Shown here: positions 1 to 64,000 of the stretch, one piece after another
How the letters are laid out: each line of letters opens with the position of its first letter
Numbering within the stretch: the first letter of the stretch is position 1
Source: Escherichia coli
GTDB taxonomy: Bacteria > Pseudomonadota > Gammaproteobacteria > Enterobacterales > Enterobacteriaceae
Assembly (NCBI RefSeq): GCF_017348835.2
Contig: NZ_CP071375.1
Length of the DNA: 64,000 nucleotides
Direction: 5' to 3' (one strand)
The notes under the pieces: model-generated
The model's database searches: none
Seen by the model: only the letters and a program-made list of their open reading frames with translations
Told to the model about the DNA's origin: nothing
Made by a program: the position numbers and the translations under genes

Positions 1-186
1 CCGTTCTGGCAAGGGCTGTCGCACCTGAACCCAATCGTTTATATGATCAGTGGTTTCCGCTACGGCTTCCTCGGTATCAATGATGTTCCGCTGGTCACTA
101 CCTTTGGCGTACTGGTGGTCTTTATTGTGGCGTTTTATTTGATCTGTTGGTCGCTGATCCAACGTGGACGTGGTTTGCGTAGCTAA
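1..186 (+). CDS. yadH: ABC-2 type transporter permease, 3' end (partial)
   Basis: Frame 1 is open from the window edge to TAA at 184-186; the translation (...GFRYGFLGINDVPLVTTFGVLVVFIVAFYLICWSLIQRGRGLRS) is a hydrophobic membrane-protein C-terminus; position upstream of yadI matches the K-12 order. Confidence 0.7.
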   Translation, partial: PFWQGLSHLNPIVYMISGFRYGFLGINDVPLVTTFGVLVVFIVAFYLICWSLIQRGRGLRS

Positions 187-193
187 GGCTATT

Positions 194-226
194 TCCTCTC
201 CTCTGGATTTGGGGGAGAGGAGTTTT
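194..226 (+). terminator. Hairpin (TCCTCTCC / GGAGAGGA) followed by GTTTT, downstream of yadH
   Basis: Inverted repeat at 194-201 and 214-221 followed by a T-run, read directly from the sequence. Confidence 0.35.
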
Positions 227-290
227 GACGGCTATCACCCTTTATCAACAATGGTCAGGGTAGACTGATTTTCGGCTAAGGAGGAAGGCG

Positions 291-731
291 ATGTTAGGTT
301 GGGTAATTACCTGTCACGATGACCGGGCGCAAGAGATACTGGATGCGCTGGAGAAAAAACATGGGGCACTTCTTCAGTGCCGGGCCGTGAATTTCTGGCG
401 TGGGTTAAGCTCTAATATGCTCAGCCGCATGATGTGCGATGCTCTGCATGAAGCGGACTCTGGTGAGGGTGTCATCTTCTTAACCGATATAGCCGGAGCG
501 CCACCGTACCGCGTGGCTTCATTATTAAGCCACAAACACTCCCGTTGCGAAGTGATTTCTGGTGTCACGTTACCGTTAATTGAACAGATGATGGCTTGCC
601 GTGAAACCATGACCAGTTCAGAGTTTCGCGAGCGTATTGTCGAACTGGGTGGGCCGGAGGTGAGTAGTCTTTGGCACCAACAACAAAAAAATCCACCTTT
701 CGTCCTCAAACATAATTTGTATGAGTATTAA
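291..731 (+). CDS. yadI: Orphan PTS enzyme IIA-like protein (mannose/sorbose family)
   Basis: 146-aa ORF; translation and position match yadI of E. coli; no IIB/IIC/IID genes are adjacent. Confidence 0.85.
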   Translation: MLGWVITCHDDRAQEILDALEKKHGALLQCRAVNFWRGLSSNMLSRMMCDALHEADSGEGVIFLTDIAGAPPYRVASLLSHKHSRCEVISGVTLPLIEQMMACRETMTSSEFRERIVELGGPEVSSLWHQQQKNPPFVLKHNLYEY

Positions 732-794
732 CCCACGATTCTTATAGCGCTTTTGCTACAATAAAAGCGTTGTTTCACCCTCGGTTATTTTTTC

Positions 795-2024
795 ATGTAC
801 AAACAAGCTGTTATTCTCCTGCTGATGCTGTTTACCGCAAGTGTCAGTGCCGCGTTACCTGCCCGTTATATGCAAACCATCGAAAATGCTGCGGTCTGGG
901 CGCAAATTGGCGACAAGATGGTGACCGTGGGGAATATTCGGGCCGGACAAATCATTGCCGTGGAGCCCACTGCCGCAAGTTATTACGCATTTAATTTTGG
1001 CTTTGGTAAAGGGTTTATCGATAAAGGGCATCTCGAGCCGGTTCAGGGGCGACAAAAAGTTGAAGACGGTTTGGGTGACCTCAACAAGCCGCTGAGTAAT
1101 CAGAACTTAGTTACCTGGAAAGATACGCCGGTCTATAACGCGCCGAGTGTGGGCAGTGCGCCATTTGGGGTACTGGCGGACAATTTGCGCTACCCGATTT
1201 TGCATAAACTGAAAGACAGGTTAAATCAAACCTGGTATCAGGTCCGTATTGGCGATCGACTGGCCTATATCAGCGCGCTGGATGCCCAACCCGATAATGG
1301 CCTTCCGGTGCTAACCTATCATCATATTCTGCGCGACGAAGAAAACACCCGTTTTCGCCACACTTCGACGACCACCTCGGTACGCGCTTTCAATAACCAG
1401 ATGGCCTGGCTGCGCGACAGGGGATACGCGACACTGAGCATGGTGCAGCTGGAAGGCTACGTGAAGAATAAGATCAATCTCCCTGCGCGAGCGGTGGTGA
1501 TTACCTTTGATGATGGCCTCAAGTCGGTGAGCCGCTATGCGTATCCTGTGTTGAAACAATATGGCATGAAGGCGACGGCGTTTATTGTTACCTCACGCAT
1601 CAAACGTCACCCGCAGAAGTGGAACCCAAAATCGCTGCAATTTATGAGCGTTTCTGAGCTTAACGAAATTCGCGATGTTTTTGATTTTCAGTCACATACC
1701 CATTTTTTGCATCGGGTGGATGGCTATCGCCGCCCCATATTACTGAGTCGTAGTGAGCACAATATTCTGTTTGATTTTGCACGTTCACGCCGCGCTCTGG
1801 CGCAATTTAATCCGCATGTCTGGTATCTTTCGTATCCGTTTGGCGGATTTAATGACAAAGCCGTGAAGGCAGCAAACGATGCCGGATTTCACTTGGCGGT
1901 GACAACCATGAAAGGCAAAGTAAAACCGGGGGATAATCCGTTGTTACTAAAACGACTTTATATCTTAAGAACGGATTCGCTCGAGACGATGTCGCGGCTG
2001 GTGAGTAACCAGCCGCAGGGATAA
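795..2024 (+). CDS. yadE: Secreted polysaccharide deacetylase-family protein
   Basis: 409-aa ORF with an N-terminal signal peptide ([19 protein letters not shown]); the C-terminal half resembles a NodB-type deacetylase; position between yadI and panD. Confidence 0.85.
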
Positions 2025-2027
2025 CAA

Positions 2028-2408
2028 TCAAGCAACCTGTACCGGAATCGCTTTCGCGGTACGTTTCATTTCATTGTCGCCTTCAAAATAGGCGACGTTG
2101 GGTCGCCAGGTGCGAGCTTCTTCATCTGGCATGGTAACGAAGCTAGCGATGATGACAATATCGCCGACACTGGCGCAGTGGGCCGCCGCACCGTTAACAG
2201 AAATAATTCTCGAACCGCGTTCTGCCGCGATGGCATAAGTGGAGAAACGCTTGCCGTTGGTGACATTCCAGATATCAATGGCTTCGTTTTCGAGAATACC
2301 GGCTGCGTCAAGAAAATCCTGGTCAATGGCGCAAGAACCTTCATAGTGCAGGTCCGCATGAGTCACTTTCACGCGGTGGAGTTTGCCCTGCAGCATCGTG
2401 CGAATCAT
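2028..2408 (-). CDS. panD: Aspartate 1-decarboxylase proenzyme
   Basis: 126-aa [36 protein letters not shown]..., with the characteristic G-S self-cleavage site context (YEGSCAID). Confidence 0.95.
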
Positions 2409-2681
2409 AACTTCTACCTTTCTACCCTGTCGTTAACGAAGCAGGCGGTGCCTGCTTTGAGGAAATTCTCACGCAGTATTGCCCGATTTTTGTTTAGTGT
2501 CTACTCATCTGACGGCATTTGCATCAGCAGTTTGCGTACCGCGCCGAAGTGTGCCATGTATCGCCTGTAACGAATTGATATTTCTCTGAACGCTGCTCGG
2601 TAAACAATAAAGAGGTGGCTGACGACGGCGCGCCTTGGCTGGATACTGCCTTCACGCAAGACAACACGGAAGACAGGGAAG

Positions 2682-3554
2682 ATGGATGCACCGAGTACTA
2701 CACCGCATGACGCGGTATTTAAACAATTTTTAATGCATGCGGAGACGGCTCGCGACTTTCTGGAGATACATTTGCCAGTGGAATTACGCGAACTTTGTGA
2801 CCTCAACACGCTTCATTTAGAGTCGGGGAGTTTCATTGAAGAGAGCCTGAAAGGACACAGCACGGACGTGCTCTATTCCGTGCAAATGCAGGGCAATCCC
2901 GGTTATCTGCATGTTGTGATTGAACACCAAAGCAAGCCGGATAAGAAAATGGCCTTTCGCATGATGCGTTATTCTATAGCCGCCATGCATCGGCATCTGG
3001 AGGCGGATCACGACAAACTACCGCTGGTAGTGCCGATTCTCTTTTATCAGGGCGAGGCCACACCTTATCCGCTCTCAATGTGCTGGTTTGATATGTTTTA
3101 CTCTCCGGAGCTGGCGCGACGCGTCTATAACAGTCCTTTCCCGCTGGTGGATATCACCATCACACCGGATGACGAAATCATGCAACATCGGCGGATTGCG
3201 ATTCTCGAACTACTGCAAAAACATATTCGCCAGCGCGACTTAATGTTATTGCTGGAGCAACTGGTCACGCTGATTGACGAAGGGTACACTAGCGGAAGTC
3301 AGTTAGTTGCCATGCAAAACTATATGCTGCAACGCGGTCATACTGAACAAGCGGATTTGTTTTATGGTGTGCTGAGAGACAGGGAAACGGGAGGGGAGTC
3401 TATGATGACGCTGGCGCAGTGGTTTGAAGAGAGGGGAAGACAGGAGGAAAGGCAAGAATTCGTCCTGCGTCTTCTGAATAAAGGAATGTCTCGGGAAGAC
3501 GTTGCAGAGATGGCAAATTTACCCCTTGCCGAGATTGATAAGCTGATTAACTAA
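2682..3554 (+). CDS. rpnC: Rpn-family (YhgA-like, transposase_31 / PD-(D/E)XK) recombination-promoting nuclease
   Basis: 290-aa ORF beginning MDAPSTTPHDAVFKQFLMHAETARDFLEIHLP, typical of the YhgA/Rpn family N-terminus; sits between panD and panC as yadD/rpnC does in E. coli. Confidence 0.85.
   Translation: MDAPSTTPHDAVFKQFLMHAETARDFLEIHLPVELRELCDLNTLHLESGSFIEESLKGHSTDVLYSVQMQGNPGYLHVVIEHQSKPDKKMAFRMMRYSIAAMHRHLEADHDKLPLVVPILFYQGEATPYPLSMCWFDMFYSPELARRVYNSPFPLVDITITPDDEIMQHRRIAILELLQKHIRQRDLMLLLEQLVTLIDEGYTSGSQLVAMQNYMLQRGHTEQADLFYGVLRDRETGGESMMTLAQWFEERGRQEERQEFVLRLLNKGMSREDVAEMANLPLAEIDKLIN
3402..3554 (+). CDS. Candidate internally initiated small protein (RpnS-like C-terminal tail of RpnC), in frame with rpnC
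   Basis: In-frame ATGATG at 3402-3407 preceded by a strong purine-rich SD-like motif GGGAGGGGAG (3389-3398); would encode about 50 aa (MMTLAQWFEERGRQ...EIDKLIN). Translation is not demonstrated. Confidence 0.35.
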   Translation: MMTLAQWFEERGRQEERQEFVLRLLNKGMSREDVAEMANLPLAEIDKLIN

Positions 3555-3823
3555 GTTGTCTGCATCATCAGTTATAGCCAGATAATTGTTATTGTTAACT
3601 GACCAGATAATTAAGGGAACCTATGGAAATAAAGACACGGAGAGAAACCAGGCAGACGTTGGCGCAGTGGTTTGAAGAGAAGGGATTTCAGAAGGGATAT
3701 CAAGAGGAACTCCAGAAGGTAAGACAGGAATTCGCCCAGCGTTTTCTAAGTAAAGGGATGTCTCGGGAAGACGTTGCAGAGGTGACAACTTTACCTCTTA
3801 CAGAGATTGATAAGCTAATTAAC
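3408..3823 (+). repeat. Diverged tandem direct repeat (about 145 bp and 168 bp copies) covering the rpnC tail-coding segment
   Basis: Copy 1 at about 3408-3551 and copy 2 at about 3656-3823 share long identical stretches (for example atgtctcgggaagacgttgcagag, ggcgcagtggtttgaagaga); copy 2 carries an extra insertion of about 24-33 bp. Confidence 0.7.
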
Positions 3824-3832
3824 TCTAACTAA
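3623..3832 (+). CDS. Stand-alone small ORF homologous to the RpnC C-terminal tail (duplicated RpnS-like module)
   Basis: 69-aa ORF (…LAQWFEEKG…GMSREDVAEVTTLPLTEIDKLINSN) with an AAGGGA SD 6-8 nt upstream; clear protein and nucleotide similarity to the rpnC 3' end. Confidence 0.5.
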   Translation: MEIKTRRETRQTLAQWFEEKGFQKGYQEELQKVRQEFAQRFLSKGMSREDVAEVTTLPLTEIDKLINSN

Positions 3833-3927
3833 ATTGCCAGCGATATGAATAATCACTTACAGACGTCATCGCCATGACGTAGGGCAAATTAATAACTGGC
3901 GCCATCAGCCGTAGCGCCAGTTAAGTA

Positions 3928-4779
3928 TTACGCCAGTTCGACCATTTTGTTGTCGATCAGGCGGGCATCGCCAAGCCAGGCGGCTACCAGAATCACAGCT
4001 CGTTTGCTGGTTTCAGAGACTTCCAGCAACGTGTCGGCATCGCGAATCTGAATATCATCGGCGCGGAAGCCTTTTTCATTCAGTTCTTGCCCGGCAATAG
4101 CAATAATTTCATCGAGATCCCGTTCGCCAGCCTGCAATTTGTCGGCAATTGAACTTAAAACTTTGTACAGACCGGGCGCAATTTTGCGTTGTTCCGCTGT
4201 CAGATAACCGTTACGGGAACTCAGCGCCAGACCGTCTTTGGCGCGCATAATTGGCACACCGACAATCTCAATATCAAAGCCCATATCAGCAACCATTTTG
4301 CGGATCAGCGCCAGTTGCTGAAAATCTTTTTCACCGAAGCAGGCGATGTCCGGCTGGACCAGGTTGAACAGCTTGCTGACAATAGTCGAAACGCCGCGAA
4401 AATGGCCAGGACGGCTGGCACCTTCCAGCATGGTGGAAAGACCAGGAACGTCAACGTAAGTGTGGGTTTCAGTACCGTTCGGGTAGATCTCTTTTACCGA
4501 AGGGGCGAAAACTAAATCCACTTTACGTTTGTTTAGCTTTTCGCAGTCTTCCTGCAAGGTCCGTGGATAACGTGCCAGATCTTCCGGGCGGTCAAACTGC
4601 ATTGGGTTAACGAAAATACTGACGACGACCACATCGGCGCGGGCTTTGGCTTCGTCGACCAGCTTCATATGGCCATCGTGCAGGTTACCCATAGTAGGCA
4701 CCAGCGCCACGCGCTTGCCTTCCATACGCAGGCGGCGAATTTGCTGACGCAGCAGCGGCAGGGTTTCGATAATTAACAC
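3928..4779 (-). CDS. panC: Pantothenate synthetase (pantoate-beta-alanine ligase)
   Basis: 283-aa [40 protein letters not shown]..., carrying the HxGH motif. Confidence 0.95.
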
Positions 4780-4790
4780 AACGTGACTCC

Positions 4791-5582
4791 TTAATGGAAA
4801 CTGTGTTCTTCGCCCGGATATACGCCGGACTCCACTTCAGCCATATACTGCCGCACAGCTGCGCGGATGTCGCCCGTTTCAGCAAGGAAATTTTTGGCAA
4901 ATTTAGGGATATGACCGCCAGTAATACCGAAGGCGTCGTGCATGACGAGGATCTGCCCGTCGGTGACGTTACCTGCGCCGATACCGATAACCGGAATAGC
5001 CAGCGCCTCGGTAATACGTTTTGCCAGTTCAACTGGTACGCATTCCAGCACCAGCAACTGTGCACCAGCGGCTTCTAAGGCTAATGCATCGCTGAGCAGT
5101 TGATCGCCTGCCTCGCCACGCCCTTGTACTTTGTAGCCGCCGAAAATGTTCACTGACTGCGGCGTTAAACCTAAATGACCACATACCGGAACCGCGCGTT
5201 CAGTCAGCATCTGCACGGTTTCCACCAGCCATGCGCCACCTTCGATTTTGACCATATTGGCTCCGGCACGCATTACTGTGGCGGCATTTTCAAAGGCCTG
5301 TTCCGGCGTGGCATACGCCATAAACGGCAGGTCAGCCAACAACAGGCAGTTTGGCGCGCCACGACGTACGGCGGCAGTGTGGTAGGCGATATCAGCAACG
5401 GTAACTGGCAGGGTGGAGTCGTGCCCCTGAACCGTCATGCCCAGCGAGTCGCCTACCAGCATGACGTTAAGTCCTTCATCGGTAAAGAGTTTGGCGAAGC
5501 TATAGTCGTAAGCGGTGATGGTCGCGAAACGTTTTTTTTCCTGTTTGCATTTTTGCAATGAAGCAATGGTGGTCGGTTTCAT
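4791..5582 (-). CDS. panB: 3-methyl-2-oxobutanoate hydroxymethyltransferase
   Basis: 263-aa [36 protein letters not shown]...; adjacent to panC. Confidence 0.95.
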
Positions 5583-5661
5583 AACGTGTCCTGATGGCTA
5601 AAGTCAGATCTGTTCGCATTCTAACAGCCGAAATCAGGGGGGCAATGGTTTTTAGTGTGGG

Positions 5662-5695
5662 GAAAACGTTCGCACCAGAGCAGAACTCTGGTGCG
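5662..5695 (-). terminator. Rho-independent terminator at the 3' end of the yad fimbrial operon
   Basis: 10-bp perfect stem (5671-5680 and 5686-5695) with a 5-nt loop; on the minus strand it is followed by a T-tract. Confidence 0.5.
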
Positions 5696-5718
5696 ATGAG
5701 GAGGGAATAACGTTTTAC

Positions 5719-6840
5719 TTATTCGTAGGTAAAGGAGAAGGTCGCGTTACCGGAGAATGTTCCTGTTCCGATAGGTTTACCACTGCCATCGGGGACGAGT
5801 TGTGCTGTAAAAGGGAATGACAACAAGTTATTCGACCAGACAGGGAAGTTATAATCAATGGAAGCAACGCCATCTGGTTTTAATAACACTTTGCTATCAT
5901 TATAAGTTGAATTAACTCTTACAGCCACGCCTGTGGCAGAGCCAGTTGTTTTACCCACCAGATTTTTGTCAGTGGCTGCATTTGCAGCCGTCAGCTTAAC
6001 CGTAATCTTGCTGGCATAACAATACTCACCACGGATAGCAAAGGGAACTTCTCGGGTAAGACCATTTTTAACTTCGGATACGTAACTGTTACCTAACTGG
6101 ATTTCTGTGCCACTCACATTGCCTTTGTCCTGATCCAGGGTAATCATTGAACAGGTTGGTTGGTCAACGTAAAAGTGAACGGCACTATCCTGAACAGTAA
6201 AGTTTACCCATGCCTGGGTATTATCACCTATATACCAGGAAGCAATTTTTCCTGGCAAGGCATATCCTTCGAAAACCCCATTTTGAGGTTTAAATTCCGG
6301 CGTCCAGTAAAAACGAAAACGCAAATACCAGTCGTTGTCACTGTATTCATAAGCCCACTTGGTATCGCTGGCCGGTATGAAGTTATCTGCGCCGCTTTGT
6401 GCAGGTAAAACTAAATCAAGTTCATCTGCAGCACCACAGCTTATACATACCAATTCTACGGAGTAGACAATACCAGGAACTGTTGTTTTTAATAATGCGC
6501 CATTATCTTTCGAAACATAGGTTGATAACAAACCTGCATCCGCAGTGTTAAGAAAGTGTACTGAAGTAGTACCCCCTATATCGGACTTACATCCAATCGT
6601 CTCACCGTTCCTGTCCTTAAGTTTAATATTTGTATCATGAACCATGTCGCTTATTTCTTGTGGCGAAGATACCATTTGCGTTGTTATACTTTCAACCTCA
6701 GGGTTTATGACCATGTCATAAGTTCCCCCCGCCCATTTTTCTATATAACATTCCATCGCAGATGCAGACAAGGAGCACATAAAAAATAACAGTATTGCAC
6801 TGCATAACTGTCGTAACAGTTTATTGCCTTTCCTTTGCAT
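5719..6840 (-). CDS. yadC: Fimbrial tip adhesin-like protein (two-domain pilin)
   Basis: 373-aa ORF with a signal peptide; the C-terminal pilin domain ends ...GNATFSFTYE (conserved donor-strand acceptor terminus); last gene of the chaperone-usher operon. Confidence 0.85.
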   Translation of the reverse strand: MQRKGNKLLRQLCSAILLFFMCSLSASAMECYIEKWAGGTYDMVINPEVESITTQMVSSPQEISDMVHDTNIKLKDRNGETIGCKSDIGGTTSVHFLNTADAGLLSTYVSKDNGALLKTTVPGIVYSVELVCISCGAADELDLVLPAQSGADNFIPASDTKWAYEYSDNDWYLRFRFYWTPEFKPQNGVFEGYALPGKIASWYIGDNTQAWVNFTVQDSAVHFYVDQPTCSMITLDQDKGNVSGTEIQLGNSYVSEVKNGLTREVPFAIRGEYCYASKITVKLTAANAATDKNLVGKTTGSATGVAVRVNSTYNDSKVLLKPDGVASIDYNFPVWSNNLLSFPFTAQLVPDGSGKPIGTGTFSGNATFSFTYE

Positions 6841-6851
6841 AATTATCCTTA

Positions 6852-7442
6852 TTATTCGTAAGAAACATTAACAATAACCTGGCTTCTCACCATCCCCGAC
6901 TCGGGTGGGAGAGCATTATTCACCCGTTGCATACGGGAATAAAAGGTCCAGGTTGACGGAACAGCATTGCCTGGAGCGACAGAATAAATCGCCGTTGAGG
7001 AACCGTCCGTTCCCCGCACGTTAAAGGTCTGCTGATTCGGCTGTGCCGAAAATATTACAATGCCGACGTTTTTTGCCCCGGTAGCCTGCTGTTCATATTC
7101 ATTACTAAAAATTTGATTATTCACCTGCGCAAGCGAACCTGCCTGCGGCTGAAAATCTAATTTCATTTGCGACTGGGTCGTTTGAATATTATCGCAGGCG
7201 ACCACGTTAACATTAAACGTCTTGCCACCCGCATAATCCGTTGTTGGAGTTACGTTGTCGGCAAAATAGTCCAGGGTCACACTGCCGAGATCCACCACGC
7301 CATTATTACTCACTTCAACCTGACAGGTACTGGCGACAATCTGCGCGGTGAGATTCACATCCTGACCAGCATAGGCAAAAGGCGTTATGAGGGCTGTTGC
7401 CAGCCCCAAAAAACATACAAATTTATGATGCCTGCATAGCAT
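6852..7442 (-). CDS. yadK: Fimbrial subunit
   Basis: 196-aa ORF with a signal peptide and a pilin-like C-terminus (...VNVSYE). Confidence 0.85.
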   Translation of the reverse strand: MLCRHHKFVCFLGLATALITPFAYAGQDVNLTAQIVASTCQVEVSNNGVVDLGSVTLDYFADNVTPTTDYAGGKTFNVNVVACDNIQTTQSQMKLDFQPQAGSLAQVNNQIFSNEYEQQATGAKNVGIVIFSAQPNQQTFNVRGTDGSSTAIYSVAPGNAVPSTWTFYSRMQRVNNALPPESGMVRSQVIVNVSYE

Positions 7443-7462
7443 TCTAATATCCTTATCTGCTA

Positions 7463-8074
7463 TTACTGATAAGTGATAGTGAAGGTGGTGGGAGAAAGAA
7501 ACTCGCCCGGTAATACATCATTAACCGTTCTTCCATCGGCGATAATCATCCGCGCACTTAAATCGTAATCATAAGGCTGTGTTGTACTGGCATTAGAAAG
7601 ATCAACCGTGATGACGTTTCGTTGAACACAACTGAGTTGCTGACTGCCGCTTCCCTCGGGGGTCGTAGTCGTCCATACTTCGACCGCTGCTCTGCTTGAA
7701 CCACCAGCGCCGGAGGAAATTGAATTTGCAAAGCCGGCAGTGTTAGACTGACCGCCAGCGCAACCCGTACCAGGCCTGGGCGCTAAAACGAGTTGAGCAC
7801 TCTTCCCTGGAAGACCGGCACAATCACTGAAGCGGATTTTGAATGGTTGCACTTTGCTTTTTGCCGCTAACTCAGAAATATAAACATTGCCCAGGGCAAC
7901 AGTATCTGTCGCTTTATTGCTGGAATCCAGAACCTGAGCACTACAGGTACCCATAGTCAGGTTACTGTTTACGGTTAAAGATGCAGAAGTAGTACTCGCA
8001 TAGGCGAGATTTGAATTAAAGCTTGCACCTACGGCAACAGTAGCAATCAGTGTGGCGATGACTTTTAATTTCAT
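7463..8074 (-). CDS. yadL: Fimbrial subunit
   Basis: 203-aa ORF with signal peptide MKLKVIATLIATVAVGASFNSNLAYA and C-terminus ...TFTITYQ. Confidence 0.85.
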   Translation of the reverse strand: MKLKVIATLIATVAVGASFNSNLAYASTTSASLTVNSNLTMGTCSAQVLDSSNKATDTVALGNVYISELAAKSKVQPFKIRFSDCAGLPGKSAQLVLAPRPGTGCAGGQSNTAGFANSISSGAGGSSRAAVEVWTTTTPEGSGSQQLSCVQRNVITVDLSNASTTQPYDYDLSARMIIADGRTVNDVLPGEFLSPTTFTITYQ

Positions 8075-8088
8075 GGTGGCTGTCCCTG

Positions 8089-8652
8089 TTATTCGTAGGT
8101 GAAGTTAAAGGTGGCTTTTGCCTGAAACGCACCGGTGCGTCCCGCTCCCGCCGTGGTTTCGCGCAGTGCAACGGTCAGAGGCACACCGTTAGTTTTCTCA
8201 TCGGAAGACCATTCAAATTTGTCAGTATTATTGGGCGTGAAGAAAGCCGAGTCTGCGGCATCTCTACGCTTAATACCCATACCCACACCAGCAGCGCCAG
8301 AGCTTGCTTCATTGACAATCAACTTGCCTGAAACAGACGTTCCTGTAAGTGTGGTAAAAATTTTTGAGTAACCATCGCTGCAATCTTTAGCCTTTAATTT
8401 AAAGTTGGCTTGCGCTGCAACATCACCAGTGACAACTTTGTCCAGGCCAACATCAGGAATGGTCAGGCTGTATTCATCGTTACCGCTACTGGTCACCACG
8501 GGGCCACCATCTTGTTCAATGGTTATCGTACAGGTGGTGGCGAGTACAGTGGCCGTAAAATCGACTTTGAGATCTGTTGCAGAGCCAACTGCCGGTAAAC
8601 CCAGGCCTATTAACGCGGATGTTAGTAGTATCCTTTTCATAGAATTTTCCAT
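8089..8652 (-). CDS. yadM: Fimbrial subunit
   Basis: 187-aa ORF with a signal peptide and C-terminus ...KATFNFTYE. Confidence 0.85.
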   Translation of the reverse strand: MENSMKRILLTSALIGLGLPAVGSATDLKVDFTATVLATTCTITIEQDGGPVVTSSGNDEYSLTIPDVGLDKVVTGDVAAQANFKLKAKDCSDGYSKIFTTLTGTSVSGKLIVNEASSGAAGVGMGIKRRDAADSAFFTPNNTDKFEWSSDEKTNGVPLTVALRETTAGAGRTGAFQAKATFNFTYE

Positions 8653-8653
8653 A

Positions 8654-11254
8654 TTAATGTTTTGCTACCTGACAGGTAAGATTGTTAAGTAATAAGGTGT
8701 TAGTGCTTCCCAGAGTTTGTGGCTGGGCCGGGAACTGGTAATGCAACTTACAGTCCACGGTTTGGTTGTTTTCAAACCAGCGCACGGTTAATTCCCCACT
8801 GTCGTTAATACCACGCACAAATGCCTGACCGCCCTGGCCCATACTGCCGATCATGACTTCATCCTGGTAAACCTCCGCAGCAAACGGAATCGGTTTGTCA
8901 GTGTTGGAGGTAATATTCAGCACGGCAGAACGCCCTTCGTCAGTTTCAAAACGGGTCAAAACAACGGACCCGCTACGTGGTACGGTGGTGGCGCTGGTAC
9001 TTTTCAGTTCTACGTCGTTTTCCAGCGACTCAATGTTCAGGCCTACGCGGTTTTCACGGTATGGGCTGACAGCGGACGTTACGGCATATCCCCAGCGATC
9101 GATTTCGTTATTACTGTTATTGACTCGTGCGCCTTTAGCGCCTGGGGCATTGACTAACACCAGCGTATCGTTACTGCTGAAACTGTTATTGGTAAATGTC
9201 AGACCACCGCTGTGTAACACAAAGCCGCCATCGGTTGAGATGGAGTACTGTTGGCTATTATCAGAAGAGGCAGAGGCCGAAGCGGAAATACCGCCTAACC
9301 CAGATTCATAGTTGAGATAACCGCCAACAGAAGCTAGATCGCCGTAATTTTTATCCATGCTATAACCTGTGTTGACGCTATAGTTCACCTGGCCGCTTTC
9401 ATTGCTACCGGAACTGTTCATATTCAACTGGTGTGAACCATCAAAATCGGTATTGAGCTGAGTATTTAAATTACGGAAACCGGAAGTCTTGCGTTTGCCA
9501 CCGAAAATATTCTCAAAAGGCACGCTAACGCTGACATACATTGCGTCATCTTTATCGCCATCTTCATTCCAGCTACGTTGCAGGTTAACGCTGAAGCTAC
9601 CCCACGAAACGCTTTTACTGTAACCGACGTTATATTCAGTCCTGCTATTGTTCGCCGCCCAGTAGTCCGTCCAGCTACCGGAAATAAACAGCGAACCGTA
9701 ATCGACATAGGCGATGTTCAACGGTTGGTTGATGCTGACGGTAAACTGGTTTTTCATGCGTGAGTATGTCTGCATGGTGTTTTTGTCTTCATCGGCAGAC
9801 ATATGTTTCGCGTCGTCAATGAGGACTAACGCGTCATGCAGGCCCAGGTAATCCTGGGTGGAATAGCGGTAAGCCGCCAGGTTAAATGATGTTCCGGTAT
9901 CCTGGAAAAGTTTGTTCCAGGTTACGCGATAACTTTGCCCCTGGTAGGTTTTATCATCCGGAATTTCAGCGCGGGAATGGGTAACGTCCATCGCAAAAGC
10001 ACCGATGCTGGTGTTAATACCCACACCTAACAGTCCGGCAAGATAGTTGTTGTCGGTGAACTGAATGCCGGTGTAACCCGTGAAGAGGTTATTCAGACCA
10101 TAGTAATAAGAGGCTTGCCCCATATTAGGTTCGGATCGCAGGCTGTCATCAATAACTTTACCGGCACTGAAATCCCAACGACCCACGCCAGGACGCTGCA
10201 TCTGCACGACGGAGGAGAAGGGCTGCGTAAAGGAACGTTTGGAACCATCCGCTTCTTCAATGGTAATAACCAGTTCGCTACCAAATCCGGAAGGGCTGAT
10301 GTCATCAATAACAAACTCACCTGGCGGAACGGTGGTTTCATAGATTTTATAGCCGTTCTGCGTCACGGTAACTTTGGCGTTAGAGTTTGCCACACCACGA
10401 ATGGTCGGGGCGTAGCTGGCTAACGCAGAAGGCAGCATACGGCTGTCACTGTACAGGCGAACACCCCGGACGTTGACAGAGTCAAACGTTTCACCGGTGG
10501 TGTAGGCATCACCCATGATTATCTGTGAACGTATTGCCGGAATATCACGCTGTAGGTAACGATCCTGGAAATCGAAATCACTGCCGCTATCTGTTGTCCA
10601 GTTATAGTTGCCGCGCGCACGGAAATGCCAGGCACCTAAATTGATACCTGAGTTAAATGCGCCATAGACACTATCGTTATTGTTGTCTTCTGAACTTGTG
10701 TGATACGCGTTCAAGGAATACGACAGCGTGGCAGCGTTAATTCCCGACTCCCATAAGGAAGGATCAACGTAGCCGCCATAGCTCTTCAGGACATAGGCCT
10801 GAGGAATGGTCAGATCGAGATACTGGTCACTGCCATCAAATTGAACTTCGGCCTGATCGTATGACTTTGCCAGATCAAGACAGTCTTCTTCTTCACCTTC
10901 TCTGGCGAGTAGGGTCACAAGCTGTTCGGATTGTTTAATGTGTAACTGCGCCAGGTTTTTGCGGGTAATACAGGCCGCCGCGCTGTTTTCACCAATATCC
11001 ACAAACGGAATTTCTAAACTGGAGGTGGCCTGACCGTTTACAAACACGCGGACATTATAAAGACCCGGCGGTGTCGGGTTACCTTGAGCATAGCGTTTAA
11101 CATCAATGGTTGATGAGCCAGTTCCCATTAAGAAGGAACTGTCATATTCCACCGTGTCTGCCGCAGCACCGTTGCTGCTATAAAGGAGGGCGCAACAGGC
11201 CGCAAGTAGCGTTTTTTTCGGTGTACGACTTTTGTGATGAGTAAACTGGTACAA
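8654..11254 (-). CDS. htrE: Outer-membrane fimbrial usher
   Basis: 866-aa ORF; size and composition typical of PapC/FimD ushers; flanked by chaperone and pilin genes. Confidence 0.9.
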   Translation of the reverse strand: MYQFTHHKSRTPKKTLLAACCALLYSSNGAAADTVEYDSSFLMGTGSSTIDVKRYAQGNPTPPGLYNVRVFVNGQATSSLEIPFVDIGENSAAACITRKNLAQLHIKQSEQLVTLLAREGEEEDCLDLAKSYDQAEVQFDGSDQYLDLTIPQAYVLKSYGGYVDPSLWESGINAATLSYSLNAYHTSSEDNNNDSVYGAFNSGINLGAWHFRARGNYNWTTDSGSDFDFQDRYLQRDIPAIRSQIIMGDAYTTGETFDSVNVRGVRLYSDSRMLPSALASYAPTIRGVANSNAKVTVTQNGYKIYETTVPPGEFVIDDISPSGFGSELVITIEEADGSKRSFTQPFSSVVQMQRPGVGRWDFSAGKVIDDSLRSEPNMGQASYYYGLNNLFTGYTGIQFTDNNYLAGLLGVGINTSIGAFAMDVTHSRAEIPDDKTYQGQSYRVTWNKLFQDTGTSFNLAAYRYSTQDYLGLHDALVLIDDAKHMSADEDKNTMQTYSRMKNQFTVSINQPLNIAYVDYGSLFISGSWTDYWAANNSRTEYNVGYSKSVSWGSFSVNLQRSWNEDGDKDDAMYVSVSVPFENIFGGKRKTSGFRNLNTQLNTDFDGSHQLNMNSSGSNESGQVNYSVNTGYSMDKNYGDLASVGGYLNYESGLGGISASASASSDNSQQYSISTDGGFVLHSGGLTFTNNSFSSNDTLVLVNAPGAKGARVNNSNNEIDRWGYAVTSAVSPYRENRVGLNIESLENDVELKSTSATTVPRSGSVVLTRFETDEGRSAVLNITSNTDKPIPFAAEVYQDEVMIGSMGQGGQAFVRGINDSGELTVRWFENNQTVDCKLHYQFPAQPQTLGSTNTLLLNNLTCQVAKH

Positions 11255-11294
11255 GGTTGCATTCCTGGCGATGTTAAAAGAATCCGTTTATTTT

Positions 11295-12020
11295 TTAGAA
11301 TGTTGCTGAACCATCGATATTGCCGCCAAAGTCATTTATGGCCTGGAACACGACTTTGCCCGATGAAACGCCACCTGACAGACCCGTTACGCTAAAGCTT
11401 GCCTGACTGAACGGCGCGATCATGCTGGAATCGACTTTGTAGCTTTTGCCGCCGCTTTCCAGTTTGACGTCATTGAATGACACGTAATAAGGCGTTGGGT
11501 TATTCGCCTGCAATTGCGTGTTGTTCAACTTCCAGGTGATTTTTGCTGGCGCTTCAGCAGGTTCACCCTGCAAACCGCTCGGGCGATAAAAAAGTTTGAT
11601 GCGCGTGCGGAAAGCCAGTTGTAGTAAGTTTTTGTCAGCCTGGGCATCTTTCGGCTTTGGCGGCACTTCCAGCACGTTAAACCAGTAGACACTTTCCCGG
11701 TCTTTAGGTAGGGCTGTTGCACCGGTATACATTACTTTTACGGTTTGCCCGCGTTTTGGCTCCACGCGTGAAACGGGGGGCGTAGAGGTAAAGGGCACTT
11801 TGATCTGGCTGGGGTCGACATTGTCATTGCCGGTGTCCAACCAGTTCTGAATCAGTAAGGGGCGATTCCCTTTATTTTCCAGACGAACGTTAACATCTTT
11901 TTTATCAGCGTTATAAATGATACGAGTCCCGGAAATAATAATGTCAGCGAATGCTGGCGTACTGGCTAACAGAGTACTCACAAATAATGCACTAACCGTT
12001 TTTTTAACCAAGGGAAACAT
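11295..12020 (-). CDS. ecpD: Periplasmic fimbrial chaperone (PapD-like)
   Basis: ORF 11295-12095; the likely start is the internal Met giving MFPLVKKTVSALFVSTLLASTPAFA (signal peptide). The exact start is uncertain. Also known as yadV. Confidence 0.85.
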   Translation of the reverse strand: MFPLVKKTVSALFVSTLLASTPAFADIIISGTRIIYNADKKDVNVRLENKGNRPLLIQNWLDTGNDNVDPSQIKVPFTSTPPVSRVEPKRGQTVKVMYTGATALPKDRESVYWFNVLEVPPKPKDAQADKNLLQLAFRTRIKLFYRPSGLQGEPAEAPAKITWKLNNTQLQANNPTPYYVSFNDVKLESGGKSYKVDSSMIAPFSQASFSVTGLSGGVSSGKVVFQAINDFGGNIDGSATF

Positions 12021-12106
12021 AAGCACTCCTTGCTGTCTGTGTTGAGATAAAATTAGCGAAAATAAGGTTTGCCTGATGACAAACCCTATACTCAATTCGC
12101 CATCAA

Positions 12107-12700
12107 TTACTGATAAGTAATGGTGTACAGTGCGTTAGTGGTAACGTGACCAGCAGTAACAGCCTGGCTGTTCGGTGCTTTAACGTAAGATGCGTTAAAC
12201 ACATACTGACCGTTGCCTTGTGCGTCTAATGTCAATTCCTGGATTTCAGAAGAATTGTTCATATGGACCTGCTTAATTTCAGCAGCGCCAGCTTTGTTTT
12301 TCATGTTATGAACAGCAATGTTCACGTTCTGAGCCGGTTGAATACCGTTAATCGTGATATTGGTATTGTTGTTCAGGGTGCCGCTGGTGTTCGCGTAGCT
12401 TGCAGAACCCATGGTCAACTGGGCAGTTGTTTTACCCGGTTCGCAATCCACAGAAATCATGAACTCTTTCGGCAGTAAACCAACAGCAGCAGCGCTTACT
12501 TCAGCAAAGTTATCAGTAACATTTGCAGTATCCAGGGTAACCACGCCATCAGTGCTGATGCCGTGCATACCGGTATCTACCACACCCACTTTACAGGTAC
12601 CGGACTGTACCATACCGTTAAAGTCGATATGACCACCATCTACAGCCAGGGCGGAACCAGAAGCCATAACCAGAACGGCTGCGAGAAGTGCTTTTTTCAT
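12107..12700 (-). CDS. yadN: Major fimbrial subunit (pilin)
   Basis: ORF 12107-12709; the likely start is MKKALLAAVLVMASGSALA (signal peptide); C-terminus ...TNALYTITYQ; first gene of the operon. Confidence 0.85.
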   Translation of the reverse strand: MKKALLAAVLVMASGSALAVDGGHIDFNGMVQSGTCKVGVVDTGMHGISTDGVVTLDTANVTDNFAEVSAAAVGLLPKEFMISVDCEPGKTTAQLTMGSASYANTSGTLNNNTNITINGIQPAQNVNIAVHNMKNKAGAAEIKQVHMNNSSEIQELTLDAQGNGQYVFNASYVKAPNSQAVTAGHVTTNALYTITYQ

Positions 12701-12709
12701 TACATGCAT

Positions 12710-13042
12710 CCTTACAAAAATTATATGAAATTAATATTGCGAGCGGATATTACTCAAAGTTTTTGGAGGATGTAATAGGGGTGAGTTATCACGGATGTGA
12801 ATATATTTATGTGGTGTATTGAATTGTTGTTATTTTAGGTTGTTTAAACAAAAAATGCCTAATTTATTTGCATGAAGTGCTATTTCATGAATGAATTAAA
12901 AAAAACTAAAATGTAAATTAAGTATATTTAATATGTAAGGGGGGAAGTGAGGAGTAAGATAAGAAAATAATTTTTTCTTGGTGGATGAAATAGCCGTATC
13001 ATTTTGTATTCCTCTCGTCAAGAAAATAAAATAATACAGCTA
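12710..13042 (-). promoter_or_regulatory. AT-rich upstream control region of the yad fimbrial operon (probable H-NS-silenced promoter)
   Basis: 333-bp intergenic region with very high A+T content and long A/T runs, immediately upstream of yadN on the minus strand. Confidence 0.5.
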
Positions 13043-13522
13043 TTACCAGATGGCAGGTTGTGGTACTGCTAGCGAAGTGAGTATTTCACGTAATGTCTCC
13101 CCATCAGGAAACACGAGTTCCGGGGCAATCTCAAACAGCGGCCACAGCATAAAGCCGCGATTCTTCATATCATAATGCGGAACGGTGAGTCGTTCGGTAT
13201 TAATGGTTTCATTACCAAACAACATGATATCAAGATCGAGTGTGCGCGGTCCCCAGCGTTCAGCTTTACGGACGCGACCTTGCTGCAATTCAATACGCTG
13301 AGTGTGATTGAGTAACTCTTCAGGTGCAAGAGAGGTTTTCAGCGCCACGGCTGCGTTTAAGTAATCGGGTTGATCTTGCGGCCCCAGCGGTGGGGTGCGG
13401 TAAAACGAAGAAACGGCAAGAATGTGGCTTTCAGGGATATCGCCTAATGCTTTCAAGGCAGCATTGACCTGCTCCAGCGGAGAGGCCAGATTGCTGCCTA
13501 TGGCAATATACGCCACTGTCAT
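13043..13522 (-). CDS. folK: 2-amino-4-hydroxy-6-hydroxymethyldihydropteridine pyrophosphokinase
   Basis: 159-aa [37 protein letters not shown]... Confidence 0.95.
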
Positions 13523-14916
13523 GCGGTACCCTCACGACGTGGTGCGCGTTTGCGTGGACGACGAGTACGACGACGCGGTGACGGTTCTTCATCCAGCTCG
13601 TTGAGCATCCCTTTTTGGTCTGGTGGCGCGGAAACCTGGAACTCACCCCACCATTTCACCAGACGCTGCAATTCAGCGTTACGTTCAACTTCAGCTCGCA
13701 AGGCCAACAGGTCATAAGCCGCACGGAACTTAGGATGCTCCAGCAGTTTCCATGCGCGTTTACCCTGACGTCGGGACATACGCAATTGCAACTGCCAGAT
13801 ATCGCGGGTTAACGTCGTCAGGCGTTTCGGGATTGCCAGTGAACGGCAGGCTTCGTCCAGCACGTCGTTCATCGCCAGCGCGAAAGCGTCGTGATAGGTC
13901 AGGCCGCTTTCCTGGGCGATCTTCTGTGCCGTCTCCAGCAGTGGGTACCAGAACATGGCGGCAAACAGGAACGCCGGGTTCACGCGCATATCGTTATGGA
14001 TACGCGTATCGGTATTCTTCAGCACCTGTTCAATGATCCGCTCCATCGGGCTGTCGCCATTTTCCGTGAAGTAGCGGGTAATGGTCGGGAACAGCGGCTG
14101 GAACAGATGATATTCACACAGCAGCTTATAGGTTTCGTAACCGTAGCCCGCTTGTAGCAGTTTAAGCGATTCTTCAAACAGGCGTGCTGGTGGGATATCG
14201 TTCAGCAGGGTAGCGAGGCGAGGGATCGGTTCTGCGGTTTCCGGGCTGATGCGCATACCCAATTTGGCGGCAAAACGTACCGCGCGCAGCATACGTACCG
14301 GATCTTCACGGTAGCGCGTTTCCGGGTTACCAATCAGACGGATAACACCGTCCTTCAGATCCTTCATACCGCCAACGTAATCACGGACGGTAAAATCCGC
14401 TACGCTGTAATACAGGCTGTTGATAGTAAAATCGCGGCGCTGGGCGTCTTCTTCGATGGAGCCGAAAATGTTGTCGCGCAGCAACATGCCGTTTTGCCCG
14501 CGTTGGGAAGTCGTGCGGTCGCTGACGTTACCTTCGTGGTGTCCACGGAAGGTCGCAACTTCGATAATCTCCGGGCCAAACATCACATGAGCCAGACGGA
14601 AACGGCGACCCACCAGGCGGCAGTTACGGAACAGTTTGCGCACCTGCTCAGGCGTGGCGTTAGTGGTTACGTCAAAATCTTTCGGCTTTTTGCCGAGTAA
14701 CAGGTCGCGCACGCCGCCGCCAACCAGCCAGGCTTCGTATCCCGCTTTATTGAGCCTGTACATTACCTTCAGGGCATTTTCACTGATATCTTTGCGGGAA
14801 ATAGCATGCTGCTCACGCGGGATCACCGTCACCTGTGGACGGGCGACTGCCTGTTCAGCCTCGCTTTCCTCGCGGCTTAGCACCTTGCGGCAAAAATTAG
14901 CGACTCGGGTAAAAAT
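13519..14916 (-). CDS. pcnB: Poly(A) polymerase I
   Basis: The ORF track gives 472 aa from an upstream ATG (14937); the established PcnB start is a non-canonical AUU giving a 465-aa protein (…[17 protein letters not shown]…). Overlaps the folK start by 4 nt. Confidence 0.9.
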
Positions 14917-14975
14917 AGTACACCTCGGTAGTGTCAAACATCATTCAGGACAAAAAAATAGCGGCTAATCATAGC

Positions 14976-15902
14976 TCAGCATGACGCATTTGAGAATGTT
15001 GAATTTACAATTGCCGACTCAGGCACGGCGGTCAGCGTCCAGTTTTTGACGGCTGACTGAAGGATTTGCTCGACGCTGAAATCCTGCCAGTGTGCTTCTG
15101 CCTGCTGCCCCAGAAATTGAAGTGCCGCGATTAGTACCGGGCGTGGATCGCCTTTCGGCAACGCAGGCGCATGATTCTGCTTGGAAAGTTTAGCGCCTTG
15201 TGGATTAAGCGCCAGCGGCAGATGAATGTAATCTGGCACTTTCCAGCCAAAAAGCTGGTACAGCGAGATTTGCCGCACTGTCGGTTCGATCAAATCTGCC
15301 CCGCGGACAATTTCGCTCACACCCTGGAAGTGATCATCCACCACCACCGCCAGGTTATAGGCAAACAAACCATCACGGCGATGAATAATAAAATCTTCCC
15401 GTGCCAGTTTTTCGTCGGCGTGAATAATGCCTCGCAGCAGGTCAGTAAACTGGGTGACCGGATGCTGCTGGCGGATACGCACTGCGGCGTTGTCTGGTCC
15501 ATGATGCAATTCCCGGCAATGACCGTCGTAAATACCGCCAATGCTTTGAATACGTGCACGCGTGCAGGTGCAGTAATAACTTAGTCCTTGCTCATGTAAC
15601 CAGGCGAGTGCTTCGCGATAGGCGTGGTGACGTTGCGATTGCCAGAGAACATCGCCGTCCCAGTGCAGGCCGTAATGTTCCAGCTGGCGCAGGATAGTTT
15701 CTGCGGCACCGGGAACTTCACGAGGCGGGTCGATATCTTCTATACGTACCAGCCAGCGACCTTGCCGGGCGTGAGCCTGCAAATAGCTGCCAAGCGCAGC
15801 AATCAGAGAACCAAAATGAAGCTCGCCGGAAGGAGAGGGGGCGAAGCGGCCAATATAGTGTGTGTCTGTCATCTCTTTGAACAAAAAATAAGGCGGGAGC
15901 AT
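14976..15902 (-). CDS. gluQ: Glutamyl-Q tRNA(Asp) synthetase
   Basis: 308-aa ORF with a class I aaRS-like HIGH region (…SGELHFGSL…); upstream of dksA. Confidence 0.9.
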
Positions 15903-15938
15903 TTCCCGCCTGTGGTAAACGTGATGGAACGGCTGTAA

Positions 15939-16394
15939 TTAGCCAGCCATCTGTTTTTCGCGAATTTCAGCCAGCGTTTTGCAGTCGATGCACAGATCGG
16001 CTGTCGGGCGCGCTTCCAGACGGCGAATACCAATTTCAACACCGCAGGATTCGCAGTAGCCGAAATCTTCGTCTTCCACTTTTTTCAGCGTCTTCTCGAT
16101 CTTTTTGATCAGCTTACGCTCGCGATCGCGGTTACGCAGTTCGAGGCTGAACTCTTCTTCCTGGGCTGCACGGTCTACCGGGTCCGGGAAGTTGGCTGCT
16201 TCATCCTGCATATGTGTAACGGTGCGATCGACTTCATCCCTGAGTTGATTACGCCATGCTTCCAGAATACGACGGAAGTGCGCCAGCTGGGCTTCATTCA
16301 TATACTCTTCGCCCGGCTTCTCCTGATATGGTTCCACCCCAGCGATGGCGAGAATACTCAGGGACGATGTTTTACGGTTTTGCCCTTCTTGCAT
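15939..16394 (-). CDS. dksA: RNA polymerase-binding transcription factor DksA
   Basis: 151 aa from [26 protein letters not shown]...; C4 zinc finger [25 protein letters not shown]. Confidence 0.95.
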
Positions 16395-16571
16395 GTTGCT
16401 TCTCCTTAACACGCACTATCGATCCCCATGTTCGGGGGAAAAATGAGGCCGCTATAAATAGCAGATGCTTTTCCGGATAGCAATTATCTAAACGTAACAC
16501 TTGACAACTGTGTGAGGAAAAGCGTATTTGCGCACGCGACCAGAATGTAAATTAACCAGTTACTTACTTTA

Positions 16572-17821
<1,250 letters not shown>

Positions 17822-17894
17822 GTGAGGCACTCGGTTATGAATTACCGCGATGCTACAATGTGGCGCGAAGAATGTTAACCCTCTGGAGCGTTTT

Positions 17895-20324
17895 GTGTCG
17901 TCGTTGCCCGTTGCTGCCGTCTTACCTGAATTACTTACCGCTCTCGATTGTGCGCCGCAGGTATTATTAAGTGCGCCGACCGGGGCCGGGAAATCAACCT
18001 GGCTGCCGCTGCAACTGCTGGCGCATCCCGGCATTAACGGGAAAATTATCCTGTTGGAGCCACGGCGTCTGGCGGCGCGTAACGTCGCGCAACGGCTGGC
18101 GGAGCTGCTTAACGAAAAGCCAGGCGATACCGTTGGCTACCGGATGCGTGCGCAAAACTGCGTCGGGCCGAATACCCGCCTGGAAGTGGTTACCGAAGGC
18201 GTGCTGACGCGGATGATCCAGCGTGACCCGGAGTTGAGCGGTGTTGGATTGGTGATCCTTGATGAATTTCATGAGCGTAGCTTGCAGGCGGATTTGGCGT
18301 TGGCGCTGTTACTCGATGTGCAACAAGGTCTGCGTGATGACCTTAAACTGCTGATTATGTCGGCTACGCTGGACAACGACCGCTTGCAACAAATGCTACC
18401 AGAAGCGCCCGTCGTCATCTCAGAAGGGCGCTCGTTTCCGGTTGAACGCCGTTATTTACCGCTGCCCGCCCATCAGCGTTTTGACGAAGCCGTCGCGGTT
18501 GCGACCGCCGAAATGCTGCGTCAGGAAAGTGGATCATTACTGTTATTTTTACCGGGCGTCGGAGAAATTCAGCGTGTGCAGGAACAACTGGCTTCGCGTA
18601 TCGGCAGTGATGTGTTGCTCTGCCCGCTGTATGGCGCGTTGTCGCTGAACGATCAGCGAAAAGCGATCCTCCCGGCACCGCAAGGGATGCGCAAAGTCGT
18701 GCTGGCGACCAATATTGCTGAAACCAGTTTAACTATCGAAGGTATTCGTCTGGTGGTGGATTGCGCCCAGGAAAGGGTGGCGCGTTTTGATCCGCGAACA
18801 GGGCTTACGCGACTAATTACTCAGCGAATCAGTCAGGCGTCGATGACGCAGCGTGCCGGGCGCGCCGGGCGTCTGGAGCCGGGTATCTGCCTGCATTTAA
18901 TCGCCAAGGAACAAGCAGAACGCGCCGCGGCGCAAAGTGAACCGGAAATATTACAAAGCGATCTTTCCGGTTTGCTGATGGAATTACTGCAATGGGGATG
19001 CAGCGATCCGGCGCAGATGAGCTGGCTGGATCAACCGCCAACGGTGAATCTACTGGCCGCGAAACGCCTGTTACGGATGCTGGGGGCGCTGGACGGTGAA
19101 CGGCTTAGTGCGCAGGGGCAAAAAATGGCAGCGCTGGGTAACGATCCGCGTTTAGCGGCAATGCTGGTTAGCGCAAAGAGCGACGACGAAGCTGCTACCG
19201 CGGCAAAAATTGCCGCCATTCTCGAAGAGCCGCCACGGATGGGCAATAGTGACCTGGGCGTGGTGTTTTCGCGCAATCAGCCAGCCTGGCAGCAACGTAG
19301 TCAGCAACTGTTAAAACGCTTAAACGTATACGGCGGTGAGGCAGACAGTTCGCTTATCGCGCTGCTACTTGCCGGGGCGTTTGCCGATCGCATTGCTCGC
19401 CGCCGTGGGCAAGATGGACGCTATCAACTGGCAAACGGCATGGGAGCGATGCTCGATGCCGACGACGCGCTAAGCCGCCACGAATGGTTGATCGCACCGT
19501 TATTATTGCAGGGCAGCGCCTCGCCGGATGCGCGGATTTTACTGGCGCTACCGGTCGATATTGATGAATTAGTGCGACGCTGTCCGCAGCTGGTGCAGCA
19601 ATCTGACACCGTGGAATGGGATGACGCGCAAGGTACGCTGAAAGCCTGGCGTCGGCTGCAAATCGGTCAGTTGACGGTGAAAGTGCAGCCGTTGGCGAAA
19701 CCGTCAGAAGACGAGTTGCATCAGGCGATGCTTAACGGCATCCGTGATAAAGGTTTAAGCGTGCTCAACTGGACGGCGGAAGCGGAACAGCTACGCTTGC
19801 GTTTGTTATGCGCCGGAAAGTGGTTGCCAGAATATGACTGGCCAGCGGTTGATGATGAAAGTTTGTTGGCGACGCTGGAAACGTGGCTGCTGCCACATAT
19901 GGCCGGTGTACATTCACTACGCGGCCTGAAATCACTCGACATTTATCAGGCACTACGCGGATTACTTGATTGGGGAATGCAGCAACGTCTGGATAGTGAA
20001 TTGCCTGCGCATTACACTGTGCCGACGGGAAGCCGGATCGCCATTCGTTATCATGAAGATAACCCGCCCGCGCTGGCGGTGAGAATGCAGGAGATGTTTG
20101 GTGAGGCCACCAATCCGACGATCGCTCAGGGGCGCGTGCCGCTGGTGCTGGAGTTGCTTTCCCCTGCCCAAAGGCCGCTGCAAATCACGCGTGATTTGGG
20201 GGCCTTCTGGAAAGGGGCGTATCGTGAGGTGCAAAAAGAGATGAAAGGGCGTTATCCCAAACACGTCTGGCCGGACGACCCGGCAAACACGGCACCGACG
20301 CGACGGACGAAAAAGTATTCGTAA
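17895..20324 (+). CDS. hrpB: ATP-dependent RNA helicase HrpB (DEAH-box)
   Basis: Walker A GAGKST and DEFH motifs; probable GTG start at 17895 (VSSLPVAAVLPELL...). The ORF track begins at the upstream ATG 17850. Confidence 0.9.
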   Translation: MSSLPVAAVLPELLTALDCAPQVLLSAPTGAGKSTWLPLQLLAHPGINGKIILLEPRRLAARNVAQRLAELLNEKPGDTVGYRMRAQNCVGPNTRLEVVTEGVLTRMIQRDPELSGVGLVILDEFHERSLQADLALALLLDVQQGLRDDLKLLIMSATLDNDRLQQMLPEAPVVISEGRSFPVERRYLPLPAHQRFDEAVAVATAEMLRQESGSLLLFLPGVGEIQRVQEQLASRIGSDVLLCPLYGALSLNDQRKAILPAPQGMRKVVLATNIAETSLTIEGIRLVVDCAQERVARFDPRTGLTRLITQRISQASMTQRAGRAGRLEPGICLHLIAKEQAERAAAQSEPEILQSDLSGLLMELLQWGCSDPAQMSWLDQPPTVNLLAAKRLLRMLGALDGERLSAQGQKMAALGNDPRLAAMLVSAKSDDEAATAAKIAAILEEPPRMGNSDLGVVFSRNQPAWQQRSQQLLKRLNVYGGEADSSLIALLLAGAFADRIARRRGQDGRYQLANGMGAMLDADDALSRHEWLIAPLLLQGSASPDARILLALPVDIDELVRRCPQLVQQSDTVEWDDAQGTLKAWRRLQIGQLTVKVQPLAKPSEDELHQAMLNGIRDKGLSVLNWTAEAEQLRLRLLCAGKWLPEYDWPAVDDESLLATLETWLLPHMAGVHSLRGLKSLDIYQALRGLLDWGMQQRLDSELPAHYTVPTGSRIAIRYHEDNPPALAVRMQEMFGEATNPTIAQGRVPLVLELLSPAQRPLQITRDLGAFWKGAYREVQKEMKGRYPKHVWPDDPANTAPTRRTKKYS

Positions 20325-20334
20325 GGTTGGTTTT

Positions 20335-20410
20335 CTCCCTCTCCCTGTGGGAGAGGGCCGGGGTGAGGGCATCAGCGCGTACGTTCACCCTCACCCTCAA
20401 GGGAGAGGGG
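20335..20410. repeat. GC-rich palindromic intergenic repeat (boxC-like) forming two or three stem-loops
   Basis: CCCTCTCCC-tgt-GGGAGAGGG (20337-20357); GGGTGAGGG...CCCTCACCC (20361-20396); GGGAGAGGG (20401-20409). The family name is from memory. Confidence 0.5.
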
Positions 20411-20507
20411 ACCGATCGAGCACAAATTTTGAGAGATATCTTCTTCTGTCTTGTAACAGAAGAACAGAAAATCGGGCTTTTGCGCCTGAATATTGCGGAG
20501 AAAAAGC

Positions 20508-23042
20508 ATGGCCGGGAATGACCGCGAGCCAATTGGACGCAAAGGGAAACCGACGCGTCCGGTCAAACAAAAGGTAAGCCGTCGTCGTTACGAAGATGAC
20601 GATGATTACGACGATTATGATGACTATGAGGATGAAGAACCGATGCCGCGCAAAGGTAAGGGCAAAGGCAAAGGGCGTAAGCCTCGTGGCAAACGCGGCT
20701 GGCTATGGCTGCTGTTAAAACTGGCTATCGTTTTTGCCGTGCTGATCGCCATTTACGGCGTTTATCTCGATCAAAAAATTCGTAGCCGTATTGATGGCAA
20801 GGTCTGGCAACTGCCTGCGGCAGTTTATGGTCGAATGGTCAACCTTGAGCCAGACATGACCATCAGCAAGAACGAGATGGTGAAGCTGCTGGAGGCAACA
20901 CAGTATCGTCAGGTGTCGAAAATGACCCGTCCTGGCGAATTTACTGTGCAGGCTAACAGCATTGAGATGATCCGCCGTCCGTTTGATTTTCCGGACAGCA
21001 AAGAAGGGCAGGTGCGTGCGCGTCTGACCTTTGATGGCGATCATCTGGCGACGATCGTCAATATGGAGAACAACCGTCAGTTCGGTTTCTTCCGTCTTGA
21101 TCCGCGTCTGATCACCATGATCTCCTCACCAAACGGTGAGCAGCGTTTGTTTGTGCCGCGCAGTGGTTTCCCGGATTTGCTGGTGGATACTTTGCTGGCG
21201 ACAGAAGACCGTCATTTCTACGAGCATGATGGGATCAGTCTCTACTCAATCGGACGTGCGGTGCTGGCAAACCTGACCGCCGGACGCACGGTGCAGGGAG
21301 CGAGTACGCTGACGCAACAGCTGGTGAAAAACCTGTTCCTCTCCAGCGAGCGCTCTTACTGGCGTAAAGCGAATGAAGCCTACATGGCGCTGATCATGGA
21401 CGCGCGTTACAGCAAAGACCGTATTCTTGAGCTGTATATGAACGAGGTGTATCTCGGTCAGAGTGGCGACAACGAAATCCGTGGCTTCCCGCTGGCGAGC
21501 TTGTATTACTTTGGTCGCCCGGTAGAAGAATTGAGCCTCGATCAGCAGGCGCTGTTAGTCGGTATGGTGAAAGGAGCGTCCATCTACAACCCGTGGCGTA
21601 ACCCGAAACTGGCGCTGGAGCGACGTAATCTGGTACTGCGTCTGCTGCAACAGCAACAGATTATTGATCAAGAACTCTATGACATGTTGAGTGCGCGTTC
21701 GCTGGGTGTTCAGCCGCGCGGTGGGGTGATCTCTCCTCAGCCAGCCTTTATGCAACTGGTGCGTCAGGAGCTTCAGGCTAAATTAGGCGATAAGGTAAAA
21801 GATCTCTCCGGCGTGAAGATCTTCACTACCTTTGACTCGGTGGCCCAGGACGCGGCAGAAAAAGCCGCCGTGGAAGGCATTCCGGCACTGAAGAAACAGC
21901 GTAAGCTGAGCGATCTGGAAACCGCGATTGTGGTCGTCGACCGCTTTAGTGGTGAAGTTCGTGCGATGGTCGGAGGTTCTGAGCCGCAGTTTGCGGGCTA
22001 CAACCGTGCGATGCAGGCGCGTCGTTCGATTGGTTCCCTTGCAAAACCAGCGACTTATCTGACGGCCTTAAGCCAGCCGAAAATCTATCGTCTGAATACG
22101 TGGATTGCGGATGCGCCAATTGCGCTGCGTCAGCCGAATGGCCAGGTCTGGTCACCGCAGAATGATGACCGTCGTTATAGCGAAAGCGGCAGAGTGATGC
22201 TGGTGGATGCGTTGACCCGTTCGATGAACGTGCCGACGGTAAATCTGGGGATGGCGCTGGGGCTGCCTGCGGTTACGGATACCTGGATTAAACTGGGCGT
22301 ACCGAAAGATCAGTTGCATCCGGTTCCGGCAATGCTGCTGGGGGCGTTGAACTTAACGCCAATCGAAGTGGCGCAGGCATTCCAGACCATCGCCAGCGGT
22401 GGTAACCGTGCACCGCTTTCTGCGCTGCGTTCGGTAATCGCGGAAGATGGCAAAGTGCTGTATCAGAGCTTCCCGCAGGCGGAACGCGCTGTTCCGGCGC
22501 AGGCGGCGTATCTGACACTATGGACCATGCAGCAGGTTGTACAACGCGGTACGGGTCGTCAGCTTGGGGCGAAATACCCGAACCTGCATCTGGCAGGGAA
22601 AACAGGGACTACCAACAATAACGTAGATACCTGGTTTGCGGGCATTGACGGCAGTACGGTGACCATCACCTGGGTCGGCCGTGATAACAACCAGCCGACC
22701 AAACTGTATGGTGCCAGCGGGGCAATGTCGATTTATCAGCGTTATCTGGCAAACCAGACGCCAACGCCGCTGAATCTTGTTCCGCCAGAAGATATTGCAG
22801 ATATGGGCGTGGACTACGACGGCAACTTTGTTTGCAGCGGTGGCATGCGTGTCTTGCCGGTCTGGACCAGCGATCCGCAATCGCTGTGCCAGCAGAGTGA
22901 GATGCAGCAGCAGCCGTCAGGCAATCCGTTTGATCAGTCTTCTCAGCCGCAGCAACAGCCGCAACAGCAACCTGCTCAGCAAGAGCAGAAAGACAGCGAC
23001 GGTGTAGCCGGTTGGATCAAGGATATGTTTGGTAGTAATTAA
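20508..23042 (+). CDS. mrcB: Bifunctional penicillin-binding protein 1B (transglycosylase/transpeptidase)
   Basis: 844 aa from [18 protein letters not shown]...; charged N-terminal region, transglycosylase and transpeptidase regions, Q-rich C-terminus. Confidence 0.95.
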
Positions 23043-23058
23043 CGTCTAAACGTGACAT

Positions 23059-23083
23059 ACCGGATGGCGAGTTGCCATCCGGT
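23059..23083 (+). terminator. Hairpin downstream of mrcB (ACCGGATGGC-gagtt-GCCATCCGGT)
   Basis: 10-bp perfect inverted repeat directly after the mrcB stop; followed by AAAATAA rather than a T-run, so intrinsic-terminator status is uncertain. Confidence 0.35.
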
Positions 23084-23192
23084 AAAATAACATCCCACCT
23101 AAAGTATTAACCCTTTCTTTTCATCTGGTTGTTTATTAACCCTTCAGGAACGCTCAGATTGCGTACCGCTTGCGAACCCGCCAGCGTTTCGA

Positions 23193-23238
23193 ATATTATC
23201 TTATCTTTATAATAATCATTCTCGTTTACGTTATCATT
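23193..23238 (+). promoter_or_regulatory. Fur-box region / fhuA promoter operator
   Basis: tattatcttatctttATAATAATCATTCTCgtttacgttatcattc, matching the Fur consensus GATAATGATAATCATTATC; located 25-70 bp upstream of the fhuA ATG. Confidence 0.6.
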
Positions 23239-23261
23239 CACTTTACATCAGAGATATACCA

Positions 23262-25511
23262 ATGGCGCGTTCCAAAACTGCTCAGCCAAAACACTCACTG
23301 CGTAAAATCGCAGTTGTAGTAGCCACAGCGGTTAGCGGCATGTCTGTTTATGCACAGGCAGCGGTTGAACCGAAAGAAGACACTATCACCGTTACCGCTG
23401 CACCTGCGCCGCAAGAAAGCGCATGGGGGCCTGCTGCAACTATTGCGGCGCGACAGTCAGCTACCGGCACTAAAACCGATACGCCGATTCAAAAAGTGCC
23501 ACAGTCTATTTCTGTTGTGACCGCCGAAGAGATGGCGCTGCATCAGCCGAAGTCGGTAAAAGAAGCGCTTAGCTACACTCCTGGCGTTGCCGTGGGAACT
23601 CGTGGCGCATCCAACACTTACGATTACCTGATCATCCGCGGATTTGCCGCTGACGGCCAAAGCCAGAACAACTATCTGAATGGCCTGAAGATGCAGGGCA
23701 ACTTCTATAACGATGCGGTTATTGACCCATATATGCTGGAGCGCGCTGAAATCATGCGTGGCCCGGTTTCCGTGCTGTATGGGAAAAGCAGCCCAGGTGG
23801 CCTGTTGAACATGGTCAGCAAGCGCCCGACCACTGAACCGTTGAAAGAAGTTCAGTTTAAGGCCGGTACTGACAGCCTGTTCCAGACCGGTTTTGACTTC
23901 AGCGATGCGCTGGATGATGACGGCGTTTACTCTTATCGTCTGACCGGTCTTGCGCGCTCTGCCAATGCCCAGCAAAAGGGCGCGGAAGAGCAGCGTTATG
24001 CCATTGCGCCAGCGTTCACCTGGCGTCCGGACGATAAAACCAATTTCACCTTCCTCTCTTACTTCCAGAACGAGCCGGAAACCGGTTATTACGGCTGGTT
24101 GCCGAAAGAGGGAACCGTTGAGCCGCTGCCGAACGGTAAGCGTCTGCCGACAGACTTTAACGAAGGGGCGAAGAACAACACCTATTCTCGTAATGAGAAG
24201 ATGATTGGCTATAGCTTCGACCACGAATTTAACGACACCTTTACCGTACGTCAGAACCTTCGCTTTGCGCAAAATAAAGTTTCGCAAAAGAGCGTATATG
24301 GCTACGGCATGTGTTCAGATCCTCTCTATTCCTCAAACCCCTCTTCGAGTCCATGTGCCAACGTGCCGCAGTCTCAATGGGGCCATACACTGACTCGTCA
24401 GTACGTTATCGATAATGAGAAGTTAGAAAACTTCTCTGTTGATACTCAGTTGCAAAGCAAATTCGCAACCGGTTCAGTGGATCACACTCTGCTGACTGGC
24501 GTTGACTTTATGCGTATGCGTAATGACATCGACTCCTGGTTCGGATATGCCGGTTCAGTTGCACCATCTGATATCTATAATTTAGACCGTAGTGACTTTG
24601 ATTTTGGCGCTCACCCAAATCCGTCTGGTCCATACCGCGTTCTGCTGAAACAGAAACAAACCGGTCTGTATGTTCAGGATCAGGCGCAGTGGGATAAAGT
24701 GCTGGTTACGCTTGGCGGTCGCTATGACTGGGCCGATCAGTCATCTTTCAACCGTGATTACGGTAATAAATCCGATCGCGATGATAAACAGTTCACCTGG
24801 CGTGGCGGTGTTAACTATCTGTTCGACAACGGCGTAACGCCTTATTTCAGCTACAGTGAATCGTTTGAACCCGCTTCGCAGACCGATGCAAACGGCGATC
24901 TGTTTGCACCTTCGAAAGGCAAACAGTATGAAGTCGGCGTGAAATATGTGCCAGAAGATCGCCCAATTGTGGTGACTGGCGCACTGTATCAGCTTACCAA
25001 AACTAATAACCTGATGGCGGATCCGAACGGTTCACTGTTCTCGGTTGAAGGCGGTGAGATTCGTGCGCGTGGCGTAGAGCTGGAAGCGAAAGCGGCACTA
25101 TCGGCGAGTGTTAACTTAGTTGGTTCTTACACCTACACCGACGCGGAATACACCACTGACACCAACTACAAAGGCAATACGCCGGCACAGGTGCCAAAAC
25201 ACATGGCTTCGCTGTGGGCTGACTATACCTTCTTTGACGGTCCGCTTTCAGGTCTGACGCTGGGCACCGGTGGTCGTTATACTGGCTCCAGCTATGGTGA
25301 TCCGGCTAACTCCTTTAAAGTGGGAAGTTATACGGTCGTGGATGCGTTAGTGCGTTATGATCTGGCGCGAGTCGGCATGGCTGGCTCCAACGTGGCGCTG
25401 CATGTTAACAACCTGTTCGATCGTGAATACGTCGCCAGCTGCTTTAACACTTATGGCTGCTTCTGGGGCGCAGAACGTCAGGTCGTTGCAACCGCAACCT
25501 TCCGTTTCTAA
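23262..25511 (+). CDS. fhuA: Ferrichrome outer-membrane transporter (TonB-dependent receptor)
   Basis: 749-aa ORF; signal peptide, TonB box (DTITVTAAP), C-terminal ...ATATFRF. Confidence 0.95.
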   Translation: MARSKTAQPKHSLRKIAVVVATAVSGMSVYAQAAVEPKEDTITVTAAPAPQESAWGPAATIAARQSATGTKTDTPIQKVPQSISVVTAEEMALHQPKSVKEALSYTPGVAVGTRGASNTYDYLIIRGFAADGQSQNNYLNGLKMQGNFYNDAVIDPYMLERAEIMRGPVSVLYGKSSPGGLLNMVSKRPTTEPLKEVQFKAGTDSLFQTGFDFSDALDDDGVYSYRLTGLARSANAQQKGAEEQRYAIAPAFTWRPDDKTNFTFLSYFQNEPETGYYGWLPKEGTVEPLPNGKRLPTDFNEGAKNNTYSRNEKMIGYSFDHEFNDTFTVRQNLRFAQNKVSQKSVYGYGMCSDPLYSSNPSSSPCANVPQSQWGHTLTRQYVIDNEKLENFSVDTQLQSKFATGSVDHTLLTGVDFMRMRNDIDSWFGYAGSVAPSDIYNLDRSDFDFGAHPNPSGPYRVLLKQKQTGLYVQDQAQWDKVLVTLGGRYDWADQSSFNRDYGNKSDRDDKQFTWRGGVNYLFDNGVTPYFSYSESFEPASQTDANGDLFAPSKGKQYEVGVKYVPEDRPIVVTGALYQLTKTNNLMADPNGSLFSVEGGEIRARGVELEAKAALSASVNLVGSYTYTDAEYTTDTNYKGNTPAQVPKHMASLWADYTFFDGPLSGLTLGTGGRYTGSSYGDPANSFKVGSYTVVDALVRYDLARVGMAGSNVALHVNNLFDREYVASCFNTYGCFWGAERQVVATATFRF

Positions 25512-25522
25512 TTTCTCTTTTG

Positions 25523-25546
25523 GGGCACGGATTTCCGTGCCCGTTT
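25523..25546 (+). terminator. Hairpin between fhuA and fhuC (possible attenuator or partial terminator)
   Basis: GGGCACGGA-tt-TCCGTGCCC followed by GTTTCAC. Confidence 0.35.
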
Positions 25547-25561
25547 CACAAGTTGGCTGTT

Positions 25562-26359
25562 ATGCAGGAATACACGAATCATTCCGATACCACTTTTGCA
25601 CTGCGTAATATCTCCTTTCGTGTGCCAGGGCGCACGCTTTTGCATCCGCTGTCGTTAACCTTTCCTGCCGGAAAAGTGACTGGTTTGATTGGTCACAACG
25701 GTTCTGGTAAATCCACGCTGTTAAAAATGTTGGGCCGTCATCAGCCGCCGTCAGAAGGTGAAATTCTTCTTGATGCCCAGCCGCTGGAAAGCTGGAGTAG
25801 CAAAGCATTCGCCCGCAAAGTGGCTTATTTGCCGCAGCAGCTTCCTCCGGCAGAAGGGATGACCGTGCGTGAACTGGTGGCGATTGGTCGTTACCCGTGG
25901 CATGGCGCGCTGGGGCGCTTTGGTGCGGCAGATCGCGAAAAAGTTGAGGAAGCTATCTCGCTGGTTGGCTTAAAACCGCTGGCGCATCGGCTGGTCGATA
26001 GTCTCTCTGGCGGTGAGCGTCAGCGGGCGTGGATCGCCATGCTGGTGGCGCAGGATAGCCGTTGTCTGTTGCTCGACGAACCGACCTCGGCGTTGGATAT
26101 CGCCCACCAGGTTGATGTGCTGGCGCTGGTGCACCGTTTAAGTCAGGAACGTGGTCTGACGGTCATTGCCGTGCTGCACGATATCAATATGGCGGCACGC
26201 TACTGTGATTATCTGGTCGCCCTGCGCGGCGGTGAAATGATTGCTCAGGGAACGCCTGCGGAAATTATGCGCGGCGAAACCCTCGAAATGATTTATGGCA
26301 TCCCGATGGGTATTTTGCCGCATCCGGCGGGTGCTGCACCTGTGAGTTTTGTTTATTGA
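25562..26359 (+). CDS. fhuC: Ferric hydroxamate ABC transporter ATP-binding protein
   Basis: 265 aa from MQEYTNHSDTTFALRNISF...; Walker A GHNGSGKST; signature LSGGERQRAWIA. Confidence 0.95.
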   Translation: MQEYTNHSDTTFALRNISFRVPGRTLLHPLSLTFPAGKVTGLIGHNGSGKSTLLKMLGRHQPPSEGEILLDAQPLESWSSKAFARKVAYLPQQLPPAEGMTVRELVAIGRYPWHGALGRFGAADREKVEEAISLVGLKPLAHRLVDSLSGGERQRAWIAMLVAQDSRCLLLDEPTSALDIAHQVDVLALVHRLSQERGLTVIAVLHDINMAARYCDYLVALRGGEMIAQGTPAEIMRGETLEMIYGIPMGILPHPAGAAPVSFVY

Positions 26360-27249
26360 TGAGCGGCTTACCTCTTATTTCGCGCCGTCGACTGTTAACG
26401 GCGATGGCGCTTTCTCCGTTGTTATGGCAGATGAATGCCGCCCACGCGGCGGCTATTGATCCCAATCGTATTGTGGCGCTGGAGTGGTTGCCGGTGGAAT
26501 TACTGCTGGCGCTCGGCATCGTGCCTTATGGCGTGGCGGACACCATCAACTATCGCCTGTGGGTTAGCGAACCACCGTTACTTGAATCGGTGATTGACGT
26601 CGGTTTGCGCACAGAACCTAACCTTGAACTGCTGACCGAAATGAAACCGTCGTTTATGGTCTGGTCGGCAGGATATGGCCCTTCACCAGAAATGCTGGCT
26701 CGTATTGCGCCGGGGCGCGGATTTAACTTCAGCGACGGCAAACAGCCGCTGGCGATGGCGCGTAAATCACTGACGGAAATGGCAGATTTACTTAACCTGC
26801 AAAGCGCAGCGGAAACGCATTTAGCGCAATACGAAGACTTTATCCGCAGCATGAAACCCCGCTTTGTGAAGCGTGGTGCACGCCCGTTATTGCTGACGAC
26901 GCTTATCGATCCGCGCCATATGTTGGTCTTCGGGCCAAACAGCTTGTTCCAGGAAATTCTCGATGAGTACGGCATCCCAAATGCCTGGCAAGGGGAAACC
27001 AACTTCTGGGGCAGCACCGCCGTCAGTATCGATCGTCTGGCGGCGTATAAAGATGTTGATGTGCTCTGTTTTGATCACGACAACAGCAAAGACATGGATG
27101 CGCTAATGGCAACCCCGCTGTGGCAGGCCATGCCGTTTGTCCGTACAGGGCGCTTTCAGCGCGTACCTGCAGTCTGGTTTTATGGTGCGACGCTCTCGGC
27201 AATGCACTTTGTGCGTATTCTGGATAACGCCATCGGAGGTAAAGCGTGA
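26356..27249 (+). CDS. fhuD: Ferric hydroxamate periplasmic binding protein
   Basis: 297-aa ORF with a signal peptide; overlaps the fhuC stop and the fhuB start. Confidence 0.9.
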   Translation: MMSGLPLISRRRLLTAMALSPLLWQMNAAHAAAIDPNRIVALEWLPVELLLALGIVPYGVADTINYRLWVSEPPLLESVIDVGLRTEPNLELLTEMKPSFMVWSAGYGPSPEMLARIAPGRGFNFSDGKQPLAMARKSLTEMADLLNLQSAAETHLAQYEDFIRSMKPRFVKRGARPLLLTTLIDPRHMLVFGPNSLFQEILDEYGIPNAWQGETNFWGSTAVSIDRLAAYKDVDVLCFDHDNSKDMDALMATPLWQAMPFVRTGRFQRVPAVWFYGATLSAMHFVRILDNAIGGKA

Positions 27250-29228
27250 GTAAACGAATTGCGCTTTTCCCGGCGTTATTGCTGGCGCTGTTAGTGATTG
27301 TCGCTACGGCGCTCACCTGGATGAACTTCTCGCAGGCGCTGCCGCGTAGCCAGTGGGCGCAGGCTGCCTGGTCGCCGGATATTGACGTCATCGAGCAGAT
27401 GATTTTTCACTACAGCTTGTTGCCGCGTCTGGCGATTTCGCTGCTGGTGGGCGCGGGCCTGGGGCTGGTGGGCGTGCTGTTTCAGCAAGTGCTGCGTAAC
27501 CCGCTGGCGGAACCGACGACGTTGGGCGTTGCTACAGGCGCGCAACTGGGGATTACCGTCACGACGCTCTGGGCGATCCCTGGTGCGATGGCGAGCCAGT
27601 TTGCTGCGCTGGCAGGGGCTTGTGTTGTTGGCTTAATTGTCTTTGGCGTCGCGTGGGGGAAACGGCTGTCGCCGGTAACGCTGATTCTCGCGGGGCTGGT
27701 AGTGAGCCTTTATTGTGGGGCAATCAATCAATTACTGGTTATCTTCCATCATGACCAGTTGCAAAGCATGTTTCTGTGGAGCACTGGAACGCTGACGCAA
27801 ACCGACTGGGGCGGCGTTGAGCGTTTATGGCCGCAGCTGCTGGGCGGCGTGATGCTGACGTTATTGCTACTTCGCCCGTTAACCCTGATGGGGCTTGATG
27901 ATGGCGTGGCGCGCAATCTCGGGCTGGCCTTGTCGCTCGCGCGTCTGGCGGCGCTGTCGCTGGCGATTGTCATCAGTGCGCTGCTGGTGAATGCGGTAGG
28001 GATTATCGGCTTTATCGGGTTGTTCGCGCCGCTGCTGGCAAAAATGCTGGGGGCGCGGCGTCTGCTGCCACGGTTGATGCTGGCGTCGCTGATTGGGGCG
28101 CTGATCCTCTGGCTTTCCGATCAAATCATCCTCTGGCTGACTCGTGTGTGGATGGAAGTGTCCACCGGTTCGGTCACTGCGTTGATCGGTGCGCCGCTGC
28201 TACTGTGGCTGTTGCCGCGTTTACGCAGCATTAGCGCGCCGGATATGAAGGTCAACGATCGTGTCGCGGCTGAACGCCAACATGTGCTGGCGTTTGCCCT
28301 CGCGGGCGGCGTGCTGCTGTTGATGGCTGTGGTGGTGGCGCTGTCGTTTGGTCGTGATGCGCACGGCTGGACGTGGGCGAGCGGGGCGTTGCTCGATGAT
28401 TTAATGCCCTGGCGCTGGCCGCGAATTATGGCGGCGCTGTTTGCGGGCGTCATGCTGGCGGTGGCGGGCTGTATTATTCAGCGGCTGACCGGAAACCCGA
28501 TGGCAAGCCCGGAAGTGCTGGGGATTAGCTCCGGCGCGGCGTTTGGCGTGGTGTTAATGCTGTTTCTGGTACCGGGTAATGCCTTTGGCTGGCTGTTACC
28601 CGCAGGCAGTCTCGGGGCGGCGGTGACGCTGTTGATCATTATGATCGCCGCCGGACGCGGTGGATTTTCCCCACACCGTATGTTACTGGCGGGGATGGCG
28701 TTAAGTACCGCATTCACCATGCTTTTGATGATGTTGCAGGCGAGCGGTGACCCGCGAATGGCGCAAGTGCTGACCTGGATTTCCGGTTCGACCTACAACG
28801 CGACCGATGCGCAGGTCTGGCGCACCGGAATTGTGATGGTGATTTTGCTGGCGATTACCCCGCTGTGCCGCCGCTGGCTGACCATTTTACCGCTGGGTGG
28901 TGATACCGCCCGAGCCGTAGGAATGGCGCTGACGCCGACGCGAATTGCGCTGCTGCTGTTAGCGGCTTGCCTGACGGCGACCGCGACGATGACTATTGGA
29001 CCGTTGAGTTTTGTTGGTTTAATGGCACCGCATATTGCGCGGATGATGGGTTTTCGACGGACGATGCCACACATCGTAATTTCGGCGCTGGTGGGTGGTT
29101 TACTGCTGGTATTCGCTGACTGGTGTGGGCGGATGGTGCTGTTTCCATTCCAGATCCCGGCGGGGCTGCTGTCGACCTTTATCGGCGCGCCATATTTTAT
29201 CTATTTGTTGAGAAAGCAGAGCCGTTAA
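27246..29228 (+). CDS. fhuB: Ferric hydroxamate ABC transporter permease (fused double permease)
   Basis: 660-aa highly hydrophobic ORF with an internally duplicated permease architecture. Confidence 0.95.
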   Translation: MSKRIALFPALLLALLVIVATALTWMNFSQALPRSQWAQAAWSPDIDVIEQMIFHYSLLPRLAISLLVGAGLGLVGVLFQQVLRNPLAEPTTLGVATGAQLGITVTTLWAIPGAMASQFAALAGACVVGLIVFGVAWGKRLSPVTLILAGLVVSLYCGAINQLLVIFHHDQLQSMFLWSTGTLTQTDWGGVERLWPQLLGGVMLTLLLLRPLTLMGLDDGVARNLGLALSLARLAALSLAIVISALLVNAVGIIGFIGLFAPLLAKMLGARRLLPRLMLASLIGALILWLSDQIILWLTRVWMEVSTGSVTALIGAPLLLWLLPRLRSISAPDMKVNDRVAAERQHVLAFALAGGVLLLMAVVVALSFGRDAHGWTWASGALLDDLMPWRWPRIMAALFAGVMLAVAGCIIQRLTGNPMASPEVLGISSGAAFGVVLMLFLVPGNAFGWLLPAGSLGAAVTLLIIMIAAGRGGFSPHRMLLAGMALSTAFTMLLMMLQASGDPRMAQVLTWISGSTYNATDAQVWRTGIVMVILLAITPLCRRWLTILPLGGDTARAVGMALTPTRIALLLLAACLTATATMTIGPLSFVGLMAPHIARMMGFRRTMPHIVISALVGGLLLVFADWCGRMVLFPFQIPAGLLSTFIGAPYFIYLLRKQSR

Positions 29229-29234
29229 TAGAAT

Positions 29235-29255
29235 GCCTCGCCCGGTGGGCGAGGC
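29235..29255. terminator. Bidirectional hairpin terminator between convergent fhuB and hemL
   Basis: GCCTCGCCC-ggt-GGGCGAGGC, a perfect 9-bp stem in the 34-bp convergent intergenic gap. Confidence 0.5.
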
Positions 29256-29262
29256 AAAATCA

Positions 29263-30543
29263 TCACAACTTCGCAAACACCCGACGTGCAGCATCGATGG
29301 TGTTATTGATATCTTCCATGCTGTGCGCCACAGACATAAAGCCCGCTTCAAACGCTGACGGTGCCAGGTAAACACCTTCATCCAGCATCATATGGAAGAA
29401 ACGCTTAAAGCGCTCGACGTCACAGGCCATCACATCCTGATAGCACGTCACGGACCCGGCGTCGGTAAAGAAGATACCGAACATACCACCGACGTGGTTA
29501 ACGACCAGCGGAATTCCGGCTTCTTCTGCCGCTTCCAGCAGACCTTCTGCCAGACGTGTTGTCAGCTCATCCAGCGTTTCGTGAACGCCCGGCTGCGCGA
29601 CTTCATTCAGACAGGCGAAACCGGCTGCCATCGCAATTGGGTTACCGGAAAGCGTACCCGCCTGATAGACCGGACCCGTCGGGGCCAGCGCATCCATTAC
29701 ATCACGACGACCACCGAATGCGCCTACCGGCATTCCACCGCCGATGATTTTTCCGAGGCAGGTTAAATCTGGCACTACGCCGTAATAATCCTGTGCGCCA
29801 GCTAGCGCTACGCGGAAACCGGTCATCACTTCATCGATGATCAGCAACGCGCCAAATTCGTCACACAGCGCACGCAGACCTGGCAGGAACTCTGGCAGCG
29901 GCGGAACACAGTTCATATTGCCTGCCACCGGCTCGACGATAATACAGGCAATCTCTTGCGGGTATTGCTCAAACGCGGCGCGTACAGAAGCCAGATCGTT
30001 ATAAGTACAGGTTAAGGTATGTTTGGCGAAATCTGCCGGAACGCCCGGCGAGTTTGGCTGGCCTAACGTGAGTGCGCCAGAACCGGCTTTTACCAGCAGG
30101 CAGTCAGCGTGACCGTGGTAACAACCTTCAAATTTAATAATTTTGTCGCGACCGGTAAAACCACGGGCCAGGCGGATGGCGCTCATGGTCGCCTCGGTGC
30201 CGGAGTTCACCATGCGCACCATATCCATGGTCGGGACCAGTTCGGTCACCAGTTGCGCCATTCTCACTTCCATTTCGGTCGGTGCACCAAAGCTTAAACC
30301 ACGCTCGGCGGCTTCAATCACGGCATTGCGGATCGCCGGATGGTTATGGCCCAGCACCATCGGCCCCCAGGAACCGACATAATCGATATAGGCTTTGCCA
30401 TCAACATCGTACAGATAAGCGCCGTCCGCTTTTTCGATAAACAGTGGAGTGCCGCCCACGCCAGTAAAGGCGCGAACAGGGGAGTTCACACCGCCAGGGA
30501 TCAGCTCGCGCGCTGCGCTGTAAAGATTTTCAGACTTACTCAT
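29263..30543 (-). CDS. hemL: Glutamate-1-semialdehyde 2,1-aminomutase
   Basis: 426-aa [29 protein letters not shown]...; aminotransferase class III. Confidence 0.95.
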
Positions 30544-30749
30544 GGAGGGTTCCTGATTCGTAGAAAAAGTGAATGGCTGCTATTCTATGTTATTCATAAC
30601 AAGTTAAATACTCGTCAAACATCAGGCTGCTTGTACTGGTGCAATCCTGAGTTCTTAGAGTATAAAAGTTTTGTGCATTTGAAACATTACGCTTTGCAAA
30701 GGATTTTCATGGAACGTGCGAGTAAAATGCCGTCATCTTATTTGTATGA

Positions 30750-32189
<1,440 letters not shown>

Positions 32190-32270
32190 ACGAAATACCA
32201 GGGTATTAGATAATGGCGATTATTATTGGGTTAGAATTTGCCCAATTGCCGATGTCGTTTGGAGCAAAAT

Positions 32271-32615
32271 ATGAGTGATGACGTAGCACTGCCGCTGGAG
32301 TTTACCGACGCAGCAGCCAACAAAGTTAAAAGCCTGATCGCTGACGAAGATAACCCGAATCTGAAATTACGCGTGTATATCACCGGTGGCGGTTGCAGCG
32401 GCTTCCAGTATGGTTTCACCTTTGATGATCAGGTGAACGAAGGCGATATGACCATCGAAAAACAGGGCGTTGGCCTGGTGGTTGATCCGATGAGCCTGCA
32501 ATATCTGGTCGGCGGTTCCGTTGACTACACCGAAGGACTGGAAGGTTCTCGTTTCATCGTGACCAACCCGAACGCGAAAAGCACCTGCGGTTGCGGTTCT
32601 TCCTTTAGCATCTAA
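32271..32615 (+). CDS. erpA: Iron-sulfur cluster insertion protein (A-type carrier)
   Basis: 114 aa from [20 protein letters not shown]...; C-terminal CGCGSSF motif. Confidence 0.95.
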
Positions 32616-32627
32616 TCTGTTGTTCAT

Positions 32628-32650
32628 GTGCCGGATAAACTATCCGGCAC
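32628..32650. terminator. Bidirectional hairpin between convergent erpA and yadS
   Basis: GTGCCGGATA-aac-TATCCGGCAC, a perfect 10-bp stem. Confidence 0.5.
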
Positions 32651-32661
32651 ATCTTCTCTCT

Positions 32662-47818: not shown

Positions 47819-48376
47819 GTGATTAGCGATATCAGAAAAGATGCTGAAGTACGCATGGACAAATGCGTAGAAGCGTTCAAAACCCAAATCAGCAAAATAC
47901 GCACGGGTCGTGCTTCTCCCAGCCTGCTGGATGGCATTGTCGTGGAATATTACGGCACGCCGACGCCGCTGCGTCAGCTGGCAAGCGTAACGGTAGAAGA
48001 TTCCCGTACTCTGAAAATCAACGTGTTTGATCGTTCAATGTCTCCGGCCGTTGAAAAAGCGATTATGGCGTCCGATCTTGGCCTGAACCCGAACTCTGCG
48101 GGTAGCGACATCCGTGTTCCGCTGCCGCCGCTGACGGAAGAACGTCGTAAAGATCTGACCAAAATCGTTCGTGGTGAAGCAGAACAAGCGCGTGTTGCAG
48201 TACGTAACGTGCGTCGTGACGCGAACGACAAAGTGAAAGCACTGTTGAAAGATAAAGAGATCAGCGAAGACGACGATCGCCGTTCTCAGGACGATGTACA
48301 GAAACTGACTGATGCTGCAATCAAGAAAATTGAAGCGGCGCTGGCAGACAAAGAAGCAGAACTGATGCAGTTCTGA
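47819..48376 (+). CDS. frr: Ribosome recycling factor
   Basis: 185-aa [54 protein letters not shown]... Confidence 0.97.
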
Positions 48377-48390
48377 TTTCTTGAACGACA

Positions 48391-48442
48391 AAAACGCCGC
48401 TTAGTAGATCCTTGCGGATCGGCTGGCGGCGTTTTGCTTTTT
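48391..48442 (+). terminator. Terminator downstream of frr (long stem with an internal small hairpin, then T-run)
   Basis: AAAACGCCGC (48391-48400) pairs with GCGGCGTTTT (48426-48435), followed by GCTTTTT. Confidence 0.5.
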
Positions 48443-48467
48443 ATTCTGTCTCAACTCTGGATGTTTC

Positions 48468-49664
48468 ATGAAGCAACTCACCATTCTGGGCTCGACCGGC
48501 TCGATTGGTTGCAGCACGCTGGACGTGGTGCGCCATAATCCCGAACACTTCCGCGTAGTTGCGCTGGTGGCAGGCAAAAATGTCACTCGCATGGTAGAAC
48601 AGTGCCTGGAATTCTCTCCCCGCTATGCCGTAATGGACGATGAAGCGAGTGCGAAACTTCTTAAAACGATGCTACAGCAACAGGGGAGCCGCACCGAAGT
48701 CTTAAGTGGGCAACAAGCCGCTTGCGATATGGCAGCGCTTGAGGAGGTTGATCAGGTGATGGCAGCCATTGTTGGTGCTGCTGGGCTGTTACCTACGCTT
48801 GCTGCGATCCGCGCGGGTAAAACCATTTTGCTGGCCAATAAAGAATCACTGGTTACCTGCGGACGTCTGTTTATGGACGCCGTAAAGCAGAGCAAAGCGC
48901 AATTGTTACCGGTCGATAGCGAACATAACGCTATTTTTCAGAGTTTACCGCAACCTATCCAGCATAATCTGGGATACGCTGACCTTGAGCAAAATGGCGT
49001 GGTGTCCATTTTACTTACCGGGTCTGGTGGCCCTTTCCGTGAGACGCCATTGCGCGATTTGGCAACAATGACGCCCCATCAAGCCTGCCGTCATCCGAAC
49101 TGGTCGATGGGACGTAAAATTTCTGTCGATTCGGCTACCATGATGAACAAAGGTCTGGAATACATTGAAGCGCGTTGGCTGTTTAACGCCAGCGCCAGCC
49201 AGATGGAAGTGCTGATTCACCCGCAGTCAGTGATTCACTCAATGGTGCGCTATCAGGACGGCAGTGTTCTGGCGCAGCTGGGGGAACCGGATATGCGTAC
49301 GCCAATTGCCCACACCATGGCATGGCCGAATCGCGTGAACTCTGGCGTGAAGCCGCTCGATTTTTGCAAACTAAGTGCGTTGACATTTGCCGCACCGGAT
49401 TATGATCGTTATCCATGCCTGAAACTGGCGATGGAGGCGTTCGAACAAGGTCAGGCAGCGACGACAGCATTGAATGCCGCAAACGAAATCACCGTTGCTG
49501 CTTTTCTTGCGCAACAAATCCGCTTTACGGATATCGCTGCGTTGAATTTATCCGTACTGGAAAAAATGGATATGCGCGAACCACAATGTGTGGACGATGT
49601 GTTATCTGTTGATGCGAACGCGCGTGAAGTCGCCAGAAAAGAGGTGATGCGTCTCGCAAGCTGA
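48468..49664 (+). CDS. dxr: 1-deoxy-D-xylulose 5-phosphate reductoisomerase
   Basis: 398-aa [42 protein letters not shown]... Confidence 0.97.
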
Positions 49665-49768
49665 GGATAATCCGGCTACAGAGAGTCGCGCTATTTGTTA
49701 GCGTAGGGCTTCAGTGATATAGTCTGCGCCATCTGATCGTAAGTAGTTGGCTTTATAAGGTCAGGTAT

Positions 49769-49794
49769 GCCGTGGTTTTACACGGCTTTTTTTT
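49769..49794 (+). terminator. Rho-independent terminator downstream of dxr
   Basis: GCCGTG-gtttta-CACGGC followed by TTTTTTTT. Confidence 0.6.
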
Positions 49795-49849
49795 GTATAG
49801 GCTTCAGTATTCCTGAGTACCGTAAACCCTGTCAGGGAATAAAAAACGC

Positions 49850-50611
49850 GTGATGTTGTCTGCTACTCAACCACTTAGCGAAAAATTGCCAGCGCATGGC
49901 TGCCGTCATGTTGCGATCATTATGGACGGCAATGGTCGCTGGGCAAAAAAGCAAGGGAAGATTCGTGCCTTTGGGCATAAAGCCGGGGCAAAATCCGTCC
50001 GCCGGGCTGTCTCTTTTGCGGCCAACAACGGTATTGAGGCGTTAACGCTGTATGCCTTTAGTAGTGAAAACTGGAACCGACCAGCGCAGGAAGTCAGTGC
50101 GTTAATGGAACTGTTTGTGTGGGCGCTCGATAGCGAAGTAAAAAGTCTGCACCGACATAACGTGCGTCTGCGTATTATTGGCGATACCAGTCGCTTTAAC
50201 TCGCGTTTGCAAGAACGTATTCGTAAATCTGAAGCGCTAACAGCCGGGAATACCGGTCTGACGCTGAATATTGCGGCGAACTACGGTGGACGTTGGGATA
50301 TAGTCCAGGGAGTCAGGCAACTGGCTGAAAAGGTGCAGCAAGGAAACCTGCAACCAGATCAGATAGATGAAGAGATGCTAAACCAGCATGTCTGTATGCA
50401 TGAACTGGCCCCTGTAGATTTAGTAATTAGGACTGGGGGGGAGCATCGCATTAGTAACTTTTTGCTTTGGCAAATTGCCTATGCCGAACTTTACTTTACA
50501 GATGTTCTCTGGCCCGATTTCGATGAACAAGACTTTGAAGGGGCGTTAAATGCCTTTGCTAATCGAGAGCGTCGTTTCGGCGGCACCGAGCCCGGTGATG
50601 AAACAGCCTGA
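49850..50611 (+). CDS. uppS: Ditrans,polycis-undecaprenyl-diphosphate synthase
   Basis: 253-aa ORF with conserved HVAIIMDGNGRWA and RTGGEHRISNFLLWQ motifs. Also known as ispU. Confidence 0.95.
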   Translation: MMLSATQPLSEKLPAHGCRHVAIIMDGNGRWAKKQGKIRAFGHKAGAKSVRRAVSFAANNGIEALTLYAFSSENWNRPAQEVSALMELFVWALDSEVKSLHRHNVRLRIIGDTSRFNSRLQERIRKSEALTAGNTGLTLNIAANYGGRWDIVQGVRQLAEKVQQGNLQPDQIDEEMLNQHVCMHELAPVDLVIRTGGEHRISNFLLWQIAYAELYFTDVLWPDFDEQDFEGALNAFANRERRFGGTEPGDETA

Positions 50612-50623
50612 TGGGGGTCGCTT

Positions 50624-51481
50624 TTGCTGAAGTATCGCCTGATATCTGCTTTTGTGTTAATACCCGTCGTCATCGCGGCGTTGTTTCTGTTGCCGCCGGT
50701 GGGGTTCGCCATTGTAACGCTGGTGGTCTGCATGCTGGCAGCGTGGGAATGGGGACAGCTTAGCGGTTTTACCACTCGTTCGCAGCGAGTATGGTTGGCG
50801 GTGTTATGCGGGTTATTGTTGGCGCTGATGCTTTTTCTGTTGCCGGAATATCACCGAAATATTCATCAACCGCTGGTTGAAATCTCACTTTGGGCTTCGT
50901 TGGGTTGGTGGATTGTCGCGCTATTGCTGGTGCTGTTTTACCCAGATTCCGCAGCAATCTGGCGTAACTCTAAAACATTGCGCCTTATTTTTGGCGTGCT
51001 AACCATTGTTCCCTTCTTCTGGGGCATGCTGGCGTTACGGGCCTGGCACTACGACGAGAATCATTACAGTGGCGCAATATGGCTGCTCTATGTCATGATC
51101 CTGGTATGGGGCGCTGACTCTGGCGCATATATGTTTGGCAAATTGTTTGGTAAACATAAGCTGGCACCGAAGGTTTCTCCGGGTAAAACCTGGCAAGGCT
51201 TTATAGGTGGACTAGCGACCGCAGCGGTAATCTCATGGGGTTATGGCATGTGGGCGAATCTCGACGTCGCTCCCGTCACCTTACTCATTTGCTCTATTGT
51301 CGCAGCGTTAGCCTCAGTGCTCGGCGATCTGACCGAGAGTATGTTTAAGCGTGAAGCAGGAATTAAGGACAGCGGTCATTTAATTCCAGGACACGGTGGT
51401 ATTTTAGATCGTATTGATAGCCTGACGGCTGCGGTACCGGTCTTTGCTTGCTTGTTGTTACTGGTATTCAGGACGCTTTAA
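50624..51481 (+). CDS. cdsA: Phosphatidate cytidylyltransferase (CDP-diglyceride synthase)
   Basis: 285-aa hydrophobic ORF; C-terminal region …[17 protein letters not shown]…. Confidence 0.95.
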
Positions 51482-51492
51482 CGGAAGGTAAT

Positions 51493-52845
51493 ATGCTGAG
51501 TTTTCTCTGGGATTTGGCTTCGTTCATCGTTGCACTGGGTGTACTTATCACCGTGCATGAATTTGGTCATTTCTGGGTTGCCCGGCGTTGTGGTGTTCGC
51601 GTTGAGCGTTTCTCAATAGGGTTTGGTAAGGCGCTCTGGCGGCGAACTGATAAGCTCGGTACCGAATATGTTATCGCCCTGATCCCGCTGGGCGGTTATG
51701 TCAAAATGCTGGATGAGCGCGCAGAACCGGTCGTTCCGGAACTCCGCCACCATGCCTTCAATAATAAATCTGTCGGCCAACGAGCGGCGATTATTGCCGC
51801 AGGTCCGGTTGCAAACTTCATTTTTGCTATCTTTGCCTACTGGCTGGTTTTTATTATTGGTGTGCCTGGCGTACGTCCGGTGGTTGGCGAAATAGCAGCC
51901 AATTCGATAGCTGCGGAAGCACAAATTGCACCAGGTACGGAACTAAAAGCCGTAGATGGTATCGAAACGCCTGATTGGGATGCTGTGCGTTTGCAGTTGG
52001 TCGATAAAATTGGCGATGAAAGCACCACCATTACAGTAGCGCCATTTGGCAGCGACCAACGGCGGGATGTAAAGCTCGATTTACGTCACTGGGCGTTTGA
52101 GCCTGATAAAGAAGATCCGGTATCTTCGCTGGGGATTCGTCCTCGTGGACCGCAAATTGAACCTGTACTGGAAAATGTGCAGCCAAACTCGGCGGCAAGC
52201 AAGGCAGGTTTGCAAGCAGGCGACAGGATCGTTAAAGTCGATGGTCAGCCCTTAACGCAGTGGGTGACCTTTGTGATGCTTGTCCGGGATAACCCGGGTA
52301 AATCCTTAGCGTTAGAAATCGAAAGGCAGGGGAGTCCCTTGTCTTTGACATTAATCCCGGAGAGTAAACCGGGTAATGGTAAAGCGATTGGTTTTGTCGG
52401 TATTGAGCCGAAAGTCATTCCTTTGCCAGATGAGTATAAAGTTGTACGCCAGTATGGGCCGTTCAACGCCATCGTCGAAGCCACGGACAAAACGTGGCAG
52501 CTGATGAAGCTGACGGTCAGTATGCTGGGAAAATTGATCACCGGTGATGTGAAACTGAACAACCTCAGTGGGCCGATCTCTATCGCCAAGGGGGCTGGGA
52601 TGACAGCGGAACTCGGGGTAGTTTATTACCTGCCGTTTCTTGCGCTTATTAGCGTGAACTTAGGGATAATTAACCTGTTTCCGTTGCCCGTACTTGACGG
52701 GGGGCATCTGCTGTTCCTTGCGATCGAAAAGATCAAGGGCGGACCGGTATCCGAGCGGGTTCAAGACTTTTGTTATCGCATTGGCTCGATTCTGCTGGTG
52801 CTGTTAATGGGGCTTGCACTTTTCAATGATTTCTCTCGGTTATGA
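51493..52845 (+). CDS. rseP: Regulator of sigma-E protease RseP (site-2 zinc metalloprotease)
   Basis: 450 aa from [27 protein letters not shown] (HExxH zinc motif), PDZ regions, LDG motif. The ORF track begins at upstream ATG 51448, overlapping cdsA. Confidence 0.95.
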
Positions 52846-52856
52846 GAGTTAGTTAG

Positions 52857-55307
<2,451 letters not shown>

Positions 55308-55428
55308 GTGTTCTCCACAAAGGAATGTAGTGGTAGTGTAGCGATGACTTTAGGCGATCAATATAAGATCGCCGGGCCACGCAAAGAACTGCACCCTCCG
55401 GTGCAAATGGGATGGTAAGGAGTTTATT

Positions 55429-55914
55429 GTGAAAAAGTGGTTATTAGCTGCAGGTCTCGGTTTAGCACTGGCAACATCTGCTCAGGCGGCTGACAAAATT
55501 GCAATCGTCAACATGGGCAGCCTGTTCCAGCAGGTAGCGCAGAAAACCGGTGTTTCTAACACGCTGGAAAATGAGTTCAAAGGCCGTGCCAGCGAACTGC
55601 AGCGTATGGAAACCGATCTGCAGGCTAAAATGAAAAAGCTGCAGTCCATGAAAGCGGGCAGCGATCGCACTAAGCTGGAAAAAGACGTGATGGCTCAGCG
55701 CCAGACTTTTGCTCAGAAAGCGCAGGCTTTTGAGCAGGATCGCGCACGTCGTTCCAACGAAGAACGCGGCAAACTGGTTACTCGTATCCAGACTGCTGTG
55801 AAATCCGTTGCCAACAGCCAGGATATCGATCTGGTTGTTGATGCAAACGCCGTTGCTTACAACAGCAGCGATGTAAAAGACATCACTGCCGACGTACTGA
55901 AACAGGTTAAATAA
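55429..55914 (+). CDS. skp: Periplasmic chaperone Skp
   Basis: 161-aa ORF with signal peptide [20 protein letters not shown]. Confidence 0.95.
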
Positions 55915-55917
55915 GTA

Positions 55918-56943
55918 ATGCCTTCAATTCGACTGGCTGATTTAGCGCAGCAGTTGGATGCAGAACTACACGGTGATGGCGATATCGTCATCACCGGCGT
56001 TGCGTCCATGCAATCTGCACAAACAGGTCACATTACGTTCATGGTTAACCCAAAATACCGTGAGCATTTAGGCTTGTGCCAGGCATCCGCGGTTGTCATG
56101 ACCCAGGACGATCTTCCTTTCGCGAAAAGTGCCGCGCTGGTAGTGAAGAATCCCTACCTGACTTACGCGCGCATGGCGCAAATTTTAGATACCACGCCGC
56201 AGCCCGCGCAGAATATTGCACCCAGTGCAGTGATCGACGCGACGGCGAAGCTGGGTAACAACGTATCGATTGGCGCTAACGCGGTGATTGAGTCCGGCGT
56301 TGAACTGGGCGATAACGTGATTATCGGTGCCGGTTGCTTCGTAGGTAAAAACAGCAAAATCGGTGCAGGTTCGCGTCTCTGGGCGAATGTAACCATTTAC
56401 CATGAGATCCAGATCGGTCAGAATTGCCTGATCCAGTCCGGAACAGTGGTAGGCGCAGACGGCTTTGGTTATGCCAACGATCGTGGTAACTGGGTGAAGA
56501 TCCCACAGATTGGTCGCGTAATTATTGGCGATCGCGTGGAGATCGGTGCCTGCACTACCATCGATCGCGGCGCGCTGGATGACACGGTTATTGGCAATGG
56601 CGTGATCATTGATAACCAGTGCCAGATTGCACATAACGTCGTGATTGGCGACAATACGGCGGTTGCCGGTGGCGTCATTATGGCGGGCAGCCTGAAAATT
56701 GGTCGTTACTGCATGATCGGCGGAGCCAGCGTAATCAACGGGCATATGGAAATATGCGACAAAGTGACGGTTACGGGCATGGGTATGGTGATGCGTCCCA
56801 TCACTGAACCAGGCGTCTATTCCTCAGGCATTCCGCTGCAACCCAACAAAGTCTGGCGCAAAACCGCTGCACTGGTGATGAACATTGATGACATGAGCAA
56901 GCGTCTGAAATCGCTTGAGCGCAAGGTTAATCAACAAGACTAA
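55918..56943 (+). CDS. lpxD: UDP-3-O-(3-hydroxymyristoyl)glucosamine N-acyltransferase
   Basis: 341-aa ORF with a left-handed beta-helix hexapeptide-repeat region. Confidence 0.95.
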
Positions 56944-57047
56944 CGTTCCATCTTTTGTTCGCCAAACTTTACGGCCTGTCTCATTCTTACGATTGCGGCA
57001 GGCCGTGTTATTATTGTCGTTTCTTATATTTTGACAGGAAGAGTATC

Positions 57048-57503
57048 TTGACTACTAACACTCATACTCTGCAGATTGAAGAGATTTTAGAACTTCTGCC
57101 GCACCGTTTCCCGTTCTTACTGGTGGATCGCGTGCTGGATTTTGAAGAAGGTCGTTTTCTGCGCGCAGTAAAAAATGTCTCTGTCAATGAGCCATTCTTC
57201 CAGGGCCATTTCCCTGGAAAACCGATTTTCCCGGGTGTGCTGATTCTGGAAGCAATGGCACAGGCAACAGGTATTCTGGCGTTTAAAAGCGTAGGAAAAC
57301 TGGAACCGGGTGAGCTGTACTACTTCGCCGGTATTGACGAAGCGCGCTTCAAGCGCCCGGTCGTGCCTGGCGATCAAATGATCATGGAAGTCACTTTCGA
57401 AAAAACGCGCCGCGGCCTGACCCGTTTTAAAGGGGTTGCTCTGGTCGACGGTAAAGTAGTTTGCGAAGCAACGATGATGTGTGCTCGTAGCCGGGAGGCC
57501 TGA
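57048..57503 (+). CDS. fabZ: 3-hydroxyacyl-[ACP] dehydratase FabZ
   Basis: 151 aa from a TTG start ([29 protein letters not shown]...). The ORF track's 182-aa call from ATG 56955 is an over-extension. Confidence 0.9.
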
Positions 57504-57506
57504 TAC

Positions 57507-58295
57507 GTGATTGATAAATCCGCCTTTGTGCATCCAACCGCCATTGTGGAAGAGGGCGCGTCGATTGGCGCGAACGCACACATTGGTCCTTTTTGTATCG
57601 TTGGACCCCATGTCGAAATTGGTGAGGGTACCGTACTGAAATCTCACGTTGTCGTGAATGGTCATACTAAAATTGGCCGCGATAATGAGATTTATCAGTT
57701 CGCCTCCATCGGCGAAGTTAACCAGGATTTGAAATATGCTGGCGAACCGACCCGTGTGGAAATCGGCGATCGTAACCGCATTCGCGAAAGCGTCACCATT
57801 CATCGTGGCACAGTCCAGGGCGGTGGATTGACGAAGGTGGGCAGCGACAACTTACTGATGATCAACGCGCACATTGCGCACGATTGTACGGTAGGTAACC
57901 GCTGTATTCTCGCCAACAACGCAACGCTGGCGGGTCACGTATCGGTTGACGACTTCGCGATCATCGGCGGCATGACCGCAGTCCATCAGTTCTGCATCAT
58001 TGGTGCGCATGTGATGGTTGGCGGCTGCTCCGGTGTGGCGCAGGACGTCCCTCCTTATGTCATTGCGCAGGGTAACCACGCAACGCCGTTCGGTGTCAAT
58101 ATCGAAGGGCTGAAGCGCCGCGGATTCAGCCGTGAGGCGATTACCGCTATCCGCAATGCGTATAAGCTGATTTATCGTAGCGGTAAAACGCTCGATGAAG
58201 TGAAACCGGAAATTGCTGAACTGGCGGAAACATATCCGGAAGTGAAAGCCTTTACCGATTTCTTTGCACGCTCAACGCGCGGTCTGATTCGTTAA
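57507..58295 (+). CDS. lpxA: UDP-N-acetylglucosamine O-acyltransferase
   Basis: 262-aa [47 protein letters not shown]... Confidence 0.95.
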
Positions 58296-59443
58296 TGACT
58301 GAACAGCGTCCATTAACGATTGCCCTGGTCGCCGGAGAAACCTCCGGCGATATCCTGGGGGCCGGTTTAATCCGCGCTCTGAAAGAACGTGTGCCCAACG
58401 CCCGCTTTGTTGGTGTTGCCGGGCCACGAATGCAAGCTGAAGGCTGCGAAGCCTGGTACGAAATGGAAGAACTGGCGGTAATGGGCATTGTTGAAGTGCT
58501 CGGTCGTCTGCGTCGCTTACTGCATATTCGTGCCGATCTGACAAAGCGTTTTGGCGAACTGAAGCCAGATGTTTTTGTCGGTATTGATGCGCCTGACTTC
58601 AATATTACTCTTGAAGGTAACCTCAAAAAGCAGGGTATCAAAACCATTCATTACGTCAGTCCGTCCGTCTGGGCGTGGCGACAGAAACGCGTTTTCAAAA
58701 TAGGCAGAGCCACCGATCTGGTGCTCGCATTTCTGCCTTTCGAAAAAGCGTTTTATGACAAATACAACGTACCGTGCCGCTTTATCGGTCATACCATGGC
58801 TGATGCCATGCCATTAGATCCAGATAAAAATGGTGCCCGTGATGTGCTGGGGATCCCTTACGATGCCCACTGTCTGGCATTGTTGCCGGGCAGCCGTGGT
58901 GCAGAAGTCGAAATGCTTAGTGCCGATTTCCTGAAAACGGCCCAGCTTTTGCGCCAGACATATCCAGATCTCGAAATCGTGGTGCCGCTGGTGAATGCCA
59001 AACGCCGCGAGCAGTTTGAACGCATCAAAGCTGCAGTCGCGCCAGACCTGTCGGTTCATTTGCTGGATGGAATGGGCCGTGAGGCGATGGTTGCCAGCGA
59101 TGCGGCGCTACTGGCGTCGGGTACGGCAGCACTGGAGTGTATGCTGGCGAAATGCCCGATGGTGGTGGGGTATCGCATGAAGCCTTTCACTTTCTGGTTG
59201 GCGAAGCGTCTGGTGAAAACTGATTATGTCTCGCTGCCAAATCTGCTGGCGGGCAGAGAGTTAGTCAAAGAGTTATTGCAGGAAGAGTGTGAGCCGCAAA
59301 AACTGGCTGCGGCGCTGTTACCGCTGTTGGCGAACGGGAAAACCAGCCACGCGATGCACGATACCTTCCGTGAACTGCATCAGCAGATCCGCTGCAATGC
59401 CGATGAGCAGGCGGCACAAGCCGTTCTGGAGTTAGCACAATGA
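58295..59443 (+). CDS. lpxB: Lipid-A-disaccharide synthase
   Basis: 382-aa [34 protein letters not shown]...; overlaps the lpxA stop and rnhB start. Confidence 0.95.
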
Positions 59444-60036
59444 TCGAATTTGTCTATCCGCACACGCAGCTGGTTGCGGGTGTGGATGAAGCCGGACGCG
59501 GGCCGTTAGTTGGCGCGGTCGTCACCGCTGCGGTGATTCTCGACCCGGCGCGCCCGATTGCCGGGCTGAATGATTCCAAAAAGCTGAGCGAAAAACGTCG
59601 TCTGGCGCTCTGTGAAGAGATCAAAGAGAAAGCGTTGAGCTGGAGTCTGGGCCGCGCGGAACCTCACGAAATCGATGAACTGAATATTTTACATGCGACC
59701 ATGCTGGCGATGCAGCGTGCCGTTGCTGGGCTGCATATTGCGCCGGAATATGTGTTGATTGATGGTAACCGCTGCCCGAAATTACCGATGCCTTCGATGG
59801 CAGTGGTGAAAGGCGATAGCCGCGTACCGGAAATCAGTGCCGCGTCTATCCTGGCGAAAGTGACGCGTGACGCCGAAATGGCGGCGCTGGATATTGTTTT
59901 CCCGCAATATGGTTTTGCCCAACACAAAGGGTATCCAACCGCTTTTCATCTGGAAAAACTGGCTGAATATGGCGCGACTGAACATCATCGTCGCAGCTTT
60001 GGGCCTGTCAAACGAGCACTGGGACTTGCGTCCTGA
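59440..60036 (+). CDS. rnhB: Ribonuclease HII
   Basis: 198-aa [38 protein letters not shown]... Confidence 0.95.
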
Positions 60037-60072
60037 TTCTTGTGTCGAGATTAAGTAAACCGGAATCTGAAG

Positions 60073-63000
60073 ATGTCTGAACCACGTTTCGTACACCTGC
60101 GGGTGCACAGCGACTACTCGATGATCGATGGCCTGGCCAAAACCGCACCGCTGGTAAAAAAGGCGGCGGCGTTGGGTATGCCAGCACTGGCGATCACCGA
60201 TTTCACCAACCTTTGCGGTCTGGTGAAGTTCTACGGAGCGGGACATGGCGCAGGGATTAAGCCTATCGTCGGGGCAGATTTTAACGTCCAGTGCGACCTG
60301 CTGGGTGATGAGTTAACCCACCTGACGGTACTGGCGGCGAACAATACCGGCTATCAGAATCTGACGTTGCTGATCTCAAAAGCGTATCAGCGCGGGTACG
60401 GTGCCGCCGGGCCGATCATCGATCGCGACTGGCTTATCGAATTAAACGAAGGGTTGATCCTTCTTTCCGGCGGGCGCATGGGCGACGTCGGACGCAGTCT
60501 TTTGCGTGGCAACAGCGCGCTGGTAGATGAGTGTGTCGCGTTTTATGAAGAACACTTCCCGGATCGCTATTTTCTCGAGCTGATCCGCACCGGCAGGCCG
60601 GATGAAGAAAGCTATCTGCACGCGGCGGTGGAACTGGCGGAAGCGCGCGGTTTGCCCGTCGTGGCGACTAACGATGTGCGCTTTATCGACAGCAGCGACT
60701 TTGACGCACACGAAATCCGCGTCGCGATCCACGACGGCTTTACCCTCGACGATCCTAAACGCCCGCGTAACTATTCGCCGCAGCAATATATGCGTAGCGA
60801 AGAGGAGATGTGCGAGCTGTTTGCCGACATCCCCGAAGCCCTTGCCAACACCGTTGAGATCGCCAAACGTTGTAACGTAACTGTGCGTCTGGGTGAATAC
60901 TTCCTGCCGCAGTTCCCGACCGGGGACATGAGCACCGAAGATTATCTGGTCAAGCGTGCAAAAGAAGGCCTGGAAGAGCGTCTGGCCTTTTTATTCCCTG
61001 ATGAGGAAGAACGTCTTAAGCGCCGCCCGGAATATGACGAACGTCTGGAGACTGAACTTCAGGTTATCAACCAGATGGGCTTCCCGGGCTACTTCCTCAT
61101 CGTTATGGAATTTATCCAGTGGTCGAAAGATAACGGCGTACCGGTAGGGCCAGGCCGTGGCTCCGGTGCGGGTTCACTGGTGGCCTACGCGCTGAAAATC
61201 ACCGACCTCGATCCGCTGGAATTTGACCTGCTGTTCGAACGTTTCCTTAACCCGGAACGTGTCTCCATGCCTGACTTCGACGTTGACTTCTGTATGGAGA
61301 AACGCGACCAGGTTATCGAGCACGTAGCGGACATGTACGGTCGTGATGCGGTATCGCAGATTATCACCTTCGGTACGATGGCGGCGAAAGCGGTGATCCG
61401 CGACGTAGGCCGCGTGCTGGGGCATCCGTACGGCTTTGTCGACCGTATCTCGAAACTGATCCCGCCCGATCCGGGCATGACGCTGGCGAAAGCGTTTGAA
61501 GCCGAGCCGCAGCTGCCGGAAATCTACGAAGCGGATGAAGAAGTTAAGGCGCTGATCGACATGGCGCGCAAACTGGAAGGGGTCACCCGTAACGCCGGTA
61601 AGCACGCCGGTGGAGTGGTTATCGCGCCGACCAAAATTACCGATTTTGCGCCGCTTTATTGCGATGAAGAGGGCAAACATCCGGTCACCCAGTTTGATAA
61701 AAGCGACGTTGAATATGCCGGACTGGTGAAGTTCGACTTCCTTGGTTTACGTACGCTCACCATCATCAACTGGGCGCTGGAGATGATCAACAAGCGGCGG
61801 GCGAAGAATGGCGAGCCGCCGCTGGATATCGCCGCGATCCCGCTGGATGACAAGAAAAGCTTCGACATGCTGCAACGCTCGGAAACCACGGCGGTATTCC
61901 AGCTTGAATCGCGCGGCATGAAGGACCTGATCAAGCGTCTGCAACCTGACTGCTTCGAAGATATGATCGCACTGGTGGCACTGTTCCGCCCTGGTCCGTT
62001 GCAATCAGGGATGGTGGATAACTTTATCGACCGTAAACATGGTCGCGAAGAGATTTCCTACCCGGACGTGCAGTGGCAGCATGAAAGCCTGAAACCAGTA
62101 CTGGAGCCAACCTACGGCATTATCCTGTATCAGGAACAGGTCATGCAGATTGCGCAGGTGCTCTCTGGTTATACCCTCGGTGGCGCGGATATGCTGCGTC
62201 GTGCGATGGGTAAGAAAAAGCCGGAAGAGATGGCTAAGCAGCGTTCTGTATTTGCTGAAGGTGCAGAAAAGAACGGAATCAACGCCGAACTGGCGATGAA
62301 AATCTTCGACCTGGTGGAGAAATTCGCTGGTTACGGATTTAACAAATCGCACTCTGCGGCCTATGCTTTGGTGTCATATCAAACATTATGGCTGAAAGCG
62401 CACTATCCGGCAGAGTTTATGGCGGCGGTAATGACCGCCGATATGGACAACACCGAGAAGGTGGTGGGCCTGGTGGATGAGTGCTGGCGGATGGGGCTGA
62501 AAATCCTGCCACCAGATATAAACTCCGGTCTTTACCATTTCCACGTCAACGACGACGGCGAAATCGTGTATGGTATTGGCGCGATCAAAGGGGTCGGTGA
62601 AGGTCCGATTGAGGCGATCATCGAAGCCCGTAATAAAGGCGGCTACTTCCGCGAACTGTTTGATCTCTGCGCCCGAACCGACACCAAAAAGTTAAACCGG
62701 CGGGTGCTGGAAAAACTGATCATGTCCGGGGCGTTTGACCGTCTTGGGCCACACCGCGCGGCACTGATGAACTCGCTGGGTGATGCGTTAAAAGCGGCAG
62801 ATCAACACGCGAAAGCGGAAGCTATCGGTCAGGCCGATATGTTCGGCGTGCTGGCCGAAGAACCGGAACAAATTGAACAATCCTACGCCAGCTGCCAACC
62901 GTGGCCGGAGCAGGTGGTATTAGATGGGGAACGTGAAACGTTAGGCCTGTACCTGACCGGACACCCTATCAACCAGTATTTAAAAGAGATTGAGCGTTAT

Positions 63001-63555
63001 GTCGGAGGCGTAAGGCTGAAAGACATGCACCCGACAGAACGTGGTAAAGTCATCACGGCTGCGGGGCTCGTTGTTGCCGCGCGGGTTATGGTCACCAAGC
63101 GCGGCAATCGTATCGGTATCTGCACGCTGGATGACCGTTCCGGGCGGCTGGAAGTGATGTTGTTTACTGACGCCCTGGATAAATACCAGCAATTGCTGGA
63201 AAAAGACCGCATACTTATCGTCAGCGGACAGGTCAGCTTTGATGACTTCAGCGGTGGGCTTAAAATGACCGCTCGCGAAGTGATGGATATTGACGAAGCC
63301 CGGGAAAAATATGCTCGCGGGCTTGCTATCTCGCTGACGGACAGGCAAATTGATGACCAGCTTTTAAACCGACTCCGTCAGTCTCTGGAACCCCACCGCT
63401 CTGGGACAATTCCAGTACATCTCTACTATCAGAGGGCGGATGCACGCGCGCGGTTGCGTTTTGGCGCGACGTGGCGTGTCTCTCCGAGCGATCGTTTATT
63501 AAACGATCTCCGTGGCCTCATTGGTTCGGAGCAGGTGGAACTGGAGTTTGACTAA
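60073..63555 (+). CDS. dnaE: DNA polymerase III alpha subunit
   Basis: 1160-aa [47 protein letters not shown]... (PHP domain N-terminus). Confidence 0.97.
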
Positions 63556-63567
63556 TACAGGAATACT

Positions 63568-64000
63568 ATGAGTCTGAATTTCCTTGATTTTGAACAGCCG
63601 ATTGCAGAGCTGGAAGCGAAAATCGATTCTCTGACTGCGGTTAGCCGTCAGGATGAGAAACTGGATATTAACATCGATGAAGAAGTGCATCGTCTGCGTG
63701 AAAAAAGCGTAGAACTGACGCGTAAAATCTTCGCCGATCTCGGTGCATGGCAGATTGCGCAACTGGCACGCCATCCACAGCGTCCTTATACCCTGGATTA
63801 CGTTCGCCTGGCATTTGATGAATTTGACGAACTGGCTGGCGACCGCGCGTATGCAGACGATAAAGCTATCGTCGGTGGTATCGCCCGTCTCGATGGTCGT
63901 CCGGTGATGATCATTGGTCATCAAAAAGGTCGTGAAACCAAAGAAAAAATTCGCCGTAACTTTGGTATGCCAGCGCCAGAAGGTTACCGCAAAGCACTGC
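63568..64000 (+). CDS. accA: Acetyl-CoA carboxylase carboxyltransferase alpha subunit, 5' part (partial)
   Basis: ATG at 63568 with AGGA SD upstream; translation [47 protein letters not shown]...; runs off the window end. Confidence 0.9.

Follow-up and report, generated by a model that had tools for sequence, protein, structure and literature searches.

The explanation that we favour for yadI of Escherichia coli, at about even confidence, is that the gene encodes a diverged AgaF paralogue without a permease, which serves as an adaptor or regulator of the binding type and for which phosphorylation of His9 is at most accessory. The fold of YadI, its residue losses, the disappearance of the catalytic His from orthologues that are under purifying selection, the synteny history of the locus and the conservation of the promoter were observed directly and point to such a binding mechanism. 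As several related bacteria have lost even the His, partner binding and not phosphate relay is the probable mode of action of YadI.

The yadI locus and its transcription signals

The yadI open reading frame starts with ATG at position 291 of the window (the whole 64-kb stretch of E. coli DNA that was analysed), ends at 731 on the + strand and encodes 146 aa. Positions 1-2100 of the window are 100% identical to E. coli strain PE164, and the yadI region was present in 5424 of 5426 complete E. coli genomes. The RefSeq gene order at the locus is yadH, yadI (labelled 'PTS sugar transporter subunit IIA'), yadE and panD; the annotated genes 5' of the window are gcd, hpt, can and yadG. The following features were assigned:

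1..186, + strand: 3' end of yadH, ABC-2 type permease (TAA stop 184-186; weak Pfam ABC2_membrane match; RefSeq yadH)
194..226, + strand: terminator-like hairpin 3' of yadH (11-bp G+C-rich stem 194-221, TTTT 223-226)
222..241, + strand: CRP-type site GTTTTGACGGCTATCACCCT, a reported activator site (one exact match in the window)
261..266, + strand: probable -10 hexamer of yadI, TAGACT (T..A..T invariant in six genera)
278..284, + strand: ribosome-binding site AAGGAGG, read from the sequence, seven bases 5' of the ATG
291..731, + strand: yadI coding sequence, EIIA-Man-fold protein of 146 aa (ORF, Pfam, NCBIfam, RefSeq, AlphaFold/Foldseek)
315..317, + strand: codon 9 (CAC), His9, aligned with the ManX phospho-acceptor His10 (HMMER alignment to 1PDO)
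411..455, + strand: codons 41-55, helix α2 (S-N-M-L-S-R-M-M-C-D-A-L-H-E-A), near-invariant within the YadI clade, whereas canonical EIIA-Man varies here
486..488, + strand: codon 66 (GAT), Asp66, aligned with ManX Asp67 (ungapped alignment)
660..728, + strand: codons 124-146, C-terminal segment VSSLWHQQQKNPPFVLKHNLYEY, clade-conserved, with a tail predicted to be flexible
751..762, + strand: TTTTGCTACAAT in the yadI-yadE spacer, predicted extended -10 of a separate yadE promoter (invariance across genera)
795..2024, + strand: yadE, polysaccharide deacetylase family (Polysacc_deac_1, E=1.5e-21; N-terminus reads as a Sec signal peptide)

The preliminary description had reported a 146-aa mannose-family EIIA-like gene between an ABC transporter (yadGH) and a secreted deacetylase (yadE), without adjacent IIB, IIC or IID partners. 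The gene is real, with a Pfam EIIA-man match far above chance, and both flanks were recovered, yadG and yadH upstream and yadE with its Sec-like signal downstream. A tblastn search with IIB, IIC and IID proteins detected no mannose-family IIB, IIC or IID genes in the 64-kb window; as the annotated upstream genes are also non-PTS genes, the orphan status of yadI is real. Within the window, yadI lies outside any aga/gam gene cluster. The yadH 3' end of the window shares 74% identity with Edwardsiella YadH. On the other side, yadE adjoins yadI in all Enterobacteriaceae loci examined and is a conserved neighbour. An antisense ORF of 111 aa (374-709) lies wholly within the constrained yadI sequence and is without support, and an Rfam scan of window positions 1-3000 revealed no RNA families.

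yadI is transcribed on its own, as indicated by the hairpin after yadH, the conserved CRP-type site, the -10 hexamer and the ribosome-binding site together with Reg-Seq and ChIP-exo data. RNA folding of positions 184-232 gave -20.3 kcal/mol (z -2.84), and Salmonella, Klebsiella, Pluralibacter and Klebsiella sp. RIT-PI-d have a hairpin of differing sequence at this position; the hairpin after yadH was absent from the output of a consensus terminator scan. The Reg-Seq preprint (10.1101/2025.05.13.653802) identified GTTTTGACGGCTATCACCCT as an activator site, backed by CRP ChIP-exo. Its core TTGA-N6-TCA and the AAGGAG of the ribosome-binding site are each invariant across six genera. Judged from the sequence, TAGACT is the probable -10 element of yadI, and the CRP dyad would then sit near -41.5.

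The spacer between yadI and yadE contains the motif TTTG.TACA.T, invariant in seven genera, and a 12-bp hairpin (-15.7 kcal/mol, z -3.9). A role of this hairpin as attenuator or terminator was rejected, as its stems vary across the seven genera and no T-run follows. Since the motif is conserved, the stems are variable and a T-run is absent, we read the spacer as the -10 region of yadE, with TTTTGCTACAAT probably functioning as the extended -10 of a separate yadE promoter.

Fold, phosphotransfer site and relocated conservation

YadI matched the Pfam EIIA-man profile (PF03610) with E=6.2e-31 and 107.4 bits (cut-off 21.4) over profile positions 1-115 of 116. Its AlphaFold (AF2) model has a pLDDT of 93.7, and the best Foldseek match of this model was the IIA domain of ManX (1PDO; TM 0.84, 1.8 Å rmsd, 121 columns, 28% identity). 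Comparison with the ManX/AgaF EIIA domains had been proposed in the preliminary description as a check; the fold agrees and His9 aligns with His10. The best NCBIfam model was AgaF (NF040761; 106 bits, model positions 1-134), and the score for the EIIA-man subfamily model TIGR00824 was 52.4 bits, below its cut-off of 98.35. YadI falls short of the AgaF equivalog: its score lies under the cut-off of 130, and the gene is not located in an aga/gam cluster. With the same model, true AgaF proteins scored 197 (E. tarda) and 184 (P0141), the Edwardsiella YadI-like protein 111.6 and an orthologue lacking the His (P0280) 84.9. YadI shares with the mannose-family EIIA proteins (PF03610) the profile, the fold and the His-Asp pair, and lacks Ser/Thr72, Gly11, Gly71, Asn94, the HPr patch and the IIB/IIC/IID gene partners. 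The label of a PTS sugar transporter subunit, given to yadI in annotations everywhere, is probably misleading.

The active site was audited with the residue list of PMC7587183, an ungapped HMMER alignment to ManX (1PDO) and 98 canonical relatives. His9, Gly25, Asp66 and Gly91 are retained in YadI, and Asp66 is invariant in alignment A1 and in all YadI orthologues. ManX Gly11 is replaced by Asp10 (Gly in 84% of the canonical relatives), and two acidic residues follow His9. Gly71 corresponds to Ala70 (Gly in 90%), Asn94 to Thr93, which varies among orthologues (Asn in 93%), and Ser/Thr72 to Pro71, with Ala in 86% of the orthologues (Ser/Thr in 93% of the canonical proteins). During transfer the transition-state phosphoryl group is bound by the Ser/Thr72 hydroxyl, and ManX S72C retains <6% activity (PMC7587183). 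Met23, Leu24 and Leu25, which form a hydrophobic α1 patch in contact with HPr in ManX (PMC7587183), correspond to Lys22, Lys23 and His24 in E. coli YadI; among the orthologues, 60% carry Lys at position 22 and 78% Lys or Arg at position 23, while position 24 is Phe or Tyr.

The conserved phospho-acceptor His, whose absence would have counted against the preliminary description, is present here, together with Asp66, but it is repeatedly replaced by Tyr or Phe in orthologues. Of 113 representative orthologue clusters, 5 have Tyr as residue 9, and Pluralibacter lignolyticus has Phe; codon 9 reads TAC in orthologue L016, TAT in L015 and TTT in L014. Fitch parsimony requires at least five changes at this position, four independent His to Tyr replacements and one Tyr to Phe. 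The yadI genes without His9 occupy the same yadH-yadI-yadE locus, have the same length, keep the promoter motifs and show dN/dS values of 0.035-0.15; across many genera yadI is an intact frame of 143-147 codons.

Conservation in YadI has relocated to helices α2 and α3 and to the C-terminal segment, a pattern inverted relative to canonical EIIA-Man. In this contrast of orthologues with paralogues, which permits only rankings inside each set, α2, α3 and residues 124-134 are the most conserved parts of the YadI orthologues and α1, loop 66-70 and α4 the least, whereas loop 66-70 is most conserved and α2 among the least conserved in canonical EIIA-Man. The mean top-residue frequency of helix α2 is 0.89 in YadI orthologues and 0.34 in canonical EIIA-Man, and N42-H53 are identical in Edwardsiella. 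For residues 124-134 of YadI this frequency is 0.95 and for the tail 0.83; the model pLDDT of the last two blocks falls to 76 and then 60. Cys30, Cys49, His53, His81, His83, Cys86 and His129 do not vary in Enterobacteriaceae or in Edwardsiella. Helix periodicity and topology served to judge the surface exposure of conserved residues.

Origin of yadI and its closest known systems

The YadI clade comprised only Enterobacteriaceae and Edwardsiella clusters among 1.84 billion representative proteins. In Yersinia and Serratia yadH is directly followed by yadE, without yadI, and tblastn revealed no yadI relics in the Yersinia, Serratia, Hafnia and Xenorhabdus loci (all matches E>0.5). The Edwardsiella yadH/yadE junction carries a yadI-like gene and agaR-agaS-agaV-agaW-agaE-agaF-kbaY before yadE; only in Edwardsiella does a yadI-like gene lie beside a GalNAc-type PTS cluster. 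It is because of the Yersinia/Serratia and Edwardsiella junctions that we regard yadI as an AgaF paralogue stranded without its permease. Although agaF has decayed to a relic in E. anguillarum and E. piscicida, the IIB, IIC and IID genes beside it are under purifying selection (pN/pS 0.08), for which reason the YadI-type protein may still serve as the IIA in these two species. Lateral transfer between Edwardsiella and Enterobacteriaceae was considered and rejected, as the flanks gave no signal of it: Edwardsiella YadG and YadH are about equally similar (80-88%) to their Yersinia, Serratia, Klebsiella and Salmonella counterparts.

AgaF, the top curated family, resembles YadI in its end-to-end alignment (1-134), its equal size and an ...SLW... 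strand near the C-terminus, and the true AgaF of Edwardsiella (197 bits) shares the island between yadH and yadE with the yadI-like gene. YadI differs from AgaF, apart from its score and its location outside an aga cluster, by the changes of GHG to CHDD and of GG(S/T)PF to GAPPY, the loss of the conserved Asn, and an invariant α2 helix and C-terminal tail of its own. With the IIA domain of ManX (1PDO, 1VRC, 1VSQ) YadI has in common the fold and the alignment of His9/Asp66 with His10/Asp67; it differs by the lack of a fused IIB, by Pro in place of Ser72, by Lys-Lys-His in place of Met23-Leu24-Leu25 and by the replacement of Gly11, Gly71 and Asn94.

More distant Foldseek relatives were the EIIA-Man-like domains of LevR-type sigma-54 activators (3GDW, 3GX1; E about 1e-5) and of DhaM (3CR3; E=0.02), in which the fold has been reused for regulation. 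These domains function via a phosphorylated His and, unlike YadI, lie within larger proteins; their identity to YadI is 11-14%. Orphan EIIA-Man-like regulators are found in Brucella melitensis and, related to it, in other alpha-proteobacteria. The Brucella protein is stand-alone, has no permease and was proposed to bind another protein, SucA (PMC2937029). YadI is likewise a stand-alone EIIA-Man-type protein without a permease. The Brucella protein, however, is phosphorylated by NPr in a working relay and encoded beside hprK and ptsO (PMC2937029), whereas YadI has neither the hprK/ptsO context nor an intact phosphotransfer site.

Competing explanations and significance

In the scenario that we prefer, a paralogue of AgaF (the IIA of the N-acetylgalactosamine/galactosamine PTS) no longer has a neighbouring permease. 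It has retained the EIIA-Man fold and, in the case of E. coli, the pair His9-Asp66, while residues for the docking of HPr and IIB and for the stabilisation of phosphoryl transfer have been lost. A new, strongly constrained surface appears to have been gained from helices α2 and α3 together with the HKH..C loop and the SLWHQQQKNPPFVL segment at the C-terminus. The conserved promoter of the cAMP-CRP-activated type provides separate transcription of yadI and, by virtue of this type, YadI would be made when preferred sugars are absent. The protein would then most likely bind another protein via the new surface, as adaptor or regulator, and would form no link of a phosphate relay toward a sugar permease; should His9 be phosphorylated at all, this would be an optional modulation. 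What speaks against this binding-type explanation is the possible IIA role of the YadI-type protein in the two Edwardsiella species with an agaF relic, and that His9 and Asp66 are kept here and in about 95% of the orthologue clusters. Something usually preserves His9, and YadI may therefore still be phosphorylated.

A regulator that depends on phosphorylation, as assumed in the preliminary description, would be modified at His9 by HPr~P, its phospho-state setting target binding as in EIIA-Glc, EIIA-Ntr or the alpha-proteobacterial orphans. The His9-Asp66 pair of most orthologues, the orphan status of YadI and the Brucella precedent of a phosphorylated EIIA-Man-like regulator bound to SucA (PMC2937029) fit this proposal, which is nevertheless not supported by the active site: YadI has no Ser/Thr72, Gly11, Gly71 or Asn94 and no hydrophobic patch to dock HPr, two acidic residues follow His9, and His9 was lost at least four times, with four changes to Tyr and one further change from Tyr to Phe, despite purifying selection and promoter conservation. 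In one screen (PMC12624714) the colistin IC50 went up on deletion of either yadI or ptsI, which would favour the proposal, but the effect was not reproduced on over-expression and was dropped by its authors (PMC12624714); the low cAMP of a ΔptsI strain would, moreover, also silence the CRP-dependent yadI promoter. Phosphorylation dependence of YadI is doubtful, and we consider a regulator of this kind rather unlikely. The suggestion in the preliminary description that YadI is not a transport component holds up better, a role in transport being unlikely. The contrary proposal, that YadI is a working IIA acting in trans, a spare AgaF that phosphorylates a IIB encoded elsewhere (AgaV/AgaB or another mannose-family permease), draws on AgaF as the closest family, on the Aga-type PTS adjoining the Edwardsiella yadI-like gene and on the two Edwardsiella species with an agaF relic and constrained IIB/IIC/IID genes (pN/pS 0.08). 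E. coli YadI is, however, more degenerate than the Edwardsiella protein, with Lys22-Lys23 against Leu23-Leu24 and Cys-His-Asp-Asp against Gly-His-Ser-Gly, orthologues without the His exist, and the window encodes no IIB, IIC or IID. In addition, the AgaF change Gly91Ser renders O157:H7 Aga-negative despite the core-gene status of yadI (summarised in PMC4809568), and K-12, which has no agaF, is unable to use GalNAc (PMC9628945). We consider a IIA acting in trans distinctly improbable.

The invariant Cys and His residues allow a further, highly speculative proposal to which we give little credence, namely that YadI is a pseudo-EIIA that abandoned phosphotransfer, carries a clade-specific Cys/His-rich site opposite His9 and acts as a cAMP-CRP-induced metal- or redox-sensing adaptor of a conserved envelope function; candidate targets would be the adjacent YadGH exporter or whatever underlies the reported colistin phenotype. 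Strongly disfavoured, to the point of being barely credible, is a functionless, slowly decaying remnant of a PTS cluster that was deleted. It would fit the loss of several catalytic signature residues, the absence of His9 from some lineages and the visible decay of the PTS genes beside the Edwardsiella yadI-like gene, but yadI is intact at 143-147 codons in many genera, has dN/dS values of 0.035-0.15, is missing from only two of the 5426 E. coli genomes, has a conserved promoter and ribosome-binding site and contains blocks of invariant clade-specific residues.

In the searchable literature neither a functional study of YadI nor data on its partner or its phosphorylation came up, and no reports of EIIA-Man orthologues lacking the His did; where yadI was mentioned otherwise, synonymous variants or the names of authors were meant. 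Across E. coli and its relatives, yadI belongs to the core 'y-ome' genes. The series from Yersinia (no gene) over Edwardsiella (gene and decaying GalNAc PTS) to Enterobacteriaceae (gene alone) depicts a stepwise stranding and repurposing of a transport subunit. The natural orthologues without His9 that are under purifying selection predict that an H9Y allele is functional, and they single out the α2/α3 face, along with the C-terminal tail, for partner searches in place of the classical HPr/IIB face. If a partner is found, YadI would constitute a catabolite-controlled regulatory link in enterobacteria that bypasses EIIA-Glc and EIIA-Ntr.

Gene context and expression signals of yadI

The preliminary description had presented yadI as an ORF with EIIA likeness, flanked by yadH and yadE and without permease partners; ORF analysis, Pfam and tblastn showed this to be right in every respect. 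An AAGGAGG ribosome-binding site lies seven bases 5' of the start codon, and the protein covered the entire Pfam EIIA-man profile (E=6.2e-31, 107.4 bits). On its 5' side yadI is preceded by the last part of the ABC-2 permease gene yadH; on its 3' side follows yadE, whose product belongs to the polysaccharide-deacetylase family and has an N-terminus resembling a signal peptide. A tblastn search of the 64-kb window for mannose-family IIB, IIC and IID proteins gave no match. RefSeq annotates the region as yadH, yadI, yadE and panD, and yadI as an orphan putative EIIA is known already from annotation.

Window 291-731, + strand: yadI ORF, ATG start, 146 codons
Window 222-241: reported CRP activator site of yadI, 20-mer

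Of 5426 complete E. coli genomes, 5424 carry the yadI region. Strain PE164 matches window 1-2100 at 100% identity. Only 86 E. coli records reach ≥99% identity to this stretch (5331 at 95-99%), and the strain of the window therefore has a minority yadH-yadE allele; its YadI shares 96% identity with the cluster that holds the common E. coli protein. A 111-aa TTG-start ORF antisense within yadI (window 374-709, - strand) is probably spurious. A 69-aa ORF 3' of rpnC (window 3623-3832, + strand), annotated in RefSeq as a partial pseudogene without N-terminus, is the C-terminal tail of RpnC copied as a separate piece, 63% identical to the final 56 residues of that protein (E=1e-21; compared with window 2682-3554, + strand).

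Just 3' of the yadH stop codon lies a G+C-rich hairpin followed by TTTT (-20.3 kcal/mol), and other genera carry hairpins of different sequence at the same position. The CRP site is supported by Reg-Seq footprints, PWM score and CRP ChIP-exo (10.1101/2025.05.13.653802). Its core, TTGA-N6-TCA, is invariant in six genera, three of them with YadI lacking the active-site histidine, as are a T..A..T hexamer (window 261-266) and the ribosome-binding site. The CRP dyad has been placed at -34.5 from the predicted start site (10.1101/2025.05.13.653802); if TAGACT (261-266) is the -10 element, the dyad (231.5) would lie near -41.5, a class II position. In the yadI-yadE spacer, TTTG.TACA.T (window 751-762) is invariant in seven genera, with variable bases in the hairpin-forming sequence around it, and looks like the extended -10 element of a separate yadE promoter. 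Taken together, these sequence signals make yadI look like a monocistronic, catabolite-controlled gene. Yersinia and Serratia, which have no yadI, carry TCGTG(A/C)TATGCTGG 5' of yadE.

Fold and phosphotransfer site

An AlphaFold2 model of YadI made from a 48-sequence alignment reached a mean pLDDT of 93.7. Its top Foldseek match in the PDB was 1PDO, the IIA domain of the mannose-transporter protein ManX of E. coli (TM 0.84, rmsd 1.8 Å, 121 columns, 28% identity), and lower matches included further EIIA-Man crystal structures. A PDB sequence search agreed; the YadI-ManX alignment is essentially ungapped and places His9 on ManX His10 and Asp66 on Asp67. The best NCBI curated model was AgaF, the IIA of the GalNAc/GalN PTS (106 bits, cut-off 130), and the generic model TIGR00824 gave 52.4 bits (cut-off 98.35), so that YadI fails both curated thresholds. 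From the fold match and AgaF as best curated model, YadI is thus an EIIA-Man-fold protein with AgaF ancestry.

Residues strictly conserved in solved EIIA-Man proteins have been listed with their roles (PMC7587183). His10 of ManX is the phospho-acceptor and is activated by Asp67, Gly11 and Gly26 have a structural role, and Gly71 lines the His pocket. The hydroxyl and backbone amide of Ser/Thr72 bind the phosphoryl group at the transition state, and ManX S72C has <6% activity left. HPr is contacted by Asn75, Gly94 and Asn96 (the latter two in S. pneumoniae numbering; placed here at Gly92 and Asn94, using the E. coli ManX sequence), and hydrophobically by Met23, Leu24, Leu25 and Pro96 (PMC7587183). 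We compared YadI column by column with 113 orthologue clusters, five Edwardsiella sequences and 98 canonical relatives (25-39% identity).

Residues of the phosphotransfer site (ManX; YadI; YadI orthologues; 98 canonical relatives)
His10; His9; His 95%, Tyr 4%; His 96%
Gly11; Asp10; Asp 94%; Gly 84%
Met23; Lys22; Lys 60%; Leu 30%, Met 26%
Leu24; Lys23; Lys/Arg 78%; Ile 69%
Leu25; His24; Phe/Tyr 76%; Val, Ala, Ile
Gly26; Gly25; Gly 94%; Gly 95%
Asp67; Asp66; Asp 100%; Asp 98%
Gly71; Ala70; Ala 83%; Gly 90%
Ser72; Pro71; Ala 86%; Ser/Thr 93%
Gly92; Gly91; Gly 99%; Gly 98%
Asn94; Thr93; variable; Asn 93%

By this comparison, YadI retains the catalytic dyad but not the residues that serve to dock the phosphodonor and to stabilise the transfer.

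Loss of His9 and distribution of constraint

Position 9 is Tyr in 5 of the 113 orthologue clusters, confirmed by cluster members from many independent assemblies. The carriers include Klebsiella sp. RIT-PI-d (WP_049841969.1) and relatives, the lineage P0075/P0273, and contigs with 86-89% DNA identity to the window. Two [Enterobacter] lignolyticus strains have Phe9, with Tyr9 in relatives. The codons are TAC, TAT or TTT in the His-less orthologues and CAC or CAT in the others. On a neighbour-joining tree of this short protein, with an Edwardsiella root, position 9 changed at least five times (four independent His→Tyr and one Tyr→Phe).

In the His-less lineages examined, yadI always lies within the yadG-yadH-yadI-yadE locus. 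These orthologues are 145-146 codons long and keep Asp66, and the promoter motifs and ribosome-binding site are kept in three such loci (L014, L015 and L016, with codon 9 TTT, TAT and TAC). Pairwise dN/dS is 0.035-0.15, with dS saturated in many of the pairs, and includes pairs with one or both members His-less. Selection in these lineages thus preserves something other than a phospho-histidine, and the histidine itself can be dispensed with on evolutionary timescales.

Conservation was taken as the frequency of the most common residue in each column, averaged over the segment, a contrast that sets orthologues (YadI) against paralogues (canonical EIIA-Man).

Conservation by segment (YadI orthologues; canonical EIIA-Man)
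α1; 0.68; 0.44
Loop 66-70; 0.72; 0.75
α4; 0.66; 0.51
α2; 0.89; 0.34
α3; 0.89; 0.43
Residues 124-134; 0.95; 0.19
Tail 135-146; 0.83; 0.02

Among YadI orthologues conservation is lowest in α1, loop 66-70 and α4, the classical active face; α2 and α3 are the most conserved helices and the C-terminal segment is also highly conserved. Canonical proteins show the reverse order, with loop 66-70 at the top and α2 among the lowest. The α2 sequence N-M-L-S-R-M-M-C-D-A-L-H is the same in E. coli and Edwardsiella, including positions occupied by variable charged residues in canonical proteins. Constraint has moved to another, presumably surface-exposed, face of YadI. The tail has low pLDDT (60-76) yet high conservation, as would be expected for a linear binding motif. 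Proteins of the YadI clade contain on average 4.3 Cys and 7.0 His residues (1.7 and 2.5 in canonical EIIA-Man), and Cys30, Cys49, His53, His81, His83, Cys86 and His129, invariant in Enterobacteriaceae and Edwardsiella, may form a metal or redox site.

Origin of the locus and possible roles of YadI

A HMMER search of 1.84 billion representative proteins revealed only two full-length YadI-type clusters, Enterobacteriaceae and Edwardsiella, the latter at 45% identity; the next relatives (≤35% identity) were true AgaF proteins in agaR-agaS-IIB-IIC-IID-IIA clusters. Yersinia and Serratia have yadG-yadH, a 177-201 nt spacer and yadE-panD, and neither yadI nor a yadI relic was found at these yadH-yadE junctions. 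The gene order in Hafnia is cueO-yadE-panD. In five Edwardsiella genomes the junction holds a yadI-like gene, intact in all five, then agaR-agaS-agaV-agaW-agaE-agaF-kbaY and yadE; agaF, agaV, agaW and agaS exceed NCBIfam cut-offs. This Aga-type cluster is decaying: E. hoshinae has an agaF frameshift and a truncated kbaY, E. ictaluri a truncated agaS, kbaY in fragments and a highly divergent agaF (48% identity), and in E. anguillarum and E. piscicida agaF and kbaY are reduced to relics (agaF 5' end, kbaY 3' end) after IID.

L010 15106-15210 and L011 15099-15203 (Edwardsiella loci; E. anguillarum, E. piscicida): relics of agaF (~57 codons, E ~1e-6) and kbaY

The genes flanking the yadI locus showed no sign of lateral transfer. 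In the simplest reading, yadI is an AgaF paralogue whose origin is linked to an island with a GalNAc-type PTS between yadH and yadE; in Enterobacteriaceae it is the only gene left there. The E. piscicida yadE carries a frameshift. In Shimwellia pseudoproteus (L013 4181-11763) an inversion puts gcd directly 5' of yadI and relocates hpt, can and yadGH to the other strand; yadI-yadE-panD are still adjacent.

The searchable literature yielded no functional study of YadI, and no report of residue-level degeneration of its phosphotransfer site, of repeated His9 loss under purifying selection, of a constraint shift to another face or of the Yersinia, Edwardsiella and Enterobacteriaceae series at one junction. 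In one screen the colistin IC50 was raised by ΔyadI and by ΔptsI; over-expressed yadI had no colistin effect and the gene was dropped from the study (PMC12624714).

Between E. anguillarum and E. piscicida, which share the agaF relic, IIB/IIC/IID show a pN/pS of 0.08; they are under purifying selection despite the relic, and therefore some IIA must serve them still. The Edwardsiella YadI-like protein is less degenerate, its His site reading Gly-His-Ser-Gly and its α1 containing Leu-Leu, and is the obvious candidate. These data back a role of YadI as a trans-acting spare IIA, which we nevertheless consider improbable. E. coli O157:H7 is Aga-negative through a Gly91Ser change in AgaF (summarised in PMC4809568) and K-12 without agaF does not use GalNAc (PMC9628945); chromosomal yadI is thus no visible substitute for AgaF. 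Somewhat less doubtful, though still unlikely, is the phosphorylation-dependent regulator favoured in the preliminary description, for which the His-Asp pair kept in most lineages and a Brucella precedent (PMC2937029) speak. That yadI is a functionless relic is at odds with the selection data and hardly credible.

We give an even chance to a model in which YadI, with its EIIA-Man fold remodelled, is an adaptor or regulator that acts by binding. The adjoining exporter's ATPase, YadG, is a candidate partner by adjacency alone. Expression of yadI would be induced through CRP, YadI would contact its partner with the α2/α3 face together with its C-terminal tail, and phosphorylation of His9 would be accessory at most.

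What the first reader, a model, noticed from the sequence alone, without database searches (positions are those of the whole stretch)
2682..3832. rpnC (yadD) carries an internal RBS and start near its 3' end and is followed by a diverged tandem duplicate of its tail forming a stand-alone 69-aa ORF
Seen in sequence: (1) within rpnC, an in-frame ATGATG at 3402-3407 is preceded at canonical spacing by GGGAGGGGAG, one of the strongest SD-like motifs in the window, which would give a roughly 50-aa tail protein. (2) 68 bp downstream of the rpnC stop, a second ORF (3623-3832) with its own AAGGGA SD encodes a 69-aa protein whose sequence (LAQWFEE...GMSREDVAE...LP..EIDKLIN) and underlying DNA are a diverged direct repeat of the rpnC 3' end; the second copy has an extra FQKGYQEELQK-like insertion. 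Established knowledge, from memory: YadD/RpnC belongs to the Rpn (YhgA-like PD-(D/E)XK) recombination-promoting nuclease family, whose long forms have been reported as toxic, phage-defence-associated proteins with small C-terminal proteins translated from internal starts acting as cognate antitoxins. Inference: this locus may encode a toxin, an intragenic antitoxin and an additional free-standing antitoxin-like gene created by tandem duplication. The stand-alone copy may be unannotated in many genomes.
Basis: partly seen in the sequence, partly recalled or inferred. Interest (0 to 1): 0.7.

Follow-up and report, generated by a model that had tools for sequence, protein, structure and literature searches.

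The report
Known rpnC toxin, antitoxin, extra copy
This is the E. coli rpnC locus, a toxic nuclease gene with an antitoxin translated from inside it and, in about 29% of strains, a second free-standing copy of that antitoxin just downstream; the arrangement was published in 2023, so the finding is correct but not new.

Summary
The window is the E. coli yadE-panD-rpnC-panC-panB locus. rpnC (2682-3554) has a Transposase_31/Rpn nuclease domain. It carries an in-frame GGGAGGGGAG-N3-ATGATG start at 3402, identical to the K-12 site validated by Ribo-RET/Onc112 profiling and tagging. A 69-aa ORF (3623-3832) is 68% identical to the 50-aa tail (E 1e-23).

This is already published. Zhong et al. [quoted passage not shown] They did not test what rpnC_Ss does.

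What I add:
- The Ss junction is in 1555 of 5426 complete E. coli genomes and also in E. marmotae.
- The ORF is intact in all 13 complete-genome loci examined, although NCBI's annotation pipeline (PGAP) labels it variously as pseudogene, hypothetical protein, transposase or RpnC/YadD family protein.
- Its four-residue repeat helix almost never matches the length of the neighbouring RpnC tail. Here it is 4 units against 2, and lengths were equal in 1 of 61 sampled E. coli pairs.

Under the published repeat-number specificity rule, Ss is therefore probably not a redundant cognate antitoxin.

Novelty: already known. Interest: low.

The parts
2682..3554 (+). rpnC (yadD), full-length product RpnC_L, 290 aa: the toxic recombination-promoting nuclease
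   Evidence: ORF. Pfam Transposase_31 E 2.7e-87. TIGR01784 268.8 bits against a cut-off of 52.1. 100% identical to the annotated rpnC of E. coli PE164.
2700..3302 (+). N-terminal YhgA-like / PD-(D/E)XK nuclease domain (residues 7-207)
   Evidence: PF04754 match covering residues 7-207. The motif D62 ... E81-H-Q-S-K85 is read directly from the translation; assigning it as catalytic is an inference.
3389..3398 (+). Shine-Dalgarno-like GGGAGGGGAG of the internal translation start
   Evidence: Sequence. Identical in K-12 and the other strains aligned, apart from one G/A. One of only 5 GGAGG-N4-10-ATG sites in the window.
3402..3554 (+). rpnC_S: 50-aa intragenic antitoxin reading frame (in-frame ATGATG start), identical to the RpnC_L C-terminal tail
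   Evidence: Internal initiation and a tagged RpnC_S protein are shown for K-12 in PMC10400941 and 10.1101/520783.
3432..3455 (+). Hypervariable four-residue repeat region of RpnC_L/RpnC_S: 2 units here (RGRQ EERQ)
   Evidence: Translation. Between strains this stretch varies in multiples of 12 nt; the WFEE-to-REDVAE length is 20 to 48 residues in E. coli and 60 in E. marmotae.
3555..3622 (+). 68-nt spacer between rpnC and the small gene, including the AAGGGA ribosome-binding motif at 3613-3618
   Evidence: The junction 3555-3660 is found in 1555 of 5426 complete E. coli genomes at 93-100% identity. The spacer is nearly invariant in the sampled loci. No terminator-like or promoter-like site is predicted within it.
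   Evidence: ORF. 68% identical to the tail, E 1e-23. Matches the TIGR01784 C-terminal end at E 2.8e-8. Homologues carry PF27070 HTH_Rpn_C. Named rpnC_Ss in PMC10400941.
3680..3727 (+). Four-residue repeat region of RpnC_Ss: 4 units here (KGFQ KGYQ EELQ KVRQ), two more than in the neighbouring RpnC tail
   Evidence: TRF period-12 array at 3678-3702. Between strains the WFEE-to-REDVAE length is 24 to 48 residues.
3893..3923 (.). GC-rich 12-bp-stem hairpin between rpnC_Ss and the convergent panC: the likely shared transcript end
   Evidence: Terminator-like site called on the minus strand. Conserved in all aligned strains. A role for the plus-strand transcript is an inference.

Best explanation
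The region is the three-gene form of the E. coli rpnC toxin-antitoxin and phage-defence locus described by Zhong et al. 2023.

The parts:
1. rpnC encodes RpnC_L, a PD-(D/E)XK DNA endonuclease that damages DNA when unopposed.
2. Ribosomes also start at the strong internal site at 3402 and make RpnC_S. This is the 50-aa C-terminal helical domain on its own. It binds the same domain in RpnC_L through the long first helix and blocks the nuclease.
3. Downstream, rpnC_Ss (3623-3832) is an old partial duplication. It runs from a few codons upstream of the internal start to about 20 nt past the stop. It lost the ATGATG start and acquired its own ATG and ribosome-binding site.

What I infer about rpnC_Ss:
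- It is a maintained gene, not debris.
- It is probably co-transcribed with rpnC/rpnC_S, because nothing terminator-like separates them.
- Its first helix carries 4 repeat units against 2 in RpnC_L/S. Across strains its length does not track that of the neighbour.
- I therefore infer that it is a specificity-diverged RpnS rather than a redundant cognate antitoxin.
- Its most likely roles are a spare tail cassette that recombines with the rpnC 3' end (mosaic alleles and fusions exist), and/or a binder of RpnC variants of other lengths.

Shown here: sequence identity, homology, distribution and the length mismatch. Shown in the literature for K-12 RpnC: internal initiation, the S protein, and repeat-number specificity. 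Inferred: expression and function of Ss in this strain.
For: Identity of the locus:
- Flanking genes yadE, panD, panC and panB, and a 100% match to E. coli PE164.
- RpnC domain hits.
- Internal start identical to K-12, where it is experimentally supported.

Homology of Ss to the tail.

Fold:
- The AlphaFold2 model of Ss is all-helical: a long helix, then two short ones (pLDDT 74).
- It superposes on the crystal structure 7th0 'E. coli RpnA-S' with target-normalised TM 0.84 and rmsd 0.8 A over 41 columns.

Published description of rpnC_Ss, its loss by deletion or fusion, and the repeat-number specificity assay.

Evidence that Ss is maintained:
- Present in 1555 of 5426 complete genomes, always chromosomal.
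- Same position in E. marmotae.
- ORF, start codon and ribosome-binding site intact in 13/13 complete-genome loci, the window included. All length variation is in frame.

Length mismatch:
- 60 of 61 E. coli S/Ss pairs and 3 of 3 E. marmotae pairs differ in first-helix length.
- 26 of 61 Ss alleles are shifted by 2 residues off the 4-residue series.

Recombination between the copies:
- Ss alleles occur with an S-type C-terminus (EMANLPLAEIDKMIN).
- RpnC tails occur with an Ss-type C-terminus (P0077, ...EVTALSLAEIDKLINSN).
- K-12's tail has the Ss-like 2-codon extension.
Against: - No expression data exist for rpnC_Ss in any strain that carries it. K-12, where the experiments were done, lacks it.
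- No sigma-70-like promoter was predicted for either small gene.
- pN/pS in the non-repeat parts of Ss is 0.54 against 0.16 for S, so constraint is weaker (few sites).
- The specificity rule rests on one engineered +1-repeat pair in an overexpression SOS assay. It may not hold for natural alleles differing by 2 units and in repeat sequence.
- The mismatch is not rarer than random assortment predicts: 2.3 matches expected, 1 observed, by my arithmetic on the table. It therefore shows absence of co-variation, not selection for mismatch.
- The Foldseek E-value for 7th0 is not significant (E 2), as expected for a 46-residue target.
Confidence: 0.85

Rival explanations
1. RpnC_Ss is a second, fully cognate antitoxin. 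It adds to the RpnC_S pool and neutralises the neighbouring RpnC_L.
For: - It is a close homologue of the tail, 68% identical.
- The C-terminal two helices are well conserved.
- At the analogous rpnE locus, YpaA is 98% identical to RpnE-C and is expressed.
- One sampled pair (L055) does have equal helix length.
Against: - There are 2 repeat units in L/S against 4 in Ss here. Lengths differ in 60 of 61 E. coli pairs and 3 of 3 E. marmotae pairs.
- Many Ss alleles are 2 residues out of register with the 4-residue series.
- One extra KGIE repeat abolished neutralisation of RpnC in the published assay.
Confidence: 0.2
2. The 69-aa ORF is a non-functional remnant of a tandem rpn duplication, a pseudogene as PGAP annotates it in PE164, ETEC4067 and ATCC 25922.
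For: - PGAP notes 'incomplete; missing N-terminus'.
- No significant Pfam-A hit.
- Relaxed pN/pS of 0.54.
- About 71% of complete E. coli genomes lack it.
Against: - The start codon, the AAGGGAAC ribosome-binding motif and the open frame are kept in 13/13 complete-genome loci and in E. marmotae.
- Every indel is in frame, including a 6-nt one.
- The only broken copies are in low-coverage metagenome contigs, for example assembly coverage 1.6x (L022) and 1.2x (L048).
- PGAP itself calls intact alleles 'RpnC/YadD family protein'.
- The analogous rpnE_Ss (YpaA) is a detected protein.
Confidence: 0.12
3. RpnC_Ss acts on the antitoxin rather than the toxin (for example by heterodimerising with RpnC_S to set the release threshold), or acts as a small helix-turn-helix DNA-binding regulator of the locus.
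For: - RpnS proteins dimerise through helix 1.
- The Pfam family for this domain is named HTH_Rpn_C.
- The model resembles TrpR, DeoR and resolvase HTH domains at weak scores.
- There is a weak HTH_7 hit in the RpnC tail.
Against: - The length mismatch that argues against L binding argues equally against S binding.
- No operator-like repeat was looked for or found.
- All structural matches are non-significant (E >= 0.5).
Confidence: 0.1

Closest known systems
rpnC_L / rpnC_S / rpnC_Ss of E. coli (Zhong et al. 2023, PNAS 120:e2307382120, PMC10400941)
   Same: Same locus and same gene order. The internal start sequence is the same as in K-12. The four-residue repeat hypervariability is the same. 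The paper explicitly reports a second copy of rpnC_S downstream of rpnC in some strains, derived from rpnC, and lost in others by deletion or fusion.
   Different: Nothing structural differs: this window is one allele of that arrangement (2 repeat units in S, 4 in Ss). The paper did not test RpnC_Ss expression or function, and its main text (the only part held here) does not mention that Ss and S repeat numbers are unmatched within a genome.
rpnE / ypaA (rpnE_Ss) of E. coli K-12
   Same: An Rpn gene with an internal start, followed by a free-standing small gene that duplicates the tail. YpaA protein is detected by tagging.
   Different: YpaA is 98% identical to RpnE-C, so it is plausibly cognate. 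RpnC_Ss is only 68% identical to RpnC_S here and differs in repeat number. According to the paper's phylogeny the two duplications arose independently.
RpnA_S crystal structure (PDB 7th0)
   Same: The predicted fold of RpnC_Ss is a long first helix followed by two short helices. It superposes at rmsd 0.8 A over 41 columns, with target-normalised TM 0.84.
   Different: Sequence identity is only 24%. It was not detected by sequence search of the PDB. RpnA_S does not cross-inhibit other Rpn paralogues.
Stand-alone DUF4351 (PF14261) small proteins
   Same: Zhong et al. state that RpnS can be encoded as a separate gene, annotated DUF4351 in some species.
   Different: ORF69 gives no DUF4351 hit, and the RpnC tail only E 0.04. 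The newer PF27070 HTH_Rpn_C is the family recorded on its homologues.

Membership tests
Rpn / YhgA-like recombination-promoting nucleases (PF04754, TIGR01784) | N-terminal Transposase_31 domain | tested here: met
   PF04754 covering residues 7-207, E 2.7e-87.
Rpn / YhgA-like recombination-promoting nucleases (PF04754, TIGR01784) | Full-length match to TIGR01784 above NCBI's curated cut-off | tested here: met
   268.8 bits against a cut-off of 52.1, profile positions 1-273 of 273. It scores below the 583-bit equivalog cut-offs for RpnA and PRK09956, as expected for a different paralogue.
Rpn / YhgA-like recombination-promoting nucleases (PF04754, TIGR01784) | PD-(D/E)XK catalytic residues and DNA endonuclease activity/toxicity | not testable with these tools
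   A D62 ... E81-H-Q-S-K85 motif is visible in the translation. Activity needs the bench. Toxicity, SOS induction and nuclease activity are published for K-12 Rpn proteins.
RpnS intragenic antitoxin | In-frame internal start with a ribosome-binding site near the 3' end, giving the C-terminal domain alone | tested here: met
   GGGAGGGGAG-N3-ATGATG at 3389-3407. Identical to K-12, where Ribo-RET/Onc112 peaks and tagged RpnC_S are reported.
RpnS intragenic antitoxin | Hypervariable four-residue (12-nt) repeats beginning 8-20 residues after the initiating Met | tested here: met
   Repeats begin at residue 11 of S. Their number varies between strains in steps of 4 residues.
RpnS intragenic antitoxin | Actual translation from the internal start and neutralisation of RpnL in this strain | not testable with these tools
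   Needs start-site profiling or tagging, and toxicity assays.
RpnSs (free-standing downstream copy; rpnC_Ss) | Separate ORF with its own start immediately downstream of rpnC, homologous to RpnC_S | tested here: met
   3623-3832 after a 68-nt spacer, with AAGGGA 4 nt before the ATG. 68% identity, E 1e-23. Corresponds to the published rpnC_Ss.
RpnSs (free-standing downstream copy; rpnC_Ss) | Present in only some E. coli strains at this locus | tested here: met
   1555 of 5426 complete genomes. Absent from K-12, an O157-like strain and APEC E19019.
RpnSs (free-standing downstream copy; rpnC_Ss) | RpnS three-helix fold | tested here: inconclusive
   All-helical model at pLDDT 74. 7th0 RpnA-S matches with TMt 0.84 and rmsd 0.8 A, but the Foldseek E-value is 2 and it ranks 27th.
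Cognate antitoxin of the neighbouring RpnC_L (functional class, not a sequence family) | Same number of four-residue repeats as the RpnL it neutralises (rule from Zhong et al., Fig. 4D) | tested here: not met
   S has 2 units and Ss has 4 in the window. Lengths are unequal in 60 of 61 E. coli pairs and 3 of 3 E. marmotae pairs.
DUF4351 (PF14261) | Significant match to the Pfam model | tested here: not met
   ORF69 has no hit. The RpnC tail scores E 0.04, below significance.

The most novel reading that the evidence does not exclude
RpnC_Ss is not an antitoxin for its neighbour. It is a stored alternative-specificity cassette. Its helix length evolves independently of RpnC_L/S. Recombination between the two tail copies (fusions and mosaics are seen) swaps a new dimerisation specificity into both the toxin and its intragenic antitoxin at once. 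This would be a built-in diversification mechanism for a defence system. Alternatively, it may neutralise RpnC variants of other lengths that arrive by recombination.
Probability: 0.3. Interest if true: 0.55.

Novelty: already known. Interest (0 to 1): 0.2.

Why it matters
As a discovery it matters little. The gene-within-a-gene antitoxin of rpnC and the extra downstream copy were reported in 2019-2023.

It has two smaller uses:
1. Annotation. A conserved small gene present in about 29% of complete E. coli genomes is labelled pseudogene, hypothetical protein or transposase depending on the allele. It could be named consistently.
2. An open question. The function of the free-standing copies has not been tested. 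The observation that RpnC_Ss is almost never length-matched to its neighbour, unlike YpaA and RpnE, gives a concrete and cheap experiment on how specificity in this toxin-antitoxin family diversifies.

Tried and rejected
1. K-12's 300-aa RpnC as a simple fusion of this window's N-terminal part with this window's Ss (the lengths add up: 242 + 58 = 300). Rejected: the K-12 tail (KGIEKGIQQGRQEVSQ...VINLI) differs from both copies. A mosaic origin remains plausible, because K-12 shares the Ss-like 2-codon extension and the downstream flank.

2. Sequence search of the PDB with ORF69 and with RpnC to reach the RpnA_S structure. It found only unrelated helical or HTH proteins. The structure was reached only through the model.

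3. Pfam on ORF69. Nothing significant.

4. PADLOC. No family for RpnC, and only a weak RmrA hit (E 5e-4) on the HTH part of ORF69. Not pursued.

5. Promoter and terminator scan. No promoter for either small gene and no terminator in the spacer. The scan is crude, and internal transcription starts are reported from dRNA-seq in K-12.

6. Species-representative genome scan with the Ss 5' 26-mer. The only hit is one contig in a MAG labelled Oscillospiraceae that carries an E. coli-type locus, probably a binning error. E. marmotae copies start MDIK..., so they escaped the exact pattern and were found by protein search instead.

7. Whether mismatch is selected for. With independent assortment of the observed length distributions I expect 2.3 matches in 61, against 1 observed (arithmetic). 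There is no evidence for avoidance, only for lack of co-variation.

8. Source of the roughly 50-nt non-homologous spacer. No other copy in the window.

9. Supplementary files of the PNAS paper. Not held, so I could not check whether its Fig. S6 already shows the S/Ss mismatch.
Full report
**What is there**

The window begins with the E. coli genes yadE (795-2024, +), panD (2028-2408, -), a 290-aa ORF at 2682-3554 (+), a 69-aa ORF at 3623-3832 (+), and the convergent panC (3928-4779, -) and panB. The stretch 2600-3900 is 100% identical to E. coli PE164, where the long ORF is annotated rpnC.

RpnC carries the Transposase_31/YhgA-like domain: PF04754, residues 7-207, E 2.7e-87. It scores 268.8 bits on TIGR01784, 'Rpn family recombination-promoting nuclease', against a cut-off of 52.1.

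**Checking the observation**

The coordinates and motifs are exact.
- GGGAGGGGAG lies at 3389-3398, followed after three bases by in-frame ATGATG at 3402-3407. This gives a 50-aa product.
- GGAGG followed by ATG at 4-10 nt occurs only five times on both strands of the 64-kb window.
- The second ORF starts 68 nt after the rpnC stop, with AAGGGA four bases upstream of its ATG.
- The tail and the 69-aa product are 68% identical (E 1e-23), separated only by two four-residue gaps.
- The DNA alignment has 79% mean column identity.
- tblastn of RpnC against the whole window finds this ORF as the only other match, from RpnC residue 235. The duplicated unit therefore began a few codons upstream of the internal start.
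- Alignment with other strains shows the unit ends about 20 nt past the stop codon, at TAAGTTGTCTGC.
S reads RGRQ-EERQ. The small ORF reads KGFQ-KGYQ-EELQ-KVRQ. TRF detects a period-12 array at 3678-3702.

**What it is: already described**

- Meydan et al. [quoted passage not shown] They also reported synonymous-site conservation at the yadD site, and noted that RpnE-C is 98% identical to the separate gene ypaA.
- Zhong et al. 2023 (PMC10400941) showed several things. The small proteins (RpnS) are made, with tagged RpnC_S detected. They block the toxic, SOS-inducing, DNA-cleaving long proteins (RpnL). RpnA_S is a three-helix dimer. The first helix carries four-residue repeats whose number varies between strains. 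For RpnC, adding a single KGIE repeat to S or to L abolishes neutralisation unless both carry it.
[quoted passage not shown] It derives it from rpnC by phylogeny. It notes that rpnSs genes can be lost by deletion or by fusion with the rpn N-terminal region.
- The internal-start sequence in this window is identical to K-12's.

It is a rediscovery.

**What I could add about the free-standing copy**

*Distribution.* The junction specific to it (3555-3660) is present in 1555 of 5426 complete E. coli genomes. It is always chromosomal, and identity is at least 95% in all but two. K-12, an O157-like strain and APEC E19019 have a single copy. The same arrangement, yadE-panD-rpnC-Ss-panC-panB, occurs in E. 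marmotae with an MDIK... start. The duplication is therefore old or has been exchanged between species.

*Annotation is inconsistent.*
- Pseudogene 'missing N-terminus' in PE164, ETEC4067 and ATCC 25922.
- 'Hypothetical protein', 'transposase' or 'RpnC/YadD family protein' elsewhere.

*The gene looks maintained.*
- In 13 of 13 complete-genome loci (the window included), the start codon, the AAGGGAAC motif and the reading frame are intact. The first 19 residues are invariant.
- All length variation is in frame.
- The only three disrupted copies among 57 metagenome loci are in contigs of poor quality: assembly coverage is 1.6x for L022 and 1.2x for L048, and not recorded for L047.
- Constraint on the non-repeat parts is weaker than on the intragenic copy: pN/pS is 0.54 against 0.16, from few sites.
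- An AlphaFold2 model is all-helical at pLDDT 74. It superposes on the crystal structure of RpnA_S (7th0) at 0.8 A over 41 columns, although the Foldseek E-value is not significant for so small a target.
- Many homologues carry the recent Pfam family PF27070, HTH_Rpn_C.

**The mismatch**

I measured the first helix from WFEE to REDVAE.
- The intragenic tail and the free-standing copy differ in length in 60 of 61 E. coli S/Ss pairs, which make up 36 distinct protein pairs.
- They also differ in all three E. marmotae loci.
- In this window the values are 20 and 28 residues.
- 26 of the 61 Ss alleles carry a 6-nt deletion that puts them two residues off the four-residue series.
- If the two length distributions assorted independently, I would expect 2.3 matches, and I see 1 (my arithmetic). 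The data show no co-variation between Ss and its neighbour. They do not show selection against matching.

Because L and S share one DNA sequence, they co-evolve by necessity. Ss does not follow them. Under the published repeat-number rule, Ss should mostly fail to neutralise the RpnC_L beside it. This contrasts with ypaA, which is 98% identical to RpnE-C.

There are also signs of exchange between the two cassettes.
- Some Ss alleles have an S-type C-terminus.
- Some RpnC tails have an Ss-type C-terminus (P0077).
- K-12's tail ends with an Ss-like two-codon extension.

**Most likely mechanism**

- RpnC_L is the toxin.
- RpnC_S, made from 3402, is its obligate matched antitoxin, binding through helix 1.
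- RpnC_Ss is probably translated from the same transcript, since no terminator-like site lies in the spacer.
- RpnC_Ss is a specificity-diverged RpnS. I think its most plausible roles are donor or acceptor in recombination that reshuffles tail specificity, or binding of RpnC variants of other lengths.

These functional statements are inferences. No strain carrying Ss has been examined experimentally in the papers I could read. The PNAS supplement is not held, so I cannot exclude that its figures already show the mismatch.

**Rivals**

1. A fully cognate second antitoxin, disfavoured by the mismatch.
2. A decaying pseudogene, disfavoured by conservation of the frame, the start and the ribosome-binding site across E. 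coli and E. marmotae.
3. A modulator of RpnC_S, or a small HTH regulator, for which there is no direct support.

**Verdict**

The feature is already known and of low interest as a finding. The unmatched repeat number is a small, testable addition.

Noticed in passing
L015 (E. coli CFSAN061768, NZ_CP042973), rpnC at locus 483-1427: rpnC has a GAA-to-TAA nonsense change six codons upstream of the internal start (AGGGAAACG becomes AGGTAAACG). The nuclease loses its tail, while the rpnC_S frame and rpnC_Ss stay intact. This would be a toxin knocked out with both small genes retained. One long metagenome contig (L064) also has an in-frame stop, 160 codons upstream.
   Followed up: partly
L012 (E. 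coli ERL05-1306, NZ_CP032803), about 215 nt after the hairpin between rpnC and panC: This single-copy strain has an extra insert containing GTAAGCTCCTGGGGATT, which resembles an ERIC/IRU intergenic repeat element (from memory). It is absent from the window and from the other aligned strains.
   Followed up: no
window 3893-3923: A perfect 12-bp-stem GC-rich hairpin lies between the convergent rpnC_Ss and panC, with a T-run only on the panC side. It is conserved in every aligned strain. It is likely the panC terminator and possibly the end of the rpnC transcript.
   Followed up: partly
window 3579-3588 and 3603-3612: The spacer between rpnC and rpnC_Ss contains a 10-nt direct repeat, CCAGATAATT, 24 nt apart. 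This roughly 50-nt spacer has no homologue elsewhere in the window, and its origin is unknown.
   Followed up: partly
L075 (CALXDF010000219.1, MAG labelled uncultured Oscillospiraceae): A 4.3-kb contig in a Firmicutes MAG carries an E. coli-type rpnC_S/rpnC_Ss pair, with the same S and Ss protein sequences as E. coli loci L003, L007 and L013. This is most likely a binning or contamination error in the public MAG.
   Followed up: no
L059 (metagenome contig OYDF01005730.1), upstream of rpnC tail: The contig contains AGATGTGTATAAGAGACAG, the Nextera transposase adaptor (from memory). The apparent stop in rpnC there is therefore an assembly artefact.
   Followed up: no
P0077 (partial protein labelled Klebsiella sp. 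MAG): This RpnC C-terminal fragment has a tail that joins S-type KGIE repeats to an Ss-type end (...EVTALSLAEIDKLINSN). It is a natural example of the S x Ss fusion that the literature mentions.
   Followed up: partly

Follow-up and report, generated by a model that had tools for sequence, protein, structure and literature searches.

The window analyzed here is a stretch of 64,000 bases, every one of which matches the pig strain PE164. Gene coordinates were obtained by mapping the RefSeq annotation of PE164 onto the window. Seven co-directional ORFs, all intact, were found on the minus strand at 5719-12700, between panB and folK. Their order is yadN-chaperone-usher-yadM-L-K-C, as in K-12 yad and EHEC Z0146-Z0152. 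The features of the locus, all on the minus strand, are listed with the evidence for each in brackets.

4791-5582, minus: panB, flanking core gene with linked excess divergence (identity to K-12, dS)
5661-5696, minus: probable operon terminator, an inverted repeat (inverted-repeat search and RNA fold)
5719-6840, minus: yadC-like two-domain tip adhesin, 373 aa (RefSeq annotation of PE164, Pfam)
6852-7442, minus: yadK-like minor pilin, 196 aa (RefSeq annotation of PE164, Pfam, NCBIfam)
7463-8074, minus: yadL-like minor pilin, 203 aa (RefSeq annotation of PE164, NCBIfam)
8089-8640, minus: yadM-like minor pilin, 183 aa (RefSeq annotation of PE164, Pfam)
8654-11254, minus: htrE-like outer-membrane usher, 866 aa, TTG start (RefSeq annotation of PE164, Pfam, NCBIfam)
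11295-12020, minus: yadV/ecpD-like, PapD-like periplasmic chaperone, 241 aa (RefSeq annotation of PE164, Pfam, NCBIfam)
12046-12089, minus: candidate attenuator hairpin, 12-bp stem and U-rich tail (RNA fold, sequence reading)
12107-12700, minus: yadN-like major pilin, 197 aa (RefSeq annotation of PE164, Pfam)
12701-13042, minus: AT-rich regulatory region from the folK stop to the yadN start, 342 bp (GC, alignments)
12832-12861, minus: candidate sigma-70 promoter TAGGCA-18-TAAAAT (promoter scan, consensus match only)
13043-13522, minus: folK, flanking core gene with excess divergence in its 3' part, ~13043-13400 (identity, diversity)

A preliminary description of this DNA had listed seven co-directional fimbrial genes of this content and order, and these were found intact by ORF, Pfam and NCBIfam analysis. 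Its gene coordinates stood. The chaperone was revised to 241 aa from the 266-aa maximal ORF. The yadN start is most likely at 12700, with AAGGA 8 nt upstream, so that the upstream region measures 342 bp and not 333 bp.

The gene products are those of a chaperone-usher operon: a three-domain usher, a two-domain PapD-like chaperone, and Fimbrial-family pilins with a two-domain adhesin. The usher matched Pfam Usher (3e-157), PapC_N (1e-38) and PapC_C (2e-15), and the chaperone matched PapD_N (2e-44) and PapD_C (2e-20). NCBIfam equivalog cutoffs were passed by the usher (NF007337, 1550 bits, cutoff 830), the chaperone (NF007398, 419 bits, cutoff 285) and YadK (NF011794, 270 bits, cutoff 132). The Fimbrial domain (PF00419) was predicted in four of the five pilin-like proteins, namely YadN (7e-9), YadM (3e-16), YadK (1e-9) and the C-terminal half of YadC (residues 228-372). 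The top NCBIfam models for YadN, YadM and YadL carry the names of the Salmonella Sta system (staA-G); this likeness is one of model names, with every score under its cutoff (StaA 164 against 230 bits, StaD 157 against 228, StaE 300 against 414). YadL matched the StaE/YadL models at 9e-90. Wurpel et al. group Sta with Yad in a single usher clade and give both the same locus (PMC3559732). By locus and usher clade (Wurpel 2013) the operon is Yad, having the expected position and gene order and passing the HtrE and YadV equivalog models.

The Yad operon of K-12 and UPEC (yadN-yadV(ecpD)-htrE-yadMLKC, b0135-b0141) shares with the present one its site, gene order and number, and gamma4 architecture. 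The locus had been described as a K-12 yad operon in which yadC is variant and shorter, but all seven proteins were only 30-62% identical to their K-12 counterparts, and the operon falls in the EHEC/E. albertii class instead. Identity to K-12 was 62% for the chaperone (YadV), 61% for the usher (HtrE, ~60-61%), 51% for YadM, 46% for YadN, 44% for YadL, 41% for YadK and 30% for YadC. The seven full-length proteins were 71-96% identical to those of O145/O157. YadN shared 89-90% identity with its counterparts in strain 2824 and O145 and 90-92% with those of E. albertii; the chaperone and YadK were 94 and 96% identical to O145, respectively. For the usher, identity was 93-96% with the O157, O145 and strain 2824 proteins, and it fell to 88% with E. 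albertii, 80% with strain 1368KP and 70% with a Pseudocitrobacter MAG. An usher tree placed this protein in the EHEC/E. albertii class. The same class occupies the same site in about 420 E. coli genomes as well as in E. albertii and the cryptic Escherichia sp. E1V33. It is the second haplotype class at panB-folK, studied as "Yad, Z0146-Z0152" in EHEC O157:H7. Very probably, the genes at this conserved panB-folK site make up an intact chaperone-usher fimbrial operon of the gamma4 class, in the form of a rare "class II" (EHEC/E. albertii type) Yad allele. A strict definition of Yad asks for 80% or more identity between HtrE and the usher of EC958 (PMC13245861). The present usher lay below this value, at 60% to K-12 HtrE and 58% to the usher of the 6-gene class, both standing in for EC958. 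Phylogroup E, which carries class II, was scored as 0% Yad-positive under that definition (PMC13245861).

Yad of EHEC O157:H7 (Z0146-Z0152/ECs0139-ECs0145, "locus 2") has the same site, seven-gene order and haplotype class, with a 93% identical usher and an upstream region alignable at 94-97%. The alleles are nevertheless distinct. Of the upstream region present here, 61 bp are missing from O157. Nucleotide identity to O157/O145 was 87.5-88.8% overall although the core flanks were 98.6% identical (for O145:H28, 88.8% in the operon against 98.6% over a 24-kb core flank). The lectin domain of YadC differed from both with dN of 0.27-0.30 and dS >1. The O157 Sakai allele forms thin flexible fimbriae when expressed (PMC7098969), and by analogy within the class the genes of the present allele predict that a fimbria is assembled. 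EHEC-class Yad has a native promoter and three transcription units, is active under some conditions and helps mouse gut colonization (PMC11287998).

That EHEC-class expression, with its phenotypes, speaks against the idea of a decaying cryptic relic, never expressed and drifting to pseudogenes, whose divergence would reflect relaxed constraint. In favor of a relic, the yad operon of laboratory-grown K-12 is silent (PMC3559732, PMC13245861), and some class-II alleles are broken: that of strain A30 carries an internal stop as well as two frameshifts, and at E. albertii locus L025 the usher gene contains an IS and yadC is split. In PE164, by contrast, all seven ORFs are full length for their families, the invariant cysteines and C-terminal motifs are retained, and Shine-Dalgarno-like sequences precede the genes. 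Every operon gene had dN/dS of 0.03-0.25, which indicates purifying selection. A relic is extremely unlikely.

YadC comprises a signal peptide (residues ~1-28), a receptor-binding (lectin) domain (~29-222) and a pilin domain (223-373). The earlier claim of a two-domain adhesin with the most variable N-terminal domain of the operon was supported by Pfam, by the AF2 model and its fold matches, and by diversity. The AF2 model had a mean pLDDT of 79.5 and a pTM of 0.65. With a pLDDT of 54-87 past residue 220, confidence is moderate for the pilin domain and for the placement of the two domains relative to each other. The best PDB fold matches were FimH, LpfD, CupB6 and PapG (Foldseek E 6e-9 to 4e-6, probability 1.0). 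The modeled YadC resembles these in its predicted N-terminal beta-sandwich receptor-binding domain and C-terminal incomplete-Ig pilin domain; it differs in sequence, with 10-13% identity and whole-chain TM-scores of just 0.23-0.45. A search for a sequence relative with a solved structure found none. YadC was 26-30% identical to K-12 YadC, about 71% to O145:H28 and 91% to strain 2824. BLASTP against K-12 YadC aligned only residues 108-372 (26% identity), leaving the first ~100 residues unalignable. The protein scored 35 bits against the YadC-type equivalog NF007269 (cutoff 473), and its best NCBIfam model was StkG (77 bits, cutoff 329). As noted previously, it is shorter than K-12 YadC (373 aa compared to 412 aa). 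Truncation or a strain-specific deletion was rejected, since YadC is 367-376 aa across the EHEC/E. albertii class and 373 aa is therefore full length. Among 5,426 complete genomes of E. coli, only 4 had a lectin half with a nucleotide identity of 80% or more, and only two carried the allele. The N-terminal domain of this allele is unlike that of every studied YadC, and fold matches do not specify its ligand. The operon is ordinary in kind and unusual solely in its adhesin sequence.

The operon had also been described as more AT-rich than its flanks, and the GC and codon-usage check confirmed this. The GC content of the operon was 47.0% compared to a mean of 52.4% in the 47 other window genes (Mann-Whitney p=2e-6), GC3 was 46.3% compared to 55.5% (p=3e-5) and a CAI-like index was 0.64 compared to 0.70 (p=0.02). 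The extreme AT-richness claimed for the upstream region held as well. At 28.1% GC, 12701-13042 is the window minimum and the lowest of the 13 intergenic regions that reach 150 bp, and all 342-nt windows with GC <=33% in the 64 kb fell within it. The K-12 upstream region is similarly AT-rich (26.6% GC), and low GC is common to all classes. Among class-II alleles the region was 94-98% identical, and it has conserved blocks in common with E. albertii and class III. No alignment to the K-12 upstream region was possible, and an Rfam search of 12701-13042 gave no match. The candidate promoter matched the consensus at 9 of 12 positions, in a scan where promoter-like sites were fewer than in shuffled sequence; other alleles have a -10 hexamer that is as good or better (O157 has TAGAAT and GF3-3 TATAAT).

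The AT-richness of H-NS-silenced xenogeneic DNA is present here, in the operon and its intergenic region. The high-affinity H-NS motif is TCGATAAATT, and 12701-13042 contained no match to it within two mismatches. Because the region neither aligned with K-12 nor matched this motif, it is the AT content that points to H-NS control. Repression of the yad promoter by H-NS exceeds 100-fold in CFT073 and occurs in K-12 as well; the literature on H-NS, xylose binding and bloodstream infection concerns the K-12/CFT073 class alone (PMC13245861). From that class and the AT content we infer that the present allele may be H-NS-silenced and "cryptic". No sign of a phase-variable switch was found, whether a fimS-type inversion or a pap-type Dam/Lrp switch: 12701-13042 has no GATC, no homopolymer longer than 8 and only weak inverted repeats (70-82% complementarity), and no recombinase gene lies nearby.

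The low GC and GC3 would also fit a recently acquired foreign island, transferred horizontally from a donor of low GC outside Escherichia. The 30-62% identity to K-12 agrees with such an origin, as does an usher closer to that of the Pseudocitrobacter MAG (70%) than to that of K-12 (60%). The same class, however, stands at the same site in E. albertii, E1V33 and the roughly 420 E. coli genomes, and low GC extends to every class, K-12 included. A Yad/Sta-like operon lies between panB and folK in Pseudocitrobacter and Citrobacter as well as in E. albertii and cryptic Escherichia. No mobility genes, integrase, transposase, tRNA or border repeat were found at the operon borders, and in place of sharp insertion junctions the boundaries show gradients of divergence within panB and folK. 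Nucleotide identity to K-12 was 88-91% in panB compared to 96-99% further out, and dS of panB against class-II strains was 0.35-0.51 compared to 0.04-0.06 in pcnB. In folK, 13001-13400 was 67-93% identical to K-12 and the sequence from 13401 on was 99% identical; diversity was 0.08-0.09 at 13100-13300 compared to ~0.01 in pcnB. A foreign island is thus very unlikely, and the term "horizontally acquired" used in the preliminary description is misleading.

Divergence from class-II strains was greatest in the adhesin gene (dS >1 in yadC, ~0.4 in the usher gene and 0.04 in pcnB). Extreme dS, dN/dS near 0.2 and the spill of divergence into panB and folK indicate old alleles exchanged by homologous recombination rather than a recent island. 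Several very old haplotype classes would coexist at the locus in E. coli and be exchanged through the conserved flanks, and such swapping would account for the low GC as well as for the divergence seen in panB and folK. Diversifying selection on surface residues, by host receptors, immunity or phage, could instead be the main cause of the yadC and yadL divergence. Diversity among class-II alleles peaks exactly at the yadC lectin domain (pi to 0.35) and, second, in mid-yadL (pi to 0.29 at 7500-7950), and dN was 0.27-0.31 in the lectin domain compared to 0.15-0.17 in the pilin domain. In the same segments, though, dS is saturated (1.2-1.8) and whole-domain dN/dS is only 0.17-0.22, and panB and folK also show a 5-10 times excess of synonymous divergence. 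Saturated dS together with the excess in panB and folK argues for old alleles. Diversifying selection as the main cause is therefore rather doubtful, while site-wise positive selection may contribute to the yadC and yadL divergence.

The mechanism proposed for the operon follows the established chaperone-usher pathway. Transcription would begin in the AT-rich region 5' of yadN, which H-NS probably binds and represses as in the K-12/CFT073 class, with environmental cues relieving repression. The 98-nt spacer between yadN and the chaperone gene folded at -24.1 kcal/mol (z -2.7), with a hairpin just 3' of the yadN stop. Placed between the genes for the major pilin and the chaperone, this hairpin is a probable attenuator, a function suggested by its sequence; it would cut read-through, so that the major pilin is made in excess. 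Sec would export the subunits and the YadV-like chaperone would fold them, after which they would polymerize at the HtrE-like usher through donor-strand exchange. The YadC adhesin would be assembled first, followed by the minor pilins YadK, YadL and YadM and then the YadN shaft, and the modeled N-terminal domain of YadC (~29-222) would bind the receptor. An inverted repeat lies 23 nt past the yadC stop, with perfectly paired 11-bp arms and a loop of 5 nt, and ACGUUUUCC comes after it. The repeat folded at -24.4 kcal/mol (z -6.9) and is the probable operon terminator, a strong hairpin at which the transcript would end. Downstream of this hairpin the promoter scan located a panB promoter-like site, TTGCCC-16-TAGAAT (5645..5618).

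The region between 5719 and 13042 contains seven ORFs, all intact and all running in one direction on the minus strand. This is a functional-looking chaperone-usher operon of the EHEC Yad class, under purifying selection; its adhesin allele is rare and its locus ancient and highly polymorphic. The pig strain PE164 matched the window at 64,000 of 64,000 bases and the RefSeq annotation of the seven ORFs agrees. The genes and their flanks are as follows.

Genes of the operon and its flanks
4791-5582, panB, flank as in K-12
5719-6840, minus strand, yadC-like adhesin of 373 aa
6852-7442, minus strand, yadK minor pilin
7463-8074, minus strand, yadL minor pilin (NCBIfam StaE/YadL models, 9e-90)
8089-8640, minus strand, yadM minor pilin
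8654-11254, minus strand, usher with a TTG start (Pfam 3e-157, plus PapC_N and PapC_C)
11295-12020, minus strand, PapD-like chaperone (both PapD domains by Pfam)
12107-12700, minus strand, yadN-like major pilin, promoter-proximal first gene
13043-13522, folK, flank as in K-12

The Pfam Fimbrial domain was present in four pilin-like proteins. Gaps within the operon ranged from 11 to 40 nt with the exception of an 86-nt spacer 3' of yadN. Shine-Dalgarno-like AAGGA or AGGA sequences were found 5' of the operon genes. The yadN start at 12700 is an ATG with AAGGA 8 nt upstream, which if correct gives a yadN-folK spacer of 342 bp.

The operon had been described as K-12 yad with a variant yadC, which was not borne out. 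Protein identity to MG1655 was 30% for YadC, 41% for YadK, 44% for YadL, 51% for YadM, 61% for the usher, 62% for the chaperone and 46% for YadN, and nucleotide identity was 58-65%. The operon belongs to the EHEC class (class II), as do those of O157:H7 and O145:H28, with nucleotide identities of 87.5-88.8% across the whole 7.9 kb. In EHEC this class is named Yad (Z0146-Z0152/ECs0139-0145, locus 2). When expressed it forms thin flexible fimbriae (PMC7098969); it has three transcription units from its native promoter and plays a part in LEE expression and in late colonisation of the mouse gut (PMC11287998). Salmonella was absent among the only 11 loci from the contig scan with exact peptide words, so the relationship to Sta is based on the literature and NCBIfam names. 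Where a survey requires ≥80% identity to the UPEC usher before calling Yad, strains of the EHEC class count as Yad-negative (PMC13245861), although the operon they carry at this site is intact and deeply divergent. The findings on H-NS control, xylose binding and bloodstream infection or virulence come from the K-12/UPEC class and should not be assumed to hold for the EHEC class. Specialists in fimbriae would find nothing surprising here, and the practical benefit, though real, is small.

Usher genes were counted in 5,426 complete E. coli genomes. Two genomes, PE164 and F2_81, both from pig, had an usher ≥99% identical to that of the window. A further 418 had an usher at 80-95%, giving a class II total of 420 (7.7%). 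Identity to K-12 htrE was ≥90% in 3,298 genomes and 80-90% in 485. A third class (type strain 1368KP) was found in 188 genomes at ≥80%, its usher protein being 80% identical to that of the window. Another haplotype at the Yad site was seen in PS1Phumofeces1 (L026, 3363-9888), with six genes, one minor pilin fewer, a 416-aa adhesin and an usher 75% identical to that of K-12 and 58% to that of the window. E. coli alone has at least four haplotype classes between panB and folK, with ushers only 58-80% identical. The Pseudocitrobacter copy at this site is less distant from the window's class than these classes are from one another. In an identity matrix and neighbour-joining tree the ushers formed two deep clades, about 60% identical to each other, a distance similar to that of either from the Citrobacter and Pseudocitrobacter operons.

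Usher clades
Clade 1: window, 2824, O145, O157, Escherichia sp. E1V33, E. albertii and 1368KP; nearest outgroup a Pseudocitrobacter MAG at 70%
Clade 2: K-12 and the six-gene class

Decaying class II operons were also seen. The baboon strain E. coli A30 had an internal stop in yadN, and its yadL and yadM were frameshifted. At one E. albertii locus (L025) the usher contained an IS element and yadC was split.

The AT-richness noted earlier for the operon and its upstream region was confirmed. GC content was 47.0% in the operon compared to a mean of 52.4% (sd 2.7) in the 47 other annotated window genes (Mann-Whitney p=2e-6). GC3 was 46.3% compared to 55.5% in neighbouring genes, and a CAI-like index trained on those genes was 0.64 compared to 0.70. 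The compositional extreme of the operon was yadC (GC 42.2%, GC3 38.2%). The 342-bp yadN-folK spacer had a GC content of 28.1%, the lowest among 13 intergenic regions of ≥150 bp, and was the only place within the 64 kb with 342-nt windows at ≤33% GC.

The preliminary description called this composition consistent with horizontal acquisition. Operons in Citrobacter and Pseudocitrobacter also lie between folK and panB and E. albertii has a class II operon at the same site, so the site is an ancient one rather than an island. Mobility genes, tRNAs and border repeats were all absent at the operon. The observed gene content and AT-richness of that description stand, and its interpretation is partly right. 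A specific E. albertii origin was considered, as YadN fell in a 90% cluster of mostly E. albertii. It was rejected because YadN was 90-92% identical, no closer than E. coli O145, and the operon was 80-87% identical at the nucleotide level.

Compared to O145:H28, identity was 98.6% across the 24-kb right flank and 88.8% across the operon. Within class II the operon diverged far more than the core, and dN/dS was 0.03-0.25.

dS of window genes against class II strains
pcnB, 0.04-0.06
panC, 0.05-0.26
panB, 0.07-0.51
usher, 0.32-0.46
yadC, 1.05-1.8 (against strain 2824, 0.09-0.26)

Sliding identity showed that the excess divergence reaches into panB (about 4800-5600, 88-91% to K-12) and the 3' part of folK (about 13043-13400), beyond which identity returns to 98-100%. 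The window haplotype is a mosaic, 97-100% identical to strain 2824 at 4800-5400 and 8800-9400 and just 83-94% identical to every available allele at 9400-12600. No donor of 9400-12600 was found among complete E. coli genomes, the nearest being about 90% identical. Diversity was highest in the lectin domain of YadC, where pi reached 0.35, and in mid-yadL, where it reached 0.29. In the cryptic species Escherichia sp. E1V33, panD-rpnC was 98-100% and pcnB-gluQ 88-94% identical to E. coli. Its yad operon was 92-98% identical to that of O145:H28, which with the contrast between the flanks indicates a locus that is mosaic across the species boundary. The high dS, low dN/dS, divergent flanks and mosaicism point to old alleles probably shuffled by homologous recombination, species boundaries included; neither recent foreign insertion nor relaxed constraint fits. 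It is possible, although we hold it to be somewhat unlikely, that the locus is a long-lived, trans-species balanced polymorphism recombined via panB and folK across Escherichia species boundaries, in which the rare YadC lectin would have a distinct host-linked receptor specificity. The locus is a clear case of old adhesin alleles with linked housekeeping-gene divergence, one that can serve work on recombination and balancing selection in E. coli.

Three candidate elements were located in and around the operon.

Candidate control and transcript elements
12861..12832, minus strand, candidate promoter TAGGCA-18-TAAAAT, -10 hexamer retained or improved in other alleles (lead only)
12046-12089, minus strand, 12-bp hairpin with a U-rich tail, 3' of the yadN stop
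5670-5696, minus strand, perfect 11-bp stem with a 5-nt loop (-24.4 kcal/mol, z -6.9), between the yadC stop and a panB promoter-like site

Attenuation of read-through, known from other pilus operons, is a possible role of the hairpin 3' of yadN and agrees with the several transcription units described in EHEC. A permissive Rfam search of 5000-14000 gave no match, so the control region contains none of the known riboswitches or sRNAs. A fim-like invertible switch and a pap-like GATC switch were considered and nothing was found for either in the upstream region, where GATC and long homopolymers were absent and inverted repeats were only weak. This agrees with PMC13245861, which describes Yad as not phase-variable. 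H-NS repression has been shown for the K-12 and CFT073 class (PMC13245861). The window's upstream region cannot be aligned with its K-12 counterpart, and we infer from 72% A+T alone that H-NS would repress the window's operon. The sequence TCGATAAATT, which we take to be the H-NS high-affinity motif, had no match within 2 mismatches in the yadN-folK intergenic region and was dropped as support for H-NS control. Unusual conservation upstream (97-98% to three alleles) was also dropped, as diversity among eight class II alleles was 0.03-0.05, similar to most of the operon. A folK-proximal 61 bp upstream of yadN was missing in O157:H7 and strain GF3-3 and kept in the window, strain 2824, O145 and E1V33.

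The adhesin had been noted as shorter than K-12 YadC. It does have 39 residues fewer, the K-12 surplus being insertions in both domains, but its length is no peculiarity. Among 5.8 billion proteins searched, relatives formed only 24 clusters, and the complete ones were 367-376 aa, making 373 aa normal for the family. The clusters include E. albertii (70%), cryptic Escherichia species (70% and 51%) and E. fergusonii (54%). By BLASTP only residues 108-372 aligned to K-12 YadC (26%). The lectin-coding half of yadC (6150-6840) was ≥80% identical in only 4 of 5,426 complete E. coli genomes, and complete-genome sources of this lectin domain are so far pigs and one chicken only. The nearest non-identical operon was that of chicken strain 2824 (92.9% overall, YadC 91%). 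The exact protein is on record in at least 84 contigs, every one labelled E. coli. The receptor-binding domain is a rare allele from pig isolates (diarrhoea, blood) and a candidate for a different ligand.

An AlphaFold2 model of YadC from a 23-sequence alignment had a mean pLDDT of 79.5 (mostly 80-95 across residues 31-220) and two beta-rich domains. The top Foldseek matches in the PDB were FimH, LpfD, CfaE, CupB6 and PapG (E 6e-9 to 4e-6, identity 10-13%), and the F17-G, AtfE and Abp lectin domains matched the N-terminal half weakly. A PDB sequence search at E up to 1 found nothing, with no solved structure for any sequence relative. The predicted fold supports YadC as a two-domain adhesin. 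An ENA metagenome protein of 314 aa (P0024) with Fimbrial and Trans_reg_C Pfam domains shared 60% identity with YadC along half its length; it could represent a fusion or an assembly artefact.

Outside the operon, the rpnC-panC spacer (3555-3927) is 373 bp compared to 73 bp in K-12. The extra segment of about 300 bp holds a 59-codon partial ORF (3653-3832, plus strand) ending ...SKGMSREDVAEVTTLPLTEIDKLINSN*, flagged in RefSeq as an incomplete hypothetical protein and presumably resembling the C-terminal tail of an Rpn-family nuclease. O145, strain 2824 and GF3-3 carry this segment, and K-12 and Escherichia sp. E1V33 lack it. Rfam matches at gathering score were t44 RNA and CssrA sRNA near rpsB and the HtrA 5'UTR thermometer upstream of degP.

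Rfam matches at gathering score
44707-44793, 45632-45741 and 36505-36550, coordinates listed jointly for the t44 RNA, CssrA sRNA and HtrA thermometer matches

Follow-up and report, generated by a model that had tools for sequence, protein, structure and literature searches.

Translation of pcnB, the gene for poly(A) polymerase I (PAP I), almost certainly starts at the AUU codon at nt 14916–14914 (minus strand) of the window, i.e. of the whole 64,000-nt stretch of Escherichia coli DNA that was analysed (contig NZ_CP071375.1). The codon is preceded at a distance of 4 nt by the Shine-Dalgarno (SD) sequence GAGGUG, and the product is 465 aa long (Table 1). The AUU start of pcnB is an ordinary feature that was published in 2002 and is well known. 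The window and strain K-12 share a 100% identical PcnB protein and the same 90-nt stretch running from the gluQ stop codon to codon 10; with protein and initiation region identical, the start in the window is the same, known feature. AUU is reported as the experimentally determined start codon, which limits expression and the change of which raises it; PMC2939334, PMC3561954, PMC5499595, PMC9764084 and 10.1101/063800 cite Binns & Masters (2002, Mol Microbiol 44:1287) for the AUU start. An earlier note on this DNA had called the AUU an established inefficient start that keeps PAP I levels low, and the literature citing Binns & Masters agrees.

Table 1. Coordinates of features at the pcnB locus, numbered along the window.
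Feature	Position (nt)	Strand	Remarks
pcnB CDS, best supported	13519..14916	(-)	ATT to TGA, 1398 nt, 465 aa, poly(A) polymerase I
pcnB stop/folK start overlap	13519..13522	(-)	ATGA, 4 nt; TGA 13521-13519, ATG 13522-13520; direct reading
In-frame ATG, Met52	14761..14763	(-)	Historical start of Liu & Parkinson 1989; source of 414-aa form
In-frame GTG, codon 12	14881..14883	(-)	Source of 454-aa mis-annotated form; without SD (+0.5 kcal/mol)
pcnB codons 2-10	14887..14913	(-)	With the ATT, codons 1-9 (14916-14890) near-frozen at synonymous sites
ATT (AUU) initiation codon	14914..14916	(-)	In frame, seven codons below the TTG; direct reading
Shine-Dalgarno GAGGTG	14921..14926	(-)	4 nt before the ATT; fully complementary to CACCUC, 16S rRNA 3' end
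In-frame TTG opening the 472-codon ORF, not the start	14935..14937	(-)	Without SD pairing; 26/80 species
In-frame TGA stop	14941..14943	(-)	Two codons above the TTG; upstream limit of the open pcnB frame; codon listing
Sigma-70-like promoter, predicted	14968..14996	(-)	-35 TTCTCA, 17-nt spacer, -10 TATGAT (14973-14968)

The ORF list and the RefSeq annotation agree on the gene order dksA-gluQ-pcnB-folK, on the minus strand. Over a region of 1801 nt around the pcnB start the window is 100% identical to strain PE164 of E. coli; the RefSeq CDS coordinates in that strain and in K-12 match 13519..14916. The window derives from a different strain than K-12, with folK and the flanks slightly divergent, but it carries pcnB at the same locus and in the same gene order, without substantive difference. 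In a profile search, PcnB matched the NCBIfam equivalog NF008634 with 996.3 bits (curated cut-off 702 bits), residues 1–464 aligning to profile positions 1–468 of 469. The Pfam families PF01743 (PolyA_pol), PF12627 (PolyA_pol_RNAbd) and PF12626 (PolyA_pol_arg_C) were all found above their gathering scores, so that the protein has the nucleotidyltransferase head, the RNA-binding region and the arginine-rich C-terminus. Residues 28–442 are 100% identical to the poly(A) polymerase chain in PDB 3AQM; as the crystal structures of this enzyme start at residue 28, they are uninformative on the N-terminus. Of 5426 complete E. coli genomes, all but two (5424) carry the locus, and in three E. coli records gluQ-pcnB-folK is situated on a record labelled as a plasmid. 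The gluQ-pcnB-folK neighbourhood is conserved more widely, similarity to GluQ and FolK flanking the diverged pcnB loci described below. The 4-nt overlap of pcnB with folK, pointed out previously, was seen directly in the sequence and recurs across species, as ATGA in 39/79 and as GTGA in 35/79 (the folK start alternates between ATG and GTG). For the neighbouring gluQ (14976–15902, minus strand) the records disagree on the start: the K-12 record has a gene of 927 nt (308 aa), equal to the longest ORF, and PGAP records have one of 897 nt (298 aa) starting MTDTHYIG.

Both the ORF list and a reading of the codons show an ORF of 472 codons (13519..14937, minus strand) that opens with TTG. The earlier note had described this ORF correctly in its length and extent but had given its first codon as ATG; the codon at 14937–14935 is TTG, and the slip probably came about because the tool that lists the ORFs shows every start codon as M. 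Two ATGs are found near the TTG (14944–14942 and 14941–14939), both outside the pcnB frame. By chance alone an ATT would readily turn up seven codons into an ORF; it becomes meaningful only through its conservation and the placement of the SD sequence. For each in-frame candidate, the energy of pairing between the preceding 20 nt and the 16S rRNA 3' end was calculated. For ATT 14916 it is -7.2 kcal/mol (GAGGUG 14926–14921, 4-nt spacer), compared to +0.4 kcal/mol for TTG 14937, +0.5 kcal/mol for GTG 14883, and a weak -3.9 kcal/mol for ATG 14763. A comparison of SD placement at the two upstream candidates, which the note had named as a means of deciding between them, thus favours the ATT. Its placement of the conserved N-terminus at the AUU, seven codons downstream of the ORF start, also stood, as SD position, conservation and the boundary of NF008634 all agree with it: the first position of this profile falls on residue 8 when the protein is numbered as 472 aa, and on residue 1 when it is numbered as 465 aa. 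In the literature the pcnB ribosome-binding site has been called 'poor', in contrast to the good 6-bp SD match computed here.

Conservation of the start region was examined by scanning one genome per species with peptides from the body of PcnB, leaving the start unconstrained, which gave 80 loci from Enterobacteriaceae. At the position of the E. coli ATT every one of the 80 species has ATT, and GAGGTG is present at -10 to -5 in all of them, the 4-nt spacer between the two occurring in 10 different sequences. No ATG, GTG or TTG is found between the nearest in-frame stop and the ATT in 43/80 species, and in 9/80 there are not more than seven sense codons in this interval. In the other species, the upstream in-frame starts are TTG at codon -7 (26 species), TTG at -10 or -11 (nine) and ATG at -7 (two). 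The alignment of the leader has noisy columns above -12 and contains indels with lengths not divisible by three, none of which occur from the SD sequence onward. Residues 1–13 are identical in all 79 complete sequences, with every nucleotide change being third-position synonymous, and changes across codons 1–15 are likewise all of this type, residue 14 excepted. As read from the alignment, this is the signature of translation from the ATT or from directly after it.

The two lineages with an upstream ATG are Salmonella enterica subsp. diarizonae and arizonae (L023 and L024), in which an in-frame ATG lies seven codons above the ATT (at ~1480–1503), without an apparent SD sequence. An AUU masked by an ATG, as had been envisaged for the window, is literally true of these loci, and not of the window. 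Further into the gene, codon 29 (14830–14832, minus strand) is ATG (Met) in 72/79 species, but the window has GTG (Val) and the reference locus of E. coli (L004) has GTA. A poorly conserved acidic linker, codons 16–28, precedes this codon.

Within E. coli there is very little variation. An identical 90-nt stretch (gluQ stop to codon 10) is carried by 5397/5424 genomes, and the 34-nt core with the SD sequence and the ATT is exact in 5420/5424, the remaining four having one mismatch each. An ATG in place of the ATT was not seen among the 5424 genomes, including the four with a mismatch.

More diverged homologues were sought by scanning metagenome contigs for the back-translated peptide FTRVANFC, with the invariant CGA at codon 4 excluded and the start codon left free. 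Six of the matches are true pcnB homologues, with 67–79% identity to E. coli and synteny of gluQ-pcnB; all are flanked by gluQ, and also by folK where the contig extends that far. The start-aligned codon is ATT in three, ATA in two and ATC in one, GAGGTG plus 4 nt is kept in 6/6, and in 2/6 an in-frame stop lies 5–6 codons upstream with no canonical start between. Two further genomes, retrieved by a representative-protein search (one of 63% GC, the other of 29% GC and 1.08 Mb), both show GAGGTG-NNNN-ATT. Taken together, the 88 loci have 85 ATT, 2 ATA, 1 ATC and no canonical start. Since ATT, ATA and ATC are synonymous Ile codons, their interchange alone would also fit an internal Ile, and this reading is excluded only by the stops found upstream and by the lack of canonical start codons. 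AUA, AUC and AUU have been measured as one class, initiating at 1–2% of AUG (Hecht et al., 10.1101/063800); because these AUH codons form one weak class, the interchange of ATT, ATA and ATC preserves weakness. That the class is kept in all 88 Enterobacterales-type loci suggests, at the level of sequence comparison, selection for weakness and not drift.

Phylogenetic hints of an AUU start of pcnB in other Proteobacteria have been reported (PMC3561954). For five loci at 44–48% identity, the starts called by gene finders are GTG, TTG or ATG, and SD pairing is weak or absent, which speaks against a universal AUH start in PcnB. The AUH start looks like a trait restricted to Enterobacterales, in a sample that is small and with gene finders that cannot call AUH. 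The 63%-GC genome, CP043324.1 (L101, 801–2298), has pcnB called in two pieces (316 and 150 aa), suggestive of a frameshift or a pseudogene, and its gene caller placed the pcnB start at an upstream TTG instead of the ATT.

A start further downstream, at GTG 14883 (454 aa) or ATG 14763 (Met52, 414 aa), and whether as the main product or as a second isoform, is very improbable. The history of the Met52 start, assigned by Liu & Parkinson in 1989, is given in PMC2939334. A Met52 version, i.e. an N-terminally shorter PAP I, might come from the internal sigma-S promoter pS1: PAP I gives two bands in Western blots, the pS1 transcript begins downstream of the AUU (PMC2939334), and Met52 has the weak SD sequence noted above. 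However, pS1 activity is confined to stationary phase in the absence of ppGpp (PMC2939334), and codon 52 is Leu in 56/79 species, for which reason Met52 was rejected as a conserved alternative start. The GTG of codon 12 is invariant in 79/79 species, and the reported removal of a 17-residue leader (PMC9764084) would leave the mature N-terminus near it, but it is without SD pairing. Against both codons, residues 1–13 are 100% conserved with synonymous changes only and hence translated, and both the curated model and published mutagenesis (PMC2939334) place the start at the AUU.

Even less probable is initiation at the in-frame UUG 14937, giving 472 aa with the ATT as an internal Ile, which is how gene callers that take the longest ORF would read the locus: UUG is a canonical start codon from which the ORF is open, with a U-rich tract upstream; it is named as the pcnB start in the introduction of PMC3561954 (citing Mohanty & Kushner 1999), a length of ~473 aa is still quoted in PMC9764084, the 472-aa form is widespread in databases, and the synonymy of ATT, ATA and ATC for Ile accords with it, but the codon lacks upstream SD pairing, TTG is in place in only 26/80 species with 43/80 having no canonical in-frame start at all, some loci have a stop 4–6 codons before the ATT, the leader has frame-breaking indels, the seven extra residues lie outside the NF008634 model, and published experiments assign the AUU (PMC2939334, PMC3561954).

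A consensus scan found a single sigma-70-like promoter upstream of pcnB, with 9/12 consensus matches and a transcription start site predicted near 14961. Its sequence, gcTATGATtagccgc, recurs across many species, and it is probably the published promoter pB. As the TTG and the ATT both lie downstream of the predicted transcription start (~14961), transcript structure cannot discriminate between them. A full-text literature search for pcnB together with retapamulin or ribosome profiling returned no useful start-site data, and pcnB is absent from the text and supplements of the tetracycline-profiling paper that mapped E. coli starts, in which only NUG codons were tested.

The consequences of a weak start can be pictured as follows. 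The good six-base SD sequence positions the 30S subunit at the pcnB start, where the AUU in the P site mismatches the initiator tRNA anticodon at the third position. IF3 would disfavour such complexes, its role on pcnB mRNA being deduced from general knowledge of IF3 and AUU (PMC5499595), so that pcnB expression would be subject to IF3 discrimination. Only a small fraction of ribosome loadings would be productive, so that a cell would hold no more than a few tens of PAP I molecules. The UUG that lies in frame seven codons up is best seen as an accident of the leader that only lengthens the apparent ORF. PAP I is present at ~30–50 molecules/cell and is toxic in excess (PMC3561954). The enzyme marks RNAs for degradation and determines how many copies of ColE1-type plasmids a cell carries; with an excess being lethal, a ceiling on its expression is physiologically important.

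In E. coli, infC (encoding IF3) and pcnB are the only two genes with confirmed non-canonical starts (Hecht et al., 10.1101/063800). The pcnB gene has the attributes of the AUH-start class, i.e. an AUH codon where the conserved protein begins, the lack of a usable canonical start above it, and an SD sequence at functional spacing. It resembles infC, the start of which belongs to the same class and is conserved as AUU or AUC across species (PMC5499595), in that AUU, AUA and AUC interchange among the orthologues studied here and are never replaced by a canonical codon. The two differ in regulation. IF3 discriminates against the start codon of its own gene, which creates an autoregulatory loop, whereas no feedback is known for pcnB, the weak codon of which is thought simply to cap expression. 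They differ also in abundance, IF3 being plentiful (5488 molecules per cell; PMC5499595) and PAP I scarce (~30–50; PMC3561954). A second parallel is cyaA, in which a sub-optimal UUG start is likewise conserved across Enterobacterales and sets low expression (PMC5499595). Unlike the pcnB codon, which is outside the canonical set and cannot be called by standard gene finders, UUG is accepted as canonical by IF3.

Annotation of the gene varies accordingly with the pipeline. It had been expected that automated annotation would mis-set the start; this does not hold for RefSeq, in which all seven records examined (including PE164, K-12 and the most divergent E. coli match) annotate the 1398-nt CDS from the ATT, but it does hold for other pipelines, which give 472, 454 or 414 aa. 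RefSeq places the start at the ATT because the curated model NF008634 begins at that residue. Versions of the exact protein with 472 aa (from the TTG), 454 aa (from the GTG) and 414 aa (from Met52) are all present in public collections, where the 472-aa, the 454-aa and the correct 465-aa forms are each found on at least 1000 contigs. Gene finders limited to ATG, GTG and TTG will mis-start pcnB, and for residue numbering, tagging and N-terminal analyses of PcnB the 465-aa form should be used. A 2022 paper describes PAP I as a protein of 473 residues with a cleaved leader of 17 residues (PMC9764084). Residues 1–10 (14887–14916, minus strand) are perfectly conserved in Enterobacterales, yet they are among those reportedly cleaved off (PMC9764084); if removal of the leader is true, a strictly conserved N-terminal peptide of PcnB is discarded after translation.

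The sequence around the AUU start is also constrained at the nucleotide level. Mean synonymous entropy across codons 1–9 is 0.049 bits, compared to a gene mean of 0.953, and this is the lowest value of all 457 nine-codon windows in the gene (rank 1). The SD sequence and codons 1–9 together (14890–14927, minus strand) form a near-invariant nucleotide block in the 80 Enterobacteriaceae species. More distant Enterobacterales have synonymous differences at 5/9 of these codons. The comparison hints at an RNA-level or nucleotide-level constraint around the weak start within Enterobacteriaceae.

A hairpin is predicted at 14906–14927 (minus strand; -4.5 kcal/mol), in which the SD sequence (CG-GGUG) pairs with codons 2–4 (UACC-CG) and the AUU is located in a loop of 9 nt. 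If formed, this hairpin could account for the 'poor' ribosome-binding site of the literature. Its pairs are all invariant or changed on one side, the covariation term of the alignment fold amounts to just -0.4 kcal/mol, and, as both arms are invariant, covariation says nothing for or against the structure. The hairpin is broken in one diverged metagenome locus (L097), shuffled sequences fold at least as well as the E. coli pcnB leader (z = +1.1), and an Rfam search of the pcnB start region gave no family match. That the block from the SD sequence to codon 9 (14927–14890), within which both arms of the hairpin lie, is a dedicated translational control element, with PAP I regulated and not merely capped, is doubtful; such an element could, for example, tune SD access, sense IF3 or bind a trans-acting factor.

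An out-of-frame mini-ORF (14897–14944, minus strand; ATG 14944 or 14941) that runs across the SD sequence and the ATT was considered and rejected as a conserved peptide. Its frame has an ATG in only 39/80 species, the ATGs differ, and the middle portions are shifted by indels, so it is probably not functional as a peptide. Further downstream, a second patch of low synonymous variation covers codons 36–47 (14775–14811, minus strand), with codons 41–43 (CGC AAA GAT) shared by 79/79 species. This patch precedes the Met52 ATG and falls where the internal sigma-S promoter pS1 has been reported.

Follow-up and report, generated by a model that had tools for sequence, protein, structure and literature searches.

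The intergenic region between hrpB and mrcB was examined in a 64,000-nt stretch of Escherichia coli DNA (NZ_CP071375.1; hereafter the window). The mrcB product, PBP1b, is a major cell-wall synthase and an antibiotic target. The host is a non-K-12 E. coli strain whose hrpB-mrcB region is 100% identical to that of strain PE164, and identity to the region reaches at least 99% in 30 of 5435 matching records. The K-12 counterparts of the two flanking positions are 164,534 (end of hrpB) and 164,730 (start of mrcB), and the MG1655 RefSeq annotation places no feature on the boxC pair that lies between them. Several small overlapping open reading frames appear in a mechanical list for the spacer (for example 20327-20521 and 20347-20577 on the plus strand, 20372-20566 on the minus strand), as had been noted. 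Covariance-model scans found no Rfam match in any part of the spacer, and a scan of the spacer detected no canonical promoter or terminator, with 0 terminator sites in 20200-20600 on either strand. Folded as RNA, 20325-20510 reaches -75.1 kcal/mol (z = -3.84; 0 of 200 shuffles as stable). The features discussed below are collected in Table 1.

Table 1. Features of the hrpB-mrcB region and the related cdaR-yaeH palindrome, in window coordinates.
Feature	Position	Strand	Basis
Equivalent of the distal mrcB start (K-12 164,235)	20025	+	51-nt promoter string, exact match at 19975-20025
hrpB stop codon, TAA	20322-20324		Annotation of identical or near-identical E. coli records
Whole boxC composite (inverted unit pair and flanks)	20326..20424	.	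Alignment of filled and empty alleles; spacers of other Escherichia; flank signatures common to other K-12 copies
Left boxC unit, type B, intact	20331..20381	+	Published TMECO pattern; identity to TMECO no. 1; nhmmer
Right boxC unit, type A, truncated	20387..20421	-	K-12 allele alignment; nhmmer with a 12-column gap; deletion junction count
Equivalent of the K-12 RNA 3' end 164,636	20414	+	5 nt past the last GGGAGAGGG; 94 nt upstream of the mrcB ATG
Conserved ~80-nt core upstream of mrcB	20427..20507	+	Spacer comparison; 79-sequence alignment
Hairpin 1, AT-rich: TTCTTCTGT / loop CTTGTA / ACAGAAGAA	20441..20464	+	Perfect 9-bp inverted repeat; fold; covariation
GAAAAT (invariant GAnAAT motif), candidate -10 of the proximal mrcB start	20467..20472	+	Invariant columns; -10 role inferred
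Hairpin 2: CGGGC / TTTTGC / GCCTG	20473..20488	+	Fold; stem conserved, without compensatory change
mrcB start codon, ATG	20508-20510		Annotation of identical or near-identical E. coli records
cdaR-yaeH palindrome, probable truncated boxC unit	39313..39345	-	Sequence; nhmmer with flanks; fold; K-12 Term-seq

The GC-rich inverted repeats that had been described at 20337-20409 are all present at those coordinates. CCCTCTCCC (20337-45) is complementary to GGGAGAGGG (20349-57) across a TGT loop, GGGTGAGGG (20361-69) is complementary to CCCTCACCC (20388-96), and AGGGAGAGGG (20400-09) is complementary to 20337-46. The arrangement CCCTCTCCC-N2-8-GGGAGAGGG occurs once in the window and 0 times in 100 shuffles. 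TMECO elements are defined by the three-block pattern CCCTCNCCC-N3-6-GGGNGAGGG-N3-GGGNGAGGG (Holder 2015, PMC4666352), which has a single exact match in the window, at 20337-20369 on the plus strand; this match forms the core of the left unit, which further carries the 5' flank TTTTCT, the second loop CCG and the 3' extension CATCAGCGCG. In the right unit, one G block and the TTA loop are missing through a 12-nt deletion, so that just the hairpin CCCTCTCCC-TTGA-GGGTGAGGG is left, with the 5' flank GGTC; the three-block pattern is accordingly absent from this unit on the minus strand and present in its K-12 allele.

To place these units we built an nhmmer profile with flanks from 13 K-12 boxC units at nine other loci, leaving the hrpB-mrcB locus out, and this profile recovered the left unit at E = 7e-12 and the right unit at E = 9e-5. 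Table 1 of Holder 2015 (PMC4666352) lists TMECO no. 1, CCCTCTCCCTGTGGGAGAGGGCCGGGGTGAGGGC, at 164,547-164,580 (+) and TMECO no. 2, CCCTCTCCCTTGAGGGAGAGGGTTAGGGTGAGGGT, at 164,631-164,597 (-) in MG1655, and since both fall between the end of K-12 hrpB (164,534) and the start of mrcB (164,730) they are the two units of this spacer. Both were found when the K-12 spacer was checked for them, and the left unit of the window is identical in sequence to TMECO no. 1. The same two units are listed as HPGQ 5 and 6 among conserved putative G-quadruplex/hairpin motifs (Kaplan 2016, PMC5100583), and Holder 2015 (PMC4666352) equates the TMECO motif with the BoxC repeat of the 1990s and with the PIT element of Hoyne and Maher, counting 23 copies in MG1655, all of them intergenic. 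BoxC was also recovered as a known E. coli stem-loop family by Petrillo et al. 2008. The window shares with the catalogued boxC/PIT/TMECO/HPGQ elements the locus itself, the pairing of a type B with a type A unit, the intergenic position and the variability between strains; it differs in that its right unit, shortened by 12 nt as in ~0.6% of complete genomes, falls outside the three-block definition. The GC-rich palindromes are thus a boxC copy already known at exactly the hrpB-mrcB locus, and the earlier attribution to a boxC-type repeat was right. The many further copies that this attribution implied also exist: a 43-nt BLAST query matched at least once in 4532 of the 5426 complete E. coli genomes. 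The detectable boxC places, almost all chromosomal, number 7 in the median genome and up to 15, and all of these counts are lower bounds.

What had been read as three interlocking inverted repeats is the standard layout of a boxC pair, to judge from other pairs in K-12. Type B units have the flank TTTTCY and the second loop CCG, type A units the flank GGTC and the second loop TTA, and a B(+)...A(-) pair with both flanks also lies at fepB-entC, ygfF-gcvP, alx-sstT and lldD-trmL. Among K-12 copies, each 5' flank, whether TTTTCY or GGTC, is preceded by a GAGCAC-like stretch, and three K-12 pairs have a similar central segment of ~27 nt in common. Because of the conserved flanks and this shared central segment, the repeated unit appears to be longer than the published motif of 34-37 nt.

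Four allelic states were distinguished by alignment at this locus, namely the full pair (K-12, O157), the 12-nt deletion of the window, a single hairpin (strain 2010C_5028) and an empty site. The single-hairpin outcome corresponds to the "palindrome effect" of Holder et al. (PMC4666352). Empty-site alleles, such as those of UTI89 and E. albertii, lack the whole composite; in UTI89 and EFF60 the hrpB stop codon is TGA and 12 other bases stand in place of the ~100-nt element. Across the 5426 complete genomes, the pair (scored at ≥80% cover of a 421-nt query) is found in 65% (n = 3535 genomes), the empty-site junction in 27% (n = 1471 genomes) and the 12-nt-deletion junction of the window allele in 0.6% (n = 32 genomes), and roughly 8% have neither the pair nor the empty site; BLAST counts of the single-hairpin allele are confounded by joined pieces of the full allele. 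The pair is predicted to fold as one long RNA hairpin, which the deletion weakens, the values being -74.2 kcal/mol for the K-12 pair (z = -7.5) and -54.4 kcal/mol for the window allele (z = -3.9).

A 93-nt empty spacer is carried by E. albertii, E. whittamii and another Escherichia species, so the empty state is probably ancestral in the genus. On the favoured reading, a composite of ~100 nt has come to lie, as an insertion, behind the hrpB stop codon and in front of an older conserved core upstream of mrcB, and the right unit has lost 12 nt by a short-repeat deletion that kept its hairpin and removed the three-block motif. Since about a quarter of E. coli and the sister species have nothing at this site, the pair is best seen as a spreading and decaying repeat rather than as a dedicated regulator of hrpB or mrcB.

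The variation at this spacer, within E. coli and beyond it, agrees with gain and loss of the element in one piece, and this raises the question of whether the boxC composite is a non-autonomous mobile element, of the MITE or REP kind, that inserts as a discrete unit. The composite is present or absent with the same boundaries in different strains, it has end signatures of its own (TTTTCY by the type B unit, GGTC by the type A unit), and its copy number differs greatly between strains. E. coli E69 and Lelliottia carry the pair at this spacer in inverted orientation, and the copy that Pseudocitrobacter faecalis has there agrees with the K-12 pair at 96/100 positions, against ~85% identity in the flanking coding DNA. 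Such high identity may nonetheless reflect structural constraint or gene conversion among copies. Measured against what is expected of a MITE, the composite has inverted ends, presence/absence polymorphism and both orientations, but inspection of the junction between filled and empty alleles brought no target-site duplication to light, and we know of no transposase for the boxC family. Plasmids account for only 38 of 29,536 boxC places, and the single case looked at, from JM109, carries the chromosomal argF region; Holder 2015 (PMC4666352) likewise reported no link to transposons, phages or plasmids. We hold mobility of this kind to be possible but on the unlikely side, and keep to the description of the pair as a repeat that spreads and decays.

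Several observations lie beside this question. Arrays of up to five boxC units occupy the hrpB-mrcB spacer in other lineages, and P. faecalis has two and a half tandem copies of a block of ~126 nt in which the same boxC pair as in E. coli is found. The JM109 replicon, "plasmid unnamed1" (231 kb), has its boxC in the chromosomal xynR-argF region (TMECO no. 4); it is apparently of F-prime type and does not amount to evidence for plasmid-borne boxC.

REP and BIME elements offer the closest comparison. Like boxC, they are short GC-rich intergenic palindromes in many copies, single or in inverted pairs, with RNA 3' ends at their base, which would agree with a shielding from 3' exonucleases, and REP-like GCCGGATAAGGCG...CATCCGGC palindromes occupy the same hrpB-mrcB position in Citrobacter and Salmonella. 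Unlike them, boxC belongs to another sequence family, built of CCCTCNCCC/GGGNGAGGG blocks; its third G block gives it a triplex or G-quadruplex potential that REP lacks; and REP has an associated transposase, for which boxC has to our knowledge no equivalent.

The triplex and G-quadruplex potential has suggested a role for boxC as DNA, in which an intrastrand triplex, a G-quadruplex or a cruciform would switch nearby genes or stall replication. The C-G-G order of the three blocks is intact in the left unit of the window, oligonucleotides of the family consensus form triplexes as well as G-quadruplex/hairpin structures in vitro (PMC4666352, PMC5100583), and TMECO loci vary between strains more than control loci do (Holder 2015, PMC4666352); the allelic series described above also fits slippage at a structured repeat. 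Double-stranded TMECO DNA, however, gave no triplex signal, in vivo DMS footprinting detected no protection, and Holder 2015 (PMC4666352) saw no relation to what the neighbouring genes do or how they are spaced. Moreover, the right unit of the window has lost its third block with no sign of any consequence. On this balance we judge an action through non-B DNA to be quite unlikely, and the preferred description of the pair as a spreading and decaying repeat is retained for what follows.

A palindrome related to the hrpB-mrcB repeats had also been proposed between cdaR and yaeH. It lies where it was said to lie, and kinship with boxC is plausible; what is missing is the third defining block, so that the three-block pattern does not occur there. 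With the flanked profile, a minus-strand match was obtained at 39351-39318 (E = 0.0015), which takes in model positions 6-39, the initial 34 matched positions of a unit, and so covers its flank, C block, loop and first G block. When the 23 published TMECO sequences were used as a core-only profile, 39313-39345 gave no significant match (E = 0.64). The sequence comparison thus points to a palindrome that is probably a truncated relative of boxC. Its minus strand folds at -25.5 kcal/mol, and inspection detected no T run after the stem on either strand. In K-12, Term-seq mapped an RNA 3' end at 183,649 (-) with 61,322 reads, 3 nt past this stem (Adams 2021, PMC7815308), and because so strong an end lies so close to the stem, the palindrome marks the 3' end of the yaeH mRNA. 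In E. coli, the cdaR-yaeH spacer (39280-39370) exists in three or more alleles that are unrelated to one another; a shorter and different sequence with a hairpin of its own is present in ~1860 of 5424 genomes, and in numbers this split resembles that between filled and empty sites at hrpB-mrcB.

The hrpB-mrcB pair coincides with an RNA 3' end as well, so that the transcript ends whose absence was to refute the earlier proposal are present in K-12 at the base of both structures. Term-seq recorded the end at 164,636 (+) in M63 0.4 with 987 reads, in the class "orphan" (Adams 2021, PMC7815308), and the 61-nt string given for it puts it 5 nt after the last GGGAGAGGG; the signal is weak and was seen in one growth condition out of three, the other two, both in LB, being without it. 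Its equivalent in the window was placed by the distance from the mrcB ATG and is, for the host strain, an extrapolation from K-12.

Two readings of this end were weighed. The original prediction had offered the repeats as a terminator or insulator for hrpB, in which case the pair would halt RNA polymerase before it reaches the mrcB promoter. In favour of this, the K-12 3' end comes 5 nt after the last stem of an extremely stable structure, and the related cdaR-yaeH hairpin coincides with the strong yaeH 3' end. As in a rho-independent terminator, a stable GC-rich stem-loop follows the stop codon with an RNA 3' end close by; unlike such a terminator, none of the boxC stems is followed by a U-tract, and the terminator scan of 20200-20600 found no site. 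Reporter assays of PIT elements, in the account that Holder 2015 (PMC4666352) gives of them, detected neither terminator nor promoter activity. Furthermore, the element is missing from 27% of E. coli genomes and from the sister species, a mapped mrcB start inside hrpB implies read-through, and the 3' end is weak and confined to a single growth condition. What stands of the proposal is the K-12 3' end at the base of the pair; the data support a terminator or insulator only weakly, and we consider that reading improbable.

REP elements are known to define and protect RNA 3' ends by blocking exonucleases, and the boxC pair may act alike. Once transcribed, it folds into a very stable RNA hairpin, whose most likely effect would be to set or shield the 3' end of an RNA, either as a block to 3'-to-5' exonucleases or through occasional non-canonical termination. 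Given that no T run follows the stems and that the earlier assays detected no terminator activity, exonuclease blockage or processing is favoured over true termination as the likeliest origin of the 3' end, although the data do not separate termination from exonuclease trimming or processing.

Downstream of the boxC composite, the sequence next to mrcB is of a different kind. The mrcB upstream regions of 80 Enterobacteriaceae species were taken, and 79 loci were aligned. Spacer length ranges from 75 to 664 nt, and the last ~80 nt are conserved in all 79 aligned loci, with TTGAGAGA, GAnAAT and GGAGA invariant. Every insert that varies between species is found on the left side of this core; the inserts are boxC in Escherichia, Enterobacter, Leclercia and Pseudocitrobacter, and in Citrobacter and Salmonella they are REP-like sequences. 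Depending on the genus among the 80 species, the gap between the hrpB stop codon and the core holds 1 to 5 boxC units, REP-like GCCGGATAAGGCG...CATCCGGC palindromes, or nothing. No Rfam family matched 20427-20507 at E values up to 10, and none matched it in the window scan at gathering thresholds.

The core contains the AT-rich hairpin that had been noted in the mrcB leader. Its sequence had been read correctly, and its coordinates had been set about 7-8 nt too far to the right (the arms lie at 20441-49 and 20456-64, rather than within 20448-72); the distance to mrcB, put at roughly 35 nt, is in fact 43 nt from the end of the hairpin to the ATG. This hairpin alone folds at -10.1 kcal/mol (z = -2.9), and together with hairpin 2 at -19.0 kcal/mol (z = -4.6). 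It was recovered independently by RNAalifold. Its outer stem is nearly invariant (TTCTTC/GAAGAA), and its inner stem varies while remaining paired (TGT/ACA, CACC/GGTG, CTCC/GGAG and others). In the alignment, 93.8% of cells are paired for the two-hairpin structure and 93% for hairpin 1, compared with 50-57% for slid-partner controls. There are 82 double-change cells, whereas shuffles give 28.7 ± 5.6 and 0 of 500 shuffles reach 82; this covariation was counted per sequence rather than per evolutionary event and is inflated by related species. Within hairpin 1, G.U cells outnumber A.C cells (68 vs 11), which points to an RNA of the plus strand rather than to a palindrome in DNA.

In Klebsiella and Raoultella, hairpin 1 is still next to mrcB although hrpB is 17 kb distant, and the hairpin lacks a U-tract; a role as hrpB terminator is thus unlikely. 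An anti-Shine-Dalgarno role for its 5' arm (CUUCUUCU), which might reach the ribosome binding site once the hairpin opens, was also considered and set aside, as constrained folding did not support it: when the 3' arm was kept from pairing, GGAG became only somewhat less accessible (unpaired probability from ~0.9 to ~0.7), and the minimum-energy structure contained no pairing between CUUCUUCU and the ribosome binding site.

Whether mrcB transcripts contain the hairpin depends on where they begin, and the E. coli data sets conflict on this point (164,699 vs 164,235). SMRT-Cappable-seq (Supplementary Data 2) places the start of b0149 (mrcB) at 164,699, equivalent to window position 20477, which gives a 31-nt leader that begins just after GAnAAT; because this start is downstream of hairpin 1, transcripts from it would lack the hairpin. 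Kim 2012 (supplementary file 2) places the E. coli start at 164,235, inside hrpB, and a leader from there would hold the boxC pair and both hairpins. The same study maps the mrcB start of Klebsiella pneumoniae 296 nt upstream of the ATG. A promoter-like string, TTGTTAC-N17-GTAAAAT, lies 241-297 nt upstream of mrcB in 7 of 7 Klebsiella and Raoultella loci; its position fits the published K. pneumoniae start, with leaders of 241-297 nt, and the conserved core therefore lies inside the mapped Klebsiella leader.

The proximal start invites a reading in which the AT-rich hairpin is a DNA operator or promoter palindrome, from about -36 to -13 relative to 164,699. This would accord with the start lying downstream of the hairpin, with the nearly invariant outer half-sites TTCTTC/GAAGAA, and with the binding of RpoD holoenzyme to the hrpB-mrcB spacer in genomic SELEX. 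An operator, however, does not account for an inner stem that varies freely in sequence while complementarity is kept, nor for the excess of G.U over A.C cells, which is what a plus-strand RNA would leave behind; the mapped long leaders of E. coli and Klebsiella contain the hairpin, and the promoter scan found no sigma-70-like promoter. The SELEX-proposed -10, TGTAAC, moreover falls in the variable loop. We regard the operator as unlikely, and favour instead an ancestral feature that is kept as a plus-strand RNA stem-loop in long mrcB leaders; as the hairpin is conserved and distinct from boxC, an RNA role for it in the mrcB leader is plausible. The SELEX-based promoter itself (TTGAGA-17-TGTAAC) was rejected as a candidate, its -10 lying in the loop of hairpin 1 and not being conserved in other genera.

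In its compensatory changes, its fixed distance from the start codon, its occurrence in many genera and its presence in mapped leaders, hairpin 1 resembles the conserved stem-loops of enterobacterial 5' leaders that Rfam classes as cis-regulatory. It differs from them in having no Rfam match and in that one data set puts the start site downstream of it. We know of no ligand, protein or sRNA partner for it. A more far-reaching proposal is that the ~80-nt core, with UUGAGAGAU invariant and hairpins 1 and 2, is an undescribed cis-regulatory leader for PBP1b synthesis or mRNA stability across Enterobacteriaceae, that in most E. coli the boxC 3' end at 164,636 modulates the amount of full-length leader, and that natural alleles differ in mrcB expression; this is speculative, and we would give it little credence.

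For the spacer as a whole, the explanation that we consider very likely is a boxC copy, as a spreading and decaying repeat with an effect on RNA 3' ends, next to a separate and ancestral stem-loop of the mrcB leader. The main feature is not new, as the boxC/TMECO pair at hrpB-mrcB had already been catalogued. Novelty, of a modest kind, is confined to the structured core that is conserved upstream of mrcB and lies outside all Rfam families; the regulation of mrcB is poorly described, and a structured core of ~80 nt outside the RNA family databases merits a mutational test. Thousands of strains also provide a natural allelic series (pair, 12-nt deletion, single hairpin, empty site, inverted pair), which, together with the K-12 3' end at the base of the element, offers a simple way to test the effect of boxC on neighbouring transcripts.

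Elsewhere in the window, a loose hairpin scan picked out a perfect GC-rich palindrome, GCCTCGCCCGGTGGGCGAGGC, at 29235-29255, which is 2 substitutions away from the boxC hairpin pattern and probably unrelated to it. Rfam matches above the gathering score were obtained for the CssrA sRNA (45632-45741), the t44 RNA (44707-44793) and the HtrA 5' UTR thermometer (36505-36550).

Follow-up and report, generated by a model that had tools for sequence, protein, structure and literature searches.

Charge blocks, in-frame length alleles and the internal gamma start in the N-terminal tail of Escherichia coli PBP1b

The N-terminus of mrcB contains a real low-complexity, periodic tract, and it belongs to a protein feature that is already known: the gene, both of its start codons and the divisome role of its long N-terminus have been published. 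To this our analysis of one stretch of E. coli DNA (64,000 nucleotides of contig NZ_CP071375.1, assembly GCF_017348835.2; called the window throughout) adds a census in which the tract proved stable, with in-frame contractions of one to three codons in about 6% of complete E. coli genomes and zero expansions found. It also adds that, across Enterobacteriaceae, conservation of the gamma start and of the GAGGA motif preceding it extends to synonymous sites, with GTG in place of ATG in some genera and full loss in a few. We hold it very probable that, as a whole, the tract is explained as part of a disordered PBP1b tail of three charge blocks, with a dual start, an embedded Shine-Dalgarno (SD)-like site, an anionic spacer, a KG-rich anchor and length alleles generated by slippage.

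The earlier note on this DNA, made from its letters alone, had assigned the tract to the N-terminus of mrcB, and the assignment was borne out by several comparisons. Positions 20493-20800 are 100% identical to mrcB of E. coli O157:H7. The window ORF scored 1733 bits against the NCBIfam equivalog NF007061 (cut-off 1120; residues 1-843) and 1247 bits against TIGR02071, PBP_1b (cut-off 718), and its Pfam domains come in the order PBP1_TM (residues 1-79), UB2H (113-197), Transgly (209-379) and Transpeptidase (473-714). These scores and this domain order confirm the ORF as a member of Penicillin-binding protein 1B (NF007061/TIGR02071). An mrcB annotation was present at the matching segment in 5,424 of 5,426 complete E. 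coli genomes, and the 5' segment of the gene was unmatched in two. Upstream of mrcB, the ORF at 17850-20324 aligns through its 3' end with annotated hrpB in four E. coli records, while the downstream ORF, at 23262-25511, is presumably FhuA, a TonB-dependent receptor. The resulting order, hrpB-mrcB-fhuA, is that of the E. coli chromosome, the fhuA end being assigned by sequence reading only.

Two side observations concern the gene at large. Three of the mrcB matches lay on plasmid-classed records, among them NZ_CP128951.1 (H182), a sequence of 655,459 bp from strain TUM2805; such records are probably chromosome fragments or mislabelled replicons. Furthermore, the 3' end of mrcB (about 22930-23010) holds a second low-complexity region, encoding a Gln/Pro-rich C-terminal tail, for which the tandem repeat finder returned no call.

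The layout of the N-terminal tail is given in Table 1. The poly-acidic block and the following KG-rich basic block that had been described within 20580-20720 could indeed be read there, as E29-E44 and R48-R63. Of the 16 residues of the former, 13 are acidic and 3 are Tyr, encoded solely by GAT, GAC, GAA, GAG, TAT and TAC, and the latter contains 10 basic residues. From the N-terminus onwards, the three parts of the tail carry net charges of +8, -13 and +10. All constructs used for the solved PBP1b structures begin at residue 58, and the tail has never been resolved.

Table 1. Features of the mrcB N-terminal region, with positions in the window
Feature	Position	Strand	Basis
mrcB (ponB) CDS, PBP1b alpha isoform, 844 codons plus stop	20508-23042	+	ORF list, NF007061, Pfam, annotation
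GGAG, Shine-Dalgarno-like motif of the alpha start	20497-20500	+	sequence reading, duplex energy, conservation
Annotated ATG, alpha start	20508-20510	+	
Codons 1-14, conserved alpha-only peptide implicated in FtsA binding	20508-20549	+	species comparison, PMC13423804
Acidic block E29-E44, imperfect 9-nt GAY-GAY-TAY units	20592-20639	+	sequence, repeat finding, species comparison
Site of the 3-nt deletion, GATGAT (DDDD to DDD)	20601-20606	+	alignment
GATTA...GATTA direct repeat flanking the 9-nt deletion of CFS3292	20604-20617	+	
GAGGA (Glu41-Asp42 codons), SD-like motif at -15 relative to the gamma start	20628-20632	+	duplex energy, conservation
ATG of Met46 (counted from the ATG at 20508), PBP1b gamma start	20643-20645	+	position: sequence; function: literature
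Basic juxtamembrane block R48-R63, with KGKGKGKG at 20652-20675	20649-20696	+	sequence
Site of the 6-nt deletion, GGCAAAGGCAAAGG, perfect 6-nt tandem repeat (one KG fewer)	20661-20674	+	alignment
Hydrophobic transmembrane helix, about W65-Y87 (limits inferred)	20700-20768	+	sequence; inside Pfam PBP1_TM 1-79

In the explanation that we favor, these residues would form a disordered cytoplasmic tail with a basic part (residues 1-27), an acidic part rich in Asp, Glu and Tyr (29-44) and a basic, KG-rich part (48-63) lying beside the membrane helix. The first 14 or so residues of the basic N-terminal peptide would constitute the FtsA-binding motif of the alpha isoform. It has been shown in the literature that the 45 residues found only in alpha carry a divisome-recruiting peptide. 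[quoted passage not shown] That paper makes no mention of the acidic block or of a linker. The acidic block may act as a flexible anionic spacer that prevents the alpha-only peptide from approaching either the anionic surface of the membrane or the basic block beside it, and the KG block might serve both isoforms as a positive-inside anchor.

The alternation of basic, acidic and basic charge would also be compatible with a different role, in which the acidic block folds onto its basic neighbors and works as an electrostatic switch that masks either the FtsA-binding peptide or the KG block. Alpha and gamma would then differ in their interactions with the membrane or with partners beyond FtsA binding. 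The net charges of the three blocks speak for such a switch, but the tail, being disordered, is missing from every solved structure, and we consider this possibility rather doubtful. The spacer remains our preferred role for the acidic block.

The tail is made in two lengths from a single mRNA: alpha is translated from the ATG at 20508 and gamma from the ATG at 20643. The Met following the acidic block, which the earlier note had likened in position to the PBP1b-gamma start, is Met46, the published start of gamma, established by classical genetics as well as by Ribo-RET profiling. The ponB gene is described as having two start codons, with gamma initiating 46 codons downstream of alpha, and the M46L substitution leads to production of alpha only; bands of 94.2 and 88.9 kDa were reported for PBP1b, with M46L as the control (PMC13423804, which cites Kato et al. 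1984, Broome-Smith et al. 1985 and Chalut et al. 2001 for the isoforms). In E. coli, Ribo-RET re-detected mrcB as one of three genes with previously characterised internal starts (10.1101/520783). The shorter isoform, whose absence would have spoken against the reading of Met46, is thus documented (PMC13423804; 10.1101/520783). The window sequence itself has the features that a PBP1b alpha/gamma dual start would be expected to show, namely an in-frame ATG at codon 46, placed between the acidic and basic blocks, with an SD-like motif upstream.

To see how far this arrangement extends, we compared the window with 80 Enterobacteriaceae loci obtained in one scan of species-representative genomes (81 sequences in all). 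No variation was seen at residues 1-11 in 76 of the 80 species loci, whereas the other four, from Klebsiella and Raoultella, read MAGDDREPIG. The GCGGAGA sequence preceding the alpha start, where the predicted anti-SD duplex amounts to -6.6 kcal/mol, is kept in 81/81. The alpha extension measures 40-49 aa, and 45-47 aa in 88% of the sequences. The acidic block varies in sequence while keeping its character (10-19 aa, median 16, with 9-16 acidic residues and 1-3 Tyr), and in all species compared the stretch from the gamma start to the membrane helix holds 8-10 basic residues.

At the gamma position, 68 of the 81 sequences have ATG and five have GTG (Klebsiella pneumoniae, two Leclercia, Silvania and Kosakonia cowanii); wherever Val is encoded there, the codon is GTG. 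The remaining eight sequences have a non-start codon there, specifying Lys, Thr, Ala or Pro; they come from Kluyvera and relatives (L046, L067, L074), from Phytobacter and Kosakonia sp. S29 (L062-L064) and from Superficieibacter (L075, L082). Hence gamma is not universal, and the sequences suggest that this isoform may be dispensable or absent in the start-less genera. One locus of the scan deserves a separate comment: the mrcB of L040 (CACSKA010000010.1), a contig titled 'Chryseobacterium sp. 18061', is enterobacterial and agrees with the one in 'Citrobacter sp. 18056' (L041) at all 99 N-terminal residues extracted, so that the record probably reflects contamination or mislabelling.

The GAGGA motif occurs no more than 21 nt upstream in 68/68 sequences with an internal ATG, at -15 in 64 of them and at -9 or -12 in the others. 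The Glu codon at the motif is GAG in 67/71 cases, compared with 123/312 for the remaining Glu codons of the tract (Fisher p about 5e-19, with related species treated as independent). The anti-SD duplex of GAGGA, at -6.1 kcal/mol, is close to that of the alpha start, and its spacing from the ATG, 10 nt, is on the long side. GAGGA arises easily out of Glu-Asp codons; it is present within 21 nt in three of the eight species devoid of an internal start codon, and absent, together with the start, from two Kluyvera-type loci. From these data we infer that the 3' end of the acidic block doubles as the gamma ribosome-binding site, its final codons GAG GAT (20628-20632) providing the SD-like element.

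One could go further and suppose that the acidic block does nothing at the protein level, its codons being kept solely to supply a ribosome-binding site for gamma and to leave the mRNA around the gamma start unstructured. Conservation does peak at the 3' end of the block, where ATGAGGATGAAGAACCGATG is nearly invariant in DNA, synonymous sites included, and the upstream D/E/Y part differs in sequence between genera. Against this, an SD element needs about 5 nt, yet 9-16 acidic residues accompanied by 1-3 Tyr are found in 81/81 sequences, and the alpha extension is under tight length constraint. A purely translational role is quite unlikely because the acidic block persists in the eight sequences that have no internal start codon. 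We therefore retain a double role, as anionic spacer and as carrier of the SD-like codons, as the likelier account of the block.

Other signals were sought around the two starts. The sole match in an Rfam scan of 20200-20800 at a permissive threshold was to MicF and at chance level (22 bits, gathering cut-off 79, E = 0.99); the tract contains no RNA element. No promoter or terminator turned up when 20250-20750 was scanned for consensus sequences, and for this reason we make no claim of a separate promoter for a gamma transcript.

The earlier note had also called the tract GAT/GAC-rich and microsatellite-like. Its low complexity and periodicity were confirmed: Tandem Repeats Finder reported period-9 arrays at 20588-20623 (4 copies with 77% matches, scoring 44-54), as well as an array of period 6 at 20650-20674 (4.2 copies, 78% matches), and a separate repeat search agreed on the 9-nt register of the acidic tract. 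The repeats are imperfect owing to the alternation of synonymous codons (GAT/GAC, TAT/TAC, AAA/AAG, GGT/GGC/GGG). The longest perfect tandem repeats in 20580-20720 are the 14-nt GGCAAAGGCAAAGG, which amounts to 2.3 copies of GGCAAA, and three CGT copies at 20580-20588, so that 'microsatellite-like' is a loose term for this tract.

The length of the tract was examined in the 5,424 complete E. coli genomes carrying the mrcB segment. Since the allele queries were shorter than 100 nt, the '>=99%' identity band was equivalent to an exact match, and every allele found was then queried in turn. For the acidic tract (69-nt query, 20580-20648), 5,133 genomes matched the reference exactly, 75 had an allele of equal length with the synonymous change P45 CCG>CCT, and 20, as derived by band arithmetic, had other equal-length SNP alleles, making 5,228 genomes of reference length (96.4%). 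Another 195 genomes were 3 nt shorter: 180 through contraction of GATGAT to GAT, which turns DDDD into DDD, and 15, of the LR14 type, with two SNPs in addition. A single genome, strain CFS3292, was 9 nt shorter and had lost one DDY unit (sum, 5,424); E. coli E69 (L012) shows the same deletion at the protein level. A hypothetical +3 nt allele with five Asp gave 0 exact matches among complete E. coli genomes, band arithmetic left no other length class among the 5,409 matched genomes, and no expansion of the acidic tract was present in the 5,424.

The KG tract (69-nt query, 20640-20708) was exact in 4,848 genomes, had SNP alleles in 432 and showed a 6-nt deletion, meaning one KG fewer, in 143; a +3 nt change is conceivable among the 432 SNP-band genomes, so the absence of expansions is not strict for this tract. 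The 143 include all 15 LR14-type genomes, and the four non-LR14 genomes sampled from them (4/4) had an acidic tract of reference length. Overall, a contraction of one to three codons occurs in about 324 of 5,424 genomes (some 6%). This figure assumes that none of the 180 genomes lacking 3 nt is also among the 128 that carry the 6-nt deletion and are not of the LR14 type; a 338-genome identity band fits little overlap between the two sets. About 94% of the genomes have the reference length in both tracts. The in-frame length variation between strains predicted by the earlier note therefore exists, and tract length is not fully conserved across the species; the tract is not hypervariable, and its variation consists of contractions of one to three codons only.

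Every indel found is in frame and located at a short direct repeat, no frameshifting indel occurred in the 5,424 genomes, and all indels spare both the -21 to +6 context of Met46 and the gamma SD-like motif. The long allele is present in E. albertii, E. whittamii and two other Escherichia species, implying that the short alleles are derived. From the repeat context we suggest that GATGAT, GATTA...GATTA and GGCAAAGGCAAA occasionally lose one unit, likely by replication slippage, yielding rare in-frame alleles one to three codons shorter. The sharing of short alleles could mean that the events were few and that the alleles spread by descent or recombination. In the alignment, the 3-nt deletion lies on at least three SNP backgrounds, which reflects either recurrence or recombination.

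These periodic codon repeats, with in-frame length alleles at their junctions in about 6% of genomes and a 3-nt deletion on several backgrounds, might suggest a contingency locus, at which PBP1b expression would be adjusted or switched from strain to strain by frequent slippage, but we reject this idea as extremely unlikely because the repeats are imperfect, neither frameshifts nor expansions were found and 94% of the genomes are uniform. Further points against it are that the deletions fall into three types, that the same tract is found in other Escherichia species, and that each variant allele is identical in 143-180 genomes, which fits inheritance over recurrent switching. Occasional slippage within an otherwise stable tract accounts better for the alleles.

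The length changes might nevertheless have consequences of their own. The short E. coli alleles, together with the changes in acidic length between genera, might tune either how far the FtsA-binding peptide extends or the ratio of alpha to gamma, with gamma being held by selection across Enterobacteriaceae through the SD-like acidic codons, and with GTG as its start in Klebsiella, Leclercia, Silvania and Kosakonia cowanii. If so, fortification of the division site would be altered in particular lineages. We regard such adaptive tuning as distinctly improbable.

Two elements in the hrpB-mrcB intergenic region were noted in passing. At 20333-20417 some 85 nt of GC-rich sequence, TCTCCCTCTCCCTGTGGGAGAGGGCCGGGGTGAGGG...CCCTCACCCTCAAGGGAGAGGGGA, form an imperfect palindrome with a folding energy of -54.4 kcal/mol (z = -4.5) and a single copy in the window. 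It is missing in strains TUM14759 and 98205, 12 nt longer in the K-12-like EV36 and divergent in LR14; it may be related to 'Box C', an intergenic repeat of E. coli, which it resembles. A small hairpin at 20441-20466, TTCTTCTGT-CTTGTA-ACAGAAGAA, immediately precedes the ribosome-binding site of mrcB and is invariant in five aligned E. coli strains save for one loop base; the consensus scan gave no promoter or terminator there.

Beyond bookkeeping, the importance of these results is small, as they concern a known feature and a polymorphism that is real but minor. The census and the conservation data could aid the design of constructs producing only alpha or only gamma, as well as the reading of differences between mrcB alleles. 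They also draw attention to the acidic block as the part of the tail whose role is putative.

Among known systems, the contingency loci of Haemophilus, Neisseria and Campylobacter are characterized by long perfect repeats, frequent on/off switching through frameshifts and high within-strain variability. They share with mrcB short tandem repeats in coding sequence and slippage-type indels, whereas long perfect repeats, frameshift switching and high variability are not seen in mrcB. A more functional parallel is offered by Firmicute class A PBPs that bind GpsB, although we know of no dual start or acidic block in their N-termini. In these proteins, as cited in PMC13423804, an extended cytoplasmic N-terminus likewise serves recruitment to the division site, but the partner is GpsB rather than FtsA and the sequences are unrelated to PBP1b.

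With respect to translation, infB (IF2 alpha/beta) and clpB resemble mrcB in producing two N-terminal proteoforms from one ORF by means of an internal SD-like motif and start, and they were detected by Ribo-RET alongside it. The proteins are unrelated, and of the three mrcB alone has SD-like codons within an acidic low-complexity block and a disordered targeting tail. Much closer is the MrcB long/short pair found by riboproteogenomics in Salmonella Typhimurium (PMC11005335), a homologous dual start with a disordered extension before the membrane anchor that consists of a basic stretch and then an acidic one, and that measures 42 aa compared with 45 aa in E. coli. In S. arizonae (L039) the acidic block, DDDYDDDYEDEE, is shorter, a between-genus change in length akin to that of the E. 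coli alleles. The closest system of all is PBP1b alpha/gamma of E. coli K-12, which has the same gene, the same Met46 start and the same alpha-only extension, with no substantive difference. The window carries an O157:H7-type allele that differs by two SNPs over 308 nt from that of the K-12-like strain EV36, and its tail is identical to the K-12 1-60 peptide given in the preprint methods of PMC13423804.

Follow-up and report, generated by a model that had tools for sequence, protein, structure and literature searches.

The fhuA gene within the window (the whole stretch of 64,000 nucleotides of Escherichia coli DNA analyzed here) is best explained as encoding a predicted functional ferrichrome transporter that presents an old, alternative type of receptor surface. 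According to this explanation, which we consider likely, the gene is a recombination mosaic and its surface has probably persisted under selection by phages and bacteriocins.

An intact ferrichrome transporter gene

The gene runs from 23262 to 25511 on the plus strand and encodes a precursor of 749 amino acids according to the list of open reading frames, just as the initial annotation had reported; both peptides quoted there are present exactly. The protein matches the NCBIfam equivalog NF007465 ('ferrichrome porin FhuA') over residues 1-749 with 1452.4 bits against a cut-off of 803, contains the Pfam domains Plug and TonB_dep_Rec (barrel), and is matched by the FhuA chains in the PDB at E = 0. 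An AlphaFold2 model of it has 22 strands and a pLDDT of 90.5, and it superimposes on 1BY5 with a TM score of 0.98 and an rmsd of 1.7 Å. Alignment to the annotated loci of K-12 and PE164 places fhuA downstream of mrcB and first in fhuACDB. The genes fhuC, fhuD, and fhuB follow on the same strand (25562..29228), syntenic with the K-12 and PE164 annotation, and encode the inner-membrane and periplasmic parts of the ferric hydroxamate uptake operon. The window is identical to E. coli PE164, an isolate from a pig, whose annotated fhuA is a 100% match. The locus is fhuA of an ordinary E. coli chromosome, and it encodes a predicted TonB-dependent outer-membrane ferrichrome transporter. An antisense ORF of 276 amino acids lies within the gene on the minus strand (23457-24287), and there are others like it; these are regarded as mechanical ORFs.

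Low DNA identity to K-12 (87% across the gene, with about 90% for the protein), and nothing more, could suggest a gene in decay or a paralogous TonB-dependent receptor that is not FhuA. The probability of either is negligible. The equivalog score is far over the cut-off, the reading frame is unbroken over its 749 codons, and the chromosomal slot is that of K-12, with fhuCDB next in line. Overall dN/dS is close to 0.1, the protein recurs without any change on 164 public contigs (with single-residue neighbors on at least 1000 contigs each), and the confident FhuA-like model fits the solved structures. Frame, score, synteny, dN/dS, contig counts, and model together refute both pseudogene and paralogue.

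Judged by comparison of sequence with K-12, the parts that serve transport are retained: signal peptide, TonB box, plug, L3, L11, the aromatic residues, and the C-terminal barrel. The signal peptide has 33 amino acids, the same as in K-12. The plug domain (mature residues 1-160; 23361..23840, plus strand) has a pN of 0.009 and only four differences from K-12, all conservative (S77A, H89Y, E98D, and L111M). Within it, the TonB box DTITV (approximately 23379-23393, plus strand) is identical to that of K-12, as are about the first 80 mature residues that include it, and there are zero differences over mature residues 1-76, 112-182, 209-281, and 601-714. Y313, Y315, W390, and F391 are also kept; the individual residues that contact ferrichrome we take to be those of the crystal-structure papers of 1998. 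Binding of ferrichrome has been attributed to L3 (Y244 and W246), L11, the aromatics of strands 7 and 9, and the apices of the plug (PMC10373560), and these contacting elements, like the TonB box, are conserved in the window protein.

Differences from K-12 at the cell surface

The K-12 protein (P06971; structures 1BY3, 1BY5, 2FCP, 8A8C, and 8B14) is encoded in the same mrcB-fhuACDB slot and is likewise a 22-strand barrel with a plug. It equals the window protein in signal peptide, TonB box, L3, L10, L11, and the C-terminal third, and its second disulfide (Cys692-Cys698 in K-12 numbering) is present in the window as well. It is unlike the window protein in L4, L5, the tip of L6, L7, and the tip of L8, and the silent divergence of the core is at the level found between genera.

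With the JM109 locus (L001) and PDB chains 8A60 and 1BY3 as the K-12 reference, 673 positions are identical and 77 differ. Strand boundaries for mapping the differences were taken from the AlphaFold2 model and are consistent with published loop definitions. Most of the differences (61 of the 77) are on the surface side, 43 in extracellular loops and 18 in the outer parts of strands; the plug holds four and the periplasmic turns just one. Loops are enriched in differences by Fisher's test, with p = 8e-11 for the whole protein and p = 3e-13 within the divergent block. The mapping agrees with the earlier description of a conserved plug, TonB box, and set of C-terminal strands combined with divergent surface loops, and it shows that the segments singled out there are indeed not identical to K-12 and that their differences are mostly extracellular.

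Those segments lie within 24290-24660 (precursor residues 343-466), a region that opens in the last part of strand 7, runs through L4, strand 8, turn 4, strand 9, and L5, and closes in the first part of strand 10. Only 50-67% of the DNA is identical to K-12 at 24250-24400 and at 24500-24640. Loop L4 (precursor residues 351-375; 24312..24386, plus strand) has 15 differences, including an insertion of three residues. Its disulfide segment, CSDPLYSSNPSSSPC, has 13 residues between Cys351 (codon at 24312-24314) and Cys365 (codon at 24354-24356), as against 10 between Cys318 and Cys329 in the K-12 segment, CSDPANAYSKQC. The statement in the initial annotation that K-12 has the shorter disulfide loop is correct; the Cys-Cys spacing of 15 given there holds as the inclusive length of the segment but not as the separation in sequence, which is 14. 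The K-12 signature of L4 (CSDPANAYSKQC...APADKGH) is without a match in the window, 15 of 22 L4 positions being changed and PADKGH being replaced by PQSQWGH.

Loop L5 (precursor residues 428-458; 24543..24635, plus strand) has 16 differences, one of them the deletion of a residue, and is changed at 16 of 26 positions. Further along the plus strand, the tip of the hairpin of strands 11 and 12, L6 (precursor residues 494-505, K-12 mature 459-470; 24741..24776), has eight differences, with a pN of 0.47 and a pN/pS of 0.78, the highest ratio in the gene. Loop L7 (precursor residues 537-550, K-12 mature 501-516; 24870..24911), whose K-12 counterpart EL7 has been defined as Glu501-Ser516 (PMC9586334), has seven differences over 16 positions, including D509N at the loop tip. 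At the tip of L8 (K-12 mature 552-558; 25020..25040, plus strand), DPEGSFF has become DPNGSLF through E554N and F557L.

A mosaic gene and two loop types

Recombination has made the gene a mosaic: its ends and flanks belong to the E. coli clonal frame, and its central part of about 1 kb is deeply diverged. The mrcB and fhuC flanks have 96-100% DNA identity to K-12, as does fhuCDB except for short patches, and pS for flanking fhuC is only 0.11. Profiles of identity and pS sliding along fhuA show sharp boundaries. A 5' tract of moderate divergence (mature residues from about 50 to 230; 23508..24050, plus strand) has a sliding pS of 0.3-0.55 and a pN no greater than 0.034 relative to K-12, that is, 84-94% DNA identity with many silent changes and almost no change in protein; pS is about 0 upstream of it and 0.08 at residues 230-275. 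The deeply divergent core (approximately K-12 mature residues 283-600; 24207..25166, plus strand) extends from strands 6/7 to 17 and from L4 to L9, with a pS of 0.45-0.87. Over residues 334-640, pS against K-12 is 0.66 and dN is 0.154, equal to what separates E. coli from Citrobacter or Enterobacter.

Loops like those of the window are found in many other species. Let type A denote the K-12 loop type and type B that of the window, both names being defined in this analysis. Type B requires the L4 motif C[ST]D.[LMI]Y with 13 or 16 residues between cysteines and the L5 motif WFGYAGSV..SDIYNLDR, and the window FhuA matches both. A survey by genus, with one genome per species, covered 80 loci. Among 53 species-representative sequences, 30 are of type B and 23 of type A, and the minimum distance between types (0.155) is approximately the mean distance within a type. 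The length of L4 is strictly tied to type across genera (10 residues for one, 13 or 16 for the other). Near-unchanged type-B L4 and L5 occur in Citrobacter, Enterobacter, Leclercia, Phytobacter, Lelliottia, Buttiauxella, Kosakonia, Atlantibacter, Silvania, and Klebsiella indica, and seven of these genera have type A in other species. The type-B proteins compared closely with that of the window come from Citrobacter amalonaticus, C. sedlakii, C. youngae, Enterobacter vonholyi, Kosakonia sacchari, Atlantibacter hermannii, and Klebsiella indica. In type B from other genera, L4 is nearly the same, GMCSDPLYSSNP.SSPCA.VPQSQWGHTLTRQYVID, with equal loop lengths, and L5 is nearly invariant, WFGYAGSVAPSDIYNLDRSDFDFGAHP.PSG, as in the window. 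Amino acid identity to the window over residues 334-640 is 82-89%, and silent sites are saturated (pS 0.58-0.76).

These values bear on whether another genus, for example Citrobacter, recently gave this E. coli lineage its type-B core. The best matches to the core outside Escherichia are indeed to Citrobacter and Enterobacter species, with 85-89% amino acid identity, but the saturated pS just given holds for every non-Escherichia type-B sequence sampled and equals the divergence of fhuC. For Citrobacter type B, pS is 0.58-0.71 in the core and 0.52-0.61 in fhuC; for Escherichia sp. E1V33, another Escherichia species and the closest type-B relative, it is 0.30 and 0.23. Within a type, core divergence follows species relatedness. 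Since silent sites are saturated, the type-B genes outside Escherichia are orthologues or old relatives rather than recent donors. The block is, moreover, already widespread in E. coli: 1095 of 5426 complete genomes have it at 80% identity or more, with up to 10-20% internal DNA divergence. Recent import is thus very improbable, and an origin of that kind in Citrobacter is largely refuted by silent-site divergence. A saturated pS in itself fits ancestral polymorphism and old transfer between genera alike.

Altogether the type-B family makes up about 20% of the 5426 genomes, the K-12 type 68%, and more divergent types 12%. Carriers of type B include O145:H28 strains, 042, IAI39, and CE10. The loop allele is real and common; since about one in five E. 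coli genomes, along with numerous related genera, has its type, it is neither rare nor new, and the distinctiveness earlier implied for it is not supported, reference strains being among the carriers. Three further classes in E. coli share with the window the locus, about the first 62 and the last 15 residues, and the mosaic principle. One, of 752 amino acids (DA61218 and S1-ISR-02-A), has L5 to L8 as in the window, but its L4 is of another kind and longer, 16 residues separating the cysteines. A class of 729 amino acids (GPEC1035) is without the L4 disulfide loop and is 73% identical, and one of 731 amino acids (EPEC E2348/69) is only 62% identical. The full-text literature searched for natural E. 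coli fhuA alleles, for positive or balancing selection, and for FhuA variants related to host range gave no description of these allele classes, its one related result being the listing of fhuACDB for Salmonella mentioned below, nor did PMC12940499, PMC13035648, PMC6499177, PMC12629751, or PMC13419801 contain anything on natural FhuA variation.

Selection on the loops and the agents that use them

Outer-membrane proteins such as OmpC, OmpA, OmpF, LamB, and BtuB combine a conserved membrane core with variable, outward loops on which phages and colicins dock, and both recombination and diversifying selection have been reported for their genes. Unlike theirs, the variation of FhuA is not a continuum but falls into a few discrete types, each conserved across genera. 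Within one type, purifying selection acts strongly on the loops: the window and U12A, both E. coli of type B, differ by about 83 silent changes and three replacements, none of the three in L4, L5, L7, or L8. Values of pN/pS above 1 were sought in the fhuA loops relative to K-12 and none was found, the range being 0.3-0.8 with silent sites saturated; with ratios below 1 and silent sites in that state, the loops bear no formal signature of positive selection.

The fact that pN/pS is below 1 in every loop would also suit a neutral passenger, that is, a divergent core consisting of foreign or old recombined DNA with relaxed loops, no effect on recognition, and no balancing selection. T5 has been reported to bind FhuA despite loop deletions and some changes at the interface, and fhuACDB is listed as hot for recombination in Salmonella, both of which would fit. 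Even so, this account is unlikely. Drifting loops would not stay near-identical once silent sites had become saturated between Citrobacter, Kosakonia, Atlantibacter, and E. coli, nor would the four loops escape replacement in the comparison with U12A. Types A and B coexist in at least seven genera, and the differences between them cluster on the surface that phages contact.

What these agents require of FhuA is known in part. FhuA is a classic receptor for T1, T5, phi80, colicin M, microcin J25, and albomycin. It carries several hydroxamates and antibiotics, and L4 is needed by T1 and partly by phi80 (PMC10373560). L8 is essential for T5, phi80, and SO1-like phages, and F557 in L8 has been proposed as a key contact. 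EL4 and EL5 make 16 of the 27 hydrogen bonds between FhuA and pb5 (PMC9586334). The window lacks the K-12 (type A) sequences of L4, L5, L7, and the L8 tip on the receptor surface, and residues highlighted in the literature are substituted (Y325S, F557L, E554N, and D509N). The loops of type B probably alter recognition by phages and colicins, and a changed profile toward T1, phi80, T5, colicin M, or microcin J25, as the initial annotation proposed, is plausible from sequence; altered susceptibility is a reasonable expectation because the determinants in L4, L5, and L8 and the highlighted residues are changed. However, T5 binding reportedly survives single-loop deletions other than that of L8 and certain substitutions at the interface, and T5 may therefore still attach to type B. 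For host range in nature, O-antigen or capsule may outweigh the type of FhuA.

Perhaps the selective agent is a different one, host antibody or substrate range (other hydroxamate siderophores or albomycin-like antibiotics) maintaining both types. FhuA is, after all, exposed on the surface and transports several hydroxamates and antibiotics, and relative to K-12 the window protein carries K344Q and several changes at outer positions of strands 7 to 9, close to the binding pocket. Antibody selection is disfavored because the types are widespread in genera not associated with hosts; those same environmental and plant-associated genera, where siderophore diversity is high and antibody pressure unlikely, speak for substrate range. 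Against either agent, the reported ferrichrome binders (Y244 and W246 of L3, L11, and the aromatics of strands 7 and 9) are conserved, and the most altered loops, L4, L5, L7, and L8, are the mapped determinants for phages, colicin, and microcin. A different agent is judged unlikely, slightly more so than neutral passage.

The preferred explanation, selection by phages and bacteriocins, would work as follows. The two loop types would represent an old balanced polymorphism, reshuffled among lineages by homologous recombination, and the agents that dock on the loops (T1-, phi80-, T5-, and SO1-like phages, colicin M, and microcin J25) would keep both types through pressure that is negatively frequency-dependent. 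A cell with type B would take up ferrichrome normally while recognition by agents adapted to type A would be changed or lost, with the strongest effect expected on phages that depend on L4, such as T1.

FhuA is also the receptor for many recently isolated siphophages, and the structural and genetic work on it has been done nearly all with the K-12 allele. A receptor surface other than that of K-12 is present in about one third of sequenced E. coli, among them the O145:H28 Shiga-toxin producers, enteroaggregative 042, and many extraintestinal strains, so predictions of host range and designs of phage cocktails or bacteriocins based on K-12 may not transfer. The practical value is a reminder, together with a simple typing scheme based on the L4 and L5 motifs, rather than a new system.

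A broader possibility, to which slightly less than an even chance is given, is a balanced polymorphism across genera of a few discrete FhuA surfaces, perhaps predating the split of Escherichia, Citrobacter, and Enterobacter. The surfaces would be type A, type B with L4 sub-cassettes of 13 or 16 residues, and the loop-less types, each held by purifying selection and each followed by a separate guild of phages and bacteriocins, and recombination at the conserved ends of the gene would let lineages switch type. If this is true, then the type of FhuA would be a predictable and typeable determinant of which Enterobacteriaceae are hosts to phages that depend on this receptor or targets of colicin M. 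The occurrence of discrete types across genera would also suit the study of long-term balancing selection on a bacterial receptor. Both types can be found within a single phylogroup of E. coli, phylogroup E, where O145:H28 has type B and O157:H7 has type A.

An intact transporter with an altered outer surface

The fhuA ORF (23262-25511, + strand) lies, as in K-12, with mrcB on one side and fhuCDB on the other, and encodes a protein of 749 amino acids. This protein scores 1452 bits against the NCBIfam equivalog 'ferrichrome porin FhuA' (cut-off 803), contains the Plug and TonB-dependent barrel domains of Pfam, and matches all crystal and cryo-EM chains of E. coli FhuA at E = 0. An AlphaFold2 model based on 102 homologues (pLDDT 90.5, pTM 0.89) superposes on ferrichrome-bound FhuA (1BY5) with a TM of 0.98 and an rmsd of 1.7 Å. 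The protein has every testable defining feature of the FhuA orthologue family, of which it is a member, and its gene is an intact orthologous transporter gene. Two antisense ORFs, one of 276 aa over fhuA (23457-24287, - strand) and one of 120 aa over mrcB (22518-22880, - strand), appear only in a mechanical ORF list, and there is no evidence that they are genes.

Alignment with K-12 FhuA gives 673 identities and 77 differences. Strand boundaries were taken from the AlphaFold2 model and are consistent with published loop definitions in K-12 mature numbering (L3 247-273, L4 318-339, L5 394-419, L8 552-558, L10 640-654, L11 689-701, PMC10373560 Table S1; EL7 501-516, EL8 546-564, PMC9586334). By the model boundaries, 43 of the 77 differences fall in extracellular loops (16 in L5, 15 in L4, 7 in L7, 2 in L6, and one each in L2, L8, and L9), 18 in the outer parts of strands, 7 at mid-strand, and 4 in the inner parts. 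The plug holds four, all conservative, and there is no change in L3, L10, L11, the TonB box, or the second disulfide. The differences are enriched in loops within both the mature protein (Fisher, p = 8e-11) and the divergent block (p = 3e-13). In L4, the disulfide loop of the window protein, CSDPLYSSNPSSSPC, has 13 residues between Cys351 and Cys365 (precursor numbering), while that of K-12, CSDPANAYSKQC, has 10 between Cys318 and Cys329. Change is restricted to the outward surface of FhuA. The initial annotation, which described divergent surface loops, a shorter disulfide loop in K-12, and a conserved plug and TonB box, was right on each of these points: both peptides it quoted are present and differ from K-12, and the periplasmic turns contain but one difference (D369S). 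With L4, L5, L7, and L8-tip sequences unlike those of K-12, the window protein lies outside the K-12-type receptor surface; the two loop types are called here type A (K-12) and type B (window).

Mosaic structure of the locus

The fhuA gene is a recombination mosaic. In mrcB, in the fhuA promoter with the first ~240 nt of the gene, in the gene's last ~260 nt, and in fhuCDB, the DNA is 96-100% identical to that of K-12. Between these stretches identity is 84-94% at 23500-24050, 99% at 24050-24200, and 50-85% at 24200-25200. Silent differences per site (pS) follow the same course: about 0 up to mature residue ~50, 0.3-0.55 at residues 50-230, 0.08 at 230-275, 0.45-0.87 at 283-600, and no more than 0.1 beyond 610. 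For residues 334-640, pS is 0.66 (dS about 1.55, saturated) and dN is 0.154. Comparison of fhuC gives a pS of only 0.11 with K-12, about 0.2 with other Escherichia species, and 0.5-0.7 with Citrobacter, Salmonella, and Enterobacter. In their core, therefore, two fhuA alleles of E. coli have diverged silently as much as separate genera. The ratio of replacement to silent differences per site (pN/pS) is never above 1, because silent sites are saturated, which tempers the selective reading given below.

The tract at 23508-24050, covering the plug and first barrel strands, has the intermediate pS of 0.3-0.55 with almost no amino-acid change, and the DNA bordering it at either end is near-identical. 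This pattern suggests that recombination acted here a second time, independently, and with a less distant source. Short patches at 91-95% identity to K-12 in fhuC (25650-25800), fhuD (26500-26640), and mrcB (20900-21800), genes that are otherwise 97-100% identical, look like small recombination tracts to either side of fhuA. The hrpB-mrcB intergenic region (20262-20400) shows a 12-nt indel in the K-12 alignment.

Gene order in the window is standard: panBC, a yad-type fimbrial operon, folK-pcnB-dksA, hrpB, mrcB, fhuACDB, hemL, clcA, and onward to rpsB. Positions 3262-45511 align gap-free and with complete identity (42,250 of 42,250 nt) to the PE164 chromosome, E. coli PE164 being a pig isolate (diarrhoea and blood) from Nanjing; the window therefore stems from this strain or from a near-clone. 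In strains U12A (locus L002, 1-81) and E2348/69 (locus L006, 1-2780), the place immediately upstream of fhuA, occupied by mrcB in the window and K-12, is taken by a fimbrial usher/fimbrial-protein operon, so the mrcB-fhuA junction varies between lineages.

Surface types across genera and phage recognition

With residues 334-640 as query and one genome per species, 80 loci were recovered. L4 and L5 sequences virtually the same as those of the window occur in Citrobacter amalonaticus, C. sedlakii, C. youngae, C. braakii, Enterobacter vonholyi, Leclercia, Phytobacter ursingii, Lelliottia, Silvania, Intestinirhabdus, Kosakonia, Atlantibacter, Buttiauxella warmboldiae, and Klebsiella indica. The K-12 versions of both loops are found in Escherichia whittamii, several Enterobacter species, Salmonella enterica arizonae, Leclercia adecarboxylata, Citrobacter NCU1 and R56, Phytobacter massiliensis, Buttiauxella massiliensis, and others. 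Seven genera in the survey hold both types, and the length of the cysteine loop strictly follows type, with 10 residues for A and 13 or 16 for B. Within type B, divergence of the core from the window tracks relatedness, with values parallel to those of fhuC: pS 0.30 and dN 0.034 for Escherichia sp. E1V33, pS 0.58-0.71 and dN about 0.08 for Citrobacter and Enterobacter, and dN about 0.12 for Kosakonia and Atlantibacter. The FhuA types are discrete, old, and conserved. Judged by silent-site divergence, none of the sampled genomes outside Escherichia was a recent donor.

That outer-membrane proteins serving as phage receptors vary in their loops is well established, and the allele is already present in RefSeq in reference strains. 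A full-text literature search found no account of FhuA surfaces as a small set of discrete types common to several genera, nor did the searchable literature contain a phenotype for the window allele.

Phage T1 needs L4, phi80 needs L8 and in part L4, and L8 is likewise required by T5 and SO1-like phages; ferrichrome is contacted by L3, L11, and strands 7 and 9 (PMC10373560). Of the 27 hydrogen bonds between FhuA and pb5, EL4 and EL5 contribute eight each and EL8 seven, and the superinfection-exclusion protein Llp works through inward folding of EL7 and EL8 (PMC9586334). Y325 and F557, singled out in the literature as exposed, mobile contacts, are Ser and Leu in the window protein, and E554 and D509 are both Asn. 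T5 binding is reported to be resilient to single-loop deletions and some interface substitutions, and resistance in wild strains often has other causes. The interpretation in the initial annotation is partly supported: its structural part was right, and the altered susceptibility that it put forward as possible is plausible. Type B would retain ferrichrome uptake, but type-A-adapted agents, most probably those phages that depend on L4, would recognise it differently. Frequency-dependent pressure from type-adapted agents would maintain the polymorphism, and lineages would change type by homologous recombination, for which the conserved ends of the gene would serve as anchors. The types may represent a polymorphism truly balanced over the long term, each type having its own guild of phages and colicins, a proposal to which we give slightly less than an even chance.

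Frequency and FhuA classes within E. coli

The initial annotation's view of the allele as distinctive does not hold within E. coli, where it is not very unusual. The identical protein occurs on 164 public contigs, and its single-residue neighbours on at least 1000 contigs each, every one named E. coli FhuA. The 1051-nt divergent block was compared by megablast with 5426 complete E. coli genomes: 53 carry it at 99% identity or more (among them O145:H28 Shiga-toxin strains, enteroaggregative 042, IAI39, and CE10), 571 at 95-99%, 265 at 90-95%, and 206 at 80-90%, altogether 1095 (20%) at 80% or more. Another 3668 (68%) have the K-12 type at 60-80% block identity, and 663 gave no megablast match to the block.

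At least five deep FhuA classes exist in E. coli: the K-12 type (747 aa, type A); the window type (749 aa, type B); that of DA61218 and S1-ISR-02-A (752 aa), with L5-L8 as in the window but a different L4 of 16 inter-cysteine residues; that of GPEC1035 (729 aa, 73% identity; locus L005, 301-2490), in which the L4 disulfide loop is essentially deleted; and that of E2348/69 (731 aa, only 62% identity; locus L006, 3001-5196). The N-terminal ~62 and C-terminal ~15 residues are identical across all five. The 729-aa and 731-aa classes, together found in roughly 560-660 of the 5426 genomes, are far more divergent than the window allele, as is locus L078.

Within type B, about 83 silent and only 3 replacement changes separate the window allele from that of U12A, with no change of the latter kind in L4, L5, L7, or L8. 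Against DA61218, essentially L4 alone differs (pN 0.235) between near-identical flanks. Around 24312-24386, compared with DA61218 and S1-ISR-02-A, alleles with such flanks (pS 0.03-0.13) have inter-cysteine loops of 13 or 16 residues and different sequence. This L4-limited difference indicates that L4 is a small exchangeable cassette. The 13- and 16-residue sub-forms are also found outside E. coli, in Kosakonia S29, Enterobacteriaceae UBA3516, and Escherichia sp. E1V33.

Three plasmid-borne fhuA matches were reported. In the K-12 derivative NEB 5-alpha (NZ_CP017100.1), an IS4-like element splits fhuA, presumably as the marker for T1 resistance that commercial cloning strains acquired by engineering or selection.

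Follow-up and report, generated by a model that had tools for sequence, protein, structure and literature searches.

Neighbouring genes in bacterial operons are most commonly joined by overlaps of 1 nt and 4 nt, and the textbook examples of coupled junctions, trpE/trpD and trpB/trpA, are of the ATGA or TAATG type. The E. coli gene block analysed here resembles these pairs in that same-strand neighbours have a stop codon overlapping or abutting the next start codon; its lpxD-fabZ and rnhB-dnaE junctions are unlike them, and the resemblance of the block is one of sequence layout. For the start codon of fabZ a comparable case lies in the same chromosomal neighbourhood: cdsA, likewise essential and concerned with envelope lipids, also initiates at TTG, and its start was tested experimentally and shown to have back-up codons (PMC11448367), whereas the case of fabZ rests on sequence and annotation. 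The same work states that fabZ initiates at TTG, lists it among the TTG-started genes and proposes that TTG codons keep the expression of essential genes appropriately low (PMC11448367). The run of genes from skp to dnaE is reported to belong to the sigma-E regulon (PMC2731931). The operon, its gene overlaps and the TTG start are already known from curated annotation and the literature.

The window, that is, the whole stretch of 64,000 nucleotides that was analysed, contains the E. coli genes skp-lpxD-fabZ-lpxA-lpxB-rnhB-dnaE, part of the sigma-E-regulated bamA operon. All genes discussed lie on the + strand, and all seven block proteins, taken whole, score above the NCBIfam equivalog cut-offs. 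The periplasmic chaperone gene skp (55429-55914; RefSeq) runs from GTG to TAA (NF008047, 295 bits, the cut-off being 237); the corresponding start codon is GTG in at least 72 of 81 loci. It is followed by lpxD (55918-56943), which has an ATG start and a TAA stop at 56941-56943 (TIGR01853, 436.6 against 242.5). Downstream of fabZ are lpxA (57507-58295; TIGR01852, 375 against 231), with a TAA stop and a GTG start kept in 80 of 81 loci, and lpxB (58295-59443; TIGR00215, 633 against 190), which runs from ATG to a TGA at 59441-59443. Both rnhB (59440-60036; NF000596, 346 against 251) and dnaE (60073-63555; NF004226, 1672 against 1002) start with ATG. The region shows 100% identity to PE164 and F2_81, strains whose RefSeq annotation places fabZ at the equivalent of 57048-57503, and is colinear with b0178-b0184 of K-12 MG1655. 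Gene order, all starts and stops, all spacers and overlaps and the entire spacer between lpxD and fabZ are the same as in K-12, from which the region differs by point substitutions only. These amount to 0.2-0.8% of nucleotides in skp, lpxD, fabZ and lpxA, and to 2.4-3.7% in lpxB and rnhB, with four amino acid changes in each of the latter two. FabZ, Skp, LpxA, BamA and DnaE are identical to their K-12 counterparts at the protein level, and LpxD differs by one amino acid.

The junctions largely bear out the original prediction. The TAA of skp ends at 55914 and is separated from the lpxD ATG (55918) by the 3-nt spacer GTA (55915-55917); the TGA of fabZ ends at 57503 and the 3-nt spacer TAC (57504-57506) precedes the lpxA GTG (57507). 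As also predicted, lpxB and rnhB overlap by 4 nt, the letters ATGA at 59440-59443 containing both the rnhB ATG (59440) and the lpxB TGA (59441-59443). An ATGA overlap had further been claimed between lpxA and lpxB at 58295. The two genes do overlap, by 1 nt (TAA 58293-58295, ATG 58295-58297), but the junction is TAATG and not of the ATGA type: at 58295-58298 the lpxB start codon and the base after it spell ATGA, and the TGA within these letters is the second of two tandem in-frame lpxA stops (TAA then TGA, 58293-58298). The true ATGA overlap of the block is the one between lpxB and rnhB. The description of the whole block as tightly coupled holds, in terms of spacing, where a stop codon overlaps or lies within a few nucleotides of the next start, namely at skp/lpxD (+3), fabZ/lpxA (+3), lpxA/lpxB (-1) and lpxB/rnhB (-4), but fails at lpxD/fabZ (+104) and rnhB/dnaE (+36). 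The short spacers and overlaps group the genes into two compact modules, one of skp and lpxD and the other running from fabZ through lpxA and lpxB to rnhB; the 104-nt spacer parts them, and dnaE follows after the 36-nt spacer. A ribosome finishing one gene of a module would already be on or beside the start of the next, the usual layout where translation is coupled and expression ratios are fixed.

The gene fabZ encodes the 3-hydroxyacyl-ACP dehydratase and extends from 57048 to 57503, with a start at the rare codon TTG and a TGA stop, in both the RefSeq (PGAP) and the K-12 (b0180) annotation. Reading this TTG as fMet would give a FabZ of 151 residues. The translation contains the hot-dog fold motif with the catalytic His and Glu, and it scores above the cut-offs of NF000582 (207.7 bits against 113) and TIGR01750 (199.7 against 155.15). 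In the 182-residue open frame that starts further upstream, in which TTG 57048 is residue 32, the FabZ profiles align to residues 39/40-177 and hence begin downstream of that codon. From TTG 57048 there are 17 residues, initiator Met included, before the motif LPHRFPF, and 48 from the upstream start; diverse FabZ representatives have short N-termini, with 8-24 residues before LPHR(Y/F)PFLL, and the N-terminus from TTG 57048 lies at the position typical of the family (a few to about 20 residues). The construct of E. coli FabZ in PDB entry 6n3p matches all 151 residues, beginning with MTTNTHTL.

Conservation at the nucleotide level also agrees with the predicted start. TTG occupies the homologous position in 81 of 81 Enterobacterales loci, as does the Shine-Dalgarno core AGGA (57036-57039, + strand), whose columns show no variation in 70 distinct sequences. 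The core lies within the block GACAGGAAGAGTAT(C/T) before TTG, which is essentially invariant, with one A-to-C change in one locus, and its duplex with the 16S 3′ end has an energy of -4.3 kcal/mol at 7-nt spacing; the AGGA is 7-8 nt before the start codon. The survey covered these 81 loci and four extra families reached through the encoding contigs. A search of representatives at 50% identity gave distant FabZ proteins, with all gammaproteobacterial relatives merged into one cluster, and for this reason the survey was confined to Enterobacterales. The TTG start was also found in Pectobacterium, Limnobaculum and the endosymbiont Baumannia; Photorhabdus has ATG, so TTG is not universal within the order. 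The TetRP and ribosome-signature supplementary tables were checked for fabZ initiation and do not list fabZ. We infer that the weak TTG start may have been retained to fix the level at which FabZ is produced.

The spacer between lpxD and fabZ (56944-57047, + strand) is not conserved as protein; it carries a conserved RNA hairpin at 56972-57005 (+ strand) of the form CGGCCTG-loop-CAGGCCG, followed by UGUUAUUAUUG at 57006-57016, which together resemble an intrinsic terminator or attenuator. The predicted minimum free energy is -19.7 kcal/mol here and averages -22.4 kcal/mol (range -20 to -30) over 70 distinct Enterobacterales sequences. The 7-bp base of the stem is invariant. RNAalifold on a MAFFT alignment recovered this invariant base alone, because loop lengths vary, and folding of each sequence separately revealed an upper stem. 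RNAalifold also predicts a 5-bp helix between the Shine-Dalgarno sequence and the TTG, the columns of which are invariant and hence offer no covariation evidence. The tail has 7 U in 11 bases and its U tract is interrupted; a simple terminator scan flagged just a 5-bp sub-stem at 56994-57007, and Rfam covariance models gave no match in the window between 55200 and 60300 at E values up to 1. An RNA 3′ end has been mapped by Term-seq at K-12 202063/202064, where it is left unclassified, in three growth conditions (PMC7815308 supplement). The 61-mer given for it is identical to 56960-57020 of the window and therefore places the 3′ end at 57010/57011, 5 nt past the stem, a position that would be compatible with termination or exonuclease trimming alike. 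With its G+C-rich stem, U-rich tail and 3′ end in vivo the element is like intra-operon intrinsic terminators and attenuators or hairpins that protect 3′ ends. It differs from usual terminators in the interruption of its U tract and in the greater conservation, order-wide, of the sequence of its stem base and tail.

Taken as one explanation, the identity of the block, a 151-residue FabZ initiated at TTG 57048 and the two compact modules have in our estimate a probability of about 0.93. As regards the modules, the short spacers and overlaps could instead reflect genome compaction alone, each gene being initiated independently from its own Shine-Dalgarno sequence with no functional coupling. This would agree with the ordinary nature of 1-nt and 4-nt overlaps and with the presence of a Shine-Dalgarno sequence at lpxA (GGGAGG, within the 3′ end of fabZ; -10.3 kcal/mol, a strong pairing), skp (-8.7 kcal/mol) and rnhB (-5.9 kcal/mol). 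We consider it unlikely, as pairing is weak at lpxD (-3.2 kcal/mol) and lpxB (-2.4 kcal/mol), which fits reliance on the upstream ribosome, and the exact spacing is kept over at least three families, the gap of 3 nt being found in 76 (skp-lpxD) and 80 (fabZ-lpxA) of 81 Enterobacterales species loci. The 4-nt overlap of lpxB and rnhB is found in 58 of the 81. Judged by these comparisons, the junction architecture is conserved beyond chance, yet ordinary for operons. The junctions may couple translation, for which the conserved spacing and the weak pairing at lpxD and lpxB give indirect support. As regards the start of FabZ, the protein might wholly or partly be an N-terminally extended isoform of 182 residues. 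The longest open frame had been said to begin at an upstream ATG; it begins at a second TTG (56955), and no in-frame ATG or GTG occurs between the upstream stop and 57048. The frame does add exactly the 31 codons that had been counted (56955-57047). It is open from an in-frame TTG, GTG or ATG in E. coli, E. albertii and some Citrobacter, in which trace upstream initiation is compatible with the sequence; TTG 56955 lies just 11 nt past the lpxD stop, so that re-initiation is conceivable, and extended FabZ models are numerous in the databases. All the same, an extended isoform is highly improbable. TTG 56955 has no Shine-Dalgarno sequence (-0.7 kcal/mol), the family profiles do not cover the extension, the short form is the one used by curated annotations and by the crystallised construct, and the extension would have to cross the stable conserved hairpin, with the mapped RNA 3′ end (57010) inside it. 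Conservation of the extension among orthologues, which would have contradicted its description as non-conserved, was looked for and did not materialise: in 56 of 80 other species the fabZ TTG is preceded by no in-frame ATG, GTG or TTG at all, 18 species carry an in-frame stop six codons before it, and in 44 of 83 loci the frame is interrupted by a stop codon on the way from the hairpin to the TTG. Moreover, with respect to the TTG the conserved DNA block of the spacer occurs in each of the three frames (60, 17 and 6 loci). It is thus strongly supported that the 31-codon 'extension' is untranslated leader RNA, and in E. coli these codons would remain open merely by chance.

The conserved element of the spacer could also be explained at the level of DNA, as mainly a promoter region for fabZ-lpxAB served by sigma-70 or sigma-E, with the hairpin being incidental. 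Genomic SELEX detected binding of the sigma-70, sigma-E (intensity 30.9), sigma-H and sigma-F holoenzymes in the spacer, at K-12 202068 (PMC3946193, PMC5493296). A consensus scan found no sigma-70 promoter on the + strand of the lpxD-fabZ spacer, and the main text of the paper on the sigma-E regulon names no promoter inside it. A -35/-10 pair for sigma-E chosen by eye (e.g. AAACTT-N15-TCTTA) was inconsistent across species and was dropped. What speaks for RNA is the pattern of variation, in that the upper stems of different genera diverge in sequence but can still pair, and the G-U pairs fit the + strand alone; the 3′ end mapped just past the stem in all three conditions also argues against an incidental hairpin. 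We therefore regard a predominantly promoter function as improbable, although promoter and hairpin roles could coexist.

The TTG start of fabZ is of use for checking automated start calls, as had been proposed. It is already the start chosen by NCBI PGAP and in the curated K-12 record. Public protein sets include many over-extended FabZ models of 171-208 amino acids, and one such cluster has 2370 members. A rule that takes the longest open reading frame over-extends fabZ by 31 codons, which makes the gene a practical test case. It also illustrates that partial 'conservation' of an extension can reflect a conserved Shine-Dalgarno sequence and a conserved RNA hairpin read in frame and not coding constraint.

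The biological weight of the operon and of the TTG start is small; these findings are correct but ordinary. The sole noteworthy item is the uncharacterised hairpin, on account of its order-wide conservation, the RNA 3′ end and its location at a metabolically sensitive point of the operon. A tentative proposal, which we hold to be possible but rather doubtful, is that the fabZ leader is a dedicated module for setting expression across Enterobacterales, in which the hairpin acts as a regulated attenuator or as an element bound by a protein or an sRNA and is not a passive stabiliser of the 3′ end. The parts of such a module would be the terminator-like hairpin with its invariant base, the A/U-rich tract, the invariant Shine-Dalgarno block and the near-invariant weak TTG. 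If this proposal is true, the leader fixes or regulates the amount of FabZ, LpxA and LpxB relative to LpxD, a ratio that determines what share of (R)-3-hydroxymyristoyl-ACP goes into phospholipid synthesis and what share into lipid A synthesis.

The run studied lies on one strand, and from the ORF list and the raw sequence it comprises bamA (52875-55307), skp (55429-55914, GTG start), lpxD (55918-56943, ATG), fabZ (57048-57503, TTG), lpxA (57507-58295, GTG), lpxB (58295-59443, ATG), rnhB (59440-60036, ATG) and dnaE (60073-63555, ATG). Published work already assigns it to the sigma-E regulon as a unit (PMC2731931; PMC1312014), and all seven proteins of the block from skp to dnaE exceed the NCBIfam equivalog cut-offs. 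By megablast, 55400-60100 has a single match each in 5,423 of 5,426 complete E. coli genomes, strains PE164 and F2_81 matching at 100%; identity of at least 99% over this interval is reached in only 23 of the 5423. In RefSeq, both PE164 and K-12 MG1655 (b0177-b0184) are annotated with these genes in matching relative positions, and fabZ starts at the equivalent of 57048. In a base-by-base comparison with K-12 all start codons, stop codons, spacers and overlaps are identical, as is the entire 104-nt lpxD-fabZ spacer. The skp, lpxD, fabZ and lpxA genes differ from K-12 by 0.2-0.8%, whereas lpxB and rnhB have diverged by 2.4% and 3.7%, with four amino-acid changes each; to judge from the sequence, 58295-60036 looks like a recombination patch. 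Elsewhere in the window, the yad fimbrial operon region (5596-13082) has no megablast match to K-12 and is hence highly divergent, and where K-12 has about 840 bp that span yaeI, the window has about 128 nt (39907-40034).

The original prediction that fabZ is initiated at TTG 57048 agrees with RefSeq. In all 81 loci compared, from the window and from 80 other Enterobacterales species (Enterobacteriaceae, Erwiniaceae, Yersiniaceae), the codon aligned to this position is TTG. The 15 nt preceding it are nearly invariant, GACAGGAAGAGTAT(T/C), and an AGGA Shine-Dalgarno sequence (-4.3 kcal/mol) lies 7 nt from the codon. The longer ORF does add 31 codons (56955-57047), but its start codon is TTG 56955 and not the ATG that had been supposed; this codon lacks a Shine-Dalgarno sequence (-0.7 kcal/mol), and no other ATG, GTG or TTG is found in frame between the upstream stop and 57048. 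The NCBIfam FabZ profiles begin at residues 39-40 of the 182-aa ORF, 7-8 residues past TTG 57048, short N-termini are likewise present in distant FabZ proteins, and the construct with which E. coli FabZ was crystallised (6n3p) begins with MTTNTHTL. A 2024 paper on cdsA names fabZ among genes with a TTG initiation codon (PMC11448367), and the same codon is used in Pectobacterium, Limnobaculum and Baumannia, the last with a reduced genome. The proposed start is thus supported at the level of sequence. In Photorhabdus, looked up separately from the 81 loci (L083:383-403), fabZ has an ATG directly behind an in-frame TAG; this site almost coincides with the TTG position of other Enterobacterales, and the hairpin and Shine-Dalgarno block are kept upstream. 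RNAalifold also predicts an invariant 5-bp helix, without covariation, between the Shine-Dalgarno CAGGA and U(C/U)UUG, the latter including the start codon (57035-57050, + strand).

Conservation of the 31 added residues among FabZ orthologues would speak for the longer protein, and in the 80 other species it was not found. In 56 of them the frame that leads up to the fabZ TTG contains neither ATG nor GTG nor a further TTG, and 18 species carry an in-frame stop six codons before it. Some upstream start is present in 24 species, where the resulting extensions (6-44 residues) are unrelated in sequence except for a terminal DRKSI, which is the Shine-Dalgarno block in translation. The conserved spacer motif GGCCGTGTT keeps no fixed frame with respect to the TTG, each of the three being represented (60, 17 and 6 loci), and in 44 of 83 loci an in-frame stop interrupts the stretch from the hairpin to the TTG. 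The partial likeness of over-extended database models (e.g. AGRVV) therefore arises because one conserved DNA block is read in three frames. Many such models, 157-208 aa long, are found in public collections (entries P0001-P0020), for instance a cluster of 2370 members at 171 aa and an entry from Yersinia at 196 aa; they are start-calling errors at the fabZ locus. The proposed use of this locus as a check on start calling is sound but ordinary.

The junctions are close, but the block is not uniformly tight as had been claimed, since gaps of 104 nt and 36 nt separate lpxD from fabZ and rnhB from dnaE. The predicted 3-nt spacers of skp/lpxD (GTA) and fabZ/lpxA (TAC) are present, and are kept in 76 and 80 of the 81 loci, respectively. 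The lpxA/lpxB overlap at 58295 is indeed one base (TAA 58293-58295, ATG 58295-58297), but of the TAATG type rather than ATGA; TGA 58296-58298 is a second in-frame stop, so that lpxA ends in tandem stops (58293-58298) straddled by the lpxB ATG (TAATGA). The true ATGA overlap of the block is the predicted four-base lpxB/rnhB junction (59440-59443), found in 58 of 81 loci; lpxA and lpxB overlap by 1 nt or abut directly in 69. Shine-Dalgarno pairing is weak at lpxD (-3.2 kcal/mol) and lpxB (-2.4 kcal/mol) and stronger at lpxA, skp and rnhB, strengths that fit translational coupling, which would operate in two modules, one made up of skp and lpxD, the other running from fabZ through lpxA and lpxB to rnhB. 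Three genes have non-ATG starts (skp GTG 55429, fabZ TTG 57048, lpxA GTG 57507), each kept in 72 to 81 of the 81 loci; for the lpxA GTG the count is 80. The original observation is real save for two errors of detail, and its central content is already known from curated annotation and the literature.

The lpxD-fabZ spacer, from which the 31 added codons are read, holds a hairpin that is conserved across Enterobacterales (56972-57005, with a tail to 57016, + strand), formed by CGGCCTG, a 20-nt interior and CAGGCCG, followed by UGUUAUUAUUG. Among 70 distinct sequences its 7-bp base is invariant except for a change of U-A to U-G at one pair, a variant that can pair only in + strand RNA. The interior varies by genus with its self-complementarity kept (GCTATC/GATAGC, GCGATC/GATCGC, GGATC/GATCC, CGAGT/ACTCG), a pattern by which the upper stem is judged compensatory. 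Whole-hairpin energies in the 70 sequences range from -20 to -30 kcal/mol (mean -22.4), and in 51 of them the interior is more stable than shuffled versions of itself at z < -1. Pectobacterium, Limnobaculum and Photorhabdus likewise carry the element, and Baumannia has it in degraded form; it has no match in Rfam, and no description or role of it was found in the searchable literature. In each of the three growth conditions covered by published Term-seq (PMC7815308, supplementary file 1), an RNA 3' end classed as "orphan" is listed at K-12 202063 or 202064 (+). The 61-mer given for it matches window 56960-57020 letter for letter, which places the end at 57010/57011, 5-6 nt past the stem. Within 55353-55385 (+ strand), the bamA-skp spacer has another hairpin, GGCGATC-AATATAA-GATCGCC, with a Term-seq orphan 3' end (K-12 200438, window 55385) 12 nt downstream of it. 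Genomic SELEX has detected binding of sigma-70, sigma-E (intensity 30.9), sigma-H and sigma-F holoenzymes in the lpxD-fabZ spacer (PMC3946193, PMC5493296), and an internal promoter may lie near the hairpin. Most economically, the lpxD-fabZ hairpin is read as a weak terminator inside the operon, or as a structure that protects 3' ends, after lpxD, and this hairpin is the only feature of the block that goes beyond existing annotation.
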